The position numbers were made by a program, and so were the translations under genes. This document shows positions 1 to 64,000 of a stretch of DNA of 64,000 nucleotides, piece by piece; positions within the stretch are counted from its first letter, which is position 1; the number at the start of each line of letters is the position of its first letter. This DNA is from Bacteroidales bacterium (lineage in GTDB: Bacteria > Bacteroidota > Bacteroidia > Bacteroidales > UBA12077). The stretch covers positions 12,055 through 76,054 of the forward strand of contig JANQHR010000149.1 of the NCBI GenBank assembly GCA_028282585.1. Direction: 5' to 3'. The notes under the pieces were generated by a model that saw only the letters and a list, made by a program, of their open reading frames with translations, ran no database searches and was not told where the DNA came from.

Positions 1-1
1 T

Positions 2-787
2 TTTAATATCTCTCTTTCTTGCAAAAGGTTCTCCTTGCTGCCAATTACCGAAATATTTATCCATTAGCTTTTTGGTTTCCTTTTCAGTAAAGTCACCAAT
101 TATAACTACAACAGAATTGTTGGCTACTATTCTTTTTTGAATAAAATCTTCTACTTCATCAATTCCAATATTATCATAGTTTAGAATTATTTCTTCCTTT
201 TTCTCTTGTTCCTGTCTTTTACCATACAATAGCGAATCTATTAATCTCTCTTTAGCAAATGATTTGTTACTAAAAACACTATTCGTTGATGTTTTCTTTT
301 TTTCCAAAGACTTTTCGTAATCTTCCGCCTTTTCCTTTATGTATTCTTTCTTTAATACAGGGTTTTGAAGTAAATCATAATACATATCCAGCAAAGTTTC
401 AATATCCCTGTTCATACCTTTTATTGTACCTCCATGAGCAGTTACAGACATCATTGCACCTTTTAGTTTTACCAGGGAATCTATCTCACCGTTTGGGTAT
501 TTTTCGGATAACTTTGAATAATATGCTTTTTCCAAAATTCCTTTTTCCTCTTGTCTTTCATCCTCATCAAAGCCTAACTGTTCTATGTTTATAGAAATTG
601 TAAATTTTGGATATTTTTTTATTGGAGCCAGGTAAACCTGCAAATTATTATCCATTTTAATCGGAATTAATACCCCAACATTTAATTTTTCAGGATTATT
701 TGGGGCAGGTGCTTGTGTTCTATCAACTTGTGCATTCACCTTGGCAACCGTGAACAATATAATTAATGATAATATAATATTTCTCAT
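2..787 (-). CDS. M16 family peptidase, second (probably non-catalytic) subunit; runs off window start
   Basis: Not in ORF track. Read manually from ATG at 787: MRNIILSLIILFTVAKVNAQVDRTQAPAP..., a signal peptide plus the 'QVDRTQAPAP' start typical of Bacteroidota M16 partners. Begins 6 nt after the catalytic M16 gene ends. Confidence 0.75.
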   Translation of the reverse strand, partial: MRNIILSLIILFTVAKVNAQVDRTQAPAPNNPEKLNVGVLIPIKMDNNLQVYLAPIKKYPKFTISINIEQLGFDEDERQEEKGILEKAYYSKLSEKYPNGEIDSLVKLKGAMMSVTAHGGTIKGMNRDIETLLDMYYDLLQNPVLKKEYIKEKAEDYEKSLEKKKTSTNSVFSNKSFAKERLIDSLLYGKRQEQEKKEEIILNYDNIGIDEVEDFIQKRIVANNSVVVIIGDFTEKETKKLMDKYFGNWQQGEPFARKRDIK

Positions 788-793
788 GACAAT

Positions 794-2113
794 CTATTTT
801 TCAGGATGATAAATAATAGTTACCCGATTATCTTTATTAAAGTATTTTTTTGCAACGCGTTGAATATCTTCGCTAGTTACACTGGTATAGTGCTCAATTA
901 CATTATTAAATTCGCTTGCATCTCCCCAGAAGTGGTAAAATTTGGTAACTTGATCGGCTAAAGATTCAGCATGAAAATAAAAATCGGTATAATTCACTTC
1001 AAAAGCATTTAAAACTTGCTGCAATACATAATCGTCTACAGGTTCATTTTTTAATCGTTCCAATTGTTCTTCCACTTTTGAGATTAAATGTTGCTCCTGA
1101 TTTTCAACGTTGAGTTTTCCTTTTATTCTAAAAGCTCCAACTTTTTCCCAGAGTTCGGTTGTTGCCGAAACATGATTAATTATTGTATCGCTATCGACTA
1201 AAACATCCTTGTCAAAATAAGAATATGAATTATCTCCCGATAAAATTGCTGCAATTACATTCATTACGTAAGAATCTTCATGTGTTTCAGGCATTGCATA
1301 GTAACATAACGCAACAGCGGTTTCTTTTAATCCTTTTTCTGTTTTCTCTATAATTTTTTCTTTTCCGGATGGTGTTCCAAAATTGGTTGGTCTTTTAATT
1401 TCTTTACCTTTAGGAATATCTTTAAAATAATAATCAATCCACTTTTTAGTTTCAGGAATATTTACGTTACCAGCTACAACTAAACATGCGTTATTAGGTA
1501 CATAATATTTTTTAAAGAAGGCATCAAAATCTTTTATTGATGAAGCATCTAAGTCGGCCATAGAACCAATCATATTATGTCCGTATGTTTCGTATGTAAA
1601 CATGGCGCCCATCATATCATAATATGCATTACCCAGAGGTTTATTATCGTAACGCATACGTTTTTCTTCTTTTACAATTTCTCGTTCGCGATCTATGCCT
1701 TCCTCCGTAATTACCGGGTGCAACATTCTTTCCGATTCAACCCATAAGCCTAATTTAAACTCATGAGCCGGTAAAAGCTGATAGTAGTAAGTCACATCAT
1801 AATTTGTATATGCGTTGCAATATCCACCTGCATTCATTACTGTATTTTCGAATTCACCTTGTGGTATATTTTTAGTACCGTGAAAAAGTAAATGCTCGTA
1901 AAAATGTGCAAATCCTGTCCGATCTGCTTCTTCGTTTTTGGAACCAACATGATATTTAGTTCCGACAACAACATTAGGTTCATTTACATCGTGATAAATA
2001 ATTACGTGTAAACCATTGTCTAGATAGTACTCCACGAATTCTGCCATTGGCTTCTTCCTAGCAAACAGAATTGATGGAACTATTAATAAAATCATCAATA
2101 TAAACTTCTTCAT
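794..2113 (-). CDS. M16 (pitrilysin/insulinase) zinc peptidase
   Basis: HXXEH motif (GFAHFYEHLLF), NAYTNYDVT, YYVPNNA. Likely start MKKFILMILL at 2113 (signal peptide). Confidence 0.92.
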   Translation of the reverse strand: MKKFILMILLIVPSILFARKKPMAEFVEYYLDNGLHVIIYHDVNEPNVVVGTKYHVGSKNEEADRTGFAHFYEHLLFHGTKNIPQGEFENTVMNAGGYCNAYTNYDVTYYYQLLPAHEFKLGLWVESERMLHPVITEEGIDREREIVKEEKRMRYDNKPLGNAYYDMMGAMFTYETYGHNMIGSMADLDASSIKDFDAFFKKYYVPNNACLVVAGNVNIPETKKWIDYYFKDIPKGKEIKRPTNFGTPSGKEKIIEKTEKGLKETAVALCYYAMPETHEDSYVMNVIAAILSGDNSYSYFDKDVLVDSDTIINHVSATTELWEKVGAFRIKGKLNVENQEQHLISKVEEQLERLKNEPVDDYVLQQVLNAFEVNYTDFYFHAESLADQVTKFYHFWGDASEFNNVIEHYTSVTSEDIQRVAKKYFNKDNRVTIIYHPEK

Positions 2114-2233
2114 ACTCCTTATTTTTAATAAAGCTATCACTCTAAAACACATTTTATCCTTAATTTCAACCCATCATCAAACCAAAGAAAGCAATAACTA
2201 ATTTTATAAACTTAATTATACTATAATCTATTA

Positions 2234-3190
2234 TTAATCATATGTTGTAGGCATTGTTTGTGGAATCATAATGTTAAAATCGGCTGCATTTTCTTCTTCA
2301 GGTAGTTCTAAATTATTTTCAACATCCCAGGTATGAATTGTAACAATGTTAACTTCCGGGTTATAGTATTTCAAATAATAATAGATACTATCGTAGAATT
2401 TCGAATGGTACGTACCATTGTAGTGTAAAAAATATTGACCTTTTTCCCAATTTTGTAAAATTCTATATGCCATAGTTGCATCCTTTATTGCCTGTGCTTT
2501 TACCAGATTTGAACCTTTGTAAGCCATCATAGCTGATGCAGCCCCTGCATTTTTATTATGAGCAGTATCGTCCGGGCCAAAAACGCTTAGCATATTAGCG
2601 TAAGCAGGCTGAGTTAGATCAAAATGTACCGGCATAGGAGGTAAGTACTGGTATGCTGCTTCAGGTAAACTATCTAAATATTCAACACCCTTTTTATAAA
2701 CAACTTTTGCATAACGACGAGGTATATTGGTACAAACAAATTTTAGATCGTTACGAAGTGCAATTCCCAACAAAGGTTTATAATCTCTGAAGTTTGGCCA
2801 ATTTTTTGCACTTTCGACATAAGCCTTTTTATCAACAAGTTTATGGATCATAAATTCATCCATTAGCAACTGCTGATCCGCTTCCCACATTTCACCACCC
2901 AACACAAGATTTGATCCTTTCTCCTTTAACATCTGCTCAGTAACCATCTTCTTTAACCAGTGCGAAATAGGATCATCATGCATTTCACCGAATAAGCAAA
3001 TATCATGCTTATAAAGTTCTTCCATCATTTCTGAGAAAGTAACTTTCTCTCCTTCAGAATTATAAATTACGTATGCAGGTAAATCGCTTGTGTATGTTTT
3101 CTGTTCATCTTTATTCTTTTTTCTTTTTTGTGCAAAAGATGTATTAACTAATAATAATGATATAAGAATTATACTTGTTAGTTTTTTCAT
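2234..3190 (-). CDS. ChaN/DUF399-like iron-regulated protein
   Basis: GEMHDDPISHW, GGEMWE, WPNFRDYKPL, QAIKDATMA and HYNGTYHS motifs; signal peptide. Confidence 0.8.
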   Translation of the reverse strand: MKKLTSIILISLLLVNTSFAQKRKKNKDEQKTYTSDLPAYVIYNSEGEKVTFSEMMEELYKHDICLFGEMHDDPISHWLKKMVTEQMLKEKGSNLVLGGEMWEADQQLLMDEFMIHKLVDKKAYVESAKNWPNFRDYKPLLGIALRNDLKFVCTNIPRRYAKVVYKKGVEYLDSLPEAAYQYLPPMPVHFDLTQPAYANMLSVFGPDDTAHNKNAGAASAMMAYKGSNLVKAQAIKDATMAYRILQNWEKGQYFLHYNGTYHSKFYDSIYYYLKYYNPEVNIVTIHTWDVENNLELPEEENAADFNIMIPQTMPTTYD

Positions 3191-3202
3191 TTTATATAAT
3201 TT

Positions 3203-4777
3203 TTAAAAGTAAAAGTTTAGACTTGCTTCCCAGAAATATCGGTACTTCTTATCGGTAATTATCGAATATTGATTTATAAATTTTACATCGGTCGGAGTTA
3301 AGTAACGGTATTTAACAAGCAGCTCGGTTCCCAGTTTCTGTGATTGCTTAAACCATTTTATTTCGCCCCCGATTGTATAATAGTTTGTCGCGTGATATGC
3401 AACTTCATTATGTGCAAAAATTTCCGTGTATCTTCTTTGAGCTGCCGCTACAACATCGTGCTTGTAGGACAGATTATACTTATAGCTTCCTTCAATATTG
3501 AAAGCTAATTTGTTACTGGTATTCAATTTAAAAGAATAACCGGTTCTAATATTTGTTGTTAAGTTAGTATAGTCAATTTGATTGGCATACAACATTCCTT
3601 TTTTGCTCACATTTTCATAATCCAATGTCAGTTTGCTTAAATTAAAGAATTTCAAATTTGGCCTCAACAGTTGAGAAGATGCCTTTATATTTATACCATC
3701 GTATATATAAGTTTTTTCGTAAAACCCTCTATATCTATAACCTGTTCCACTTATATATTTTACACTTAGAAAATTAAATATTTTATAATTTGATTTATCA
3801 ATTAAATAAGAACTTAATATATCATGGCTTAAATATTCGTATTTATATAGTTCTTTATGAGTTTTATATATAGAATCGACTGGTTCTTTATGGATTTTAT
3901 TTTCCCATGATTCATCGCCAATATAAGCAGAATAAGAAATAGAAAGTTTATTTTTATTCCCCGTAAAATAACTAATATAATATTTTGGATTTTGATTTTT
4001 TAAAATATATACCTTACTTAAGTCTTCAATTTGATTAAAATCGCCTAATCCTTCATTAAAATATAAATTATATTTTTCCGAATCAGGACCGGTTGAATAA
4101 AATTCGTTCGTAAATTGTGGAGACCCTTTCTTATAAAAATAGGATACTCCTATAGCTATATAATTATTTTGTCCAAATAAATAACTTATAGCTCCTGTTA
4201 ATTCTGTAGTTATATTATAAAACTCATTACGTGTATCGCGCATACGGAAATATAAATCTCCCCGATATCTTACCCCTGCAGCTAAAGAAATTTTATCTCC
4301 AATACGTTTATTCATTAAACCATTTAAGCCATAATGCTTAACATTAAAGTCTCCCGTTCTTTCTGTTATTAATCGGAACGGATTTCCTATTTCAGATTTT
4401 TGATACCCTAAATTCCAATCAGCTTTTTCATGATCGGATATATTAAAAGTAAAATTCCCGTAAAATCTCCATCCTGTTTCTTCAAAAGATTGAACTGATT
4501 CGCTTTTAAAAGAAAATTGCTCATTTTTATCAAATTCATCGATCAACTTAAAACTGCCCTCGTCTATTCCTCCTTTTACAAATATTGCCGAATAATCGCC
4601 ATTATCCCATAATCCGATATTAGAAGGTAAGAATTTGTATACATCAAGTTGTTCTTTCAAATAAAACTCTCTGTTTGGATTATGAACTAATGATAATCTA
4701 ACGTTTGTTGTATCTGAAGCCTTATTTAAACCAACAATACTCTGTACAAAAAATAATATGAGCAAAAATCTTTTCAT
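3203..4777 (-). CDS. Outer-membrane beta-barrel protein (DUF6850-like)
   Basis: Signal peptide, alternating aromatic strands, C-terminal F, 'YFRMRDTR' motif; lies downstream of the DUF4876-like gene. Confidence 0.65.
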   Translation of the reverse strand: MKRFLLILFFVQSIVGLNKASDTTNVRLSLVHNPNREFYLKEQLDVYKFLPSNIGLWDNGDYSAIFVKGGIDEGSFKLIDEFDKNEQFSFKSESVQSFEETGWRFYGNFTFNISDHEKADWNLGYQKSEIGNPFRLITERTGDFNVKHYGLNGLMNKRIGDKISLAAGVRYRGDLYFRMRDTRNEFYNITTELTGAISYLFGQNNYIAIGVSYFYKKGSPQFTNEFYSTGPDSEKYNLYFNEGLGDFNQIEDLSKVYILKNQNPKYYISYFTGNKNKLSISYSAYIGDESWENKIHKEPVDSIYKTHKELYKYEYLSHDILSSYLIDKSNYKIFNFLSVKYISGTGYRYRGFYEKTYIYDGINIKASSQLLRPNLKFFNLSKLTLDYENVSKKGMLYANQIDYTNLTTNIRTGYSFKLNTSNKLAFNIEGSYKYNLSYKHDVVAAAQRRYTEIFAHNEVAYHATNYYTIGGEIKWFKQSQKLGTELLVKYRYLTPTDVKFINQYSIITDKKYRYFWEASLNFYF

Positions 4778-4794
4778 ATTTAAAAATTTAAGGA

Positions 4795-4819
4795 AGGTTG
4801 CCTTTCAATAAGGCAACCT
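4795..4819 (-). terminator. Intra-operon stem-loop (terminator or mRNA stabiliser)
   Basis: Perfect 10-bp inverted repeat AGGTTGCCTT-TCAAT-AAGGCAACCT just after the lipoprotein stop codon. Confidence 0.6.
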
Positions 4820-4828
4820 AATTTAATT

Positions 4829-6061
4829 TTATAATTCACCTGGAGTAGGTACATCTATAATTTCAAGATCATTTGTACTATTGTTAGTATCTTTTAGAAT
4901 TACTCTTCCATCTCCTAATGTCTTTTCAGCTTTTCTTTTTACACTTTTACCGGTAAAAAAACCACCTACATAATTAAATCCAGCATCTACAGAGTTTGGT
5001 AGTCTTTTAAAATCGCCCGATTCTGCATTTAACATCAAATCAACACCATCTAAAATATCATCTACATCAATTTCTGCATACATATCATATATCTCAACCG
5101 GAGTTTCTGCCGCAGGATCTGTAATTTCTGTTATGGTAAAAGCATCGTTTCTGAAAATAACGATAGTGGGAGCACTTGGATCAATTATATACCATCCAAA
5201 TTCTTGATTTAAATATATACATTCCATATTTGGAACATCAATGTTATTAACATCATCAAAACTTCCTTGTCTTCCTAAAGATTCCATCCAGGCAGTAGCA
5301 TAAGTCTCTAGTTCTGCTACAGAAAGGTCAGGATTTGTAGATGTTCCTCCATTACTGTAATCAACAGCATTTAATGCAATTAAGATTGTTTCTCCGGGTT
5401 GAACAGGGAATTCACTACCGCTTCCAGGAACTTTCATAATCTTTTGTGCATAAACCGTCTCAGTTAAGTCTAAAGCCAAAGGCACATCACTAACATCTGC
5501 ACCGTGTCTTTGCGGCGCTAACATAGCTACATACAAACCATCGGCATAAACAACTTCAGATGAGTTATTGTAAAGTTCAATAAACTGACTTTTGTAAATT
5601 AAGAAATCCACCATTGTGCCATTGAAGTACAGCTCACTGATTACTAAACTACTTGATGGTTTACCATCAAGAACAATATCAACATCATGGTCAAAACCAC
5701 CTAATAATTCTACATTATTTTCAACCGCATTTAAGGTCATTTCTTCGTAATAACCTGAGGCTGCTCCTGCTTCTTCTGCAGTTAGTGCCATAGTAGCAGA
5801 TACATTATAAGTACCCGGAGCTACATCTAAAAACGTAGCTATGCCACTTGCATCAGTTAATGCAGAATCAACACCTTCATCAATAGTATTCGTAATGTAA
5901 ACATACATATCAACAACCGACAATCCGGTAAATGTACTGGCAGTTTTTACTGTTACGCTAAGATTTGCTAGTTCAACTTCATCATCGTCGCATGCAACAA
6001 AACTTATTGTCATAATTGCAGCTAATGCTAATGTAAAAATTAATTTAAATTTGTTTTTCAT
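4829..6061 (-). CDS. DUF4876-like surface lipoprotein
   Basis: Lipobox FVAC followed by acidic DDDE; LVISELYFNG, QFIELYNNS, LKDTNNSTND motifs. Confidence 0.78.
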   Translation of the reverse strand: MKNKFKLIFTLALAAIMTISFVACDDDEVELANLSVTVKTASTFTGLSVVDMYVYITNTIDEGVDSALTDASGIATFLDVAPGTYNVSATMALTAEEAGAASGYYEEMTLNAVENNVELLGGFDHDVDIVLDGKPSSSLVISELYFNGTMVDFLIYKSQFIELYNNSSEVVYADGLYVAMLAPQRHGADVSDVPLALDLTETVYAQKIMKVPGSGSEFPVQPGETILIALNAVDYSNGGTSTNPDLSVAELETYATAWMESLGRQGSFDDVNNIDVPNMECIYLNQEFGWYIIDPSAPTIVIFRNDAFTITEITDPAAETPVEIYDMYAEIDVDDILDGVDLMLNAESGDFKRLPNSVDAGFNYVGGFFTGKSVKRKAEKTLGDGRVILKDTNNSTNDLEIIDVPTPGEL

Positions 6062-6097
6062 AGTAATTGGGTTTAGTTAAACTTTATTTAGTTATTG

Positions 6098-8725
6098 TTA
6101 TAATTTAAAATTGAATCCAATCCCAAAAGTTACTCTGGAGTTTAAATAACCTATAGATCTTCTTCCGCTACTATCTTCTAAGCCCTCATAAGTTGGGTTA
6201 TACCATAAAAAATTGTTGGCATAAAAAGAAAAATTGTGTCCTTGCTTGGTCTCTTTTCTTATTTGTATATGAAAATTAAAATATGTTGGAGGTATTGATC
6301 TTTTATAATAATCACTTGATCGTTCCATATTGGCGTATTCTTCGGATCTTTTTTCGTCTTCAGAAAGTTCAATAAATGTTCCATCGACGTTATAGTAACC
6401 TATTGGATAAGGACTTGGATAAGAAACGATCTCTTCTTTTTGCAACCAGTTTATTTCGGTACGCAACGTTACCATCAGTTTAATTTGTGGAATATGCTGA
6501 GCAATGGTTATATTTGACCGACAAATATATTTTTCATAAGCTGGTCGCTCGTACAAACCATACCTCAGTGCCCGACTAGATTTCCATAAATCATGCCGTT
6601 CATTTTTCTCATAGGTTTTTAAATAACTTCCTGATAAACTTATTGTCGTATTTGTAGCTTTTATTTTTGGAAACTGTGCTGATAATTCCACACCTGTAGT
6701 TCTTAATCGTACCGCATTTTCATAATTACTAAATTCTTTGTTTACTTTAACTATGCTATCTGTTGGAATCGCTATTAATTCATTTGTACCCGCAATCCCT
6801 AAAGTATCCCAAACTTGTTTATCAAAAGTCATCAGTTTACCAATACTTGTAATACCATTTTCAATTTCTTTATAGAAACCTGTTACTCTAAGATTAAAAC
6901 CTTTGTTTTCCCAGTCAAATCCCCCTTCCAGTGTAGTTCCTTTTGATGGTTTCAGGTCCTCATGAGTTGGCTGATATATGTGCGTTGTAACAACAGCTAA
7001 GCGTCTTAAGTCATCCTCAGCATAAGCATCCAAATTTATCAAATCAAAATATTTTGGCCCAGGGTAAAGCTGCAACATAGAAGGGGTTCTGTGCGAAACA
7101 CCATAAGCCAATCTTAATCTTAGCTTCTCAAAATATTTAACAGATAAAGAAACACGGGGAGATAATAAATGATACCTCTTAAGCATATAATCATACCTTA
7201 AGCCAAGCCTAAACAAGTAGTTTGCACTTTCTTTGTCAAGATTTATGTCATCCTGCACATACAATGAATAAACTTCGGAAGCAGGTACATTATAAAAGTT
7301 TAGATCCCTTGTACCAGCTCCAGCTGCCACTACATTAGTACCTTCTTCGAGAACCCTGCCTTTCCCAAAATTTTTATCGTATGAAAACTCAAAACCAGAA
7401 CTGGTATTATGCCTGAAACCAAATGTATTAAATGTCTGTTGTGCTTCTATTCTACCATTAATATTTACTGGTTCACCAAATGATTCCGATGTTTTATAAA
7501 AAACTACCGGGGAATAATCGGTCAAGTAAGTACCTTCTTCAAGCGACTCCATTACAATAAAGGGACCGCTATTTATACTACTTTGGTAACCGTACTGATG
7601 AGAGTAATTTCCACTTAAAGAATAACTTGTTGTTCCTAATACCTTTAAACTACCATTGGTGCTAAAACTAACGTTGTGTGTCCTATTTTCAAACTCGCCT
7701 TGTACAACTACTTCATCAGGGTCTCTTCTTTGTCCATCAAAACCTAAACCATACCTTAATGACAAATTATTGTTCCAACTCAAGGATTTTAAGAGTTCTT
7801 TTGTCCATCTTAATCCTGAATTGATTCGCTGGTAATAAGTTTTCCTGGAAACTAATGAAGAATTTGAATAAGTATAATCACCATCTACATTTAAAAAGCT
7901 TCCATCTTTTAATTTAAATCCTTTATTAACTCCTAACTGATAAGAATTTGGCGTACTATTAAAGCTAAAACTATACGGAGTGTAACCTGCTTTACGATTA
8001 ATTATAATAGCCCCAGAAGTTATATTTCCATATTTAGCACTTGGAACACCTGAGATTACCTCGACCGATTCAATATTCGATGCTGATATTTCTCTTAAAT
8101 CAATTCCTTTATTTGCTGTTTCAATATTGCCATCAGCCTGCATGTTGCCATCATTACTTAACTGGTTACCGTCAACAATTACTGCAGTTCCAAATGCATT
8201 TAAATCAGTATAATCACCTGCATTTCTTAAATTTGCCTGTGCCATACTGTTTAAATTCGACCCTGTAACCTCATTACCTGGTATTAACTGAAGTATATCG
8301 CTAACACTTATTGGTTGAACCTGTTGTATAGCGTCACTACCAATTTTATAAGTTGTACTACCTTCTTTACTTTGGCCAACTTTAGCTGTAACAACAACCT
8401 CATCCAACGCCAACGAGGATTCCTCTAAATAAAAATTCCAGTCAATTACATCTTGAGTTATCTCAATTTCCTTTTCTATAGGTTGGTATCCTAAAATAGT
8501 TACATACAAGGTATATTTTCCAGGTACTATATCTTGTAATATATATTGTCCATCTTCGTCAGTAAGATCATATATGGCAGTTCCTTTTAAATTAACTACG
8601 GCATAGTATAGAGGATTTTTTTCAGCATCAAAAACCTTTCCGCTAAATTGGTATTTTTGAGCATTAGCCGTTAAAGAAAAGATAGTTGTAAAAAATAGTA
8701 ATAATAAATATTTATAACTTTTCAT
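6098..8725 (-). CDS. TonB-dependent receptor with N-terminal carboxypeptidase-like domain
   Basis: LDEVVVTA, IESVEVISGVPSAKYG plug motif, LSPRVS, C-terminal GFNFKL. Likely start MKSYKYLL at 8725. Confidence 0.92.
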   Translation of the reverse strand: MKSYKYLLLLFFTTIFSLTANAQKYQFSGKVFDAEKNPLYYAVVNLKGTAIYDLTDEDGQYILQDIVPGKYTLYVTILGYQPIEKEIEITQDVIDWNFYLEESSLALDEVVVTAKVGQSKEGSTTYKIGSDAIQQVQPISVSDILQLIPGNEVTGSNLNSMAQANLRNAGDYTDLNAFGTAVIVDGNQLSNDGNMQADGNIETANKGIDLREISASNIESVEVISGVPSAKYGNITSGAIIINRKAGYTPYSFSFNSTPNSYQLGVNKGFKLKDGSFLNVDGDYTYSNSSLVSRKTYYQRINSGLRWTKELLKSLSWNNNLSLRYGLGFDGQRRDPDEVVVQGEFENRTHNVSFSTNGSLKVLGTTSYSLSGNYSHQYGYQSSINSGPFIVMESLEEGTYLTDYSPVVFYKTSESFGEPVNINGRIEAQQTFNTFGFRHNTSSGFEFSYDKNFGKGRVLEEGTNVVAAGAGTRDLNFYNVPASEVYSLYVQDDINLDKESANYLFRLGLRYDYMLKRYHLLSPRVSLSVKYFEKLRLRLAYGVSHRTPSMLQLYPGPKYFDLINLDAYAEDDLRRLAVVTTHIYQPTHEDLKPSKGTTLEGGFDWENKGFNLRVTGFYKEIENGITSIGKLMTFDKQVWDTLGIAGTNELIAIPTDSIVKVNKEFSNYENAVRLRTTGVELSAQFPKIKATNTTISLSGSYLKTYEKNERHDLWKSSRALRYGLYERPAYEKYICRSNITIAQHIPQIKLMVTLRTEINWLQKEEIVSYPSPYPIGYYNVDGTFIELSEDEKRSEEYANMERSSDYYKRSIPPTYFNFHIQIRKETKQGHNFSFYANNFLWYNPTYEGLEDSSGRRSIGYLNSRVTFGIGFNFKL

Positions 8726-9153
8726 TTTTGTTAATTTTGTATCAAATCTATAGGTTGTGCTAATTGTTTGCAATAGTTGAAGAAACACATATGATGTAAT
8801 TTTTGGTTCAGTTTTTTTAATTCTTTTCTGATTATCTTTGTTTTATATAATCTTCTGTGAGAAAGTACTTTTTTAAAATGCTGTAATCTTGTTGAGTTTA
8901 TTTTTTTTCAAAATTTTTATACTCAATTAGATAGAATTTTCAAGTTTTTATTGATTTGCAAGTTTCCATTACATAAATAGTACATCTTTTATATTTTTCT
9001 TCTTTCACATGTTTTTAATTCTAACAAACTATTTTCCAGTTAATTATATTGATTCATCCTATATTATAATACTTCATTTCAACAAACACTAGCTTGATGT
9101 AATTATTTTACTGTATTAGTTTTGAAATGTTTGTAAATTTTTAACTTAACGTT

Positions 9154-11286
9154 ATGAAACAGGTCATATATTTAACATTCACTTTAATAACATTAATAAA
9201 ATTCTGTACCGCTAATACTGAAAGTGTGTATAACCAACATAATTTAAAGGTAAAGCTAAACATCCAGGAATCGTTTATTGATGTGGTAGATTCAATAAAA
9301 TTATCCCATTCAGAAATGAATGTTTTCTATCTTAATTCTAATTTGTCTATTTATGAGTCAAGTTGTGAATTAAAAGTCATTGGTTCCGAATACAATTATA
9401 ACAAATATAAACTTCCGGCTAATCTGAATAGCGATTATATCGTATTAAAATATAAAGGGATTATTGCAGATAACAGAGATGGAATCCAGCATATGACACA
9501 TGCAACTATGTATGAAAGTACAAATGGAATTATCTTCGAAAAAGGAATTTATTTAGCCGGTCAAACATACTGGGTTCCTGATTTTGAGTTAGCTGATCTA
9601 AAAACCTTTACCATAGATATTGAAATAGCTAAAGGCTGGTTATTAACGTCACAAGGAAACATTATTTCAGAAGAAATTAAGGATAGTACCATATATTACT
9701 CTTTCCGTATGGATCAACCTACTAATCAGGTATGTTTAATTGGGAATAGATGGACCAAGTATACTGAGACAATAAATAATATTGATATAAACGTTTATTT
9801 AATCAATGAAGATAAAGTGCTAGCCCAAAGATATCTGGATGCTAGCAGCGATTATTTGAATCTTTATAACAATTTGATTGGAGAATTTCCTTATCTTAAA
9901 TTTGATGTAATTGAGAACTTTTGGGAAACAGGGTATGGTATGCCTTCTTTTACACTACTTGGTAAAAGGGTAATGCGGTTCCCCTGGATAATTGATACAT
10001 CTTATCCACATGAGTTATTACATAATTATTGGGGAAATAGTGTTTATGTTGATTACAACAAAGGAAACTGGTGTGAAGGAATTACAACCTATATGGCGGA
10101 TCATTTGCTGAAAGAAAAAGATGGTGACGGTCATGTTTTCCGAAGAGCACAATTAAAAAAATATACTGATTACGTAAATTCTGAGAATGATTTTCCTCCT
10201 AGCCAATTTAAATCAAAACATGATGCTGCCAGCGAAGCGATTGGCTACAGTAAAGTATTAATGGCTAATCATATGCTTAGAATAAAATACGGAACAGATA
10301 TTTTTTTAAAATCATACGCCAATTTTTATCAAAATCATAAATTTAAAATTGCGTCTTTTAATGATATTGAAAACTCCTTTGAAAAAGCCACCGGAGAAAA
10401 TCTGGATAATTTCTTTAATCAATGGATCAACTCTGAAGGTGCTCCTACCATTAATTTAAATAGAGTAAAAGTTAAAAGGAAAAAAGAAATTTACACCTTA
10501 AATTTCGAGATAGCTCAATCTTACCAGAATAAGCCATATGAATTAGACATTCCTGTGTATGTATACTTAAAAAACAACATGACGGTTGAGCGCAAAGCAT
10601 TGAGCTTATCAGAACCTGATCATTCATATTCTTTTAATTTTACCGACAAACCCGTAAGAATAGATATTGACCCTTTGTTTGATGTGATGAGAAAACTAAA
10701 CCGGGATGAAGTGCCTCCAACGCTTTCTCAAATTTTGGGGTCAAATAAATGGACAATTATTTTACCTAAATCGAGTAAGGCTTATTTTCATTATAAAAAC
10801 CTGGCAATTTCCTGGTCGAGAATTTACTCTGAAAGAGGGATAGAAATTAAAATGGTGAATGATAATAAGATTGAAAAAATTCCAACTGATTGTTCTGTAT
10901 GGATATTAGGTGCTGAAAATAATTTTGCAAGGTATTTAAACGTGCGAGAAAAGTATAATTCGGTTGAAAGCGAAGAGATTTTATCTAAAATTGATAGTTT
11001 AAATAAAAATGAGCTTATCGTTTTTACGATTCCTAATCCTGAAAACGAGGATGAAACTATTGGCTATATCAATAGCAATAATCCTTCCATAATTGGCCAA
11101 TTAAACATGAAGCTAATGCACTATAGTAATTTCAGTTATGTTGGATTTGAAGGTAAATCACTTAAAAATACTTTAAAAGGAAATTTCCCTGTTTTAAATT
11201 CCTCATTAAAATATATTATTGACGACAAGGAGTCAATTAACTGGAGCGAATACAATTTTCCAATAAATGATATAATGTATAAATAA
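9154..11286 (+). CDS. M1 family aminopeptidase
   Basis: GYGMP, HELLH and downstream WCEG zinc-ligand pattern; signal peptide. Confidence 0.85.
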   Translation: MKQVIYLTFTLITLIKFCTANTESVYNQHNLKVKLNIQESFIDVVDSIKLSHSEMNVFYLNSNLSIYESSCELKVIGSEYNYNKYKLPANLNSDYIVLKYKGIIADNRDGIQHMTHATMYESTNGIIFEKGIYLAGQTYWVPDFELADLKTFTIDIEIAKGWLLTSQGNIISEEIKDSTIYYSFRMDQPTNQVCLIGNRWTKYTETINNIDINVYLINEDKVLAQRYLDASSDYLNLYNNLIGEFPYLKFDVIENFWETGYGMPSFTLLGKRVMRFPWIIDTSYPHELLHNYWGNSVYVDYNKGNWCEGITTYMADHLLKEKDGDGHVFRRAQLKKYTDYVNSENDFPPSQFKSKHDAASEAIGYSKVLMANHMLRIKYGTDIFLKSYANFYQNHKFKIASFNDIENSFEKATGENLDNFFNQWINSEGAPTINLNRVKVKRKKEIYTLNFEIAQSYQNKPYELDIPVYVYLKNNMTVERKALSLSEPDHSYSFNFTDKPVRIDIDPLFDVMRKLNRDEVPPTLSQILGSNKWTIILPKSSKAYFHYKNLAISWSRIYSERGIEIKMVNDNKIEKIPTDCSVWILGAENNFARYLNVREKYNSVESEEILSKIDSLNKNELIVFTIPNPENEDETIGYINSNNPSIIGQLNMKLMHYSNFSYVGFEGKSLKNTLKGNFPVLNSSLKYIIDDKESINWSEYNFPINDIMYK

Positions 11287-11308
11287 AGTTTGATTAGGTT
11301 TGTTTTTT

Positions 11309-11469
11309 GGGGGCGTTCAAAAAGTACAATAGTTAAATTTTATTCGTATTTTTTACTTTGAGTAACATTGTGTCTTCTTTGTGGTTCTCTGTGTAACAGC
11401 CTTTTATAATTATACCAAAACGTTTCACAAACCAGGCACAAAGAACACTAAGACTTTTTGGACACCCCC
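11309..11469. mobile_element. MITE-like element or IS remnant with 17-bp terminal inverted repeats
   Basis: GGGGGCGTTCAAAAAGT (11309-11325) versus the reverse complement of ACTTTTTGGACACCCCC (11453-11469), 15/17 match; non-coding, between convergent genes. Confidence 0.55.
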
Positions 11470-11472
11470 TTT

Positions 11473-14331
11473 TTAAAATTGAAGAAGAAATTCGTTCAAA
11501 TTATCATTTCTGTCAATTTCCAACTTCTTTCTAAGGCGGTATCTGCTAATTTCAACTCCACGAACAGTAATATTCATTAACGGAGCAATCTCTTTGGTCG
11601 ATAAATTCATTCTAAGATAAGCAGATAAACGTAAATCTTTAGAAGTTAGAATAGGATATTTTGCCTTTAACCGTTTCAAAAATTTCTCATGCACCCGATC
11701 AAAATAATCTTCGAAAACTTTCCAGTTTTCTTCATTATCGATATCTCTATCAATCTTTCTGATTACATCTTTTACATCTCCGGTTACCAATTTATTTTTC
11801 TCTGCATAAGCCTTAATTTTCTCTAGCTCTTCCTTTAGTTCCGTTAAAAACTGATTCTTTTTAATAACTCCCATCGTTGAGTTAGCTAATTCCTTAGATT
11901 TGTATAAATTGTCGATTCTTAGCTTTTCGTTTCTAAGTTTTACAATTTCCTGCTGCTTTTTTAGGTTTTCCTGTATTTGAGTTTGCTCTTTTCTATAAAG
12001 AATTTCCTCTTGCTCCTTTTGTAATTTTTGTTTTAAATTCTTCGTATGATGGCTTATTCTTTTTCTGATGAAAATAATTATCATGACAAATAATAAAACG
12101 TATGTAATTTTAGAGTATATAGTTAAATACCACGGGGGAAGCACAGTAAAACTATATATTGCAGGTGTACTTTCTTCACCTGATTTATTAATTGACCTTA
12201 CGATAAATTTATATTCTCCCTTTGTTAGGTTGGTATATTCTTTTACGGTTTCATTATTCCATTGTGGCCACTTTTCATCAAAACCATGTAAAAAAGTTGC
12301 ATATTTTACTGAATTATGTTTACTACACCCTGCAGAATAATAAAATTTGATTGAAGTGCCATATTTTATTCCTTTATCAATGTCTCCATACTGTACCCAA
12401 TTAACTGTTTTCTCATTACCCGTTAACGTTTTTACTTTACCCTTAGGAGATGTAATAATAATCCTTCTAACCCTGTTGGCAGAATAAGTTCCGTTATATT
12501 TCATCCCTAAATTATATCCCAGAAAACCTTCTTCCTGGCCTATAATAAGAAAAGTACTATCCAGACTAAAAATATTCTCATAATCAATTGGATATTTATC
12601 GTTTGCAAACTCGGTTAAACTATAATGTAATCTTTTAGCTCCTTTATCAGAAATGGTATAACAATGCATTTCTCCATTTCCAAACATCCACCACCGATTA
12701 AATCTGTCAATAATTATATTTGATGGTATTCTTTTCTCCTTATATATGGATTTAAATTTTGCCGTATCTTTATAAAAACCTTGAGCCTTATTATATAAGT
12801 AGATACCGCTATCCGCGACAAAATAAACTTCACCTTTATACTTTATTACCTGTTTTAGTTTATTATTAAATTCTATTCGATCAAAAGTTCTTAGATTTTC
12901 AATTTCGGTTAAATCATTATTAATACCAAACCTGTACAAACCATTTTCAAATTCTGCCCAAAAATTATTTTGCTCATCTTTTATAATATTTCTGGTATTC
13001 CCATTTATACCTTTTAATAACCTAACATACTCAAGTTGTTTATCATGCTTTAACAAAAGTAATCCGACAGGAGATCCTGATATATAGTAATTATTGTTGT
13101 CATTAATTTTAGCTAAGTTCCATCCTCCGGGATAAAATGTTACTTGTTTAATCTGTTTATTATCCCACGAATATATCCCACCGGGACTTCCAAAATATAA
13201 AATATCATTTATTAAGTGTAGTCCCCACACGTGCCCATCAAATAATTTAATAAACTCAAGGTTATCTTTAGAATTTTTTTGGGAATAATATAATCCCTGG
13301 CTTGTTGCAAAATATAATGTGTTTTTATAAAATGTTGAAGCATATCCTGTTCCAATACCATGATGGTTGTTAAATTTTGTAAAAGGAAAGTTTAGTCTTA
13401 TGGATGAGATTCCTGAAGCTGTTCCAATCCACAAGTTATTCCAATAATCCTTAAAAACAGAAAATACGGTATTATTTACAAGTCCTTCTTCATAGCTATA
13501 TTTCTTAAAAATATCGCCCTTACTATTAAAAAGTAAAACACCACTATAGTAAGTTTTTAAAGCGTATGTGGTATCATCAATTTGATCTATACCGTGTAAT
13601 TTAATTTGATTTAATTTTGATATAATCTGTTCGCTTAAACTTAATTTATTTAGCTCCAAATTATATATTCCAACCTCCTCCATTAAAACATGCAGTTGAT
13701 TTTTGTAATTTAAAAATCCTACAACCCTTTTGTTCTTGATTTGCTCATTATTATTGATCAATTTAAGTTTATTTTCAACCAATTGATAAACTCCTTCTTC
13801 TTCAGAATAAAAATATAGCTCATCATCCAACTTTTGATAGTAAATAAAATCGTGCGAGGTTTCTAAAATGCGTATATTTTCCGGTGTATTAATAATTATT
13901 TCTTTACCGAGAACATAAATGATTCGATCTTTAATATTAAAAACTTTTGCAAACCTAAATTTTTTTAAGTCTTTCTCGGTGGTAATAATCTGGTTTAATG
14001 ATTTATAAGTAATCGTATTTGTAGAATCGGGCACTAGTTTTCCTATTCCTTTGCTTCCTGCCACGTAAACTACGTCATTAGAATCAGCAGCCAAAGATGT
14101 TATTGCAAATCCGCTATATATCTTGTTCCAGTTTTCTCCATCAAACTCAATTATTCCTGTTTTATCACCGGCATATAACAACCCATCTTTTGTTGTAACA
14201 AGAGAATAAATTCTGCTGCCCCCTTCGTAAGCTTCTGCTTTAAAGTTTCTAATAATAGGCATTCCCTCATTTATGGCAAAAGCGTAAGTTGTTCCAATTA
14301 AAAAAATGAAAAAACTTATAATAACGCGCAT
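11473..14331 (-). CDS. Membrane-anchored regulator: beta-propeller + Y_Y_Y + TM + coiled coil + LuxR-type HTH
   Basis: LWIGT repeats, KEYTNLTKGEYKFIVRS, PPWY-TM, LSTKEIAPLMNITVRGVEISRYRLRKKL. Confidence 0.9.
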   Translation of the reverse strand: MRVIISFFIFLIGTTYAFAINEGMPIIRNFKAEAYEGGSRIYSLVTTKDGLLYAGDKTGIIEFDGENWNKIYSGFAITSLAADSNDVVYVAGSKGIGKLVPDSTNTITYKSLNQIITTEKDLKKFRFAKVFNIKDRIIYVLGKEIIINTPENIRILETSHDFIYYQKLDDELYFYSEEEGVYQLVENKLKLINNNEQIKNKRVVGFLNYKNQLHVLMEEVGIYNLELNKLSLSEQIISKLNQIKLHGIDQIDDTTYALKTYYSGVLLFNSKGDIFKKYSYEEGLVNNTVFSVFKDYWNNLWIGTASGISSIRLNFPFTKFNNHHGIGTGYASTFYKNTLYFATSQGLYYSQKNSKDNLEFIKLFDGHVWGLHLINDILYFGSPGGIYSWDNKQIKQVTFYPGGWNLAKINDNNNYYISGSPVGLLLLKHDKQLEYVRLLKGINGNTRNIIKDEQNNFWAEFENGLYRFGINNDLTEIENLRTFDRIEFNNKLKQVIKYKGEVYFVADSGIYLYNKAQGFYKDTAKFKSIYKEKRIPSNIIIDRFNRWWMFGNGEMHCYTISDKGAKRLHYSLTEFANDKYPIDYENIFSLDSTFLIIGQEEGFLGYNLGMKYNGTYSANRVRRIIITSPKGKVKTLTGNEKTVNWVQYGDIDKGIKYGTSIKFYYSAGCSKHNSVKYATFLHGFDEKWPQWNNETVKEYTNLTKGEYKFIVRSINKSGEESTPAIYSFTVLPPWYLTIYSKITYVLLFVMIIIFIRKRISHHTKNLKQKLQKEQEEILYRKEQTQIQENLKKQQEIVKLRNEKLRIDNLYKSKELANSTMGVIKKNQFLTELKEELEKIKAYAEKNKLVTGDVKDVIRKIDRDIDNEENWKVFEDYFDRVHEKFLKRLKAKYPILTSKDLRLSAYLRMNLSTKEIAPLMNITVRGVEISRYRLRKKLEIDRNDNLNEFLLQF

Positions 14332-14510
14332 AATGTTAGTTCTTAAAGTGCCACTAATATAATCATTTTAATTTTTGAAATCATTTTTCATATTTTATTA
14401 CGCTGAAAGCACGAAAAAGGTTAAACAGAACTTAACTAACTGCTTCTTGTTAATTTTCAATAATGAAGAACAATTTTTCCTACTCTCCAAGTTTTATTAA
14501 TTTCAAAATA

Positions 14511-14533
14511 AAAATACCAACAATTAGGTATTG
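14511..14533 (+). promoter_or_regulatory. 23-bp conserved semi-palindromic box, copy 1 of 5
   Basis: AAAATACCAACAATTAGGTATTG, ending 32 nt before leader ORF 1. Confidence 0.6.
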
Positions 14534-14565
14534 TCCGTCCGAAATAGAATTTGAACATTTGTATC

Positions 14566-14928
14566 ATGAAAATCTCATTAAGAGACATATTTAAAAAGGC
14601 AGGGTTTATTATCATGATATGTTTTGTTGGTCTAATGATAGCCAACAAAGTTATGTATACGCATATTCATAAACTTGAAGATGGCAGCGTTGTGGTCCAT
14701 GCCCACCCTTATGATAAGTCCGAGAATGAGAATTCAGGAGAAACACACCATCATGTTAAAGCAGAACTATTCTTTTTACAAAGTTTAGAACTTCTGTTTT
14801 ATATGGCAATCTTATCTGGTATTTTATACCTGGGATTTTTAGTTTTAGAAATACTTTCTTACTCTTTTGTTTTATATAAGAGCAATAATTTATCGTTATC
14901 ATTAGGCAGGGCCCCTCCTTGTAACTAA
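14566..14928 (+). CDS. His-rich leader ORF ending in RAPP (putative arrest peptide), copy 1
   Basis: 120 aa from ATG 14566; N-terminal hydrophobic helix, HIH-x9-HAHPY-x11-HHH, RAPP at 14908-14919; paralog at 47850. Confidence 0.75.
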   Translation: MKISLRDIFKKAGFIIMICFVGLMIANKVMYTHIHKLEDGSVVVHAHPYDKSENENSGETHHHVKAELFFLQSLELLFYMAILSGILYLGFLVLEILSYSFVLYKSNNLSLSLGRAPPCN

Positions 14929-15065
14929 TTCCTTACAATTTTATAGGTTTTAATTTTAATTGATGCATGAAAAGCTACTCGCATGTGCATCAGTCTTTTA
15001 CTCAGCTGTAATCATTATAAATGATTATGCTAAAATTAATATCTCATTATAAATAACGATTAGTT

Positions 15066-15410
15066 ATGAGTAATTACTTAAGCCAAACAAAAAACGGACG
15101 TATTTTTCGATGTGCCTCATGCGATAAAATCCACATTGAATTTAATAATATAAACTTCAATTTCAATGATAAGGAGTTTGAGCGTTTTGCAAGTTATTTT
15201 GATGATTTGGACGGTGAGTATTGGGAAAACATGAACTTTCAAATTAACTACCGCAGAAAAATTATTATTCCGGTAGGCCACAAAAACATTAATTTCTTAT
15301 TAAATAAAGAAGAATTGAATGAGCTAAAAAGCCTTTTAGCCAATGCAAATATTTATAACAAACCATTAAAACTCGTTAAGAATTTTAAGTACTCATTTTG
15401 TAATAACTAA
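15066..15410 (+). CDS. Small CxxC-xxH protein (DUF6686-like)
   Basis: NGRIFRCASCDKIHIEFNNI and C-terminal EELNELKSLL...NN pattern. Confidence 0.6.
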   Translation: MSNYLSQTKNGRIFRCASCDKIHIEFNNINFNFNDKEFERFASYFDDLDGEYWENMNFQINYRRKIIIPVGHKNINFLLNKEELNELKSLLANANIYNKPLKLVKNFKYSFCNN

Positions 15411-15416
15411 ATTAAA

Positions 15417-15923
15417 ATGAAAAAAGTAGGAATATTTTACGGTTCATCAACCGGTAACACAGAAACAGCAGCCAATCAAATACAACAAGAACTAGGAACT
15501 GATATGGCTGATGTTAAAGAAGTAATAGACGCAGGTGCAGGCGACCTTGAAGTATATGCAAATATTATTTTGGGGGCCTCGACCTGGGGCATTGGAGATA
15601 TGCAGGATGATTTTGACGTTTTTCTAACAGAATTAGAAAATGCAAATCTTGAAGGGAAAAAAGTTGCCATTTTTGGATTAGGCGATCAGGATACTTATCC
15701 TGACTCCTTTGTTGATGCAATTGGAATAATATATGAAACAATAGAAGGTAAAGGTTGCGAAGTTATCGGAAAAATATCAAAAGATGGTTATAGCTATGAT
15801 GTATCGAAAGCCGAAATCAACGGTGAGTTGGTTGGTTTACCATTAGACGAAGAGAACCAGGGAAATTTAACAAATGAAAGAATCAAGAACTGGATTCAGC
15901 AAATAAAAGGACAGTTTAATTAG
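15417..15923 (+). CDS. fldA: Long-chain flavodoxin
   Basis: IFYGSSTGNT, STWGIG, FGLGDQ, GLPLDEENQ. Confidence 0.95.
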   Translation: MKKVGIFYGSSTGNTETAANQIQQELGTDMADVKEVIDAGAGDLEVYANIILGASTWGIGDMQDDFDVFLTELENANLEGKKVAIFGLGDQDTYPDSFVDAIGIIYETIEGKGCEVIGKISKDGYSYDVSKAEINGELVGLPLDEENQGNLTNERIKNWIQQIKGQFN

Positions 15924-15982
15924 ATAGTTTAATATAGTACTCAACACTTTGATTTCTGGCAATTTTGAAGCATGAGTAATTC

Positions 15983-16040
15983 TTAAAAAGCAGGGGGCGA
16001 TTGACCCGTAAGCCATTATAAATCTCCCCCCTCTTTTTAA
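15983..16040 (+). promoter_or_regulatory. Large intergenic stem-loop with U-tract
   Basis: TTAAAAAG-CAGGGGG-CGATT...AATC-TCCCCCCT-CTTTTTAA. Confidence 0.55.
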
Positions 16041-16052
16041 AAAATGTAACGT

Positions 16053-16448
16053 ATGAAAATTTCATGTACAGATTATAAATCCGGTGATATGCAGATTTTA
16101 ATGCATCATATTTACGAATTTAAAAAGGGCCTAAGAAACCTGGTGTTGCATACAATGAATAAAAGTGAGCAATACCTAGCCGAAGATTTATTGATGCGCA
16201 AAGGTATCTGCTATAAAATTCAAGAAGTTAATGCATCCAAAATCAATGTGTTTTTTGGTAAAATTCAATGTGTAAGGATTGTCGAATCTTTTGGTAATAA
16301 ATCATTGGCCAATATCTCTGATGAGCAAGATTTCATATTGGGAGTCATGCTTGGATATGATAGAACACAGCAATGTGATAGATATATAAAACGGAAAAAT
16401 TTAAACGCGGAGTTTATTAACAGTCAGGATCTTGCCGTGGCAATTTAA
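16053..16448 (+). CDS. DUF2023 family protein
   Basis: HHIYEFKKGLRNLVLHT, INVFFG, EQDFILGVMLGYD..QC.RY; usual flavodoxin neighbour. Confidence 0.85.
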   Translation: MKISCTDYKSGDMQILMHHIYEFKKGLRNLVLHTMNKSEQYLAEDLLMRKGICYKIQEVNASKINVFFGKIQCVRIVESFGNKSLANISDEQDFILGVMLGYDRTQQCDRYIKRKNLNAEFINSQDLAVAI

Positions 16449-16625
16449 TTAGTACTGGGTTTATTTAAATTCAATGTATAAATGATTAAGAATATTTGGC
16501 AGATACCAATCAAAATATACTTATAGTTAGTCAAATATGAACTCTATATATAACACCTCTTTAGTAGCTGCAAACAGCAACTAGTCTATAAACCTGAAAT
16601 TACATTAAACCTAAAAACAATCATT

Positions 16626-16766
16626 ATGAGCCAGATCATCCAAATTAAGCAAACAACTAAAAATGTAAGAGTATTTAGCGTTGGAACCCAAAACTTTTTT
16701 ATTGAAGACTGGAATAAAAACCAAACTGAAACCAATTTAAAAACTCTCAAAAAGAATATAAAATGA
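16626..16766 (+). CDS. 46-aa small ORF translationally coupled to the heme receptor gene
   Basis: MSQIIQIKQTTKNVRVFSVGTQNFFIEDWNKNQTETNLKTLKKNIK; A-rich start context; ATGA overlap with the start at 16763. Confidence 0.45.
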   Translation: MSQIIQIKQTTKNVRVFSVGTQNFFIEDWNKNQTETNLKTLKKNIK

Positions 16767-18928
16767 AAAAACTTGCATTATTGGTATTCATGTTGATTTT
16801 TGGGACGGTTTACGCTAATAATCCAGAAATATTAGTATTAGATAAAGAAAATAAAGAACCCATTCCTTATGCCAATATTTGCTTTGAAGAAATTAATACT
16901 CAAGCAAAATTCCATACAATAACAACTGTACATGGAATTGCAAAAAATCCGGTTCAGAATCAGTCCATTGTAGCCATATCCTTTGTTGGTTACAAAACAA
17001 TTATCGATACAATAAAACAAGATGAGTCTAGAGAATATCTAATGGAACAAGATTTATTCAACATGGAGCAGGTTGTTGTTACCGGTACCAGGACCAGAAA
17101 AACTCTAGGTAAAAGCCCAATTTTAACAAAAATTGTTACAGGGGTAGAATTACAGGAAGCCGGAGCAGTTACTGCCCTTGATGCTTTAGAATATTCAATG
17201 CCGGGAGTACAGTTCTCACCTGATGGGCATGGCGATAATCTTCAAATACAAGGGCTGGATAACGACTATATACTTGTTCTGGTAAATGGTGAAAGAATGG
17301 TTGGCGAAACCAGGGGTAATGTAAACTTCAGCAGACTTAATGCAGAAAACATAAAACAAATAGAAATTGTAAATGGAGCTTCTTCAGTTTTATATGGATC
17401 TAATGCAATAGGTGCTGTAATTAATATCATAACTAACGATAACAATTTTACAAAATCTTTTTCTGCTACAGTGAGTTCCAGGTATACGAAAAATAATACC
17501 TTACTTATATCATCAAATGTAGGTATATCGTTAAATAAGTTAAATATACATTTAAATGGATTTAGAAGCAGTACAGATGGATATGACCTGACACCCCAAA
17601 CTCCCGCTTCATACACTGTTGATAAATATACAGACTATTCTGGCAAGCTTAAATTAGGTTATAAGTTTAACGATAAAATTACCTTATCTACACAAGGGGT
17701 TTACTTTCGGCATGAGATAAATAATCCTGAAAAAAGTACTAAATCAACACATAATTTAAATAAAAACTATACCCTCGGCGGAAAATTATCCATACAGGTA
17801 AATGAAAAGCAATCTATTGAATTTAGAGCAAATACGGACATTTATAACTCATATACCGTTTACGAACGACGAAACGATGAAAAAGAATTAAAGTCGGACT
17901 ATCAGTTTTCATCATTCTTTTTAATGGATACTTATACGCCCTTAAGTAATCTTGAAATTATAATCGGGACAGAATTAAACTTAGAAAATATCTATTCAAT
18001 TCAACTATTTGGAGAAACAGGAGACAAGGATAAAGATTCATATGATTACAATGCATTTTTACAATTAGACTATGAACTAATTGAAGATATTGTATTAGTT
18101 GGGGGATTGAGATATACATACCATACAAATTATGGTAATCATATTACTCCAAAATTATCATTAATGTATTCTCCCAAAAGATTTAAGTTCAGAGGGAATA
18201 TAGCAAAGGGTTATAAGGCCCCTACTTTAAAAGAACTTCACTATAATTTCGATCACAGCGGGATGTTTATGATTTATGGAAATCCTGATTTAAAACCCGA
18301 AAATGCATTCTACACTTCTGTTTCGGCCGAATATACCAGAAATTTATTCAATATCTCCATAAATGCTTATAACAATTCAATAAATGATAAAATAGAGTCT
18401 GTCGACCGTGTTAACAGCGAAACAGATATGCTTGAAAAACACTATATGAATGTAAATGAAGCAGTGTTAAGAGGCATAGAAAGCTATGTTTCAATTAGCC
18501 CTTTAAAAAATACGATGTTAAAAACCGGTTATGCTTATTCTGATACAGAAGAAAAATCAACTGGTTTGCAGCTTTATGGAAATAGTGTTCATACCGGAAC
18601 AGTTGCTCTTTCGTATAAAATTTCTAAAATAAAATTTCCTTTAAGCGTAAATATTAGCGGGCGAATTTCGTCTGGCAGATTATTTCAATATCAGGAAACA
18701 GAAGAAAATTCTGATACAGGGGTCGAAGAAACTACCATTTATAAGGATGAAAGCGATGCTTATTCTATGTGGAAATTTACTTATAACCAACAATTTAAAT
18801 TAAGAAATAAATTAACTATTCAGGCTTTAGCCGGAGTTAATAATATATTCGATTATGTAGACACCAAAGACCTGGCTGTAATTGACCCAGGTAGGAGGCT
18901 CTTTTTTGGAGTTAAATTTATTTTATAA
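16763..18928 (+). CDS. hmuR: TonB-dependent heme receptor, HmuR-like
   Basis: EQVVVTGTRT, GASSVLYGSNAIG, YKAP...H...NPDLKPE (FRAP/NPNL-type); adjacent to hmuY and cobN-like genes. Confidence 0.8.
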   Translation: MKKLALLVFMLIFGTVYANNPEILVLDKENKEPIPYANICFEEINTQAKFHTITTVHGIAKNPVQNQSIVAISFVGYKTIIDTIKQDESREYLMEQDLFNMEQVVVTGTRTRKTLGKSPILTKIVTGVELQEAGAVTALDALEYSMPGVQFSPDGHGDNLQIQGLDNDYILVLVNGERMVGETRGNVNFSRLNAENIKQIEIVNGASSVLYGSNAIGAVINIITNDNNFTKSFSATVSSRYTKNNTLLISSNVGISLNKLNIHLNGFRSSTDGYDLTPQTPASYTVDKYTDYSGKLKLGYKFNDKITLSTQGVYFRHEINNPEKSTKSTHNLNKNYTLGGKLSIQVNEKQSIEFRANTDIYNSYTVYERRNDEKELKSDYQFSSFFLMDTYTPLSNLEIIIGTELNLENIYSIQLFGETGDKDKDSYDYNAFLQLDYELIEDIVLVGGLRYTYHTNYGNHITPKLSLMYSPKRFKFRGNIAKGYKAPTLKELHYNFDHSGMFMIYGNPDLKPENAFYTSVSAEYTRNLFNISINAYNNSINDKIESVDRVNSETDMLEKHYMNVNEAVLRGIESYVSISPLKNTMLKTGYAYSDTEEKSTGLQLYGNSVHTGTVALSYKISKIKFPLSVNISGRISSGRLFQYQETEENSDTGVEETTIYKDESDAYSMWKFTYNQQFKLRNKLTIQALAGVNNIFDYVDTKDLAVIDPGRRLFFGVKFIL

Positions 18929-18946
18929 CAATTAAATACTAACCAA

Positions 18947-19576
18947 ATGAAAAAAACAACATTATTATTAAAGGTACTGTTAATCGTATTAACAACCTCG
19001 TTATTTGTAGCATGCGACGAGGATGATGATCCCAAACCTGCAGAAAATGATACACTTAGTCTTTATACGAAAGATTATACTATCTGGCACTATTTTTCTT
19101 TTGAAAATGGAGTTATAGGCACCGGCTCGGCCGATCCAACTGAATCGGATGATGCAGACTGGAAAGCCAGAACAGATTGGGATCTTGCATTTCATTACAA
19201 GGACGTAAGAACAAACAGTGGTAAATCCGGAGATGGACAAGGTGGTATGCTGGAAGCCACTCAAACAGATTTTGCCCTTGTAACTGAAGCTCCAACATCA
19301 GGTTATACAGTAGATGATGATCTTGATATAAGATTAACTCCGGCAATGCCACCTGTTTATGTTACATCAACAGCAAATTCTGTTTGCGATGATTGGGCCT
19401 CTTATGATCATGCTGAAGGTGCTTGGGTATTTGTAGAAAAAGTTTTTATTGTTAGAACTGCGGATGGGAAATATGCCAAAATATGGTTAAAAAGCTTCCT
19501 TGATGATGAAGATAATTCTGGAACTATCACCATGGACTATGCATACCAATCAGATGGAAGTACAAATCTAGAATAG
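18947..19576 (+). CDS. hmuY: HmuY family heme-binding lipoprotein
   Basis: Lipobox FVAC-DEDDD; WHYFSFENG, WDLAF, VRTNSGKSG, VFIVRTADGKYAKI. Confidence 0.9.
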   Translation: MKKTTLLLKVLLIVLTTSLFVACDEDDDPKPAENDTLSLYTKDYTIWHYFSFENGVIGTGSADPTESDDADWKARTDWDLAFHYKDVRTNSGKSGDGQGGMLEATQTDFALVTEAPTSGYTVDDDLDIRLTPAMPPVYVTSTANSVCDDWASYDHAEGAWVFVEKVFIVRTADGKYAKIWLKSFLDDEDNSGTITMDYAYQSDGSTNLE

Positions 19577-19598
19577 GTTTCATTCAATTTTAACAAGT

Positions 19599-19655
19599 GT
19601 GGTTTCCATTAGATTCGGCTTTTGGTAGCTAGATAATTCTGGAAATCACCTTTTT
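19599..19655 (+). terminator. Stem-loop after hmuY (attenuator or stabiliser)
   Basis: GTGGTTTCCA...TGGAAATCAC followed by CTTTTT. Confidence 0.5.
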
Positions 19656-19667
19656 ATATTTAAAAAA

Positions 19668-22600
19668 ATGAAAAAAAGATTTTTAACAACAGTAAGTATT
19701 TGTTTCTTAATCATAATATTGTTCTTTTTATATAAAAGTAACATAGCTCCAACAAAAATTGCAGTCGTCTCATTTCCGGATTTTACCATGGAGAAAATGG
19801 AACGTTCAAACGATAACAAGTGGATTAAACTGCAAAATATTGAATTAGGCGAATTAGATAAGATTCATAAATATGATTTGGTTCTGGTAAGGGGTCATGG
19901 AGTTCGCATATCGCCCGAACAACTTGATTTATTAAGAAAAGCATCAGCTAAAGGAACCAAGATCTATGTAACGGATATAACAAATCCCGAATACGATGTT
20001 ACAAATATCAGGGGTAAAGAACTCGATTACATTACCGATTTACTGGATAACAAATGTGCTATAAATTTTAAAAATCTTTTTAATTATACCCGAAAAAATA
20101 TTGATGGGAAAAGATGGTTTAATAAACCCTATGGTGAAGCATTTATTCTACCGGAAGATTTTTATTTTCATGGAGAAGATGATCAAATTTTTGCAACCAT
20201 TGAAGAGTATGAAATATTTTACAAACAAAAGGGGTATTATAAAGAAAATGCTCCAAGGGTAGCATTACTTGCAGGAAATATAAACATACAAAACTCAAAC
20301 AGGGAACATACCCTTAAATTAATTCAAGGATTAGAGGAACAAGGATTAAACGTTTATCCTATCCGATCCTTTGGTAAAAAGAAATTAGAGCTTTTACAAA
20401 ATTGTGATCCCGATCTTGTAATACTTCGCCCACACGGCCGCCTGGCGATGGGGCAACAAAATAAGGCCATTGATTGGCTTAAAGAAAAAAATATTCCTGT
20501 ACTTGCTCCGCTTACGGTTTTCGATGAATATGACAAATGGCTTACCAACCAACAAGGAATGTACGGCGGAATGCTTTCCATGAGTATTGTTATGCCTGAA
20601 TTAGATGGAGCAGTAGTTCCATATGCAATTGTTTCCAAATTTAAAGGAGAATCGGGTAACCTGATCTTTGATGCTATTCCAAACCGCGTTGATAATTTTT
20701 GTAAGATAACTGCTAACTGGCTCAAACTTCAAACAAAAAATAATGCAGATAAAAAAATAGCTATTTATTACTTCAAGGGACCTGGTAATAATGCACTTGT
20801 TGCTGCCAATATGGAAGTAATACCATCGCTTTATAATGTTTTAAAATCTTTACAGAAACAAGGATATAACCTAAATGGGCTACCTACAACCAAAGAAGCA
20901 TTCCAGGAAATAATGATGAAAAAAGGTCCCGTTTTAGGAACTTATGCGCTTGGTGCATTTGATGAATATTTAAAAACCGGTAATCCTGCTTTAGTTGAAG
21001 CGACAGAATATGAAAATTGGTGTAAAGAAGAATTACCGGAAGATTTATATCAACAAGTAGTAGATAAATATGGAAAAGCTCCCGGGAAATATATGAACGT
21101 TGAAAAAGATAGTAAGCAATATATTGCCATTACAAGGGTACAATTTGGTAATGTTTGTCTGTTACCACAACCCCTGCCAGGAATTGGCGATGATACTCAA
21201 CAATTAGTACATGGTGCAAACGTAGCACCTCCTCATACCTATATAGCTTCTTATTTATGGACAAGTAAAGATTTTGGGGCCGATGCTATTTTTCATTTCG
21301 GTACACACGGAAGCTTAGAGTTTACTCCTGGAAAACAAGTTGCTTTATCAGACTATGATTGGTCAGACCGTTTAATTGGCAATACACCTCACTTTTATAT
21401 TTATACGATAAGCAATATAGGAGAAGGAATAATTGCTAAACGTAGAAGTTATGCTACTTTATTAACTTATCTTACTCCACCATTCATGAAAAGTGGATTA
21501 CATGATGATCTAGAAGAATTATACCAAAAATTAGATAAATATAATAGCTTGCCTGATGGCCCTGTAAAAGAACAGTACGCTAAATCAGCTAAATTATTAG
21601 CTGAAAAACAAAATATCCATAGAGCTATTGGCTTAGATTCTTTAAAACCATATGGTTCTGAAGAAATGTATAAAATACACGAATATCTTGAAGAAATTGA
21701 GGAGGAAAAGGTTACTGCTGGCCTTTATACTATGGGTATCGCATACAAACCGGAAAAATTAAAAGAAACTGTAACTCTTATGGCCCAAGATCCTATTGCC
21801 TTTGGGTTGGCCGAACTTGATGGAATGCGCGGAAAAATTGATGCAAATAAATACCAGGATAATTTTTATGTGTCCAAATATTACCGCCCTAAAGCAAAGA
21901 GAATAATTCAAAACATTCTTAACGAATATGATATTAATAAAACTCTGGGATCTTTACTTACGAATGAAGAACAAGCTAAGGCGCATCAGTGGAAAGAAAA
22001 AAATACTTCCCCGGATTTTATATCAGTAATGATGTCTTCTTCATCGTCTAAAGGATCCGAACAAACATTGCTTAAAGAAAATCTTCCAACACTTATCATA
22101 GATTTATGTAAGGACGAAAAGAATAAAAACTACATTCTGAACCTTAAATCAGAGAAAGTATTTAATAAATCATCTCAAATGCTGGATGCTTCATACAGAG
22201 CCAAAGCCCTAAAAATGGCTGAAAAAATGAAAAAAATGGCTCCTGAGATGTATGAGACCGTTTCTATCGCTAATCAAAAAAAGATGTTGCAGTTGCTTGA
22301 TGCAATGCAGGATAGCTTAATTAAAACAGAAGTATTTAAACTTTTAGAGGATAAAACCCTTGCCGAAAAAATAGAAAAGCAAAAAATAGAAATACTTAAA
22401 GAAAAGGCAGCATTAATATCTACTCCGGAATATCTTTCAATTATCCAGAAGTTGTTTAATACCAGTGATTCTGAATTAATTTCAAACAAAAGTAAAGAAG
22501 AGCTTAAAACGACATTCGAAATTTTAACTTTCTACAAGAATAATAAGGCATCCATTAAATATTGTGATTATGACATTGCTCAAACACTTACAAACCTAAT

Positions 22601-24362
22601 CAAAAGATCAGATTGGGATAGTAAAATACAAAGTTCTTTAGCAAGTATAAATAATCAAATAGATAAAATTAATAAAGAGGAAGCCCGGTTCGCTATAACT
22701 GTTCTGCAAGTTGAAAGAAGTATTCGGTCAGTAAAAAAATATTATAACAACTTAAGCAATAGCCCAAACTCTGAATTGTTTTCAATTGATAATGCATTGC
22801 ATGGCGGTTATACGGAGCCATCATCCGGCGGAGATCCAATCGTAAATCCGGAGTCTTTACCAACAGGGCGTAATATGTATTCTGTTGATGCAGAACGCAC
22901 ACCTTCTGATGAAGCATGGACCGTAGGAGTGCGGTTAGCCAAATCATTACTTGACAATGAATATAAAGCAAAGGGTCATTATCCGCATAAGGTTAGTTTC
23001 ACTTTGTGGGCAACAAATTTTATATCAACAGAAGGTGCTACCATAGCACAAATCTTGTATCTTTTAGGTGTTGAACCTGTACGAGACGGATTTGGTTCTG
23101 TACGAAACCTGCGTTTAATCCCAATAGAAGAGTTAGGAAGACCACGAATCGATGTTGTAGTTCAAACATCAGGACAACTAAGAGATTTAGCCGCTTCGCG
23201 TTTAAACCTAATTCGTAAAGCGGTATTGATGGCTTCACAATCGAAAGATGTAGATTCCATGAACTACGTGCAAAAGGGAATACATGATGCTGAAAAATTC
23301 ATGCTTGATAAAGGTTTCTCTCCCCTTGATGCAAGGAAATATGCATCAAAAAGAGTCTTTGGCGGAGTAAACGGAAATTATGGAACAGGTATCATGGGAT
23401 TAGTTGAAAAAGGAGATGCCTGGGATGATGAAAGTCAGGTTGCACGAAACTATTTAAATAATATGGGGGCAGTTTATGACGAAGGTGAAGATTGGGGAAC
23501 TTTCCGAGCAGGAATTTTCGAAGCTGCTTTACAAAACACCGAAACCGTTGTTCAGCCAAGAGCAAGTAATAACTGGGGCCCTCTCAGTTTAGATCATGTT
23601 TACGAATTTATGGGTGGTTTAAACATGACCGTAAGAAATGTAACAGGCAATGATCCAACTGCTTACTTCAATGATTTTAGAAATATCAGTAATCCCAGAA
23701 TGCAAGGATTAAACGAAGCTATAGGAGTTGAAACCAACTCTACGGTATTTAATCCAAAGTTTATTGAGGAATTGCTAAATGGCGAAGCCAGTTCAATGGA
23801 AACTTTCGCTGAAACATTCAGGAACACATATGGCTGGAATGTTATGAAACCAACAGCAATTGACGATCATATATGGAATACTTATCATGAAGTTTATGTA
23901 AAAGATAAATATAACCTAAATGTTCAGGATCGGTTTGAAGAAGAAAATCCTTATGCGCTACAGGAAATGACGTCTGTAATGATGGAAACTGCGCGTAAGG
24001 GATATTGGAAAGCAAACGAACAACAGTTAAAAGAAATAGCCCGGTTACACGCAGAGCTGATTAAAGAGCATAAAGCGGGTTGCAGCGGATTTGTCTGTGA
24101 CAATGCCAAATTAAAAGACTTTATTGCCAGTAAACTTGATCCTCAGCAAGCAGAACAGTACAATAATGATATAAAAGATGTAAGAGAAGTAAAAATTGAA
24201 GAGAATAAAGAAAGCCTAGTTCTTAAAAAAGAAGAGCAAAAGCAAAAACCCGATAAGGGGCAAAATAAACAAGAACCAAAAAAAGATAACGGAATAGTTA
24301 TTATTTCTTTAATCATAATAATTTTTATGGTCATGTTTTTTATCAGAAAAAGAAAGAAATAA
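19668..24362 (+). CDS. hmuS: CobN/Mg-chelatase-like protein, HmuS
   Basis: MPELDG, HFGTHGSLEF.PGK, AKRRS, LPTGRN, RPRIDVV, LDHVYEFMGG; N- and C-terminal TM anchors; hmu context. Confidence 0.88.
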   Translation: MKKRFLTTVSICFLIIILFFLYKSNIAPTKIAVVSFPDFTMEKMERSNDNKWIKLQNIELGELDKIHKYDLVLVRGHGVRISPEQLDLLRKASAKGTKIYVTDITNPEYDVTNIRGKELDYITDLLDNKCAINFKNLFNYTRKNIDGKRWFNKPYGEAFILPEDFYFHGEDDQIFATIEEYEIFYKQKGYYKENAPRVALLAGNINIQNSNREHTLKLIQGLEEQGLNVYPIRSFGKKKLELLQNCDPDLVILRPHGRLAMGQQNKAIDWLKEKNIPVLAPLTVFDEYDKWLTNQQGMYGGMLSMSIVMPELDGAVVPYAIVSKFKGESGNLIFDAIPNRVDNFCKITANWLKLQTKNNADKKIAIYYFKGPGNNALVAANMEVIPSLYNVLKSLQKQGYNLNGLPTTKEAFQEIMMKKGPVLGTYALGAFDEYLKTGNPALVEATEYENWCKEELPEDLYQQVVDKYGKAPGKYMNVEKDSKQYIAITRVQFGNVCLLPQPLPGIGDDTQQLVHGANVAPPHTYIASYLWTSKDFGADAIFHFGTHGSLEFTPGKQVALSDYDWSDRLIGNTPHFYIYTISNIGEGIIAKRRSYATLLTYLTPPFMKSGLHDDLEELYQKLDKYNSLPDGPVKEQYAKSAKLLAEKQNIHRAIGLDSLKPYGSEEMYKIHEYLEEIEEEKVTAGLYTMGIAYKPEKLKETVTLMAQDPIAFGLAELDGMRGKIDANKYQDNFYVSKYYRPKAKRIIQNILNEYDINKTLGSLLTNEEQAKAHQWKEKNTSPDFISVMMSSSSSKGSEQTLLKENLPTLIIDLCKDEKNKNYILNLKSEKVFNKSSQMLDASYRAKALKMAEKMKKMAPEMYETVSIANQKKMLQLLDAMQDSLIKTEVFKLLEDKTLAEKIEKQKIEILKEKAALISTPEYLSIIQKLFNTSDSELISNKSKEELKTTFEILTFYKNNKASIKYCDYDIAQTLTNLIKRSDWDSKIQSSLASINNQIDKINKEEARFAITVLQVERSIRSVKKYYNNLSNSPNSELFSIDNALHGGYTEPSSGGDPIVNPESLPTGRNMYSVDAERTPSDEAWTVGVRLAKSLLDNEYKAKGHYPHKVSFTLWATNFISTEGATIAQILYLLGVEPVRDGFGSVRNLRLIPIEELGRPRIDVVVQTSGQLRDLAASRLNLIRKAVLMASQSKDVDSMNYVQKGIHDAEKFMLDKGFSPLDARKYASKRVFGGVNGNYGTGIMGLVEKGDAWDDESQVARNYLNNMGAVYDEGEDWGTFRAGIFEAALQNTETVVQPRASNNWGPLSLDHVYEFMGGLNMTVRNVTGNDPTAYFNDFRNISNPRMQGLNEAIGVETNSTVFNPKFIEELLNGEASSMETFAETFRNTYGWNVMKPTAIDDHIWNTYHEVYVKDKYNLNVQDRFEEENPYALQEMTSVMMETARKGYWKANEQQLKEIARLHAELIKEHKAGCSGFVCDNAKLKDFIASKLDPQQAEQYNNDIKDVREVKIEENKESLVLKKEEQKQKPDKGQNKQEPKKDNGIVIISLIIIIFMVMFFIRKRKK

Positions 24363-24770
24363 ATGAATAACGAAAGTATAAAACAACGCATAAACCTGCA
24401 TTGGGTTATTATTCTTATTGGATTAATGTTTCATATTATTCTTCATCTCGTTCCAATTTTTTATGGAATTAACGTTGAAAAAAATGGAGCCAATGGAATA
24501 ATCCCAATTGGTATGGTTTTTATATTTGGACTTAGTTTTTGTATTCCGGTTTTAGCTATTTTAAACACTAACTATCTAAAAGGAAATACTGGTAAATTAA
24601 TAAACATGTTATTGTCATTTGCTGCTTTATTAGTAAACACAGGACATTTACATGAAATTTATTCTACCGGGGCAAAAAGCCCTGTTCAGCTATTTGTTTT
24701 AATACCTCTATTTTTTGTTTCAATTTTTTTGGTTAGAGATTCAATTAAATGGTTTAAAACAAAATTATAA
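24363..24770 (+). CDS. Four-TM membrane protein of unknown function
   Basis: Four hydrophobic segments with embedded His; abuts both neighbouring genes. Confidence 0.6.
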   Translation: MNNESIKQRINLHWVIILIGLMFHIILHLVPIFYGINVEKNGANGIIPIGMVFIFGLSFCIPVLAILNTNYLKGNTGKLINMLLSFAALLVNTGHLHEIYSTGAKSPVQLFVLIPLFFVSIFLVRDSIKWFKTKL

Positions 24771-25474
24771 TGGAAAATGTATTACAAGTCATTCTTATTC
24801 TTTCTGTTATAAAGTTTGCCTGTAAGGCTACTTTTTATAAAAGTTATTCGGGAGTATTACTTTTTGCAGGTCTTGCAGGCATTTTTACTTATATTATTCA
24901 TCCTTTCGTTATTAAACAAAATGGAGATATCTATACAGTATTATTTTCTGAAAGTCGCAGAGTAACTAATTTAGCTTTAGTAATTACATTGGAAGCAATC
25001 TCCGGAATTCTTATTAGTATTGGAATGTTACAGAATCTATTTTCGGTTAAAAAAAGAAAGTGGATAAAACTTCTAAAGCTAGTACCTGGTGTATTGATTG
25101 CCGGAGCAATTTTTTATATTGAACTGAAAGTTTTTTATTTGTTCCCCGGTTTGAACTTTAAGTTAACATCTTTAATTACTGCAATAAGTTTATTTTTGTT
25201 AATTACTCTTTTATCATTTTTTATTAAATACTTTTTTCCCCAAGATAGCATACGCTATGAACTTAAGTTCTTAATTAACTCTATTTTATTTATTATAGCA
25301 ATTATAATAAATGCAGGATTGGCTAGCTATAATCATAGTGAATACAATTCCGGAATAAATTTTACTAACCTTCTGGTTTTTATTTTAATTGTAATTGCAT
25401 TGGGAACTTCGGGATACTATTTAAACAAAATCAAAAACAAAAAACAATTTAAATTTTTACAAAAATGGATATAA
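24770..25474 (+). CDS. Polytopic membrane protein, HmuT-like
   Basis: About 7 TM helices; position between hmuS and the ExbB-like gene. Confidence 0.65.
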   Translation: MENVLQVILILSVIKFACKATFYKSYSGVLLFAGLAGIFTYIIHPFVIKQNGDIYTVLFSESRRVTNLALVITLEAISGILISIGMLQNLFSVKKRKWIKLLKLVPGVLIAGAIFYIELKVFYLFPGLNFKLTSLITAISLFLLITLLSFFIKYFFPQDSIRYELKFLINSILFIIAIIINAGLASYNHSEYNSGINFTNLLVFILIVIALGTSGYYLNKIKNKKQFKFLQKWI

Positions 25475-26109
25475 TAACAAATTGGCTCTATTGGCTTACT
25501 ACGGGTCTTTTAGTTCCTGTTGTCGTTTTTCTTTTAATTCTCTTTGTCAGATCATTGTTGTTGGCTGGCAGTTTTTACGGAACTTATATAAATCGTACAA
25601 AAAATAAGCAAAAAATAAAAGAAGCTATTGAAAACAGAAATGTTCTCGATTTTATACAGAATTTTCATTTACCTGAATTTCCTAATAATCAATTGGCTAT
25701 TTATATTGATAAAATAAAGAAGAAAAGTACTTCAAAGGCTAACTTAAATAAGCTGTTAGGCGATTATGAAATTCTGGCTGATACTGATTTAGGAAAATCA
25801 AAGAGTTTAACAAAATTAGGCCCAATGTTAGGCTTAATGGGAACTTTAATTCCAATGGGGCCAGCTCTTGTCGGTTTGGCAAGTGGTGATGTTGCAACTA
25901 TGGCACACAACATGCAAGTAGCCTTTGCCACAACCGTAATTGGTGTTTTTATAGGTGCCATAGGATTTATAACTTTACAAATAAAGCAAAGATGGTATGC
26001 TGACGATATGAATACCTTAGAATATCTTACAGAAGCAATTTTGGAATATTTTTCCGAAGAAAAAGTAAAAAATATAGATTATGAAAAAGAGACGATTGTT
26101 GCAAGCTAA
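25465..26109 (+). CDS. MotA/TolQ/ExbB family protein, HmuU-like
   Basis: GPMLGLMGTLIPMGPAL, MQVAFATTVIG. Confidence 0.9.
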   Translation: MDIITNWLYWLTTGLLVPVVVFLLILFVRSLLLAGSFYGTYINRTKNKQKIKEAIENRNVLDFIQNFHLPEFPNNQLAIYIDKIKKKSTSKANLNKLLGDYEILADTDLGKSKSLTKLGPMLGLMGTLIPMGPALVGLASGDVATMAHNMQVAFATTVIGVFIGAIGFITLQIKQRWYADDMNTLEYLTEAILEYFSEEKVKNIDYEKETIVAS

Positions 26110-26407
26110 TGATGATCAGGATCCATTATCAGTACTAACAAATTTGTTTGATGTCGCAATGGTTTTTGCTGTTGCACTTATGGTTGCACTGGTTACAAGA
26201 TATCAGATGAACGAAGTTTTTTCCAAAGAAGATTTTACCATGGTTAAAAATCCAGGAAAAGAAAACATGGAGATCATTACTAAAAAGGGAGAAACTATTG
26301 AAAAATATAAGCCTTCCGAAGATACGCAAAACTCAGGAACCAGAGGTAAACGGGTTGGAGTTGCTTACCAGCTTGAAAATGGGGAAATAATTTATATTCC
26401 TGAATAA
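26081..26407 (+). CDS. DUF2149 family protein, HmuV-like
   Basis: DPLSVLTNLFDVAMVFAVAL, KNPGKENMEII, GVAYQLENGEIIYIPE. Confidence 0.88.
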   Translation: MKKRRLLQANDDQDPLSVLTNLFDVAMVFAVALMVALVTRYQMNEVFSKEDFTMVKNPGKENMEIITKKGETIEKYKPSEDTQNSGTRGKRVGVAYQLENGEIIYIPE

Positions 26408-26425
26408 AATAAATTTGAACTTAAT

Positions 26426-27181
26426 ATGAAAAAGAAGTTGCTGTTTAATCCTAAATCCAGGTTGGCTGATATTATTCATTTAGATTATCGATTAATTCCT
26501 GTCATAGGAAGGTTTGGGATCGAATTTGGATTTGGAAACAAAACGATTAAGGAAGTTTGCAACAACAAAGGAATAAACGTTTGGTTTGCACTTGAGATAA
26601 TCAACTCATATCACGATAGCAACTATTTTCCAAAAAAAAGCCTTCAAAATTTTCCGGCAAAACTTATCATTGAATATTTATCAAGTACTCACAATTATTA
26701 CCTAAAGGTTAAAATACCTGAAATACAAGAGTATATTGATAAAATGGAACAAAATGTAAAACCTGAAAACCATAAGAACATTACGCTTTTAAATGGTTTT
26801 TTTAACGAGTATAAAGAAGAATTAAGGTTACATCTTGAAAATGAGGATCAACATGTTTTTCCATATATCTTGGATATTGATAATGCCATGATTCGTGGTG
26901 AGATAGATGATGAGCTATATAAAAAGATTTTAACCGACTCAATAGAAAATTACGAAAGAAGCCATGACGATGCAGAGGTTAAGCTAAATGACTTAAAGAA
27001 CCTGATCATAAAATTTTTACCACCAGTTTTATGTAAGGAATTATGCCAAAATCTATTAATTGAAATATTTCGCTTAGAAGCGGATATAAAAAATCATACA
27101 AATATTGAGGATAAAGTACTTATTCCAAAAGTTAAATTAATGGAAAAAAAATTATTAGAAATTCGTGAAAACAAACTATAG
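26426..27181 (+). CDS. Hemerythrin-domain (RIC/ScdA-like) protein
   Basis: RFGIEFGFG, THNYY, HLENEDQHVFPY, HTNIEDKVLIP. Confidence 0.85.
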   Translation: MKKKLLFNPKSRLADIIHLDYRLIPVIGRFGIEFGFGNKTIKEVCNNKGINVWFALEIINSYHDSNYFPKKSLQNFPAKLIIEYLSSTHNYYLKVKIPEIQEYIDKMEQNVKPENHKNITLLNGFFNEYKEELRLHLENEDQHVFPYILDIDNAMIRGEIDDELYKKILTDSIENYERSHDDAEVKLNDLKNLIIKFLPPVLCKELCQNLLIEIFRLEADIKNHTNIEDKVLIPKVKLMEKKLLEIRENKL

Positions 27182-27770
27182 AATAAGGAAAGTTGTAATT
27201 GCTTCAAATAATTATATATATACCCTTGGAATAAAAACCATTCTGAGCGTAATAGGCATAAAACCTGAATTATTTGATGTTGAGTCTATTGATGAATTAA
27301 AAGAGCTATTAAAAGAGCAAGCTCTTCCTTTATTCTTAATTCTGAACGAAGATATTCTTAACAATAACGTAGAACAAACCATTTCTGAAATCAAAAAGAT
27401 TTCCCCTGATTGTCCCCTGATTCTTTTAAAAAACAGTCAAACTTCTATTAAAGCCAACATAAAATGTATCAATCATAATGAAAATCAATCGGAAATTTTA
27501 AAAAAACTCACTAACTTTTTTAAGGAAAAGAATCAAAAAGACTCTAAAAAAAATCAACCTATTTTAAGTGATCGGGAAAAAGATGTTTTAAAAGAAGTTG
27601 CTTTGGGTTTGGCTAATAAAGAAATTGCAGATAAACTATTTATTAGCATTAATACTGTTATAACACACCGAAAAAACATTACCGAAAAATTAGGCATAAA
27701 AACGATTGCCGGCCTTACAGTTTATGCTATGCTAAATAACTACATCGATCCTGAGAAAGGAAATCTTTGA
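27165..27770 (+). CDS. LuxR-type regulator with degenerate receiver domain
   Basis: LSDREKDVL..VALG..NKEIADKLFISINTVITHRKNI; GTG start overlapping the upstream gene by 17 nt. Confidence 0.88.
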   Translation: MKTNYRIRKVVIASNNYIYTLGIKTILSVIGIKPELFDVESIDELKELLKEQALPLFLILNEDILNNNVEQTISEIKKISPDCPLILLKNSQTSIKANIKCINHNENQSEILKKLTNFFKEKNQKDSKKNQPILSDREKDVLKEVALGLANKEIADKLFISINTVITHRKNITEKLGIKTIAGLTVYAMLNNYIDPEKGNL

Positions 27771-27933
27771 CTACTTTTTAATTAAAAAATGCATAATTGT
27801 TTCTGAAGATAAATTACAATTAGGCGGTATTTTCTCTTAACAGTTATTATTAGAAAAAAGCGATTCTTTTCAGATGTAGGATTTAACCTTCTTTACAATA
27901 TTAAAGATTTCTAAGATTGGTTTTAGTCTTTAC

Positions 27934-27956
27934 AAAATCATAACATTTAGGGATTG
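27934..27956 (+). promoter_or_regulatory. 23-bp conserved box, copy 2
   Basis: AAAATCATAACATTTAGGGATTG upstream of tetR1. Confidence 0.6.
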
Positions 27957-27991
27957 TTATTAAATTTTATAATATATTACTTTGCATTAAC

Positions 27992-28002
27992 GAACAATGT
28001 TC
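27992..28002. promoter_or_regulatory. Putative TetR operator GAACA-N-TGTTC, copy 1 of 4
   Basis: GAACAATGTTC 4 nt before the tetR1 start codon. Confidence 0.7.
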
Positions 28003-28006
28003 TTTT

Positions 28007-28618
28007 ATGCAAGTACAAAAAAATAACATACGCGAAAAAGTGCTAAAAGAAGCACGAAAAGAATTTATTGCTAAAGGTTTCAAGGATTCCAATATGCGTA
28101 CTATTGCTAAAAAATCAAAAGTTGGATTAAGCAACATCTATAATTATTTTAAAGACAAAAATGAAATCTTTATTGAAGTACTAGCACCTTTGTTAAGCGA
28201 ATTGGATAAAATGATGCAAGAACATAATAACCCGGAATACATTACTGTCGATTATTTTACTTCCGAACAGCACCAGTTATATCATATAAATCAATATTTG
28301 GGCCTTATTATTAATTTTAAAGATGAATTAAATCTTTTGTTATTTAAATCATATGGTTCAAGTTTTGAGAATTTCAGGGATGAATACACCGACCGCCATA
28401 CCAAATCCGGTGTAGAATACATTAAAAAAATGAAAGAAAAATATCCTTACATCAATTCGGATATATCTGAATTCTTCCTCCATACTATGAGCTCATGGTG
28501 GTTTAGTATTATAGGCGAGATTGTATCTCACAACTTAAGTAATGAAGTAATTAAAAGATTTATTTCGGAATTTATGGAATTTGGTACTGCCGGTTGGAAA
28601 AAGATAATGAAAGTATAA
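28007..28618 (+). CDS. TetR/AcrR family regulator
   Basis: EFIAKGFKDSNMRTIAKKSKVGLSNIYNYFKDK HTH. Confidence 0.93.
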   Translation: MQVQKNNIREKVLKEARKEFIAKGFKDSNMRTIAKKSKVGLSNIYNYFKDKNEIFIEVLAPLLSELDKMMQEHNNPEYITVDYFTSEQHQLYHINQYLGLIINFKDELNLLLFKSYGSSFENFRDEYTDRHTKSGVEYIKKMKEKYPYINSDISEFFLHTMSSWWFSIIGEIVSHNLSNEVIKRFISEFMEFGTAGWKKIMKV

Positions 28619-28635
28619 TTTTTTTGAACAAAAAT

Positions 28636-28646
28636 GAACATTGTTC
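28636..28646. promoter_or_regulatory. Putative TetR operator, copy 2
   Basis: GAACATTGTTC, with an extra GAACA half-site 10 bp upstream. Confidence 0.7.
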
Positions 28647-28666
28647 TTTTTTAAAATATATTGATA

Positions 28667-30064
28667 ATGAAAGATTCAGAACACAAAAATAGAGCAGAAA
28701 CTGCAACAATAAAGGACCAGCAAAAGCAACTTATACTTCATGGCAACTTAAAACAAGTTATGTGGAAACTTTCCCTGCCTGCCATAATAGCTATGGTGTT
28801 GTATGGGTTAAATGCTTTTCTCGATACTGTTTTTGTCGGCCAGCTTTTGAACGAAATAGCCTTGGCTGGAGTAGCAATGGCATACCCGTTAACAAGTATT
28901 ATGCTTGGACTTGGCTCCCTTGCAGGAACCGGAGCAGCTTCTGCATTAAGTATTGCCATAGGAGCTAACGACACGGATACCCAACGAAAATTATTAAGCA
29001 ATACAACTGTCTTAATGCTTATTAGCACGATAATATTTGCAGTGCCAGCTTATATTTTTGCCGAACCGCTCATAAAAATGATGGGGGGACGTGGTCAAAT
29101 CCTTCAGGAAGGGACAGCATATTTTAAAGTTACTCTTATAGGTTCCATATTCTGGGTGTATGGATTGGGACTTAACCTTGTTATACGGGGTGAAGGTAAA
29201 ATGAAAGAAGCAGCCATTATGATGAGTTATGGCCTTATTGTTAATGTTATGCTCACCCCCTTGTTTATTGCTGTATTCAACATGGGAATTTCCGGTGCAG
29301 CTTGGGCAACAAACATTGGTATGCTGATTTACAGCGTAGTTGGTTATCGTTATTTTAAACGTGGGAAAGCCTCTTTTCTCGCCAATATCAACCAGTTGAA
29401 ATTCAATAAAGAAGTTTTTAAATCAATTCTATCACTCGGGATGCCCGGTTTTATAATGAGTATCATGGCTCTTTTGCAGGCTATTGTAGTTTTTAATGCT
29501 TTAAACAGTTATGGTACTGATAAGGATCTTGCTTTTTTTGCTGCTGCCAACCGCATATTATTGTTCCTTATGACACCTTTATTTGGTCTCATGCGTGCCT
29601 TGCAGCCCATTGCAGGCATTAATTTCGGAGCTAAGCAATACGATAAAGTAAAACAAAGTTTTATACTGTTTTCCAAAACAGGCTTTTATATTGTTTTTCC
29701 CTTTTGGGTGCTCATGACCATCTTCCCAGAAGCATCACTTCGGATGGCTTTACCAGAAATGAACCTCGTGGCTAACGATTTATTGAATTTCAGGATATAC
29801 ATGTTGATACTGCCATTGCTCCCGATCATATTTATGGCTCTTACATTTTTTCCCGCTATTAATGAAGGCAAATACGGAACCATAATTGGAATAGCTCGTC
29901 AGGTCATTTTTTACATTCCTGTAATGCTTTTATTGCCTCGATTCTTTGGTACTAACTGGGTATACTATGGTTCCACTTTAATCGACATAACGCTGACAAT
30001 TTGGATAGTACTTATAGTGAGAAAGTTGTTTGGGAAAATAACCGTAAACCAAGCTAATAGTTAA
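28667..30064 (+). CDS. MATE family efflux transporter
   Basis: KLSLPAIIAM, DTVFVGQ, IRGEG, MGISGAAWAT, INFGAK; about 12 TM. Confidence 0.92.
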   Translation: MKDSEHKNRAETATIKDQQKQLILHGNLKQVMWKLSLPAIIAMVLYGLNAFLDTVFVGQLLNEIALAGVAMAYPLTSIMLGLGSLAGTGAASALSIAIGANDTDTQRKLLSNTTVLMLISTIIFAVPAYIFAEPLIKMMGGRGQILQEGTAYFKVTLIGSIFWVYGLGLNLVIRGEGKMKEAAIMMSYGLIVNVMLTPLFIAVFNMGISGAAWATNIGMLIYSVVGYRYFKRGKASFLANINQLKFNKEVFKSILSLGMPGFIMSIMALLQAIVVFNALNSYGTDKDLAFFAAANRILLFLMTPLFGLMRALQPIAGINFGAKQYDKVKQSFILFSKTGFYIVFPFWVLMTIFPEASLRMALPEMNLVANDLLNFRIYMLILPLLPIIFMALTFFPAINEGKYGTIIGIARQVIFYIPVMLLLPRFFGTNWVYYGSTLIDITLTIWIVLIVRKLFGKITVNQANS

Positions 30065-30097
30065 AATAAGATGTTAATTAAATAACAATATAATTCA

Positions 30098-31861
30098 ATG
30101 AAAAAACAGAAACAAAAATCCGGGATAGCCCGTTTGCTTGTAATTGCAGGCAAGCGTAAAGGTTTACTGTTCCTGTCGGGGCTTCTCGCAATCGTTCATG
30201 CAGTGTTAACGCTAGTACCTTATGCTTTAGTATATTACATTTTGAAAGAATTACTAACCATAGGTATTTCTGCCGGAGAAATTAGTAAGTGGCTGGTTTG
30301 GGCTTTCTTAGCCATATCAGGCTCTTTTATACTAATGTATGCTTCCGGTATGGCATCGCATATTGCTGCCTTCAATATTCTATACGAATTGCGTTGTAAA
30401 ATTGCTGATAAGTTGGGTAAAATGCCCATGGGATATGTAGGGAAGCGAAGTTCCGGCTCGTTAAAAAAAATACTTGCTGATGATGTTGAACGAATCGAAA
30501 CCTTTATTGCCCACGGTATTCCTGATTCGGTAAAAGCCATTACTCTTCCAACCCTGGTACTCATCTTTTTATTTACCATCGACTGGCGTTTATCTTTAAT
30601 CACTTTCGCCCCATTGGTGATAGTTATAGTTCTGGTTTTTTCTGCCTTTGCCACACCAAAAGCCAAAGCAACCATGAAAAAATACCATAGCTCACTCGAA
30701 GACATGAATGCAGGGATTGTGGAATTTGTAAGAGCTATGCCTGTAATGAAAATTTTTGGGCAATCGGCCAGAGCTTTCAAAAAATACAGTTCAACAGTTG
30801 ATGATTACAATACATTTGTTGAAAAATGGACAAAAATATCTGCCAGTGTTTGGGGCATGCTTATTAGTTTTTTGAACAATGCCTTGTTGCCATTGCTGGT
30901 AGTAGGTTTGCTATTCTACTTCAATAATGATTTAACACTTCCCGTGTTCTTCCTGTTCCTGATATTAGGCGTAGGCTTTGTAAGACCGGTATTTGCACTT
31001 ATGAGCCTGGGCCCACAAATAAGTATTATCAATCACGGAGTTAAACGCATCGATGAAATCTTGTTTGAAGTGGAGGAACAAGAATACGGTAAAGAAGAAG
31101 AATCCGATGATTTTTCTGTTGAATTCAAAAATGTGGACTTTTCGTATGTTGAAGGTACAGAAGTACTGAAAGACATTAGTTTTAAAGTACCACAAGGAAG
31201 CATAACAGCGCTCGTTGGGCCTTCAGGTTCAGGAAAATCAACAGCCGGCCAGCTCATCGCACGTTTTTATGATGTAAAAAATGGTAGTATCAGCCTGGGA
31301 GGTATCAATATTAACGATTTTAAAGCTGAACAGTTGATGGAAAATATTGGCTTTGTTTTCCAGGACAACATGATGTTTTTCCAAAGTTTTTATGACAATA
31401 TCCGTATGGGAAGCAACAAAAGCCTGGAAGAAGTAAAAGCCGCCGCAAAAATTGCACGCTGTCACGACTTCATTATGAAATTACCCAACGGATACGACAC
31501 TAAATTCGGTGATAAAGGCATACACCTGAGCGGAGGGGAACAACAACGCATCCAATTAGCCCGGGTAGTGCTAAAAGACCCAAAAGTATTAGTACTTGAT
31601 GAAGCAACAGCATTCAGCGATCCTGAAAACGAACACCTTATCATGCAGGCCTTCAGCGAAATAATACAGGATAAAACTGTTGTTGTTATTGCCCATCGCC
31701 TGTCAACTATTGCCGAAGTCGACCAGATAGTTGTGCTAGATAATGGAAAAGCGGATGCCATTGGTACGCATGAAGAGTTAATTAAAACAAGCAAGTTATA
31801 TATGAAAATGTGGAATGCGCACAAAAGGGCTAAAGAATTCGAAATAATTAACAATGGATAA
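30098..31861 (+). CDS. Fused ABC permease/ATPase, YbtP/IrtA-like
   Basis: SHIAAF, DDVERIE.FIAH.IPD, GPSGSGKST, LSGGEQQR, DEATAFSDPENE. Confidence 0.9.
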   Translation: MKKQKQKSGIARLLVIAGKRKGLLFLSGLLAIVHAVLTLVPYALVYYILKELLTIGISAGEISKWLVWAFLAISGSFILMYASGMASHIAAFNILYELRCKIADKLGKMPMGYVGKRSSGSLKKILADDVERIETFIAHGIPDSVKAITLPTLVLIFLFTIDWRLSLITFAPLVIVIVLVFSAFATPKAKATMKKYHSSLEDMNAGIVEFVRAMPVMKIFGQSARAFKKYSSTVDDYNTFVEKWTKISASVWGMLISFLNNALLPLLVVGLLFYFNNDLTLPVFFLFLILGVGFVRPVFALMSLGPQISIINHGVKRIDEILFEVEEQEYGKEEESDDFSVEFKNVDFSYVEGTEVLKDISFKVPQGSITALVGPSGSGKSTAGQLIARFYDVKNGSISLGGININDFKAEQLMENIGFVFQDNMMFFQSFYDNIRMGSNKSLEEVKAAAKIARCHDFIMKLPNGYDTKFGDKGIHLSGGEQQRIQLARVVLKDPKVLVLDEATAFSDPENEHLIMQAFSEIIQDKTVVVIAHRLSTIAEVDQIVVLDNGKADAIGTHEELIKTSKLYMKMWNAHKRAKEFEIINNG

Positions 31862-31919
31862 TGGACAATTAATAATTATCAATTTTCTACTATCCATTCT
31901 CCATTATTAACTATTAATT
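31846..31919. repeat. 7-nt periodic, self-complementary repeat tract
   Basis: AATTAAC AATGGAT AATGGAC AATTAAT AATTATC AATTTTC TACTATC CATTCTC CATTATT AACTATT. Confidence 0.65.
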
Positions 31920-31929
31920 AAAAAATATT

Positions 31930-33672
31930 ATGTTAAAAAATACTTTATACCTTTTTAAATTAACAAAAATAAGGTTAAACAAAGTTGTAGCCGGAGAGTT
32001 CCTGCATGGACTTTTACTGGCAGCTCCAATAGGAATATTGCTATTGATAATCTGGGAACTGTTCAAAGAAACCCCAGGCAAAACCTACATCTGGCAGTTA
32101 GTAGTCTTTCTGGTTTTTATGTTTATCCTGCAAATGTGGATAGCCAGAAAAATCTTTGTCAGCAACAACCTTGCCATTTACAACATGACATCACGATTAC
32201 GCATTAAGTTAGGTAATCAGCTGCAAAAACTATCGCTTGGATTTTATAAAAGACGTGAACCCGGCGATTTAGCTTCAGTTGTTTTGCAGGATGTTACCAA
32301 TATAGAAACCATTCTGGGTCACTCCCTGCCTAATATTATCGGAGCCATTCTCGGTACATTTTTTCTTTCTATATTCCTCTTGATTACCGACTGGAAACTA
32401 GCCCTGGTATTGTTAGCTGCCATACCATTGGCGTACCTGTTTGTAATTCTGGCCACCATGTTAATGAAAAAAATCAGCCATGAGCATATCCAATCTCGCA
32501 ACCGTACGGGTAGTCGTTTTATAGAATATGTAATCGGCATCAGACACCTTAAAGCATTTAATCAAACAGGAGAACGTTTTTCTACTTTAAAACAAACATT
32601 TGAAAAGCTGCGCAAAGACAGTATTCGTGTAGAAGCTGTTCCCGGTCCGTTTGTGATGTTGAGTTTTATGATTTTTGAGCTTTTTTTCCTGTTAATGATC
32701 TACCACGGACTACTTCGCCTTTCAGGAGATACACTTGATATACCAGCACTGATTGCATTTCTGGTAATAGGTTACAAACTCTACGAACCGCTCAAATTAC
32801 TGATGATTGATTATGCTATTTTACGTTATATGAATGTAAGCCTCAAACGGGTTATAGATTTACTACAATCACCATTACAAGATAAAGGCAAGGATGAAAT
32901 TCCCGATAACTGGCACGTCGAATTTAAAGATGTAACCTTTTCTTACCTCGACCGGGAAATATTGAAAAATGTAAGTTTCAACATTCCCGAAAAAGGATTA
33001 ACAGCACTGGTAGGGGCTTCCGGATCAGGAAAAACCACCATTGCCAACCTGATAGCCCGTTTTTGGGATGTTCAGCAAGGTAGTGTTCGTATTGGCGGCG
33101 TTAATGTAAAAGACATGTCGCCGCAAAACGTTTACAAACTTATCAGTCAGGTATTTCAGGATGTTTACCTTTTTGACGACACGGTTTACAACAACATTAA
33201 AATTGGCAACCCAGATGCATCCCGCGAAGAAATAATGCGAGTTGCAGAAAAAGCACAGGTTACCGAATTCTTAAACATTCTGCCTAAAGGCATTGAAACA
33301 ATGGTTGGTGAAGGAGGCTCTCATCTTTCCGGCGGGCAAAAGCAACGTATTTCCATAGCACGTGCCATGCTTAAAAATGCACCGATAATCCTTCTTGATG
33401 AGGCGACGGCATCGCTTGATCCAGAAAATGAAATATACATTCAACAAGCTATACAGGAACTGGTAAAAGAAAAAACCGTGGTAGTAATTGCCCATAAGCT
33501 GCAAACAATTCGTAATGCCGATAATATAATTGTATTAGAAAATGGAAATATTGCAGAACAGGGTAAACATAAGGAATTATTGAACAACAAAGGACTATAT
33601 GCGAATTACTGGAACACACAGCAAAAAACAACAGGCTGGAAGCTGAAAAAACAAGTTGTAATTGATAATTGA
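31930..33672 (+). CDS. Fused ABC permease/ATPase, YbtQ/IrtB-like
   Basis: GASGSGKTT, ARFWDV, LSGGQKQRISIAR, DEATASLDPENE. Confidence 0.9.
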   Translation: MLKNTLYLFKLTKIRLNKVVAGEFLHGLLLAAPIGILLLIIWELFKETPGKTYIWQLVVFLVFMFILQMWIARKIFVSNNLAIYNMTSRLRIKLGNQLQKLSLGFYKRREPGDLASVVLQDVTNIETILGHSLPNIIGAILGTFFLSIFLLITDWKLALVLLAAIPLAYLFVILATMLMKKISHEHIQSRNRTGSRFIEYVIGIRHLKAFNQTGERFSTLKQTFEKLRKDSIRVEAVPGPFVMLSFMIFELFFLLMIYHGLLRLSGDTLDIPALIAFLVIGYKLYEPLKLLMIDYAILRYMNVSLKRVIDLLQSPLQDKGKDEIPDNWHVEFKDVTFSYLDREILKNVSFNIPEKGLTALVGASGSGKTTIANLIARFWDVQQGSVRIGGVNVKDMSPQNVYKLISQVFQDVYLFDDTVYNNIKIGNPDASREEIMRVAEKAQVTEFLNILPKGIETMVGEGGSHLSGGQKQRISIARAMLKNAPIILLDEATASLDPENEIYIQQAIQELVKEKTVVVIAHKLQTIRNADNIIVLENGNIAEQGKHKELLNNKGLYANYWNTQQKTTGWKLKKQVVIDN

Positions 33673-33724
33673 CAAAGTGGATAATAGTTAATAGATTGAA
33701 AATTGATTGTATATAAAGTTAAAG

Positions 33725-34354
33725 ATGCAAAAGGAAACATATTGGTCGCGTTTTGCAAGCGATTTTGAAGAACGTAACAAGTACGTTGTTGGTAAAAAAG
33801 ATATGCATCTGATATTAAATAAAATCTCAGAGCAAAAAAACCTGAAAAATACATTGGAGTTAGGTTGTGGTAACGGAACTTATTCAAAGGTGCTTGCCTC
33901 AAACACAGATAATCTTTTAGCTACAGATCTTTCTGATAAGATGGTTGAAGCGAGTAAAGCTCGTCTTAAATCATTTTCAAATATTGAAGTTGAAAAGGCT
34001 AATTGTTTTGATTTACAATATGATAATAATTCATTCGACACAGTTTTTATGGCTAATTTGCTTCATATTATTCCGGAACCCGAAAAAGCTATTCCTCAAA
34101 TAAACAAAGTGTTAAAAAAGGATGGAAAGCTAATTATATTGAGCTTTACGGCAGAAGGAATGAAACTCATAAACAAGTTAAGGATGTTTTACCGTTACCT
34201 TAAAACTTATGGGAAACCATCTCCTCATGCTCAAACGTTGTATTTAGAAAATGTAGAAAATATGCTTATAGAAAAGGGTTTTGAAATAAAAGGTTCAGAA
34301 TTGTTGGGTAAAAGAATGAAAGCGATTTTTATAATAGCAGTTAAAAGAACTTAA
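33725..34354 (+). CDS. Class I SAM-dependent methyltransferase
   Basis: LELGCGNG, SFDTV, VLKKDG; likely ATG at 33725. Confidence 0.9.
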   Translation: MQKETYWSRFASDFEERNKYVVGKKDMHLILNKISEQKNLKNTLELGCGNGTYSKVLASNTDNLLATDLSDKMVEASKARLKSFSNIEVEKANCFDLQYDNNSFDTVFMANLLHIIPEPEKAIPQINKVLKKDGKLIILSFTAEGMKLINKLRMFYRYLKTYGKPSPHAQTLYLENVENMLIEKGFEIKGSELLGKRMKAIFIIAVKRT

Positions 34355-34364
34355 TACTTTTTAA

Positions 34365-35000
34365 ATGAAAACTAGGGCAGAGCAAGAACAAAAATTCTGG
34401 GACTCATTTGCGATTAAGTATGATGATCTTATCAATAATAGGGCATTTAAAACCTATAAAGTACTTTATAAATTCTTACTTGCAGATACAATGGAAACAA
34501 AGCATTTATTAGAAATCGCTACAGGTACAGGAATACATTCAATTGACCTCTGCAAGCAAATACCAAAAATTACTGCAACCGACCTTTCACCTGAAATGTT
34601 AAAAATTGCAATAAAAAAAAGCAAAGAAAATAATATTACCAATATAAATTTTCTGGCTGAAGATTCATGTAATCTGTCTTTTCCTGATAAATCTTTTGAT
34701 ACCATTTTAGCTTCTAATGTTTTGCATTTACTTTACAAGCCTGATTGGGCAATGATGGAGATGAAGCGCGTTTTAAAAGATAATGGTAAAATTATCATTC
34801 CTACTTATTGCCATGGGCAAAACCTCTTTACTCATATTATCTCCAGGTTAATGAGTTTATCGGGTTTTAGGGCTAGATCAAGGTGGTCAGTAAAAGGTTT
34901 TAAGAAGTTTTTAAATAAAAATGGTTTTGAACTAATCAAATTCGAAAAGATAAAAGATACCATTCCTTTAGTTTATGCGGTTGTTCAGTTAAAAAATTAA
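34365..35000 (+). CDS. Class I SAM-dependent methyltransferase
   Basis: LEIATGTG, DLSPEML, SFDTI, RVLKDNG. Confidence 0.9.
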   Translation: MKTRAEQEQKFWDSFAIKYDDLINNRAFKTYKVLYKFLLADTMETKHLLEIATGTGIHSIDLCKQIPKITATDLSPEMLKIAIKKSKENNITNINFLAEDSCNLSFPDKSFDTILASNVLHLLYKPDWAMMEMKRVLKDNGKIIIPTYCHGQNLFTHIISRLMSLSGFRARSRWSVKGFKKFLNKNGFELIKFEKIKDTIPLVYAVVQLKN

Positions 35001-35003
35001 ATT

Positions 35004-36032
35004 ATGAGATATATCCTAATTGCCTTTTTATCCGCTATCCTTTTCGGGGCATCTACTCCTGCAGCCAAGGTCCTGCTGGAGAATACTCCTCCGTTTACCC
35101 TTGCCGGATTATTGTATTTAGGGGCAGCATTAGGAGTTTTGCCTTTTTCAAAAAAGAAAAATAATGCACTCGAAGTAAAAAAAATTGGTAAGAAGAATAT
35201 GTTATACCTTCTTGGAGCAATAATTTTCGGGGGATTAGTTGGTCCCGTAATGCTCCTATTTGGATTAGATCAAGCATCTGCTTCTTCTGTTTCAATGTGG
35301 CTCAATCTGGAGCTTGTAGCTACAGCATTATTGGGATTTTTTATTTTTAAAGACCATCTGGGTAAATTCGGATGGATCGGTGTTGTTGGAACAGTGATTG
35401 CGTCAGTACTTTTATCACAATACGAACAAGGTATAGGAATTTATTCTTTACTCCTGGTATTTGCTGCCTGCGTTTGTTGGGGCCTTGATAATCACTTTAC
35501 AGCATTAATTGACCGTATAACACCCAGCCAAACTACTTTTTGGAAAGGTTTAGTTGCAGGAAGTACAAATTTAATAATTGGCTTGCTTGTAGAATCAAAT
35601 CAGCTTTCGGCACTGGTAATATCTTTAGCTTTAATAGTAGGTATTTTTGCTTATGGTTTTAGTATAACTTTATACATTCTTGCTGCACAAAATTTGGGAG
35701 CAACAAGAAGTCAAATGATTTTTGCCAGCGCTCCCTTTTTTGGTGTAATTCTTTCAATTTTATTATTGGGAGAAAGCATTACCATAATTACAATTGCTGC
35801 AATTATATTATTAGTTATTTCACTAATTATACTATTCCGCGACCAGCACATGCATACTCATTCACACAATATGCTTGAACATAAACATTTGCACTATCAC
35901 CACGATAAACATCATAATCATGGACATTCTGATGATGAAAAAGCAATTTATCATAATCACTGGCACACTCATGAGCCAGTCGAACACAGGCATCCACACT
36001 GGCCGGATATTCATCACAGGCATAAACATTGA
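35004..36032 (+). CDS. DMT/EamA transporter with His-rich C-terminal tail
   Basis: LFGASTPAAK, LAGLLYLGA, WGLDNHFT; tail ending HPHWPDIHHRHKH. Confidence 0.88.
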   Translation: MRYILIAFLSAILFGASTPAAKVLLENTPPFTLAGLLYLGAALGVLPFSKKKNNALEVKKIGKKNMLYLLGAIIFGGLVGPVMLLFGLDQASASSVSMWLNLELVATALLGFFIFKDHLGKFGWIGVVGTVIASVLLSQYEQGIGIYSLLLVFAACVCWGLDNHFTALIDRITPSQTTFWKGLVAGSTNLIIGLLVESNQLSALVISLALIVGIFAYGFSITLYILAAQNLGATRSQMIFASAPFFGVILSILLLGESITIITIAAIILLVISLIILFRDQHMHTHSHNMLEHKHLHYHHDKHHNHGHSDDEKAIYHNHWHTHEPVEHRHPHWPDIHHRHKH

Positions 36033-36037
36033 AAATC

Positions 36038-36963
36038 ATGACAAGCCATAATCATCATCACCATCATCGGGAGCACACAGAAAATCTAAAAGGGAAAAAG
36101 TTACTTTGGGTTACTTTGCTCAATTTTTCAATTACATTGGTGCAAATTGCCGGCGGGATAATATCCAACAGTCTTTCGTTATTATCTGATGCTATTCATA
36201 ATCTTGGCGACTCATCTGCCATTTTTATCGCATGGTTAGCGGGCAAAAAGGGCAAAAAAAACCAGACAAACATAGAACATTCGGTTATAAAAGACTTGAA
36301 ATATTGGCAGCTCTTTTCAATGGGATTGTATTAATAGCCATCTGTATTTTTCTGTTGTACGAGGCTTATAAAAGATTTATAAATCCTGAACCGATAAAAG
36401 GAAAAATAATGCTTGTGATAGCTGTTTTTGGTTTACTGGCTAATTTGATTTCAGTTTTAGTTTTAAACAAAGACAAGAATCACAACTTAAATATTAAAGC
36501 AGCATATTTACATTTATTGGGCGATACGCTTTCTTCAGTAGCTGTAATCTTGAGTGGTATTGCAATTTGGTTGTTTCAAATTTACTGGCTCGACCCATTA
36601 ATTACGGTTTTTATAAGTCTTTATATTATCTATCACACCTGGGGAATGGTAAAAGAAACCGTCGATATTTTAATGCAATCGACACCACAGAATATAGATG
36701 TTGATGATTTGAAAAAAGAAGTTGAAAAAATAAGTGAGATAAAGAACTTACATCACGTGCATATTTGGAAATTAGATGATAAACAGGTACACTTTGAATC
36801 ACATATCGACCTTAAAAATAATATAAGCATGGTTGAAATGATGGGAGTAAAACAAGAAGTCGAAGATGTTTTAAGAAATAAATTTAAAGTAAGCCACGTG
36901 ACTTTGCAAATGGGTTATGAATGCTGTACTGATAATAATCATTTAATAGCAGAAAAACACTAA
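36038..36963 (+). pseudogene. czcD: CDF family Co/Zn/Cd efflux transporter split by a -1 frameshift
   Basis: His-rich N-terminus and SLSLLSDAIHNLGD in one frame; PDKHRTFGYKRLE and AAYLHLLGD in another; junction at or near the A8 run 36254-36261. Confidence 0.8.
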
Positions 36964-36983
36964 TTAAAACAAACAGTTTAGCC

Positions 36984-37580
36984 ATGAAAACAAGCGATAA
37001 ATTAATGGGTAAAAACCGGGAAAATATTCCCAACTGGGCTTTCAAATTAATGGCCTTTGTAATGAAAATAATGGATGTATTCTGGAATTATTCCAATAAT
37101 AATTTTAAAACCCTTGGAATTCAAAAAGGTCAAACTATAATTGACTACGGCTGCGGACCTGCAAGGTATATACGAAGTATTTCTTTAGCTATTGGAAATG
37201 AAGGAAAATTAATTGCTACTGATATTCATCCTCTTGCTATCAAAAAAGTAAAAGAAAAAATTAAAAGGTTTAAACTACAAAATACCGAAGCAGCTTTATC
37301 TAAAGGTTATAACTCACCAATCAATAATGATACTGCGGATGTTGTTTTAGCGCTTGATATGTTTCATATGATTCAAAACCCGGACGCTTTATTAAATGAG
37401 TTCAAACGTATTTTAAAGCCTGATGGCATAGCAATTATCGAAGATGGACATCAACCTCGAGAAGAAACAAAATTAAAAATTTTATCTAACAGAAACTTTG
37501 AGATAATTGAAGAAAATAAAAATCACATGAAAATTCAAAAATCAACAACTTTTTCAAAAAGATGGGTAAGTTCCGGATAA
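36984..37580 (+). CDS. Class I SAM-dependent methyltransferase; C-terminal tail derived from an MMPL remnant
   Basis: IDYGCGPA, RILKPDG; residues from 37527 onward resemble the MMPL start at 39316. Confidence 0.85.
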   Translation: MKTSDKLMGKNRENIPNWAFKLMAFVMKIMDVFWNYSNNNFKTLGIQKGQTIIDYGCGPARYIRSISLAIGNEGKLIATDIHPLAIKKVKEKIKRFKLQNTEAALSKGYNSPINNDTADVVLALDMFHMIQNPDALLNEFKRILKPDGIAIIEDGHQPREETKLKILSNRNFEIIEENKNHMKIQKSTTFSKRWVSSG

Positions 37581-37658
37581 GATACAAGTTTCCTCGTATA
37601 AGATTATGATGAGATTGGGAAAGATGACGATAAATGCTTTATCTCCCCTCTCTGTATG

Positions 37659-37701
37659 AAAATCATAACAAATTGGGATTGATTTTTTCTGAACAGTGTT
37701 C
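37659..37701 (+). promoter_or_regulatory. 23-bp box copy 3 plus TetR operator copy 3
   Basis: AAAATCATAACAAATTGGGATTG (37659-37681) and GAACAGTGTTC (37691-37701). Confidence 0.65.
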
Positions 37702-37727
37702 TTTATTTGTATATTAACTTCTTTTAA

Positions 37728-38341
37728 ATGCAGAAATTAAAAAAGGATATTCGCAAACAAGCAATTATTCACGCTAAAAATAAATTTACTGCAAAAGGAT
37801 TTAAAGATGCTTCGATGCGAACTATTGCTAAAAATGCAAAGGTTGGGTTAAGCAATATTTACAACTACTTTAAAAACAAAGACGAAATATTTAAGGAAGT
37901 GGTGTCTCCGGTATTGGAAGCACTAAAGAAACGGATGGAAGACCATAATAACACACATTATATTACAACTGATGTATTTACATCTGAGCAATACCTATAA
38001 GTGAAATGATAGATTATTTCGTTGATCTGGTAAAGCATTATAAAACCGAATTGAAACTGCTTTTATTACAGTCGCATGGTTCTGAACTTGAAAACTTTAA
38101 AGATGAATATATAGACCGAAGTACGGAAACAGGTATAGAATATATAAAGCTTATGAAAGAAAAGTACCCGAAAATAAATGGAGAATTATCAAAGTTTTTT
38201 ATCCATACCATGAGTTCATGGTGGATTAGCATTATAAGCGAACTCGTTTCGCACGATTTAAGCGATAAAGAAATGGAAACTTTTGTCTCAGAGTTTATAA
38301 TATTTGGTACAGCAGGATGGAAGAAAATTATGAATGCATAA
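37728..38341 (+). pseudogene. TetR paralog broken by a 2-bp (TA) insertion
   Basis: 614 nt versus 612 nt for tetR1; removing TA at 37998-37999 restores a gapless 203-aa alignment. Confidence 0.85.
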
Positions 38342-38359
38342 TTTTTTCAGAACAAGCCT

Positions 38360-38370
38360 GAACACTGTTC
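38360..38370. promoter_or_regulatory. Putative TetR operator, copy 4
   Basis: GAACACTGTTC, with an extra GAACA 10 bp upstream as in copy 2. Confidence 0.7.
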
Positions 38371-38438
38371 TTTATTGAAAATAGTCACAACAAATAACGA
38401 TACTACAAACTTCGGTCTTCCTATTAAATAATAAAAAA

Positions 38439-39266
38439 ATGAATGAAACATCTTACATCAAAGCGTTGGATAGTACAGCTAAACAAACAGAGCCAGCCAT
38501 ACGCAAAGCCTTAGAGTGGTTGAAATTATCCGAAGGCAGCAAAGTTCTCGATGCGCCATGTGGTACAGGAAATCATATGAAATGGATGCTGGAGGCATAT
38601 CCTGATACTCATATTACTGGGGTGGATATTGCTCAGGAACACGTGCAGTATGCCAGAAGCAAGCTTAATCAGTCTGGCAAAGGTGGTTCCTGCCATTTTA
38701 CGGTGGGCGATATGAACAACCTGGAATTTGACGATAATACTTTCGACCTGGTTTGGTGTTGCGACGGCCTTTGGCCCGGCCCTAAAGAAGTGGGTTGCCC
38801 TGCCGAACAACCTTACGATATTCTGAACCATATGGTCAGGGTCACCAAACCCGGTGGCAAGATTGCCATTTTATTTTGGTCATCGCAAAGATTGTTGCCC
38901 GGTTATCCGAAAATTGAGGCTACACTTAATAATTCAGACTATGCCCTTCGTCCCTGGTCCGAAAAACAGTCTCCAGAAATGCACTTTACGTATACACCAG
39001 TATGGTTAAAGAAAGTTGGGCTAAGCAACATTCAGGTAAAAACATTTGCAGCCGATATTAAAGCTCCTGAAAACCAATCGGAAAAAGAAGGGTTACAAAT
39101 ACTCTTTGATCTGTTTTGGGGTGAATCCGAAGCGCAAGTTTCCAAAGAAATTTGGAAAAAATTCAAAAGCCTTACAAATTCTAAATCGGATGAATTTATC
39201 CTAAACAATGAAAGCTATGCAGGGATATTGACTTACACCATGTACACGGGTATTTTACCCGAATAA
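38439..39266 (+). CDS. Class I SAM-dependent methyltransferase
   Basis: VLDAPCGTG, FDDNTFDLVW, RVTKPGG. Confidence 0.9.
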   Translation: MNETSYIKALDSTAKQTEPAIRKALEWLKLSEGSKVLDAPCGTGNHMKWMLEAYPDTHITGVDIAQEHVQYARSKLNQSGKGGSCHFTVGDMNNLEFDDNTFDLVWCCDGLWPGPKEVGCPAEQPYDILNHMVRVTKPGGKIAILFWSSQRLLPGYPKIEATLNNSDYALRPWSEKQSPEMHFTYTPVWLKKVGLSNIQVKTFAADIKAPENQSEKEGLQILFDLFWGESEAQVSKEIWKKFKSLTNSKSDEFILNNESYAGILTYTMYTGILPE

Positions 39267-39315
39267 AACATAAATAATAGAAAAACAAACAGAGTCTGTA
39301 ACAAAAAATGATATA

Positions 39316-40036
39316 ATGAAAATAAAAAAAATAAACACCTTTTTTAGAAAAATGGGTAAATTTCAAATAAGGTACAGATGGCCTCTGATTATTCTTGCCC
39401 TATTACTTACCGTTTTTGGTATTACCGGGTTAAAGCATATTGAAATAGCAAATACCCGTGATGACTGGTTCGATGACAAGGAAGCTATTGAAATAGCAAC
39501 CGAGGAATTTGGTTCTTTCTCGCCAGGCTTTGGTTGGAAAAATAGTTTCAAAAGACTGTAAGGAAACATGGCTTACACTTTCATTACTTGAATTTCCGGA
39601 ACAAGAGGAATCGGAAAAAGAAACGAATATTGACCCTTTGTTCCAAACCGGGGAAGCTGCCGTACGCATAGTAACCGACCCCAAAGGGCAAAGCGAAATA
39701 ATGGGAACAATTGTGAATGTGGAATATATTGAAAATGGTACGCTTTATGCCAATGTCATAATACCCACCTTATATAGCACACCTCCTGATTTGCTAAATG
39801 ACTACTCGGTAACATCTGTGGAATTGAATTTAATTAACAAAACTGCTAAGTCACTAGGTTTCGATAACGCCGCAACGAATAATACCATTGCCACTTACGA
39901 TGATATAGTATTGTTTGGATTAAACACAGCAAATGGTAGTGGATTATTTACTTATGACCCGTCAACAGATACTGCCAACAAAGAAGTCCTGATTGAGCTT
40001 GATGGAATCTCTTACGGGGCACATCAATTCAAATAA
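39316..40036 (+). pseudogene. Chimeric deletion scar: MMPL/RND N-terminal fragments fused to a lipoprotein C-terminus
   Basis: MMPL-like start (RYRWPLII...DDWFDD); frame change near 39509; from about 39686 the sequence aligns with the C-terminal part of 45624..46847. Confidence 0.7.
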
Positions 40037-40048
40037 CTGAGGTTACTA

Positions 40049-40098
40049 CAAAGAATAAGGTTGGAAGTAGTTATGAACTCACCCAACTTTGTTCTTTG
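40049..40098 (+). terminator. Stem-loop after the lipoprotein remnant
   Basis: CAAAGAATAAGGTTGG...CCAACTTTGTTCTTTG. Confidence 0.6.
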
Positions 40099-40175
40099 AC
40101 AACTATTTGTTATAAATATAATAAAATACCAAAAGTTTTTTAGACAATGCTATCTTTATAAAGAAACCTAAAATA

Positions 40176-40829
40176 ATGGATGATAAGATAAGAACCAAAA
40201 AAGAAAAGACTTATTGGAATAAGTTAAGTGTTAACTACGATAGATTTATCCAGAAACATTGGAATATTTATAATACAGTATTGCTTGAGAAGATTGAAAA
40301 TAATGTAAAATCAGGTGCAGTTGTTTTAGATGTTGCGTGCGGAACCGGATTGGTTTCGGAAAAAATTGCAGGAAAATCGAAAGAAGTTATTAGTGTTGAC
40401 ATGAGCGAAAACATGATAGCGCAAGCAAACATTAAAAAAGAACAAAATCAACCGAATAACATAAGCTTTAATGTAGAAGATGCCTACAAATTGTCTCTCG
40501 ATGAAAACTCATGCGACACGGTAGTATGTATTAATGCCCTACACAATACGAAACACCCTGAAAAAGCTTTTTCAGAGATTAAACGGGTACTAAAACCCGA
40601 AGGTAAACTAATTGTTTCCATTGTTGGCTTAGGTACATCTTTTAAAATTAAGGTAATGTTTTCGATTGTTAACCTTTTACAAAAAACGCCTCTCCCTGTC
40701 TTTCATAATCTCAACCTAAAGCAAGCCGTAAACCTGGTAAAAGATGCCGGGTTTAAAGTAGAAAATAGTGAACTGCTTAAAGACAAAAATGATATGATGC
40801 CACTGTTGTTTATTGTCGCCAACCATTAA
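40176..40829 (+). CDS. Class I SAM-dependent methyltransferase
   Basis: VLDVACGTG, DMSENMI, RVLKPEG. Confidence 0.9.
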   Translation: MDDKIRTKKEKTYWNKLSVNYDRFIQKHWNIYNTVLLEKIENNVKSGAVVLDVACGTGLVSEKIAGKSKEVISVDMSENMIAQANIKKEQNQPNNISFNVEDAYKLSLDENSCDTVVCINALHNTKHPEKAFSEIKRVLKPEGKLIVSIVGLGTSFKIKVMFSIVNLLQKTPLPVFHNLNLKQAVNLVKDAGFKVENSELLKDKNDMMPLLFIVANH

Positions 40830-41056
40830 GTAATAGTAAGGATGAGAATTACGTCCTGTTCCATTCAGCTAAACAGTGAACAAAAAATCGTGTGCTATCA
40901 TCATAACGGGTATTTGGGAAAAACAATTTTTTAGAAGCTTAGGAGCAGGTGCTTGCTCTGCTTGTTTATCAAAGAAAAAGTTACAATTTGATACTTGATT
41001 TTAGGGGATCTTTGTTTATTCTCAAAACTTTTGAAATAGATGAGATTGTAACCTTC

Positions 41057-42067
41057 TTAGACAAGTTGTAGACTATGCCTTTTTCTAAAATCCTGCGGCG
41101 TAACACTAAATTTACGCCTGAAAGCAGTTGTAAAATGCGAAGCATACTCATAGCCACATTGGTCTGCTATGTCAACTATGTTCTTTTTGGTATCCAGCAA
41201 CAGCTTACAGGCTAAGTCCATTTTGTAATCGAACAGGTAACCGAATATGGTATGATTATAAACTTCTTTAAAACCATATTTCAACTTATTCTCATTTATA
41301 CCCACTTGTCTCGATAACTGTCTTATGGTTAATGATTGGTTTAAATCGGCAACAAGCAGTCTTTTTGCCTCATGAATCTTTTCTATATCCTGAGCATTCT
41401 TGCAATATGTATTACTATTCCCACCCTTACTTTCACTGCCCTGTTGCAATTGAAGAGCCAAAAGTTCCATTATCTTGGCTTCAGTATATATTTGGCTTGT
41501 CTTTCCCATCAATTTGGCATTTCGAATCTGGGAAATAGTTTGCATCATTTCCATTGAAGTAAATCGGTATTGAGGATTCAAACTAAACGATTTTCCAGAA
41601 ATAAATTTTATGTAAATTTCATCTAAAAGTTCAGGATATTTGTTTGTAATCTCTTTCATGAAACCATCATAAAAATAGATAGCAAACCCCGATGTTTTTA
41701 CATCTTTCTTGTAAGTTGAATATCCAAAATACCCACTGTTTAATGACCAGATATTATTTGTTCCGCCGTTAGAAATTACTCTCTTATTGTTGCCTGTCTC
41801 GTATTCTACAGTCCCTTGTGACACAAAATCCATTGAGAACACCGGTTCTGAATTATAGCCGGATATTCGCACGTCCTCATAAAACATATTATTTGCTTCA
41901 ATAATGCTAAAACCAGGAGTATTCTCCAGTTTAAAATTAAAAAACCCCAACTCATCTAACTTCTTACCATTACTGCTCCCTTCAAAAAGATTGTTACCTG
42001 ATACAAGTTTTCCTTCGTATTCAAGTTCAGAAATATTATATTCTTTTATGTTTAAACAATACTTCAT
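41057..42067 (-). CDS. AraC family regulator, PchR/YbtA-like
   Basis: EAKIMELLALQ, LSRQVGINENKLKYGFKEVY, GYEYASHFTTAFRRKF; divergent from a TonB receptor gene. Confidence 0.9.
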   Translation of the reverse strand: MKYCLNIKEYNISELEYEGKLVSGNNLFEGSSNGKKLDELGFFNFKLENTPGFSIIEANNMFYEDVRISGYNSEPVFSMDFVSQGTVEYETGNNKRVISNGGTNNIWSLNSGYFGYSTYKKDVKTSGFAIYFYDGFMKEITNKYPELLDEIYIKFISGKSFSLNPQYRFTSMEMMQTISQIRNAKLMGKTSQIYTEAKIMELLALQLQQGSESKGGNSNTYCKNAQDIEKIHEAKRLLVADLNQSLTIRQLSRQVGINENKLKYGFKEVYNHTIFGYLFDYKMDLACKLLLDTKKNIVDIADQCGYEYASHFTTAFRRKFSVTPQDFRKRHSLQLV

Positions 42068-42139
42068 ATTCTTATAGTCAAAAGTTATTAGATAAAATAT
42101 GAAGCTCTCATAGTTTATGTACGAACTCCCAGCTTCTTC

Positions 42140-42209
42140 TTTTCTCCTTTAGATTAAATTTTTTCTCCTTCTTGTTTAAGCACCTGCTAAACGCTACTAA
42201 ATACTTTTG
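42140..42209 (+). promoter_or_regulatory. Putative AraC-activated promoter
   Basis: TTTTCTCCTT direct repeats at 42140 and 42161 (21-bp period), upstream of a TAnnTTTG -7 element (TACTTTTG 42202-42209). Confidence 0.55.
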
Positions 42210-42263
42210 CATTGTTTTTATTTAGTTTAAATATCCAAAAGTAGGATTGTAATGGGTTTCATG

Positions 42264-42286
42264 CAATAACCAAATGTTATGATTTT
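42264..42286 (-). promoter_or_regulatory. 23-bp conserved box, copy 4 (reverse strand)
   Basis: Reverse complement reads AAAATCATAACATTTGGTTATTG. Confidence 0.55.
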
Positions 42287-42402
42287 TAAATCCACTAACA
42301 TACAGTCTTTTGCGGGATATATTTAAACATTAAATAGATGAGAAATTGATAGGGTTTCACATAATATAAGTAACGTCTAATTGATAGTAAGTTTCACAGC
42401 AT

Positions 42403-44739
42403 ATGCAGTCTAAAATCTGTTTTTTATCTTTTTTAATATTACTGATAACCATATCGACAAATATATCAGCACATACCCTAATCACAGGTACTGTAATAGA
42501 TGCAGAAACCAATGAACCAATGGTTGGCGTAAGCGTCGCCATTAAAGAAACTCAGCAAGGAACTATTACCGACGAAGAAGGTAAATACAGTATTTCAGTA
42601 CATCACGGAAAATATACGGTAGTATTCTCTTATATTGGTCGCGAAAGTTCTGAAAAACAAATCAATTGTTATAAACCAGAGCTGGTACTCAACATAATAC
42701 TTAAACCATCGGCACTGAAATTAGATGAAGTAACGGTAACAGCTAAGTCCAAGGCCCGGCAAGTAAGAGAGCAAGCAATTCCTGTTTCTGTAATTTCTCT
42801 TGATAAGATTCAAGGAAGCGTTAGTAATGTTAGCGAGTTATTAAGTAAAACAGCCGGAGTAAAAATTCGTAGTACGGGTGGCGTGGGAAGCGCTTCACGT
42901 ATTTCGGTCAGAGGGCTTGAAGGCAAACGTGTAGGTTTCTTTGTCGATGAAACACCACTAAGCGAACAGTCCGACCATATAGGCTTTAATGAGGTTCCGC
43001 TTGATATCATTGAACGCATTGAAATTTACAAAGGTATTGTACCTGCAAAATTTGGGGGCTCAGCAATCGGGGGAGCGGTTAATATAGTGCTGAAAGAATA
43101 TCCTCCAAAATACATAGACTTTTCGTATGGCTTGCAAACATACAACACACATAATGCCAATATTCTATTTAAACGGAATAACCAAAATTCAGGAATAGAA
43201 TATGGAGTTGCAGGCTTTTATACTTATTCTGATAATAACTACACATTTAAAGCACCCAATAATAGCGAACTGAAAATAACAAGAGACCACGACTCCTACG
43301 ATAAAAAACTGTTCGGGGGCGTTTTTACGGCAAAAAAATGGTGGTTCGATGAAGTCAGTTTTGACTTTGCCTTCATATCAACGAAAAAGGAAATACAAGG
43401 AATTACTCATAATATACAAGAAGCCGAAAATAGTTCAAACGCTTTCTTCATAGCCAATGAAACAGAAAAAGATAATTTTTTGATTGAAGGCCTGGATTTA
43501 GACTTCAAGTTATCTTATGCTTACACTATTTACAAATTCCGTGACAAAGCCATGCAACGATACAATTGGGATAAAACCACTTATTTGCCAGTTACAGAAT
43601 TTGGCGGAGAAATAGGCAATGACGCCAATGATGCATACAATCAAAAACATACAATTTTACAAAAAACAAACCTGAACTACATCTTAAACGAATTTAGCTC
43701 CTTGAATCTGAATACAGTCTATAGTCATGCTTATGGAATCCCAAAAGATACCTTAAAAGATAAATCATTAGGATATAAAACGAATTATAACAGTCGAATG
43801 AACAGTTTTATATCGGGACTGAATTACGAGATTAACTTGTTCAGGAAAAAGCTTACAAACTCTGCAACAATCAAATATTATTATTACGACATAAATACAA
43901 CACTGGTTGAGATGTTTTCTAAAGATGTGAAAGCACACGATTACCATAAAAATGATTTTGGCTTTAGTAATGCCCTCAGATACAAGTTTACACCAAGATT
44001 TTTGATAAAAGCATCGTACGGTTACGATGTACGCCTTCCTTCTGAACACGAATTATTGGGCGATGGGTTTATGACCATGCCGGCAGGTGATTTGGAACCA
44101 GAAAGGAACAGTAGTTTCAACTTCGGGTTTATGTACGACCATACAAATAAACGAAGCAACAGATTCCAGTTTGAGATGAATTTCTTCTATATGAAATTAG
44201 AAAATATGATACGTTATGTAGGGAGTTTCCTGCAATCGAATTACGAAAACTTTGGGGAAATGAGAACAATAGGTGGAGATATAGATGTAAAATATGACCT
44301 TACCTCATTCATTTATATTTATGGCAATGCAACCTATCAGGATCTAAGAGATACACGAAAATATGAGGCTGGTTCAGCAACTAAAAAGAATCCATTTGAA
44401 GGAGACCGGATGCCAAATATCCCCTATTTATTTTCTAATGTCGGGGTCGAATTGCACAAAAAGAATCTCTTTGGCGGAAAAGAACAGGAAAGCAAGTTCT
44501 ATTTCGAAAACTCTTTTGTAGAAGAATATTTCTATGATTTTGAGCAAACAGAATTAGACAAAAGACGTATTCCCCGTTCTTCAATCTTTAATATGGGCCT
44601 GGAACATAGCTTTAAAAATAAAAACATAATGATTGGCCTTCAGGCCAACAATATTTTCGACTCAGAACAAATAACAATTTTCAACCGCCCCATGCCGGGG
44701 CGAACGGGGGGAATCAGGCTTCGATATATCATAAAATAA
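42403..44739 (+). CDS. TonB-dependent receptor, siderophore-uptake-like
   Basis: LDEVTVTA, GVKIRSTGGVGS, IERIEIYKGIVP, RPMPGR. Confidence 0.9.
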   Translation: MQSKICFLSFLILLITISTNISAHTLITGTVIDAETNEPMVGVSVAIKETQQGTITDEEGKYSISVHHGKYTVVFSYIGRESSEKQINCYKPELVLNIILKPSALKLDEVTVTAKSKARQVREQAIPVSVISLDKIQGSVSNVSELLSKTAGVKIRSTGGVGSASRISVRGLEGKRVGFFVDETPLSEQSDHIGFNEVPLDIIERIEIYKGIVPAKFGGSAIGGAVNIVLKEYPPKYIDFSYGLQTYNTHNANILFKRNNQNSGIEYGVAGFYTYSDNNYTFKAPNNSELKITRDHDSYDKKLFGGVFTAKKWWFDEVSFDFAFISTKKEIQGITHNIQEAENSSNAFFIANETEKDNFLIEGLDLDFKLSYAYTIYKFRDKAMQRYNWDKTTYLPVTEFGGEIGNDANDAYNQKHTILQKTNLNYILNEFSSLNLNTVYSHAYGIPKDTLKDKSLGYKTNYNSRMNSFISGLNYEINLFRKKLTNSATIKYYYYDINTTLVEMFSKDVKAHDYHKNDFGFSNALRYKFTPRFLIKASYGYDVRLPSEHELLGDGFMTMPAGDLEPERNSSFNFGFMYDHTNKRSNRFQFEMNFFYMKLENMIRYVGSFLQSNYENFGEMRTIGGDIDVKYDLTSFIYIYGNATYQDLRDTRKYEAGSATKKNPFEGDRMPNIPYLFSNVGVELHKKNLFGGKEQESKFYFENSFVEEYFYDFEQTELDKRRIPRSSIFNMGLEHSFKNKNIMIGLQANNIFDSEQITIFNRPMPGRTGGIRLRYIIK

Positions 44740-44753
44740 GAAAGGAGATATAA

Positions 44754-45575
44754 ATGAAAAATAATAAACAGGGAATCAAATCAAACCTGAAAGAAGTTCC
44801 TGAAACAATGCTTATCACATTAAGGGCAAAATATCAGGAAACTAAAAGCCCGAACAGAATAATCAACGACTCAAAATCTGTAGAGATATTAGAGCAAATC
44901 GATTACGACTTTTCGGGTAAGAAAAAAGTTAAAAAAGCCACTCAAAAAGGGATTGTTATACGAACAGAGATCCTGGATGAGTTAACCAGTATTTTTCTAT
45001 CCACCAATAAAAATGCAGTGGTCGTAAACCTGGGGTGTGGGCTTGACTCTCGTTTTCAGAGGATCAGCAAAGAAGAGATAATCCGCTTCGATTTGGACCT
45101 GCCTGATGCCATTGAATTACGCAAACACTTCTTTAAAGAAAACGAACAGCTCACATTCATTCCCAAATCCATTCTCGATTTTTCATGGACAGATCTTATT
45201 CCAAAGAACCAACCCACTCTCTTTATAGCAGAAGGTTTATTAATGTATTTTACAGAGAAAGAAGTAAAATCAATAATTAAAACAATTGGAGATGAATTTC
45301 CCGGTTCTGAAATGATTTTTGATGCCATGCCAACTTTTGCTGTAAACAAAAAAAACATGCACCCCGATGTAAAAAATTACGAAGCGCAATTCAAATGGGG
45401 GATTAAAACAGGAAAAGAAATAGACCAATGGAATATGAGGGCTAAATTTCTAAATGAATATTTCATTTTTGACCGGTATAAAAATCATTGGCCTTTTATT
45501 CTAAAGGTTTTAATGCTTATCCCTGCATTTAGAAAATCGGGCAAAATTATTCATTTAAAATTTACTGCCATATAA
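44754..45575 (+). CDS. LCM/TcmP-like carboxyl O-methyltransferase
   Basis: VPETMLITL.A, VVNLGCGLDSRF, DLDLPD.IELR, FIAEGLLMYF. Confidence 0.88.
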   Translation: MKNNKQGIKSNLKEVPETMLITLRAKYQETKSPNRIINDSKSVEILEQIDYDFSGKKKVKKATQKGIVIRTEILDELTSIFLSTNKNAVVVNLGCGLDSRFQRISKEEIIRFDLDLPDAIELRKHFFKENEQLTFIPKSILDFSWTDLIPKNQPTLFIAEGLLMYFTEKEVKSIIKTIGDEFPGSEMIFDAMPTFAVNKKNMHPDVKNYEAQFKWGIKTGKEIDQWNMRAKFLNEYFIFDRYKNHWPFILKVLMLIPAFRKSGKIIHLKFTAI

Positions 45576-45623
45576 TACACTCACATCAAATAAGCTTAAT
45601 ATCAATTTTTAAACAGAAATAAT

Positions 45624-46847
45624 ATGAATACAAATCTTTTAAAATCAGGAATACTTTTTTTTGTATTAGGCATAGCCTTTATTTCTTGCGAAAAAGACGA
45701 AGACACACCTGAAGTATCAAAAGGCGAAATTTTAATGGTAACGGGCTTGATAAACCCTGACGGGCAGTCGGGAAGTAATTACCTGCAGTTGATAGATGAT
45801 ATAAGTTCTAAAAGCTATGACAATAGTTCGGCTTTTCAATTTGACCTTTACGACCAGTTTGTTATGCGAGGTGAAGATGTTTTTGTGTTGCCTTTATCCT
45901 CGAGCGACATAATAACCAAATATACCCGTGGTGCCAATAAAAAATTGAGTAAAACAGGTCAATTAGCTTTAGATGCCAATTCAATGCCAACATCAATAGT
46001 TATTAAAAATACTACGAAAGGGTATGTAGCCTTAATGGGAAGACCGACCATTGTAATCATTAATCCCGAAACCATGCAAAAAACAGGCGAAATTGACATT
46101 ACAGAGTATGGCGTTACTGATGGAAACCCCGATGCAACGCAGATGCTTATAAGGGATAACAAACTATACGTTGCACTCAACCAAATGGTGGGTGGATTTT
46201 TTCCTTCTGCTGACAGACCTAAAACAGATGTACTGATTATCAATACCGAAACCGATGAAGTTGAAAAAATGATTACTGAAGAAAATACAGGAATGTCTCA
46301 GCCTGCCCGTCCACAGGAAAGCAAGCAAATTTTTATGGACGAGAATCAGGATATTTATATTGTATGTCAGGCAGGGTTTGGTTTAGTTGATTTACCCGGT
46401 CATAAATTTGGAATCTTACGTATTAAAAACGGGGAAACAGATTTCGACAATAGCTACAGCTTTAACCTAACAGATGCGACTATCGAAGGAGAAAGCAATA
46501 AAGCATCTTCCCTGCAATTTGTGCAGTATGCAGGCAATGGCAGATTATATGCAATGGCTACAATACCTGCATATTGGAGCAATCCTCCTGCTCCTCTTAC
46601 CGACAGGATTTGTATAGCAACAGAAATAGATTTGAAATCCAAAACCATAAAAAAACTCGACCTGCCAAGAAGCAATGGTTATTGTTCAATTGGCTTATAT
46701 AAGGATAAAGTAATGTTTGGTTTATCAACAAATTCCGAAGATGGCTTCTTTAGCCTGGATTTGAATACGGGAGAAGTCAGCTCAAATGCAGTAATCAAAA
46801 CTACAGGGGCACCTTACTTGTTCAGGCATTTTGGAGAGACATATTAA
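45624..46847 (+). CDS. Surface beta-propeller lipoprotein (DUF4374/XusB-like by context)
   Basis: Lipobox FISC-EKDED; INPETMQKTGEID, GILRIKNGETDFD; follows the TonB receptor. Confidence 0.65.
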   Translation: MNTNLLKSGILFFVLGIAFISCEKDEDTPEVSKGEILMVTGLINPDGQSGSNYLQLIDDISSKSYDNSSAFQFDLYDQFVMRGEDVFVLPLSSSDIITKYTRGANKKLSKTGQLALDANSMPTSIVIKNTTKGYVALMGRPTIVIINPETMQKTGEIDITEYGVTDGNPDATQMLIRDNKLYVALNQMVGGFFPSADRPKTDVLIINTETDEVEKMITEENTGMSQPARPQESKQIFMDENQDIYIVCQAGFGLVDLPGHKFGILRIKNGETDFDNSYSFNLTDATIEGESNKASSLQFVQYAGNGRLYAMATIPAYWSNPPAPLTDRICIATEIDLKSKTIKKLDLPRSNGYCSIGLYKDKVMFGLSTNSEDGFFSLDLNTGEVSSNAVIKTTGAPYLFRHFGETY

Positions 46848-47104
46848 AAAGCTCGAAGTAGGGAGTAATTTAGGATCAGAAGGAAATGGCAATATTCAAC
46901 ACTACTGTTTTGTTACTTTTCCCACTACAGCACTTCTGACTTCTTTTAATAACACAATTCAGAAGTTTAGATAAAAGCCAGGTTTTATTAATCTACTTTT
47001 AATTATTCTTTCATACAAATACGTTTTGTTGTTAAATTTTTAAATTGATGAAAGAAGAGATTTTATTAATAGAGTGCTTTTAATAATATTTGCCAGTACC
47101 ATTT

Positions 47105-47377
47105 TATAACCAAATTGCATTTGATGATGCTGTTAAAGTTGCAATTAAATTTGCTGAAAGCTGACAAGATACTTTGTTTATCATTATAACTGACCTCAGA
47201 AATGCAAACTCTGACTTAATAAAATCCAAAAAAGTAAATAAAATGTTTGACACCATTCAAAAAGCTAAGCATAGAAACGAATGTATATTTAACGGAATTA
47301 AACAAAGCGATAGTCCTTCTTAAGTAATTGAACGAATTAACTACGCACAAGGAATTACCATAAGTAATAAAGAGGCT
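47105..47377 (+). pseudogene. Alkaline phosphatase internal remnant
   Basis: YNQIAFDDAVKVAIKFAES*QDTLFIIITDLRNANSDL...VIERINYAQG resembles the AP segment around the TDH motif; two in-frame stops. Confidence 0.65.
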
Positions 47378-47402
47378 GTCCAAAAAGTAAAAGGACAGCC
47401 TC
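47369..47402. repeat. Hairpin repeat (IS-end-like), copy 1
   Basis: GAGGCTGTCC-AAAAAGTAAAA-GGACAGCCTC; 33 bp identical to 63905-63937. Confidence 0.8.
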
Positions 47403-47462
47403 ATTTAAATATTTTTTATCCTTATAAAAACTGTATCGTTTTTTTAGGGCTAGTCATTCGAT

Positions 47463-47485
47463 AAAATACCAACATTTTGGTATTG
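47463..47485 (+). promoter_or_regulatory. 23-bp conserved box, copy 5
   Basis: AAAATACCAACATTTTGGTATTG, containing a perfect 8-4-8 inverted repeat. Confidence 0.6.
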
Positions 47486-47849
47486 ATTCAAATTAATACT
47501 TTTCTAAAATTTGTAATGTAAATTATTTCGAAAAGATATTTTATAAAAGTGTTAGGTTTTTTATTGTAATCTTTAAAAGTAGGGAGTTATAGCGTAGGTC
47601 ATAGAATTAATTTTCTCTCTACTTTTTCTTTGTAAAATTTAGTAATTTTTAATACGGTTTAATTACCAACCTTTGTATTACTTCCTCAAGAAGTTAACAA
47701 AAAACAGATTACCTTAAACTAATTTGATTTAACAGTATTAATATTCTATAAGAAATAGAAAATAATAATCATTTAAATTAAACTAATCATAATAATTTTA
47801 GTCTTACAACATTAATTAACGCAAATTATATCTAAGATTTGTCGCCAAA

Positions 47850-48221
47850 ATGAAGAGGAATTTTTTAAACAAAATAAATCGCTTTATTTTATGTCTGTTT
47901 ATCGGATTGATAACCGGATATATTTTCAATTCTATATTTTTTCTTCATAGCCATACGGATCTTAATGGTAAGAAAATTCAGCACGCCCACCCCTATAAAA
48001 AAAGTTCGGATAACAACTCCTTACCAACTCACCATCATACTTCAGATGAAATCGTTTTTTTAGAATTTAGTTCAATACTATTTGAATTTACAAATGAAAT
48101 TGTGTTAGAACACTTTTCTAGTTTCGTTAGCACAATTTCTTCTTATGAATATTCGTTTAGCAAGAATTCGTATTTCTTCACTAAAAGTGCACGTGGTCCG
48201 CCAAATTTAATTTCAGCATAG
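47850..48221 (+). CDS. His-rich leader ORF ending in RGPP (putative arrest peptide), copy 2
   Basis: 123 aa; hydrophobic N-terminal helix, HSH-x9-HAHPY-x11-HHH, RGPP at 48192-48203. Confidence 0.75.
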   Translation: MKRNFLNKINRFILCLFIGLITGYIFNSIFFLHSHTDLNGKKIQHAHPYKKSSDNNSLPTHHHTSDEIVFLEFSSILFEFTNEIVLEHFSSFVSTISSYEYSFSKNSYFFTKSARGPPNLISA

Positions 48222-48365
48222 AATATTAATTTCATTGCTAATTTATTAATGTCAAATTCATTGCTTTTGATAAAGCATTGTATCGTATTATTTTATATAA
48301 TCTATTTTAAATTAATCCGAAAACTTAACCAGTATTCATGTGAATAGTACTAATTAATATAGAAA

Positions 48366-50756
48366 ATGAAAACAATTAAATTATACTTATCCCAATTAAT
48401 TTTATTTATTATCATCACAACCAACGCTTTTGCGCAGCATACAGACGCTAATATTGTTGGGCACGTTACGGATAAAAATGGCGAACATATTCCATTTGCC
48501 ACGATTGTGCTTCAAAATACAACTGTTGGAACAGCCACAGACGAAACCGGTCATTACAGTTTAATTAATATGCCCATAGGAAAATTTGTTATTAGAGCAA
48601 CAGCAGTTGGTTACAAACCTCAAGAAAAAGAGGTAGAGCTAAAAGAAGATCTAACTATTGAAGTAAAATTTGAATTGGAAGAAGATATACTTGGCATTGA
48701 ACAGGTTGTTGTTACAGCTGACAGGAACGATAAAAGAAGAACCGAAGCTTCGGTAATTGTAAATACCATAACTCCAAGAATATTTTCAGTAGCGCAAACA
48801 GCAACAATCAGTGACGGATTAAATTTCTGTCCGGGGCTTAGAATGGAAAGTAATTGTCAGAATTGTGGTTTTTCCCAAGTAAGAATGAACGGAATGGAGG
48901 GCCCTTATTCACAAATTCTAATTAATAGTCGTCCAATCTTTAGTGGTTTAGCCGGTGTTTATGGGTTGGAACTTATCCCATCAAGTATGATTGAAAGAAT
49001 GGAAGTTATTCGTGGTGGAGGTTCTGCACTGTACGGAAGTAACGCGATTGCAGGAACAATAAATCTGATCTTAAAAGATCCGATAAACAACTCTTACGAA
49101 GCTGGTATAACCTCGGGTTATACAGGTATTGGTGTTGACGGTGGTGGCAACCCGGCTTTTGATTATAATGTTAATTTTAATACTTCGTTAGTTTCGTCAG
49201 ATAGTAAAACCGGTATGGCTTTATATGGTTATCATAGAAATCATGACGCATATGATGCAAACGATGATAGTTTTTCGGAAATTACCCAGAAAAATAATAT
49301 AACCGTTGGAACAAGAGTTTTTCATCGGTTTGGCCATCGTAATAAAATAGCACTCGATTTTTTTACTATTAACGAAGACCGCAGAGGCGGTGATAGTTTA
49401 GGTTTACCTGAACATCGGGCAAATATAGCAGAATCCTTAGGTCATAAAATAACGACAGGAGCTCTATCATTTGATCAATTTTTCAGAGAAAGCGACAAAT
49501 TATCATTATATACGTCCGGACAAAAAGTAAATCGCGATTCTTATTATGGTGCTGAGCAATCTTTAAAAGATTACGGTAAAACAGTCGGCTTTACGTATAT
49601 ATTTGGAGCTCAATACTCTGCTAATTTTTTAAATTCTAATTTAACAGGAGGTTTTGAATATAAGGGGGAAACATTAAAAGATGAAAAGCTAGGCTATATA
49701 GATTTGGAAAATGCTCAAATTATTAATGATAACTTAGTAGCTCCAAATGTTGGAAATAGTTTAGTGGCAGATCAAGATCTTTCAATATGGGGAGCTTTTG
49801 CTCAATATGAACGTGCTTTTAATAAATTAAGTGTTTCCGTTGGAGCCAGGTTTGATCATTATATGATTGAAGATAATGACCATAATTCAAAAAAAGAAGG
49901 AAATGTTTTAAGTCCCAGATTAACATTAAAATACGACATTCTCAATTCACTTCAGGCTCGTTTCAGCTATTCTCAAGGATACCGTGCACCACAAATCTTC
50001 GATGAAGACCTGCATATTGAAGCATCTGCTTACAGAACTGTCATCCATGAAAACGATCCTAACTTAAAGCAAGAAACCAGTCAGAGTTATATGGCATCAT
50101 TAGACTTTAATAAATTGATCGGAAACGTAAATCTTGGATTTTTAGCAGAAGGATTTTACACGAAATTAAATGATGCTTTTGCAAGTGCACCGGAGGATCA
50201 CCCAACTGAAGAAGGTGTAGTTATATATACAAGGGTAAATTCAGAAGATGGCGCTGTTGTTCAAGGAATAAATATGGAGCTAAACCTTGTTCCTGTCGGA
50301 ACAGAATTCTCATTAACCGGGGGATTTACAATCCAAAAAAGCGAATACGAGAACCCTCAGGAAGAATTTAATGAAAAAAGCTTTTTTAGAACACCTAATA
50401 ACTATGGTTATTTAACCCTGGATTGGGATTTATACAAAGGTTTTCGCTTTTCGGCAACCGGAAATTATACCGGAAGTATGTTAGTTCCGTATTACGGTAC
50501 TGAACTTCCTGCCGGAGATGTAAGAGATACTGGTGAATTAAGAGAATCAGATCCATTTTTTGATATTGGAACAAAGTTAAGCTATCAGTTTAAATTAAAT
50601 GGTGCCAGTATGCAAATGTTTGCTGGAATGAAAAATATATTTAATTCTTACCAGAACGATTTTGATGTTACAAAGGACAGAGATCCTGGTTATCTATATG
50701 GTCCGTCATTACCAAGAACAGTATATTTTGGAGTTAAAATAGGTAATCTTTTATAA
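48366..50756 (+). CDS. TonB-dependent receptor with CxxC in the plug domain
   Basis: CPGLRMESNCQNCGFSQVRMNG, GGGSALYGSNAIAG, YRAPQIFDEDLH. Confidence 0.92.
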   Translation: MKTIKLYLSQLILFIIITTNAFAQHTDANIVGHVTDKNGEHIPFATIVLQNTTVGTATDETGHYSLINMPIGKFVIRATAVGYKPQEKEVELKEDLTIEVKFELEEDILGIEQVVVTADRNDKRRTEASVIVNTITPRIFSVAQTATISDGLNFCPGLRMESNCQNCGFSQVRMNGMEGPYSQILINSRPIFSGLAGVYGLELIPSSMIERMEVIRGGGSALYGSNAIAGTINLILKDPINNSYEAGITSGYTGIGVDGGGNPAFDYNVNFNTSLVSSDSKTGMALYGYHRNHDAYDANDDSFSEITQKNNITVGTRVFHRFGHRNKIALDFFTINEDRRGGDSLGLPEHRANIAESLGHKITTGALSFDQFFRESDKLSLYTSGQKVNRDSYYGAEQSLKDYGKTVGFTYIFGAQYSANFLNSNLTGGFEYKGETLKDEKLGYIDLENAQIINDNLVAPNVGNSLVADQDLSIWGAFAQYERAFNKLSVSVGARFDHYMIEDNDHNSKKEGNVLSPRLTLKYDILNSLQARFSYSQGYRAPQIFDEDLHIEASAYRTVIHENDPNLKQETSQSYMASLDFNKLIGNVNLGFLAEGFYTKLNDAFASAPEDHPTEEGVVIYTRVNSEDGAVVQGINMELNLVPVGTEFSLTGGFTIQKSEYENPQEEFNEKSFFRTPNNYGYLTLDWDLYKGFRFSATGNYTGSMLVPYYGTELPAGDVRDTGELRESDPFFDIGTKLSYQFKLNGASMQMFAGMKNIFNSYQNDFDVTKDRDPGYLYGPSLPRTVYFGVKIGNLL

Positions 50757-50817
50757 AAATTAAATTACTCAAAAACATAGTTAATATTTAAATATTTTGA
50801 TCTTAAACTTAATGTGG

Positions 50818-50860
50818 AAAAGAGAGGCTTTCTAATAAAAATAGAAAGCCTCTCTTTTTT
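50818..50860 (+). terminator. Strong intrinsic terminator
   Basis: 17-bp perfect stem AAAAGAGAGGCTTTCTA/TAGAAAGCCTCTCTTTT plus T-run. Confidence 0.88.
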
Positions 50861-50919
50861 ATTTAAAATATCGCATTTTAGGTATTAAGTTGCTTAAATT
50901 CTTTTTTGATATTTGTAAA

Positions 50920-51021
50920 ATAAAAATTGAAGATGATGTTTTAGTTACCTCAAATGGATACGAAGTTCTTTCCAAGGAATTAACCAAAACTATTGAGGAA
51001 ATTGAAAAACTGATGGAATAA
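50920..51021 (+). pseudogene. Orphan C-terminus of Xaa-Pro aminopeptidase (M24B)
   Basis: IKIEDDVLVTSNGYEVLSKELTKTIEEIEKLME* matches the PepP-type ending; the rest of the gene is absent. Confidence 0.7.
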
Positions 51022-51030
51022 ATAAGTTAA

Positions 51031-51056
51031 TAAAGCCGCCAAATTTAGCGGCTTTA
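51031..51056. terminator. Bidirectional terminator
   Basis: TAAAGCCGC...GCGGCTTTA between convergent stop codons. Confidence 0.75.
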
Positions 51057-51072
51057 CTTACTTTATAGCCTA

Positions 51073-53952
51073 TTATTGTTTAATAAATCGCTTTGTAAAA
51101 GATCCGTTATTACTTTCAATTAATAAAATATAAATGCCACTTTTTAAATCAGCAATATTAATATTTTCTTCTTTTTCAAAGATTTGCATTTCTTTTACAA
51201 CTACACCAGATAATGCAATAAACTTTACTTTAACATTTTCATATGGTACCATTATGTTTAGCTCATTTTTAGCCGGATTTGGATAAAGCTTAATTTCTTC
51301 CTCTTCCATAAACAATTCTTTTACTGTTAAAGTCTTTGCTTTAACAGCTGGTTGAGCTAAAGCAGCGGTCCGGGTAGTTTTCCCTGTAATTCTTATATTA
51401 TCAATATAAACGTCATCTTTATTACCACTCGCATCACACATAAAGCGAACTTTCATTCCCGTTGGGAAATTATAGTCCAATTCATCAATTGAAACTGTTG
51501 TTGAGTAAAATACATCATTTTCAAAATCAATTGAACGAGCATAAGTTGCAACAGTATGCCAAGTCGATCCATCGTAATATTGTACCCAAAAATCTTCGCT
51601 CGAGTTATCCATACTATAAGCATAGTAATGAAATTCAACATCGATTTGAACAAATCCCGGATTATGGACATCAATTCCATTTGTTAGATAAAATGACGAT
51701 GCTACTCCCGAATTATCCTGAATTCCTGCAGAATTATTTCCTTCATAGGAATAAGTCCCGGAAGTATAAAGAAAACAATCTGCGCCTCCATCTGTCCAAA
51801 CTCCCCAGCCATCTTCAAAGGTCGAATATGCAAGTTCCACATCACCTCCCGGATTATCGGCTACAATGGTTGCAGTAGTTTGGGTGCTGTTTGTAGCATT
51901 ATCATTATCAGTAACTGTTAAACTAACATTGTAAACATTTGCTGTAGAATAGGTATGTGTTGGATTAGCCTGAGAACTTGTTGAACCATCCCCGAAATCC
52001 CACAAATAACTAATGATATTACCATCCGAATCGTTTGAACCACTGCTGCTAAATGAAACATCCACATTTTCGGTTCCATTATACGGGCCATTAATTACAG
52101 CTACCGGATCCTGATTTTGTGGCGGTAAACCTTCACTTATAATCACTGTGTAATCTTCAACTTCGCCGTAAGTAAAGGTCTCACATGGAGTTGCTGATCC
52201 ACCATATTTCATACTTATTCTCATGCGAGTAATTGTTTCTGCTGTTTCGGCCGGAATTGTTATTGTTCCGTTAACTGTTGAACTACTTGATGCGCTATAG
52301 ACATTCTCATTTAAATCGTCAAAATCGCCATCATGATTTAGATCAATCCACATTTCCCAATGTTCCGTATATGAAGATCCACTAAAACCTGGCGTTAAAG
52401 AAACATTATACTGATTTCCGGCAACTAAATTTGCCGACATGGCTGTAAAATCATAATATCCGTTATTAACTCCTGAAGCGTTAATTAAATCTCCCACTTC
52501 AATTCTATCAATCCATGCATAACTTGTTACATTTCCCTGAGATGCACAGTATGTTATATCGTCTAATAATGTTGTAAATGTTGCCGATGAAGAAAAATCA
52601 CTGCTTAATTCAGCGCAATTACCTCTAACCTGAAACTCATATGTAGTTCCTAAAGTAAGATTTGTTAAACTATATGTGTTTGTTGTTAGGTTTACTTCAT
52701 TCCATATACTTTCTGTAATTGACTTATATTTTAAATCGTATGATATTGCACCTGTAAAATTCCAGCTTAAATCAGCAGTTGTTGTTGTTAGGTTTGAAGA
52801 TGAAAGCCCTCCAGGCACGTAACACGTTGTTCCTCCATTTGGCGGATTTGCACCAGTACAACCGCTACATGAACCACCGGTATAATTAAATCCTGCATAT
52901 CCGCCTGTCGTATACCAATCTTCCCAATCGCCTCCTGAGGCAGTGTACCAATCCTTTAAATCAAAGCTTCCACTACCGGTTGTTTCTCCTTCTATATGAT
53001 ATGCTTTTACTGCCTCTCCATTATTATACCAAACCAGTTCAGATCCGGCTTGAATCGTTTCCGGACCAACTCCATTAGTTTGTAAAAAATATGCTGCGGC
53101 ACCATCACTTGCACCATTTCCATAAACAGTAGCTATTCCGTTACCATCTATACAAACATGAGTAGCCTCCTCGCAAATAATAGCATAGGATGGCAGTTGT
53201 CCACCGTTATCCGCATATACACGAGCTAAAAAGCCGAAAGCACGACTATAACGATTTTCTCCACTTAACACCCTATCAGCATGGGTTTCGGTAATAACAT
53301 TATTTAAATAAGGAACATTTAAAAAATCATCGTGAAAAATATCACTGGTATAAGAATGATAAGGATTGTCAAGAATTTGAGAACCCAATACAGCAGACCC
53401 GCTAGGTGCATAATAAGAGTCTCCCAGAATTGCCATTCCTGCACTTGTTCCGCTTACAGGAACTCCTTTAACATTTATGGCATGATTAATAGCATCCTCA
53501 ACTTTAGTATTTTTCCAGTTGTTTTCATAATTATCCTGATCACCACCTGCAAAAAATATTGCTTCTGCATCGAGAATAATTTGTTCAACTGCCGGATCAT
53601 TTGCCGCTTCAATATTGTTAATTGCTATTTCCGCAGCCGAACTTAATAGATGACTCCAGTTAGACCACGCCCAACTGGCTTGGCCTCCGGGACTTCCATA
53701 ACGAATAACCAAATAATCTCCACCATCGGCATGTTGCAGAAACCATTCAGTTGCGTTATCACCCCAACTGGCGCCTACTTCGGCTCCCCCAATTAACATA
53801 ATAGCTGAACTAGGGTTAGCGGTTGTTGAATTTACCGTCCCTCCTTTAACGGAGTAAATGTAATCTGATTGTGCATTAACAAAATTGGTCGAATAAAAAG
53901 AGAGAATAGCAGATGACAATAAACAGAAAAGGGTAATTTTTTTTGTTTTCAT
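51073..53952 (-). CDS. Secreted S51/cyanophycinase-like peptidase with FN3, GEVED, PKD and T9SS C-terminal domains
   Basis: LIGG, IFFAGGDQ, GTSAG; YEFQVR; YGEVEDY; WDFGDG; LYPNPA...GIY...KRFIKQ. Confidence 0.85.
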   Translation of the reverse strand: MKTKKITLFCLLSSAILSFYSTNFVNAQSDYIYSVKGGTVNSTTANPSSAIMLIGGAEVGASWGDNATEWFLQHADGGDYLVIRYGSPGGQASWAWSNWSHLLSSAAEIAINNIEAANDPAVEQIILDAEAIFFAGGDQDNYENNWKNTKVEDAINHAINVKGVPVSGTSAGMAILGDSYYAPSGSAVLGSQILDNPYHSYTSDIFHDDFLNVPYLNNVITETHADRVLSGENRYSRAFGFLARVYADNGGQLPSYAIICEEATHVCIDGNGIATVYGNGASDGAAAYFLQTNGVGPETIQAGSELVWYNNGEAVKAYHIEGETTGSGSFDLKDWYTASGGDWEDWYTTGGYAGFNYTGGSCSGCTGANPPNGGTTCYVPGGLSSSNLTTTTADLSWNFTGAISYDLKYKSITESIWNEVNLTTNTYSLTNLTLGTTYEFQVRGNCAELSSDFSSSATFTTLLDDITYCASQGNVTSYAWIDRIEVGDLINASGVNNGYYDFTAMSANLVAGNQYNVSLTPGFSGSSYTEHWEMWIDLNHDGDFDDLNENVYSASSSSTVNGTITIPAETAETITRMRISMKYGGSATPCETFTYGEVEDYTVIISEGLPPQNQDPVAVINGPYNGTENVDVSFSSSGSNDSDGNIISYLWDFGDGSTSSQANPTHTYSTANVYNVSLTVTDNDNATNSTQTTATIVADNPGGDVELAYSTFEDGWGVWTDGGADCFLYTSGTYSYEGNNSAGIQDNSGVASSFYLTNGIDVHNPGFVQIDVEFHYYAYSMDNSSEDFWVQYYDGSTWHTVATYARSIDFENDVFYSTTVSIDELDYNFPTGMKVRFMCDASGNKDDVYIDNIRITGKTTRTAALAQPAVKAKTLTVKELFMEEEEIKLYPNPAKNELNIMVPYENVKVKFIALSGVVVKEMQIFEKEENINIADLKSGIYILLIESNNGSFTKRFIKQ

Positions 53953-54192
53953 AGTGTAATGTTTAGGTTAAATAATATGGGGTGCTAATAATATTACTGG
54001 AATAAGTAACGCAACCATTAAACAAAAATCGCTATCCTTTTTTAATAAAATACATTATCTCAGATAGATAAACTATGATAGGCATTCCAAAACTATTTAG
54101 ATTTACTTTAAATTAAGGAATCCTTTTTTGAAAATACTTATTGGAAAAATGAATTCGCTTTTCCTTTTAGAAAAAATAACTTCCAACCTGTT

Positions 54193-54585
54193 TTATCCTT
54201 TAAAACCTAATTCAAAAGGCCCCTTCCCATAATTCTCTAAGGGAATATCAGGCTCCCACTCTATGGGAAAAACATCACTCTTTTCCAGTTCTGTTTTAGC
54301 ATAGAATTCTGTTTCTCCTAATTTATACCAGGCATCATCTATTTTTGTATATATAGAATCTTCAATCAGTAGTGGTTCGTTTGTTTTTTTTATGCGAAAA
54401 CTGGCTTGTAAATCCAATCCGTTAGCCAAATAAATAACTCCTGCACATTCGTACATTCTGCCATCTATAGGAATTGACTCGAATTTATACTTTTTTAAAG
54501 TACAAGGTCCAATTCGCATGTAAACTTCGTTTTTTTCGGCAAACTGAATTTTATATTTTTTTGTTTCAGATAATTTCAATGACAT
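54193..54585 (-). CDS. Hypothetical protein
   Basis: 130-aa ORF with plausible composition; no motif recognised. Confidence 0.55.
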   Translation of the reverse strand: MSLKLSETKKYKIQFAEKNEVYMRIGPCTLKKYKFESIPIDGRMYECAGVIYLANGLDLQASFRIKKTNEPLLIEDSIYTKIDDAWYKLGETEFYAKTELEKSDVFPIEWEPDIPLENYGKGPFELGFKG

Positions 54586-54751
54586 AATCTTCCATTTTAA
54601 ATCATAAGATAAATTTACATGCTAATCTATTATAAAGCATATTTTTGATAACTCAACATATCAGCAAAAAACTGTTTTAGATCAATGTTTTTATGATTGT
54701 CAACTAAAAAGAAGACCTCACATTTTACATGTTCTTATTTTTTATTAATAT

Positions 54752-55924
54752 TTAAAATAAGATACCTGTTCTTAACAAACCAACAAAAGCGTTAGATAAA
54801 CCTGAATTGGCTCCTGGATTTATGATATATTGTACTTCCGGTTGAATAAATATATTCTGATTGATTTTTGCTTTATACATAAGCTCAAAAACAGTTTCGA
54901 AGCTCTTACACGTTCCATTACTAATGTTAACTAAGTCTTTGCTTACAAACGCGTTTGCAATTGCCAAGCCAATAATATCATTTGTACGCTTCTTAAATGG
55001 CGAATACAGATTAAAGCCAACAGCCCAAAAAAGATTATTAAAGCATCTGTTTTTGGGTGATATGCCAAATTTTGCAAATGCATTCAAACTTCGCGAATAT
55101 TTTTTCCAAGATATTATGGATTGATCAGCAATTAAATAAAGACCATAATTGCCATTTATATTTTCTGTTGAATCAGCTATATCAATGAAATCTCCGCTAT
55201 GATAATATCCTCCTATTTTATATGTCGCTTTCTGCTCTTCATTCTTAACAATATTATATTGCATCTCTAAAATTGAAAAATAACCTTCTTCAGCACTCAA
55301 TGAAAAATCCATATTGTATTTATCCTGAGTCAAATCTAACGGATCACCGTCATACAACCCAAATAAAAATGACAAGTTATTTATTAGATTATATTGCAAT
55401 ATCATGCCTAATGCATTCTTAGGAAATATTGACACGGGCATATTTATTGAAACAGAAGGCATAATTCCAAATGAGCTATTCACGTATTCGCCGGCATACT
55501 CACTTACAAGAAATTCAGAGTTCATATCATGAACACCAATGATAAAAGAAAACCTATTAAATGATTGCTTAAACAAAAGCTGATACAGGTAGGTAAAATC
55601 TGAATTTTCAATATTTGATAGTATTTGAAAATCGCCAACAAAATCCGCAGATGGTGTTCCTCCATGCGTATTCCCTATTTGTATGTAGAATTCTCCATTT
55701 TTCCACAGGTCTGCACTTTCGGTTGAAAATGTAGCAGCTAAACCAATCATTCCTAAATAAGTTGAAGATTGATCGATCCCTCCCGAAATATTTCCAACAA
55801 AATCGCTGATATAAGAGGCTTCGTATTTTAGACCCGGAGTATTCTCCTGACAATAGCCTAAATGATTATAAAAAATTAATAATCCCCAAACAAAATTAAA
55901 TCTGTATACATGTTTTTTTTTCAT
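54752..55924 (-). CDS. OprB-family carbohydrate-selective porin
   Basis: GNISGG, VGDFQILSNIE, NSSFGIMP, ELMYK, IQPEVQYIINPG; likely start at 55924. Confidence 0.85.
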   Translation of the reverse strand: MKKKHVYRFNFVWGLLIFYNHLGYCQENTPGLKYEASYISDFVGNISGGIDQSSTYLGMIGLAATFSTESADLWKNGEFYIQIGNTHGGTPSADFVGDFQILSNIENSDFTYLYQLLFKQSFNRFSFIIGVHDMNSEFLVSEYAGEYVNSSFGIMPSVSINMPVSIFPKNALGMILQYNLINNLSFLFGLYDGDPLDLTQDKYNMDFSLSAEEGYFSILEMQYNIVKNEEQKATYKIGGYYHSGDFIDIADSTENINGNYGLYLIADQSIISWKKYSRSLNAFAKFGISPKNRCFNNLFWAVGFNLYSPFKKRTNDIIGLAIANAFVSKDLVNISNGTCKSFETVFELMYKAKINQNIFIQPEVQYIINPGANSGLSNAFVGLLRTGILF

Positions 55925-56438
55925 AGGTTTTATAAATAGTTCGGTATTTTTTATTTCTTTTATTTCGTCTTTCGTGCCATCTTTCAATTCAATATATTCA
56001 TAGAAAAGATTCTCTCAGTATTCTATCTTTTTAAAATAGTTATGATTAAATTGGATCGGTTCAAGCCTTGATTCAAAAGCTAAATTCGGCTTTTTTCTAA
56101 TGATCTTAACTCACAAAGATTAAAGGGGTTTGAGTAAAATTTAGCAGGAATTTTCATAATTATAAATTTTTATGTTTCAAGATATTTTCAAAACTCTGCA
56201 CCTTTGACACAACAAAAATTTATTTATTACACATTAAGAATTAAATTAGATGATACTAAGTAATACCAAATACTGAATTTCATATTCTGATTGTTATTTT
56301 TACAAAATCATACAAGAGGTTACAATTTAAACTATATAACAATTTTTACAGTCAAACAGAACAATTCAAAACAATCTAATTGCAAAAAGTACTTATCACG
56401 AAATAATATTTAATTCAATTACATTAATCTTTTTATTA

Positions 56439-58469
56439 ATGATTACACTATTTATTTCTGGTTATACAGAAAAACCAGGGCAAAAGCAAAAAACCAATCA
56501 AGCAGAAAACGGAGAAGAGTTTAAATATCAAGTGGATAGGTTTGGGGAAATTCGTATTATGCGTTTTCAAATTCCTGATTTTGAAAGTTTGGATTTGCGT
56601 CAAAAGAAACTTTTATATTATCTAAGCGAAGCTTCAAAATGCGGAAGGGATATCGTTTTTGATCAAAATTTCAAATACAATCTCCTGGTAAGAAAAACCC
56701 TTGATGCAATCGTTTCAACATACACTGGTGATAAATTTACTGAAGATTTTGAAAAATTCATGACTTATGCTAAAAAAGTATGGTTTTCTTCAGGTATTCA
56801 TCATCATTACTCAACCGATAAGCTCATACCTGAGTTTTCTGAAGAGTATTTTAAAGAGCTGGTTTTAAATGCAAACAGCAATAAACTTCCTTTAAAAGAA
56901 AATCAAACTGTAGATGAATTAGTTTCTGACCTAACACCAATCATGTTTGACCCTAATTTATACTCAAAAAAAGTTGCTTCTGAAAAAGGAACTGATATTA
57001 TCGCAAATTCAGCCACTAATTTTTATGAAGGTGTTTCTTTAGATGAAGTAAGCAAGTATTATAATAATCAGGTCGACAAAAATGATCCGACCCCAATTAG
57101 TTATGGCTTAAATACCAAGCTTATCAAAGAAAATGGTAAGCTTAAAGAGTTAGCTTATACAGTTAATGGCATGTATGGCGAGGCTATTAAAAAAATTATT
57201 GGCTGGTTAGAGAAAGCGATTACAGTTGCTGAAAATGAAAAACAGGCCAAAGAGTTCGAGTTACTTATTGAATACTATAAAACCGGAGATTTAGAAATCT
57301 GGGATGAGTACAATGTACTTTGGGCAAGCAATACTGATGTAAAAATCGATTATGTTAACGGATTCATTGAAGTATATGATGATCCGATGGGAATGAAAGC
57401 TACCTGGGAATCTGTTATAAATGTTAAAAACGAAAAAGCAACAAAGCTTACTGAAATTATTGGAAAACAAGCACAATGGTTCGAAGATCATTCTCCTGTT
57501 GATCCTAAATTTAAAAAGAGAAATGTAACTGGTGTAACGGCAAAAGTTATTGATGTTGTTCAATTAGGTGGAGCTTGTTATCCGACATCTCCTTTAGGAA
57601 TTAACCTGCCAAATGCCGACTGGATAAGAAAAGAACATGGTTCAAAATCTGTTACGCTTAAGAATATTGGTTTTGCATATGATCAAAGTGGAAAGTCGGG
57701 GTTCTTAAATGAATTTGTAGAGGATGAAGTAACAAGAGAAAGAATTAAAAAATACTCAGATATTACAGGAATGCTTCATACAGACCTTCATGAAGTTGTC
57801 GGACACGGAAGCGGGCAGTTACTACCAGGGACAAAATCAGGGGCTTTAAAAAGCTATCATTCTCCAATAGAAGAATCACGTGCAGATTTATTCGGTTTAT
57901 ATTATTTGCCGGATGCAAAACTTGTTGAACTTGGTTTACTTCCCGATCAGGAAGCGTATAAAGCACAATACGATTCTTATGTGCTAAATGGCTTAATGAA
58001 ACAATTAGCAAGAATTAAAGCAGGTAAGAATATTGAGCAGGCTCATATGCGTGGTCGTCAGATGATTTCAAAATGGGTTTATGAAAAAGGTAAAACCGAT
58101 AAGGTTATAGAAATCTATAAAAAGGAAGGAAATACTTACATCAGAATCAATGATTACGAAAAATTAAGAGTTCTTTTCGGAGAATTATTAGCAGAAGTTC
58201 AACGTATAAAATCTGAAGGTGATTATTCTGCCGGCGAAGCATTAATTGAAAATTATGGTGTACAGGTTAACCAAGATTTACATAAAGAAGTTTTAGAAAG
58301 ATTTGCTAAACTTGATCAGGCTGTCTTTGGTGGCTTTATGAACCCTGTGTTAGTTCCGGTAATTGAAAATGGTGAGATTACCAATGTTCATGTTGAATAT
58401 CCTGATAATTATACGGAACAAATGTTGAAGTATAGTGAAAGGTATTCGTTTTTACCAACTTATAACTAA
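56439..58469 (+). CDS. Dipeptidyl-peptidase III (M49)
   Basis: HEVVGHGSG, EESRADL, GINLPN, EQAHMR; exact start codon uncertain. Confidence 0.93.
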   Translation: MITLFISGYTEKPGQKQKTNQAENGEEFKYQVDRFGEIRIMRFQIPDFESLDLRQKKLLYYLSEASKCGRDIVFDQNFKYNLLVRKTLDAIVSTYTGDKFTEDFEKFMTYAKKVWFSSGIHHHYSTDKLIPEFSEEYFKELVLNANSNKLPLKENQTVDELVSDLTPIMFDPNLYSKKVASEKGTDIIANSATNFYEGVSLDEVSKYYNNQVDKNDPTPISYGLNTKLIKENGKLKELAYTVNGMYGEAIKKIIGWLEKAITVAENEKQAKEFELLIEYYKTGDLEIWDEYNVLWASNTDVKIDYVNGFIEVYDDPMGMKATWESVINVKNEKATKLTEIIGKQAQWFEDHSPVDPKFKKRNVTGVTAKVIDVVQLGGACYPTSPLGINLPNADWIRKEHGSKSVTLKNIGFAYDQSGKSGFLNEFVEDEVTRERIKKYSDITGMLHTDLHEVVGHGSGQLLPGTKSGALKSYHSPIEESRADLFGLYYLPDAKLVELGLLPDQEAYKAQYDSYVLNGLMKQLARIKAGKNIEQAHMRGRQMISKWVYEKGKTDKVIEIYKKEGNTYIRINDYEKLRVLFGELLAEVQRIKSEGDYSAGEALIENYGVQVNQDLHKEVLERFAKLDQAVFGGFMNPVLVPVIENGEITNVHVEYPDNYTEQMLKYSERYSFLPTYN

Positions 58470-58592
58470 AAGAAAAAGTGGTTAACTACGCCTTTTTTAT
58501 AATAAAATTAATACCATAAAACAATCTATGGTTAAGCCTGTTTAGTTATTATATGTATATTAGCACCATAATAGATCTAAAAACAATTTATT

Positions 58593-59126
58593 ATGAAACT
58601 TAAATTGATCTTATTTTTAGCTGTAAGTGTAATAACCTTTAACTCATATGGTCAAGGTTTTGAGGTTGGTGATGAAGCCCCGGAAATTGTTCAAAATTTA
58701 ATTAACGGAGAAGAGTTCAAACTTTCTGAATTAAGAGGAAAGGTAGTATTAATTGATTTTTGGGCTTCGTGGTGTAAACCATGTAGAAAAGAAAATCCAC
58801 ATATTGTAGAGGTCTACAAAAAATACAAAGATGAAAGTTTTAAGAATGGTGAAGGTTTTACGGTGTTGAGTGTTGCCTTAGATTTTAAAAAACCTGCCTG
58901 GGAAAAAGCTATCAATGATGATCAGCTTGAATGGCCCTATCATGTAAGTGATTTAAAAGGATGGAGAAATGAAGCTGCTTTGCAATATAAAGTAAAAAGC
59001 ATCCCGCAAAGTTATTTAATTGACGGAGATGGAATTATAGTTGGAATAAATTTACATGGAGATGAATTGGAATCAAAACTAAAAAAGCTTCGAAAAAAAA
59101 AGTCTTTTTTTTCTTCTAAGGATTAA
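58593..59126 (+). CDS. TlpA-like thiol:disulfide oxidoreductase
   Basis: VVLIDFWASWCKPCRKENP. Confidence 0.92.
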   Translation: MKLKLILFLAVSVITFNSYGQGFEVGDEAPEIVQNLINGEEFKLSELRGKVVLIDFWASWCKPCRKENPHIVEVYKKYKDESFKNGEGFTVLSVALDFKKPAWEKAINDDQLEWPYHVSDLKGWRNEAALQYKVKSIPQSYLIDGDGIIVGINLHGDELESKLKKLRKKKSFFSSKD

Positions 59127-59147
59127 AAAAAGAAAAGTAAAAATATA

Positions 59148-59175
59148 AAGGCCAGAATTTAGTTTTCCTGGCCTT
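59148..59175. terminator. Probable terminator between convergent genes
   Basis: AAGGCCAG...CTGGCCTT. Confidence 0.5.
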
Positions 59176-59195
59176 CATCTTTTCAATTTTTTATA

Positions 59196-59582
59196 TTAGT
59201 TATACAACGATTCTGTCCTAACCTCAGCTAACAGCCTTTCTGCAAGCGCAGTTAATTCAACTTTTACATCTTCAATATCAACTGATTTCTTTTTAGAACC
59301 ACAACCGGCTTCAATTAATGCAGCACCAATCTGGTTTAGCGCATTATCACAGGTTGAAACATCTACTCCTGTACACATATAATCATTTCCGTTAAATGTA
59401 TAGTAGGATGCATTTTCACCATCACTACAAAAAGTAGCTATTGCATCAACATTCACCGGGCAATTAAAATCATCCCCCAAATCTTCACTATCGCAAGTTT
59501 CTTTGTCATCATCATCTTCACAAGATACCAAGGCTACGGATAGAGCCATTATAATCAAAAATAAAAACCTTAATTTTTTCAT
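59196..59582 (-). CDS. Small Cys-rich surface lipoprotein
   Basis: Lipobox LVSC-EDDDD plus six further Cys. Confidence 0.7.
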   Translation of the reverse strand: MKKLRFLFLIIMALSVALVSCEDDDDKETCDSEDLGDDFNCPVNVDAIATFCSDGENASYYTFNGNDYMCTGVDVSTCDNALNQIGAALIEAGCGSKKKSVDIEDVKVELTALAERLLAEVRTESLYN

Positions 59583-59644
59583 CGCTATCATTTTTAGTTA
59601 TTAATTATTCAAATTAAGTTAAAGCAAATTAATCAATATTAAAC

Positions 59645-60292
59645 CTAATGTAAAATATATTTTAGTTCTTTTTCAATAACTTTTTTAAACTTGTCATATT
59701 CCATATAGCCCTTATATATTTTATTATTTATAATAAAACTTGGTGTACCCGTTAATCCTAACGATTTAAACATGGCCAAATTTCTAAATAAATAATTTTC
59801 CGATTCTCCACCATACATGCATTCTTCCAAATACATATCTTCTTCAACCAATTCATCTATAACATTTGCAAATTCATTCGTATAAATAACATTTGGCTCT
59901 GTTAATAATAATTCGTTTAACTTTTCAAAATTACCATGCTTATTTATACAAACTGCAATTTTTAAGGAATTAATAACAGCTTCATTGTTTGTTAAAGTAA
60001 TAGGTTTTACAACAAATTTTAGTTTTCCATTATCAATAAAATTCCTTTTAAGCTCGGGGAATACATTTTTAAAGAACTCCCGGCAAAAAGAACAGTTGTA
60101 ACTGGAATAAAAAAAGACGGTTAAACCTGCATCGGGGCTACCATAAACGATATCCAACAAGTCTTCATAAATTTCAACTTTATTTACTTGTTGTTTGTTG
60201 AACAAGTCATTTTCATTCAAAACAAATACTACTGCTACAATTAAAGCTAAAATTACTAAATAGTAAACTTTGTTAAAATTAAAGATTTTCAT
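59645..60292 (-). CDS. DsbA/BdbD-like thioredoxin-fold protein
   Basis: YGSPDA, SYNCSFC, GTPSFIIN. Confidence 0.85.
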   Translation of the reverse strand: MKIFNFNKVYYLVILALIVAVVFVLNENDLFNKQQVNKVEIYEDLLDIVYGSPDAGLTVFFYSSYNCSFCREFFKNVFPELKRNFIDNGKLKFVVKPITLTNNEAVINSLKIAVCINKHGNFEKLNELLLTEPNVIYTNEFANVIDELVEEDMYLEECMYGGESENYLFRNLAMFKSLGLTGTPSFIINNKIYKGYMEYDKFKKVIEKELKYILH

Positions 60293-60301
60293 CCGTTTAA
60301 A

Positions 60302-63300
60302 CTATTCCTTATCGCCTGTTCCATACTTCTCAATTATCTCCTTGTGCTTAGCAGTCCTATCAAATTCCGTGCTAAAGTTAACCAATAAAGGGTTAAATAG
60401 CAGTTTTAAGAATCCTTTCTGTTTATTTAATTGACCTCTAAATCTTTCCCTAGCCTTTTTATTATCTAAACCGTGATTTTTCTTTCCATCAATATCATAA
60501 GAAAGCAACCTTAAACCGCCATCTCTATTGAATTCCTCTCCATCCTCTTTATCCTGTTTAGCCTGCATTTTCATCAGTTCATCATTTTTTCCTGTCATCA
60601 CATCACCTAAAAATACCTTTATGTGGTATTGATAATCTCCAGTTAAGCTATGCATAGCAAATGCAGACATATCCATTGAAGAAGTTACAACATCCGTTTT
60701 TGGAATAAAAATCTTATCATTTAGCATAAAAACACTTGTGGTTAAGGTATTAAAATCTAATTTATCTAAGCCTTTAAGCCCTCCCAAAATTTTTATTTTA
60801 GATAATTCAACCAAAGGTTCATAATCGTATATTCTACCATTCTCTAAAGTAAAATGCCCTTCTGCTCTGACTCTACTAGTGTTTTTTTCCATAACTTCTT
60901 TAATAAAAATTCTTGAATCAAATTCACTAGTAAGGATACCATTTATGTTTTCATGAGTTAATCCTAGACCTTGAACATATTTATCGTTTTTAAGTAATAA
61001 CTCTCTTAGATCTAAAGCTGTTATAGTATTTTTTATATCAAGAACAGGCTTTTCCCAAAACCTACCTCTCGCATTTAACAAAATAGATGTATTCAATTCT
61101 CCACCGCAAGTTCTAAACTTAAACTGGTCCAACACATAAAGGCTATCTGTAAACCTAAAATTTAGCGAAATATCATCTATAACATTTTTTTCATATTCCA
61201 CCTTATTGATACTTAGTTTACCCCTAACTAAAAAATGTGGTACACCTAACGCAGCTAAATCTGGCAATAAAGAAGTTGTATCGGTTCTAAGAGTATCAGT
61301 GCTTAACTCTGCTGTTTGATTCCGAATCTCATTTTCAATAAGCTGCGTACTATCTAAAGAGCTAGAATCAGATGCCATGAAAAATCCTATTAGATCATTA
61401 TTGATTTCATCCAAAGATATTTTGGTTTGAACAGTTAAGAACTTTTTTGGGTCATTTTGAAATAACACTTCGTAAGTATTCCATATTTCCGTAGAATCTA
61501 TTTCAAATTCAACTCCTGCTGCCGAACCTTTAAAATTATTAATAGTTATAGCTTGTGGATTAACCTTAAACCTTCCTGATAAATTTTCAGCCTTGTAAAA
61601 AGGATCCATTTCTGGTACAACGGTAACTTTATCTAATGTTAGATCAAAAGAACTCTTTTTAAAAGCAACCTCCATAGCTTGATCAGCTATAGAATCTATA
61701 TTTAGTTTAGCTTTTGAATCAATATTGATGGTAATATTACCGCTTAAATCCGAAATTAACGAATCAGGAAGTAATGGCTTGGTTTCTTCAAGAGCGATAC
61801 TAATTTTAGTTTTTGTTTCATAATTTGGGTTTTCTAAATCTTTTACTTTGAGATACCCTGATATTACAGCCCCTTTTGTTTCTATATGATAATCTTTAAC
61901 ATTTATCTTTAATTTAGAAATATCATTTATGCTTCCGGTAAAACCAGTATTAAAAGATGTGTTTCTTAATTCCACATTATAAGAAGGAATATCTATATTT
62001 AAATTGCTAATATTAAAATGGTTAGGCTTATAATTAAATTCCGTAGAGAATTCTCTTACAGATAAATCCGGTTCCAGATCAACATTGAAATTATCCAACT
62101 TAATTTTGGCCGTAGTATTTGCCATAAGATAATCTATGAAATCATCACCAATGGAATCTGGAAGTTCACCCTTTGTAGTTAATTTCAAATTAATTTTACC
62201 ATTTATATAATTGACAATTGAATCGGGAATGAATTTTCCAAACTCTCCAACATTTATATCCAAGTCAGTTTTTACTTCGTATTTAGGATTATCAATATCT
62301 AATACGGAAAAAGCCAAATCGAATTTGCTTTTTTCTGTCTCGAAGTAAAATGATGAAAAGTTTGCTTGAGTTGATTGATTGTTTCTTAAAATACCATTCG
62401 TTATATCACCTGAAAACGTTAAGTTTTTCAATTCCGGGTAATCATTTGTAACAATATTACCTTCGTCGAAATCTATTTTTAAATCTACCCTAGGCATTTC
62501 CGTTTTGGAATATAAACCTTTTACCGTAGCATCCAAATTCAATATACCTGATACATTCTCTACTCCTGCTTCTTTTAAAATTTTTGTTGGTGCATATTTT
62601 AAAAGTTCGTCTAAAATTAAGTTGTTACCGTTCAATTGAATATCTGCTTTTATTGTTTCGCCTAAAACGACATCCCCAAGAACGTTAAATCCGGCTCCAT
62701 CCGTATTAATAACTAATTCTTTTATATTTACCGAATCATTCTCGTAGTCAACATCAAAGTTGATATCTGTATTATTCATTAGATACAAATTCGTATTATC
62801 AAATGAACAGTCAGATAAAGAAAGTCCTCCTTTTGCAGATGCCAAAATATTATCTCCATCCAATCGGGCTTTAACTTTTAGTTCAGGAATTACTACATTA
62901 GCGGCCGCCTTTAGAGAACTATCAATAAAATTGCAAACTATATTCGTAACCGTTAAGTCGGTCAAAGTTAGATTCAATGGTTTTGATGGTAAGGTATCAA
63001 CTACTTCTACCGTATCAGTTGAACTTATCAAAAAATCTATATTGGTCGCTCCACCGGTATCTACATGATAATTAATGGTTGCCCCATCAATCTCAACTTT
63101 CATTATTTCAATAATACCATCAAGTAAAGGTTTTGATTTAACCGAAACAAAAAGCTTCTTTATATTCGCGATAGTATCTAAATTGCTAATTGAAGTCGAA
63201 TTTCCGGTTAATATATGCTCATTTAAAATAACGTCATTTAATTCGATGGTTGCCAAAGGGAATTTACGTAATAAATTTAAGGATACTTCATCAATATTTA

Positions 63301-63445
63301 CAGGTGCTTCAATGCTTTCACTCACTTTCTCCAAAGCAATATCTGTAATTTTATTTTCTGCAAGCTTTGCTACGACTAATAAAACAATTACTAATACTAT
63401 GATTGTTAAAATAAAATAAGCGAGAATTTTGAATATCTTTTTCAT
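60302..63445 (-). CDS. AsmA-like family protein
   Basis: N-terminal TM, LLRKFPLATIEL, long beta-rich body, IFIPK...HSLTGDYQYH C-terminal region. Confidence 0.8.
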   Translation of the reverse strand: MKKIFKILAYFILTIIVLVIVLLVVAKLAENKITDIALEKVSESIEAPVNIDEVSLNLLRKFPLATIELNDVILNEHILTGNSTSISNLDTIANIKKLFVSVKSKPLLDGIIEIMKVEIDGATINYHVDTGGATNIDFLISSTDTVEVVDTLPSKPLNLTLTDLTVTNIVCNFIDSSLKAAANVVIPELKVKARLDGDNILASAKGGLSLSDCSFDNTNLYLMNNTDINFDVDYENDSVNIKELVINTDGAGFNVLGDVVLGETIKADIQLNGNNLILDELLKYAPTKILKEAGVENVSGILNLDATVKGLYSKTEMPRVDLKIDFDEGNIVTNDYPELKNLTFSGDITNGILRNNQSTQANFSSFYFETEKSKFDLAFSVLDIDNPKYEVKTDLDINVGEFGKFIPDSIVNYINGKINLKLTTKGELPDSIGDDFIDYLMANTTAKIKLDNFNVDLEPDLSVREFSTEFNYKPNHFNISNLNIDIPSYNVELRNTSFNTGFTGSINDISKLKINVKDYHIETKGAVISGYLKVKDLENPNYETKTKISIALEETKPLLPDSLISDLSGNITINIDSKAKLNIDSIADQAMEVAFKKSSFDLTLDKVTVVPEMDPFYKAENLSGRFKVNPQAITINNFKGSAAGVEFEIDSTEIWNTYEVLFQNDPKKFLTVQTKISLDEINNDLIGFFMASDSSSLDSTQLIENEIRNQTAELSTDTLRTDTTSLLPDLAALGVPHFLVRGKLSINKVEYEKNVIDDISLNFRFTDSLYVLDQFKFRTCGGELNTSILLNARGRFWEKPVLDIKNTITALDLRELLLKNDKYVQGLGLTHENINGILTSEFDSRIFIKEVMEKNTSRVRAEGHFTLENGRIYDYEPLVELSKIKILGGLKGLDKLDFNTLTTSVFMLNDKIFIPKTDVVTSSMDMSAFAMHSLTGDYQYHIKVFLGDVMTGKNDELMKMQAKQDKEDGEEFNRDGGLRLLSYDIDGKKNHGLDNKKARERFRGQLNKQKGFLKLLFNPLLVNFSTEFDRTAKHKEIIEKYGTGDKE

Positions 63446-63904
63446 CCTTTAAACTTCTAAAAACAGGTTTACAATTCGAAATTAATATTTATCTTAATAA
63501 AAGCAGTTATTAAATGTTTAATTTTTATTAGATCTATAATTTATATCTTACAAAAAAATTAAACTATCGTTTTACAAAACTTAACCTAAGTTTTAATCTA
63601 TCATTATATTTAATCAACTAATACTAAACGCAGTTGTAAACCCCAATATTACCTGTTTAGTTATTTTAAATAAAAGAAAAAGAGCCAGTGGCTCTTTTCG
63701 GTTAAGACTAATAAATTAGAATATTGGGGTTAAATAGAGTGTTAGACCATGAGGCCTGTTTTTTACAACTTTATATTTTGAATAAACCATGAAATTAACA
63801 ATCCGAAAATAACAATCCTTTTTGATATTTTTATTGTTTGTCGATGAACGACAACTATCAACCCCTAAACGACAATTTGCTCGGAAGTTTATATTCTAAG
63901 TTAA

Positions 63905-63940
63905 AAAGAGGCTGTCCAAAAAGTAAAAGGACAGCCTTTT
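63905..63940. repeat. Hairpin repeat (IS-end-like), copy 2
   Basis: Identical 33-mer to 47369-47401; an ATG at 63983 opens a frame running off the window. Confidence 0.8.
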
Positions 63941-64000
63941 AATTTTGTTGTCCCCTTAAAATTTACGATCTTAAGGGTCGGTATGACAACAAGATCAAAG

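Follow-up and report, generated by a model that had tools for sequence, protein, structure and literature searches.

Histidine-rich small proteins as candidate RAPP/RGPP ribosome-arrest leaders of TonB-dependent receptor genes in Bacteroidota

Two small open reading frames, referred to here as ORF A and ORF B, lie upstream of metal-uptake receptor genes in the analyzed window, a 64,000-nt stretch of a Bacteroidales genome, and by analogy with known systems they are probably cis-acting RAPP/RGPP ribosome-arrest leader genes that each carry a histidine-based sensor. As both end in a known stalling motif and are positioned before metal-uptake receptor genes, these leaders probably switch those genes by their own stalling. 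Our analysis yielded the protein family to which ORF A and ORF B belong, its conserved motifs and their spacing, its genomic context and, in one subclade, an RNA helix.

ORF A and ORF B have the motifs H33xH35, H45-A-H47-P48-Y49, H61H62H63 and R115-(A/G)-P117-P118 in common and in the same register, with 51 residues between H63 and R115 in either protein (Table 1). The earlier note had drawn attention to these motifs and to the 51-residue spacer, and this observation was confirmed as real. ORF A was read from the ATG at 14566, which fits the family register; the ORF listing gives a longer alternative that begins with TTG at 14551. The two proteins share 32% identity across 116 residues (BLASTP, E 1e-18). 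They had been described as aligning without gaps, which holds for the motif numbering when both are aligned from M1, but BLASTP places one 3-residue gap within the N-terminal helix. In each protein the N-terminus is basic and precedes a hydrophobic helix. A third paralogous copy is encoded on another contig of the same genome; this copy, the 551 family representatives and the near-invariant RxPP motif at a fixed distance indicate that the likeness between ORF A and ORF B exceeds chance.

Table 1 Features of the two leader loci and of the genes downstream, in positions of the window
Feature	Position	Strand	Basis or remark
Perfect palindrome ACAATTAGGTATTGT, 46 nt upstream of ORF A start	14520-14534	.	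Overlaps -33 region of leader promoter
ORF A, 120-aa His-rich leader	14566-14928	+	C-terminus ...SLGRAPPCN-stop
ORF A N-terminal hydrophobic helix, residues about 12-26, after basic N-tail	14599-14643	+	Family hydropathy; AF2 helix 5-31
ORF A His cluster, three HxH pairs: H33xH35, H45xH47-P48-Y49, H61xH63	14662-14754	+	Alignment conservation; AF2
ORF A second hydrophobic segment, residues about 76-105 (family average about 76-90)	14791-14880	+	Hydropathy; AF2
ORF A R115-A116-P117-P118 codons, predicted arrest site	14908-14919	+	Motif conservation
Candidate 13-bp helix, 5' arm (Pro118 codon, last two codons, stop, 2 nt beyond)	14918-14930	+	Pairing calculation
Candidate 13-bp helix, 3' arm, includes DUF6686 ATG (15066-15068)	15058-15070	+	Pairing calculation
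DUF6686 gene, first after ORF A	15066-15410	+	PF20391, E 1.3e-31
Flavodoxin gene	15417-15923	+	PF00258, E 2.7e-24
DUF2023 gene	16053-16448	+	Profile match
TonB-dependent receptor, 721 aa	16763-18928	+	Profile match
HmuY-family lipoprotein	18947-19576	+	PF14064, E 1e-26
CobN/Mg-chelatase-family protein, 1564 aa	19668-24362	+	PF02514, E 2.2e-300
ORF B, 123-aa paralogous leader	47850-48221	+	C-terminus ...SARGPPNLISA-stop
ORF B R115-G116-P117-P118 codons	48192-48203	+	Motif
TonB-dependent receptor, 796 aa (CarbopepD_reg, Plug, barrel), after ORF B; family's usual partner clade	48366-50756	+	Profile match

The family comprises at least 551 clusters at 50% identity (representatives at E ≤ 1e-3), and most of the 150 matches listed are 116–127 aa long. 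No family model in Pfam or NCBIfam matched ORF A, ORF B or any of 85 aligned members, and the public names of ten family clusters consisted of “hypothetical protein” and two evidently spurious labels. For a Cys-rich ORF on contig C16 we considered the NCBIfam name “HYC_CC_PP”, which we take to denote Cys-rich leaders of Bacteroidota; the name was dropped, as neither NCBIfam nor Pfam gave a match. The protein set contained 153 sequences after removal of a repetitive 1571-aa match (P0014) from the initial 154, and alignment A1 was built from 85 picked, mostly full-length sequences. The main conservation figures were taken from the unpicked sets, namely the 153 proteins and the genome loci, and not from A1. 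The genome loci (n = 80, with 79 complete ORFs) were chosen solely by the motif HAHPYxKSx[DNE]; because family loci are mutually related, the counts given here overstate independence. Within a sample of the phylum, the family was found in 11 of 301 genomes, after one of the initial 12 hits (L015) had been taken off as a DUF2946 member from outside the family. Carriers available in culture include Proteiniphilum acetatigenes DSM 18083 (locus L033) and Labilibaculum manganireducens (locus L089).

The RxPP motif occurred in 146 of the 153 proteins (RAPP 91, RGPP 27, RSPP 24, RPPP 2, RDPP 2) and in 75 of the 79 complete ORFs from the loci selected by the His motif, so that its proposed conservation held up in both sets. 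It is located 1–6 residues before the stop codon in 132 of the 146 proteins; two residues follow it in ORF A and five in ORF B. All synonymous codons are used to encode it (six for Arg, four for Ala and four for Pro), and the motif is conserved at the peptide level. Elsewhere in the source genome R[AGSD]PP is avoided, with no occurrence in the 2756 ORFs of at least 200 aa compared to eight of A[AGSD]PP. Six small ORFs (60–200 aa) of this genome end in R[AGSD]PP, four of which lie directly upstream of TonB-receptor/metal operons. Going by the ApdA/ApdP structures, P117 of ORF A would presumably occupy the P site and P118 the A site. No test of RAPP stalling by Bacteroidota ribosomes was found in the literature.

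The N-terminal helix, preceded by an N-tail with a mean net charge of +3.1 across the family, is likely an N-in signal-anchor. In A1, H33, H35, H45, H47, P48, H63, R115, P117 and P118 are invariant across the 85 sequences, at least 90% of which also have H61, and none of the alignment columns is a conserved Cys. The AF2 model consists of a helix, a beta-hairpin and a second helix (mean pLDDT 78.5), with H33xH35 and H45xH47 on the two strands of the predicted hairpin (strands 32–36 and 42–46), and the charge distribution is consistent with an N-in, loop-out, C-in topology. The distance from HxHP to RxPP is exactly 70 residues in 102 of 145 proteins and in 66 of 75 genome-locus ORFs, in agreement with the spacer constancy anticipated from the two copies, while residues 91–113 are hypervariable with an entropy near the maximum (3.3–4.1 bits). 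Judged from these alignments, the spacing appears to act in a ruler-like manner, its length being fixed and its sequence free. The earlier note had proposed that a 51-residue spacer, about as long as exit tunnel plus translocon, would hold the His cluster in the periplasm during the stall. The spacer length stands, but this geometry is complicated by a second hydrophobic segment (15-residue window, KD ≥ 1.8), which lies within the spacer in ORF A and in 118 of 145 members. The segment ends at a modal distance of 28 residues before the last Pro. ORF B (KD 1.28) and the third copy (KD 0.69) have only a weak segment of this kind. A single force mechanism cannot cover all members.

ORF A is separated from the next gene by 137 nt (to 15066) and ORF B by 144 nt (to 48366), close to the 140 nt noted before. 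In 70 of 75 loci the leader is directly followed by a gene for a TonB-dependent receptor of one and the same clade, on the same strand and at a median gap of 122 nt, and the predicted position upstream of TonB-receptor genes thus extends to the family. A flavodoxin/heme-uptake operon, named earlier as the target, does follow ORF A, but such a context is rare (2 of 75 loci plus the window) and the usual partner is the one receptor clade. Clustering of the flanking ORFs revealed no common partner other than the receptor; the commonest additional neighbor, present in five loci, was FeoB, identified by eye from its N-terminal sequence. These FeoB neighbors and the flavodoxin/hmu-like cluster after ORF A give a weak hint that the sensed metal could be iron or heme. 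Compared with PDB sequences, the partner receptor showed only distant plug-domain matches (colicin I receptor and heme receptors), which do not pin down its substrate.

The best reading, by analogy, is that the family works like the metal-sensing arrest uORFs CruR and CutF, as far as these are described in PMC9426467, PMC9973294 and 10.1101/2025.02.05.636593, but constitutes a distinct family. The comparison with CruR drawn in the earlier note is well founded, since the A, G, S and D residues found at position x of RxPP match the set that PMC12992588 reports as arrest-permissive for ApdA and ApdP. CruR is Bordetella pertussis Bp2923, a DUF2946 (PF11162) protein whose output is relief from Rho termination in a 162-nt intergenic region (Roy et al. 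2022, PMC9426467). Like CruR, ORF A and ORF B encode small exported or membrane-targeted uORF products directly upstream of a TonB-dependent transporter, followed by a long intergenic region (137–146 nt here). Both systems also have a fixed spacing between ligand motif and RAPP near the stop, which for CruR amounts to 45 residues, within 1–2, in more than 2000 proteins (PMC9426467), and in most members of the present family to 70 residues if counted from HxHP and to 51 if counted from HxH. In contrast to the Cys ligands of CruR (CxxC), the family has six His in three HxH pairs and no conserved Cys, and most of its members possess the second hydrophobic segment in the spacer. The relatives of CruR belong mostly to the Proteobacteria, whereas this family is from Bacteroidota, and the Rho-dependent output of CruR contrasts with a start-codon helix in a subclade here. 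PF11162 matched neither ORF A nor ORF B at E ≤ 1, nor any of the 85 aligned members at E ≤ 0.01. The Cys-containing DUF2946 protein L015, which was a weak profile match, scored 24.6 bits against PF11162 (cutoff 23.7); an end-to-end hhalign comparison of A1 with this single DUF2946 member gave a probability of 48.3%, an E value of 1.8e-4 and 15% identity over 112 columns.

CutF of Rhodobacter capsulatus, also of DUF2946 (Ozturk et al. 2023, PMC9973294; 10.1101/2025.02.05.636593), is described as a nascent, co-translationally exported leader that senses a metal and, by stalling at a C-terminal Pro-motif, opens an RNA stem in which the start region of the following gene is sequestered. It carries CxxxC and PPP, is EF-P-dependent, and copper prolongs its stall and thereby turns on a detoxifying oxidase. 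The metal pool sensed is reported to be cytoplasmic Cu for CruR and periplasmic Cu for CutF. According to the computed pairing, the helix-bearing subclade of our family looks the same as CutF in having an RNA helix over the start of the next gene, but this helix covers the AUG itself and not, as in CutF, the Shine-Dalgarno sequence. The 5,334 CutF-like proteins reported in PMC9973294 include Bacteroidota and His-only clusters, and the His-only clusters 14 and 17 neighbor HupE/UreJ genes. Compared by their description only, these clusters differ from the family analyzed here, whose neighbor is a TonB-dependent receptor (70/75) and not HupE/UreJ.

A RAPP/RGPP core near the stop, small size, an N-terminal localization signal and a position upstream of a regulated gene are also features of ApdA, ApdP and ApcA (PMC7897499, PMC10951233, PMC12992588). 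As presented in those sources, these proteins are monitoring substrates encoded upstream of sec/yidC genes and lack a metal-ligand cluster, whereas the partner of the ORF A/B family is a TonB-dependent receptor. Small RAPP/RGPP-ending ORFs with localization signals were reported to be enriched upstream of TonB-dependent receptors across Gram-negative phyla (Fujiwara et al. 2025, PMC12992588, Fig. 4). ORF A and ORF B fall under the definition of the “TonB-related” class of that study and may belong to its data set; the class is a bulk statistical one, and the main text makes no mention of the His motifs, the 70-residue spacing, the second segment, the single partner clade or the stop/start helix. 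The class as such is thus already published, both as RAPP/RGPP uORFs upstream of TonB receptors (PMC12992588) and as CutF-like proteins (PMC9973294). A literature search that covered PMC12992588 and PMC9973294 by their main texts gave no paper describing a His-rich RxPP leader family; members of the family may be listed in the full data sets of these two studies. The claim that the family is uncharacterized can accordingly be kept insofar as the main texts of both papers do not name it, but the class is in print there in bulk.

In the mechanism that we favor, the leader and the downstream receptor gene or operon would be transcribed as one unit from the leader's own promoter. The nascent chain would be anchored in the inner membrane via its N-terminal helix, followed by the loop with three HxH pairs and, in most members including ORF A, by the second hydrophobic segment. 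When the ribosome meets G-R-A/G-P-P and stalls, a linker of about 24 residues, free in sequence but fixed in length, would fill the exit tunnel. Whether the His loop is metal-bound or metal-free would set the duration of the stall, probably via a folding or membrane-insertion force on the chain; a transmembrane helix begins to pull at about 45 residues (PMC7886326). The stalled ribosome would in turn alter how strongly the next gene is expressed. In one subclade, possibly including ORF A, this output could be the melting of a helix that pairs the stop region of the leader with the next start codon; ORF B and other members would use another route, such as protection of the mRNA against Rho in the manner of CruR. 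We infer the stall, metal binding, the metal concerned, and the direction and output route of the control. From the CruR analogy and the nature of the partner as an uptake receptor, the stall is expected to represent the ON state under metal scarcity, with metal releasing the stall and switching the receptor OFF. A distant His-type relative in the phylum sample (genome G031, locus L013) is located upstream of an RND efflux pair, where the opposite control logic would be needed.

Of 74 loci, 41 have a TAnnTTTG box in the 60 nt that precede the leader, compared to only 4 of 74 intergenic regions; this argues for co-transcription of leader and receptor. The palindrome upstream of ORF A (Table 1) may serve as an operator; sites matching it at 9 or 10 of 10 positions 46–48 nt before the ATG were present in 6 of 73 loci, compared to 0.8% of 5696 background 100-nt blocks. 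With regard to RNA structure, the candidate helix of ORF A has a pairing energy of -12.6 kcal/mol; an equally strong duplex with some part of the target was obtained for 2 of 20 control windows, and in L018 and L019, the closest relatives, the helix is weak. Opening of the ORF A start site upon stalling was not specific in the ensemble calculation (ddG of 1.1 versus 2.25 kcal/mol at a control position). When the region from the A-site codon to stop+8 was considered, the best duplex (≤ -8 kcal/mol) covered the in-frame receptor start in 22 of 74 loci, among them ORF A, and in 201 of 2960 control windows (6.8%). These duplexes were concentrated in leaders with 2-residue tails (19 of 36), and compensatory changes were seen in L045, L096 and L081. 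A subclade, perhaps together with ORF A, has a helix between stop and start codon; none was found for ORF B or the third copy. Start-site unmasking as a family-wide mechanism was rejected, as the median effect of a stall on accessibility was about 0 according to the ensemble opening energy, which was calculated for 62 loci (12 loci with gaps outside 20–260 nt were skipped). Effects of at least 2 kcal/mol occurred in 10 of the 62 loci versus 3 of 62 controls (Wilcoxon p = 0.057).

It is conceivable, and we put it forward tentatively, that the same sensor and arrest have a transcriptional output in loci of the ORF B type and perhaps in all, in that the stalled ribosome blocks Rho-dependent termination in the intergenic region of ~120–145 nt and the helix is a clade-specific addition. 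This would be a sub-variant of the favored explanation and no true alternative. It is consistent with the lack of both a helix and an intrinsic terminator in the intergenic regions of ORF B and the third copy (no intrinsic terminator was found in that of ORF A either), whose MFE folds are no more stable than those of shuffled sequences (z of 0.57 and -0.12, respectively). CruR, with its 162-nt intergenic region and Rho mechanism (PMC9426467), provides a precedent, and the intergenic regions of the family are on average slightly richer in C than in G (16.6% vs. 12.8%; C > G in 55 of 75). However, the intergenic region of ORF B, with 10% C and 9% G, is poor rut-site material.

The stall of SecM, MifM and VemP is released by pulling force during targeting or insertion, and their stalled ribosomes open RNA over the downstream start. 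They differ from the ORF A/B family in their arrest sequences (save for the likeness of SecM RAGP), in monitoring the secretion machinery and in having no ligand cluster. An arrest leader of this kind, in which the stall reports membrane insertion or the state of the envelope (Sec/YidC capacity, proton-motive force or TonB-related stress) and the His residues are structural or serve another role, appears unlikely to us. In its favor, the second hydrophobic segment sits at the distance from the PTC at which transmembrane helices begin to pull on the nascent chain (PMC7886326), and the first RAPP-type leaders to be found are described as monitors of the localization machinery (PMC7897499, PMC10987492). 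However, the downstream gene is a TonB-dependent receptor (70/75) and no Sec/YidC component, ORF B and the third copy have no strong second segment, and five invariant His plus a sixth in at least 90% of the sequences, arranged as three HxH pairs, are hard to account for without a ligand. We attach an equally low probability to a stable two-helix inner-membrane metalloprotein that acts in trans with the receptor, for example by passing on or reducing imported metal, and in which RxPP serves for pausing or stability and does not act as a switch. Conservation of the N-terminal two thirds is indeed like that of a folded protein, AF2 gives the helix, beta-hairpin and helix model described above, the charge pattern agrees with the topology of such a protein, and the close pairing with a single receptor clade would suit a functional partner. 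A hypervariable linker of fixed length and a near-invariant, otherwise avoided arrest motif 1–6 residues from the stop would be unexpected in this case, and the stop/start helix of the subclade indicates coupling in cis. A cis-acting leader and a protein with a role in trans could coexist. That the ORFs are chance ORFs or annotation artefacts, for which nothing speaks except that AT-rich sequence gives many spurious ORFs, is refuted by the 551 family representatives, the invariant motifs encoded through synonymous codons and the conserved context.

The reading of ORF A and ORF B as metal-sensing arrest leaders has a more specific form, which we regard as possible but rather doubtful. The leaders would then be a previously undescribed His-based transmembrane nascent-chain metal sensor, with the three-HxH loop between signal-anchor and second segment and a linker that sets this segment exactly at the ribosome exit when RAPP is reached. 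Insertion of the helical hairpin, and with it the mechanical pull that frees the chain from arrest, would depend on metal occupancy of the loop, and a dedicated TonB-dependent uptake receptor would be controlled by unmasking, on a nearly leaderless mRNA, of a start codon paired with the stop of the leader.

To our knowledge, metal sensing by a self-stalling nascent chain has been studied in only two proteins, CruR and CutF, both of which are Cys-based, copper-specific and proteobacterial. If our reading is true, the principle would come to include histidine ligands and, probably, a further metal, with iron/heme, zinc, nickel and cobalt as candidates. It would also be extended to Bacteroidota, a phylum without Shine-Dalgarno initiation, in which translation initiation is unlike that of model bacteria, and to a membrane-integrated design with helix insertion as perhaps the generator of force. 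As the family is large, unnamed and tied to one receptor clade, the ligand of the leader would also hint at the substrate that this receptor imports. With its fixed length in the absence of a conserved sequence, the family lends itself to a clean natural test of the ruler idea in arrest peptides.

The two small ORFs which the earlier note had singled out as His-rich leader peptides (ORF A and ORF B) were both present with the motifs claimed for them. They share a basic N-terminus and a hydrophobic helix, are 32% identical (BLASTP, E 1e-18), and carry H33xH35, H45-A-H47-P48-Y49, H61H62H63, and R115-x-P117-P118 at the same residue numbers. The reported gapless alignment applies to these motif positions, although BLASTP places one 3-residue gap in the N-terminal helix. 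A DUF6686 gene starts 137 nt 3' of ORF A and is followed by genes for a flavodoxin, a DUF2023 protein, a TonB-dependent receptor, HmuY, and a CobN-family protein, an order which we take to be hmu-like, as in Porphyromonas. The gene of a 796-aa TonB-dependent receptor starts 144 nt 3' of ORF B. A segment elsewhere in the genome (L004, G000:C160:13014-13178) matched ORF A weakly (E 0.09, 27% identity, two in-frame stops) and may be a decayed fourth leader copy or noise. On the minus strand, window positions 51073-53952 encode a 959-aa secreted protein, the C-terminal end of which presumably resembles a type IX secretion sorting domain, consistent with a Bacteroidota origin.

Features of the leaders and of the loci that carry them; L098, L013 and L015 are extracted genome loci.
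Feature	Location	Strand	Description
ORF A	14566-14928	+	120 residues, C-terminal end ...SLGRAPPCN
ORF B	47850-48221	+	123 residues, C-terminal end ...SARGPPNLISA
Third copy	another contig, same genome		125 aa, ...TRGPPSQSLQV; 146 nt 5' of paralogous receptor gene
Cys-rich RAPP leader	contig C16, L098:307-699 (outside window)	+	130-aa ORF, TTG start, hydrophobic N-terminus
CarbopepD_reg TonB-dependent receptor	L098:747-3155	+	802 aa; starts 47 nt 3' of contig C16 leader
ORF A candidate 13-bp helix	14918-14930 with 15058-15070		-12.6 kcal/mol; register differs from fixed register
L013 locus (genome G031)	1492-1839, 1971-3074, 3076-3333		efflux pair: HlyD_D23/CusB-like, then ACR_tran
L015 locus (genome G161)	1501-1857, 3061-3348		upstream of 377-aa protein and ZnuA-family binding protein
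N-tail	before residue 12		basic, mean net charge +3.1
Hydrophobic helix	residues 12-26		family profile
N27	residue 27		conserved; family profile
Polar region	residues 31-66		three HxH pairs plus G40, K51, D54, P57, K59
E67...L71...L77-F78	residues 67-78		conserved; family profile
Second hydrophobic stretch	about residues 76-90		mean KD above 2
Linker	residues 91-113		near-maximal entropy (3.3-4.1 bits), length fixed
G114-R-A-P-P	residues 114-118		family profile

Neither ORF A and ORF B nor any of their 85 aligned relatives was recognised by Pfam or NCBIfam. An exhaustive phmmer search with ORF B as query yielded 551 representatives of 50%-identity clusters at E ≤ 1e-3, and nearly all of the 150 matches listed were 116-127 aa long. 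Removal of one 1571-aa repetitive hit from these 150 and addition of four proteins from a word-index search gave a set of 153. Among these listed matches, RxPP was found near the C-terminus of 146 of the 153 proteins (RAPP 91, RGPP 27, RSPP 24, RPPP 2, RDPP 2), was followed by 1-6 residues in 132 of the 146, and lay exactly 70 residues from HxHP in 102 of the 145 proteins with both motifs (range 68-76). An independent sample of 80 genome loci, chosen by HAHPYxKSx[DNE] alone and confirmed by tblastn, contained 79 complete ORFs and one that runs off its contig. In these loci, which were picked on the His motif only, 75 of the 79 complete ORFs had RxPP (RAPP 49, RSPP 17, RDPP 4, REPP 3, RGPP 1, RPPP 1), at a distance of 70 residues from HxHP in 66 of the 75; of the other four, two have K-S/A-P-P in its place and two are truncated. 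Both the conservation of RxPP and its fixed spacing, as proposed in the earlier note, were thus borne out in either set. All six Arg, four Ala, and four Pro codons are used to encode RxPP, and therefore selection acts on the peptide and not on an RNA motif. According to Fujiwara et al. (PMC12992588), RAPP and RGPP arrest ribosomes robustly and without relief by EF-P, RSPP and RDPP are partially permissive in ApdA and ApdP, and all four rank among the most avoided tetrapeptides of bacterial proteomes, including those of Bacteroidota. The substitution spectrum of the His leader family at RxPP is the same four-motif set as reported there.

In the source genome (31.9% GC), R[AGSD]PP was absent from all 2756 ORFs of at least 200 aa and A[AGSD]PP occurred eight times; the rarity of PP in such an AT-rich genome keeps the counts low. 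A C-terminal R[AGSD]PP is found in six small ORFs (60-200 aa). ORF A, ORF B, and the third copy account for three. The fourth is a different, Cys-rich leader ahead of another TonB receptor on contig C16. It contains a Cys/His-rich HYNHSCC, then CPVC, 44 residues, and RAPPIQLV-stop, a CxxC-to-RAPP spacing close to the 45 of CruR, and had no Pfam or NCBIfam match.

A family profile was built from 102 sequences anchored on HxHP among the matches listed (see table). The AF2 model (85-sequence alignment, mean pLDDT 78.5) comprises a helix (5-31), a beta-hairpin (32-36 and 42-46) with H33/H35 and H45 on its two strands and H47 just past the second strand, a disordered segment (47-64), a helix (65-105), and a disordered tail. 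Of 145 proteins among the matches listed, 118 contain a 15-residue window with KD ≥ 1.8 in the stretch from the third HxH to RxPP, and the distance from its end to the last Pro is modally 28 residues (26-31 in 99 of the 118). This second hydrophobic segment is present in ORF A (KD 2.39) and was not clear in ORF B (KD 1.28) or the third copy (KD 0.69). The charge distribution agrees with an N-in, loop-out, C-in topology. RAPP-type motifs arrest elongation (PMC10951233; PMC12992588). At the stall, the hypervariable linker of ~24 residues together with GRAP would fill the tunnel, and the fixed linker length would serve as a ruler positioning the hydrophobic segment where insertion begins; the state of the His loop would modulate the force on the chain. 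At the stall this loop may be cytoplasmic or periplasmic: being short and flanked by two hydrophobic segments, it might traverse the membrane only in hairpin form. In this family, the metal ligand and the direction of control are putative.

A downstream ORF was available for 75 of the 80 loci. The next gene was a homolog of the receptor encoded at window 48366-50756 in 70 of these, DUF6686 in two (L018 and L019, the closest relatives of ORF A), and something else in three, at a median gap of 122 nt. Hence, the claimed position ahead of TonB operons held, whereas the flavodoxin/heme-type DUF6686 context was rare, seen in 2/75 besides the window. Among the flanking genes no conserved neighbour besides the receptor was found; the commonest flanking cluster, read as FeoB from its N-terminal sequence by eye, occurred in five loci. 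The carriers are almost all Bacteroidota (Bacteroidales, Prolixibacteraceae, Proteiniphilum, Draconibacterium, Marinilabiliaceae, Rikenellaceae, Lentimicrobiaceae, and a few Flavobacteriaceae), and one carrier MAG is labelled Calditrichaceae. In an even phylum sample, 12 of 301 genomes matched; with the weakest match (L015, a DUF2946 member) left out, the family occurs in 11 of 301 and its distribution is patchy. A more distant His-type relative (L013), with HSH...IVHSH and a C-terminal LRAPPSLY, is followed by an RND efflux pair in place of a receptor. His-type sensors may drive export genes too, which would need the opposite regulatory logic.

Of 74 loci, 41 have TAnnTTTG, which we take to be the consensus of the Bacteroidota -7 box, no more than 60 nt ahead of the leader ATG, 24 have it at a distance of 15-16 nt, and only 4 have it in the leader-receptor intergenic region (background rate 0.04 per 60 nt). 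Upstream of ORF A and ORF B there was no exact TAnnTTTG, only TAnnnTTTG-like sequences. The location of this box upstream of the leader and its scarcity in the intergenic regions argue for a single mRNA for leader and receptor, the 5' UTR of which is very short. Provided that the sequence is the -7 box, mRNAs with a spacing of 15-16 nt would be leaderless or almost leaderless. Positions 14520-14534 of the window, 46 nt before the ORF A start, form a perfect palindrome, ACAATTAGGTATTGT. Six of 73 loci have a near-identical palindrome (9-10 of 10 half-site positions) 46-48 nt ahead of the leader ATG, versus 0.8% of background blocks. It may be a transcription factor operator, in which case the unit would be under promoter control as well.

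To see whether the mRNA under a ribosome stalled at RxPP could pair with the start region of the next gene, the leader 3' end, from the A-site codon to stop+8, was searched for free duplexes with the intergenic region and the beginning of the receptor gene. In 22 of 74 loci the best duplex, at ≤ -8 kcal/mol, covered an in-frame start codon, compared with 201 of 2960 control windows from inside the same leaders (6.8%), and the hits were concentrated in leaders whose PP is followed by two residues (19 of 36). In a fixed register, with the stop-codon U opposite the A of AUG, at least 11 of 13 pairs formed in 17 of 75 loci, typically between the arms UUUCAUAAUAUCA and UGAUAUUAUGAA. Compensatory changes were seen in L045 and L096 (stop codon UAG with partner C) and in L081 (AAAAA paired with UUUUU); mean pairing was 11.7 within loci versus 11.1 across loci, a modest covariation because the arms are otherwise conserved. 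For ORF A, support for the candidate stop/start helix is weak: equally good pairing was reached by 2 of 20 control windows, the helix is poorly kept in L018 and L019, and an ensemble calculation gave no stall-specific opening (1.1 kcal/mol versus 2.25 at the control position). Immediately 5' of the DUF6686 start (window 15040-15071, likewise in L018 and L019), a conserved CUCAUUAUAAAUAA can pair locally with AUGAG and may compete with the leader 3' end for this start codon. Within ORF A's small clade, the opening energy is highest for this start region, at 11.0 kcal/mol; the mean over all 62 loci is 6.4. A hairpin, GATGCATG...CATGTGCATC, ~35 nt after the ORF A stop (14962-14991), has a similar counterpart in L018 and a weaker one in L019; no U-tract adjoins it, and the terminator search did not report it. 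Neither a stop/start helix nor an intrinsic terminator was found in the intergenic region of ORF B, which is C-poor, or in that of the third copy; in both, the output may be transcriptional, as in CruR.

CruR combines CxxC and RAPP at a fixed 45-residue spacing, and its stall, which Cu releases, shields the transcript from Rho (PMC9426467). The Cu sensed by CutF is periplasmic, and stalling there opens a stem that covers the ribosome-binding site of the next gene (PMC9973294; 10.1101/2025.02.05.636593). By predicted function the His leader family resembles both in its working, but it had no profile match to DUF2946 (PF11162), the family of these leaders, and no Cys motif. One DUF2946 protein, L015, aligned end to end with the His-family profile at an hhalign probability of 48%, so that the two families may share a remote ancestor. 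This protein (24.6 bits for DUF2946, cutoff 23.7) combines H-rich and CxxC motifs with RGPP at its C-terminus; given its weak match to the His-family profile, it may link the two families.

RAPP/RGPP uORFs are described as lying “universally” ahead of TonB receptors in Gram-negatives (PMC12992588), and CutF-like proteins as having many Bacteroidota members, with two His-only clusters adjoining HupE/UreJ (PMC9973294). The general class is already in print; full-text searches turned up no description of the His leader family, members of which may be listed in the supplements of these two papers. That these His-rich proteins are arrest leaders is a well-supported prediction, not a new principle, and makes the family a good experimental target.
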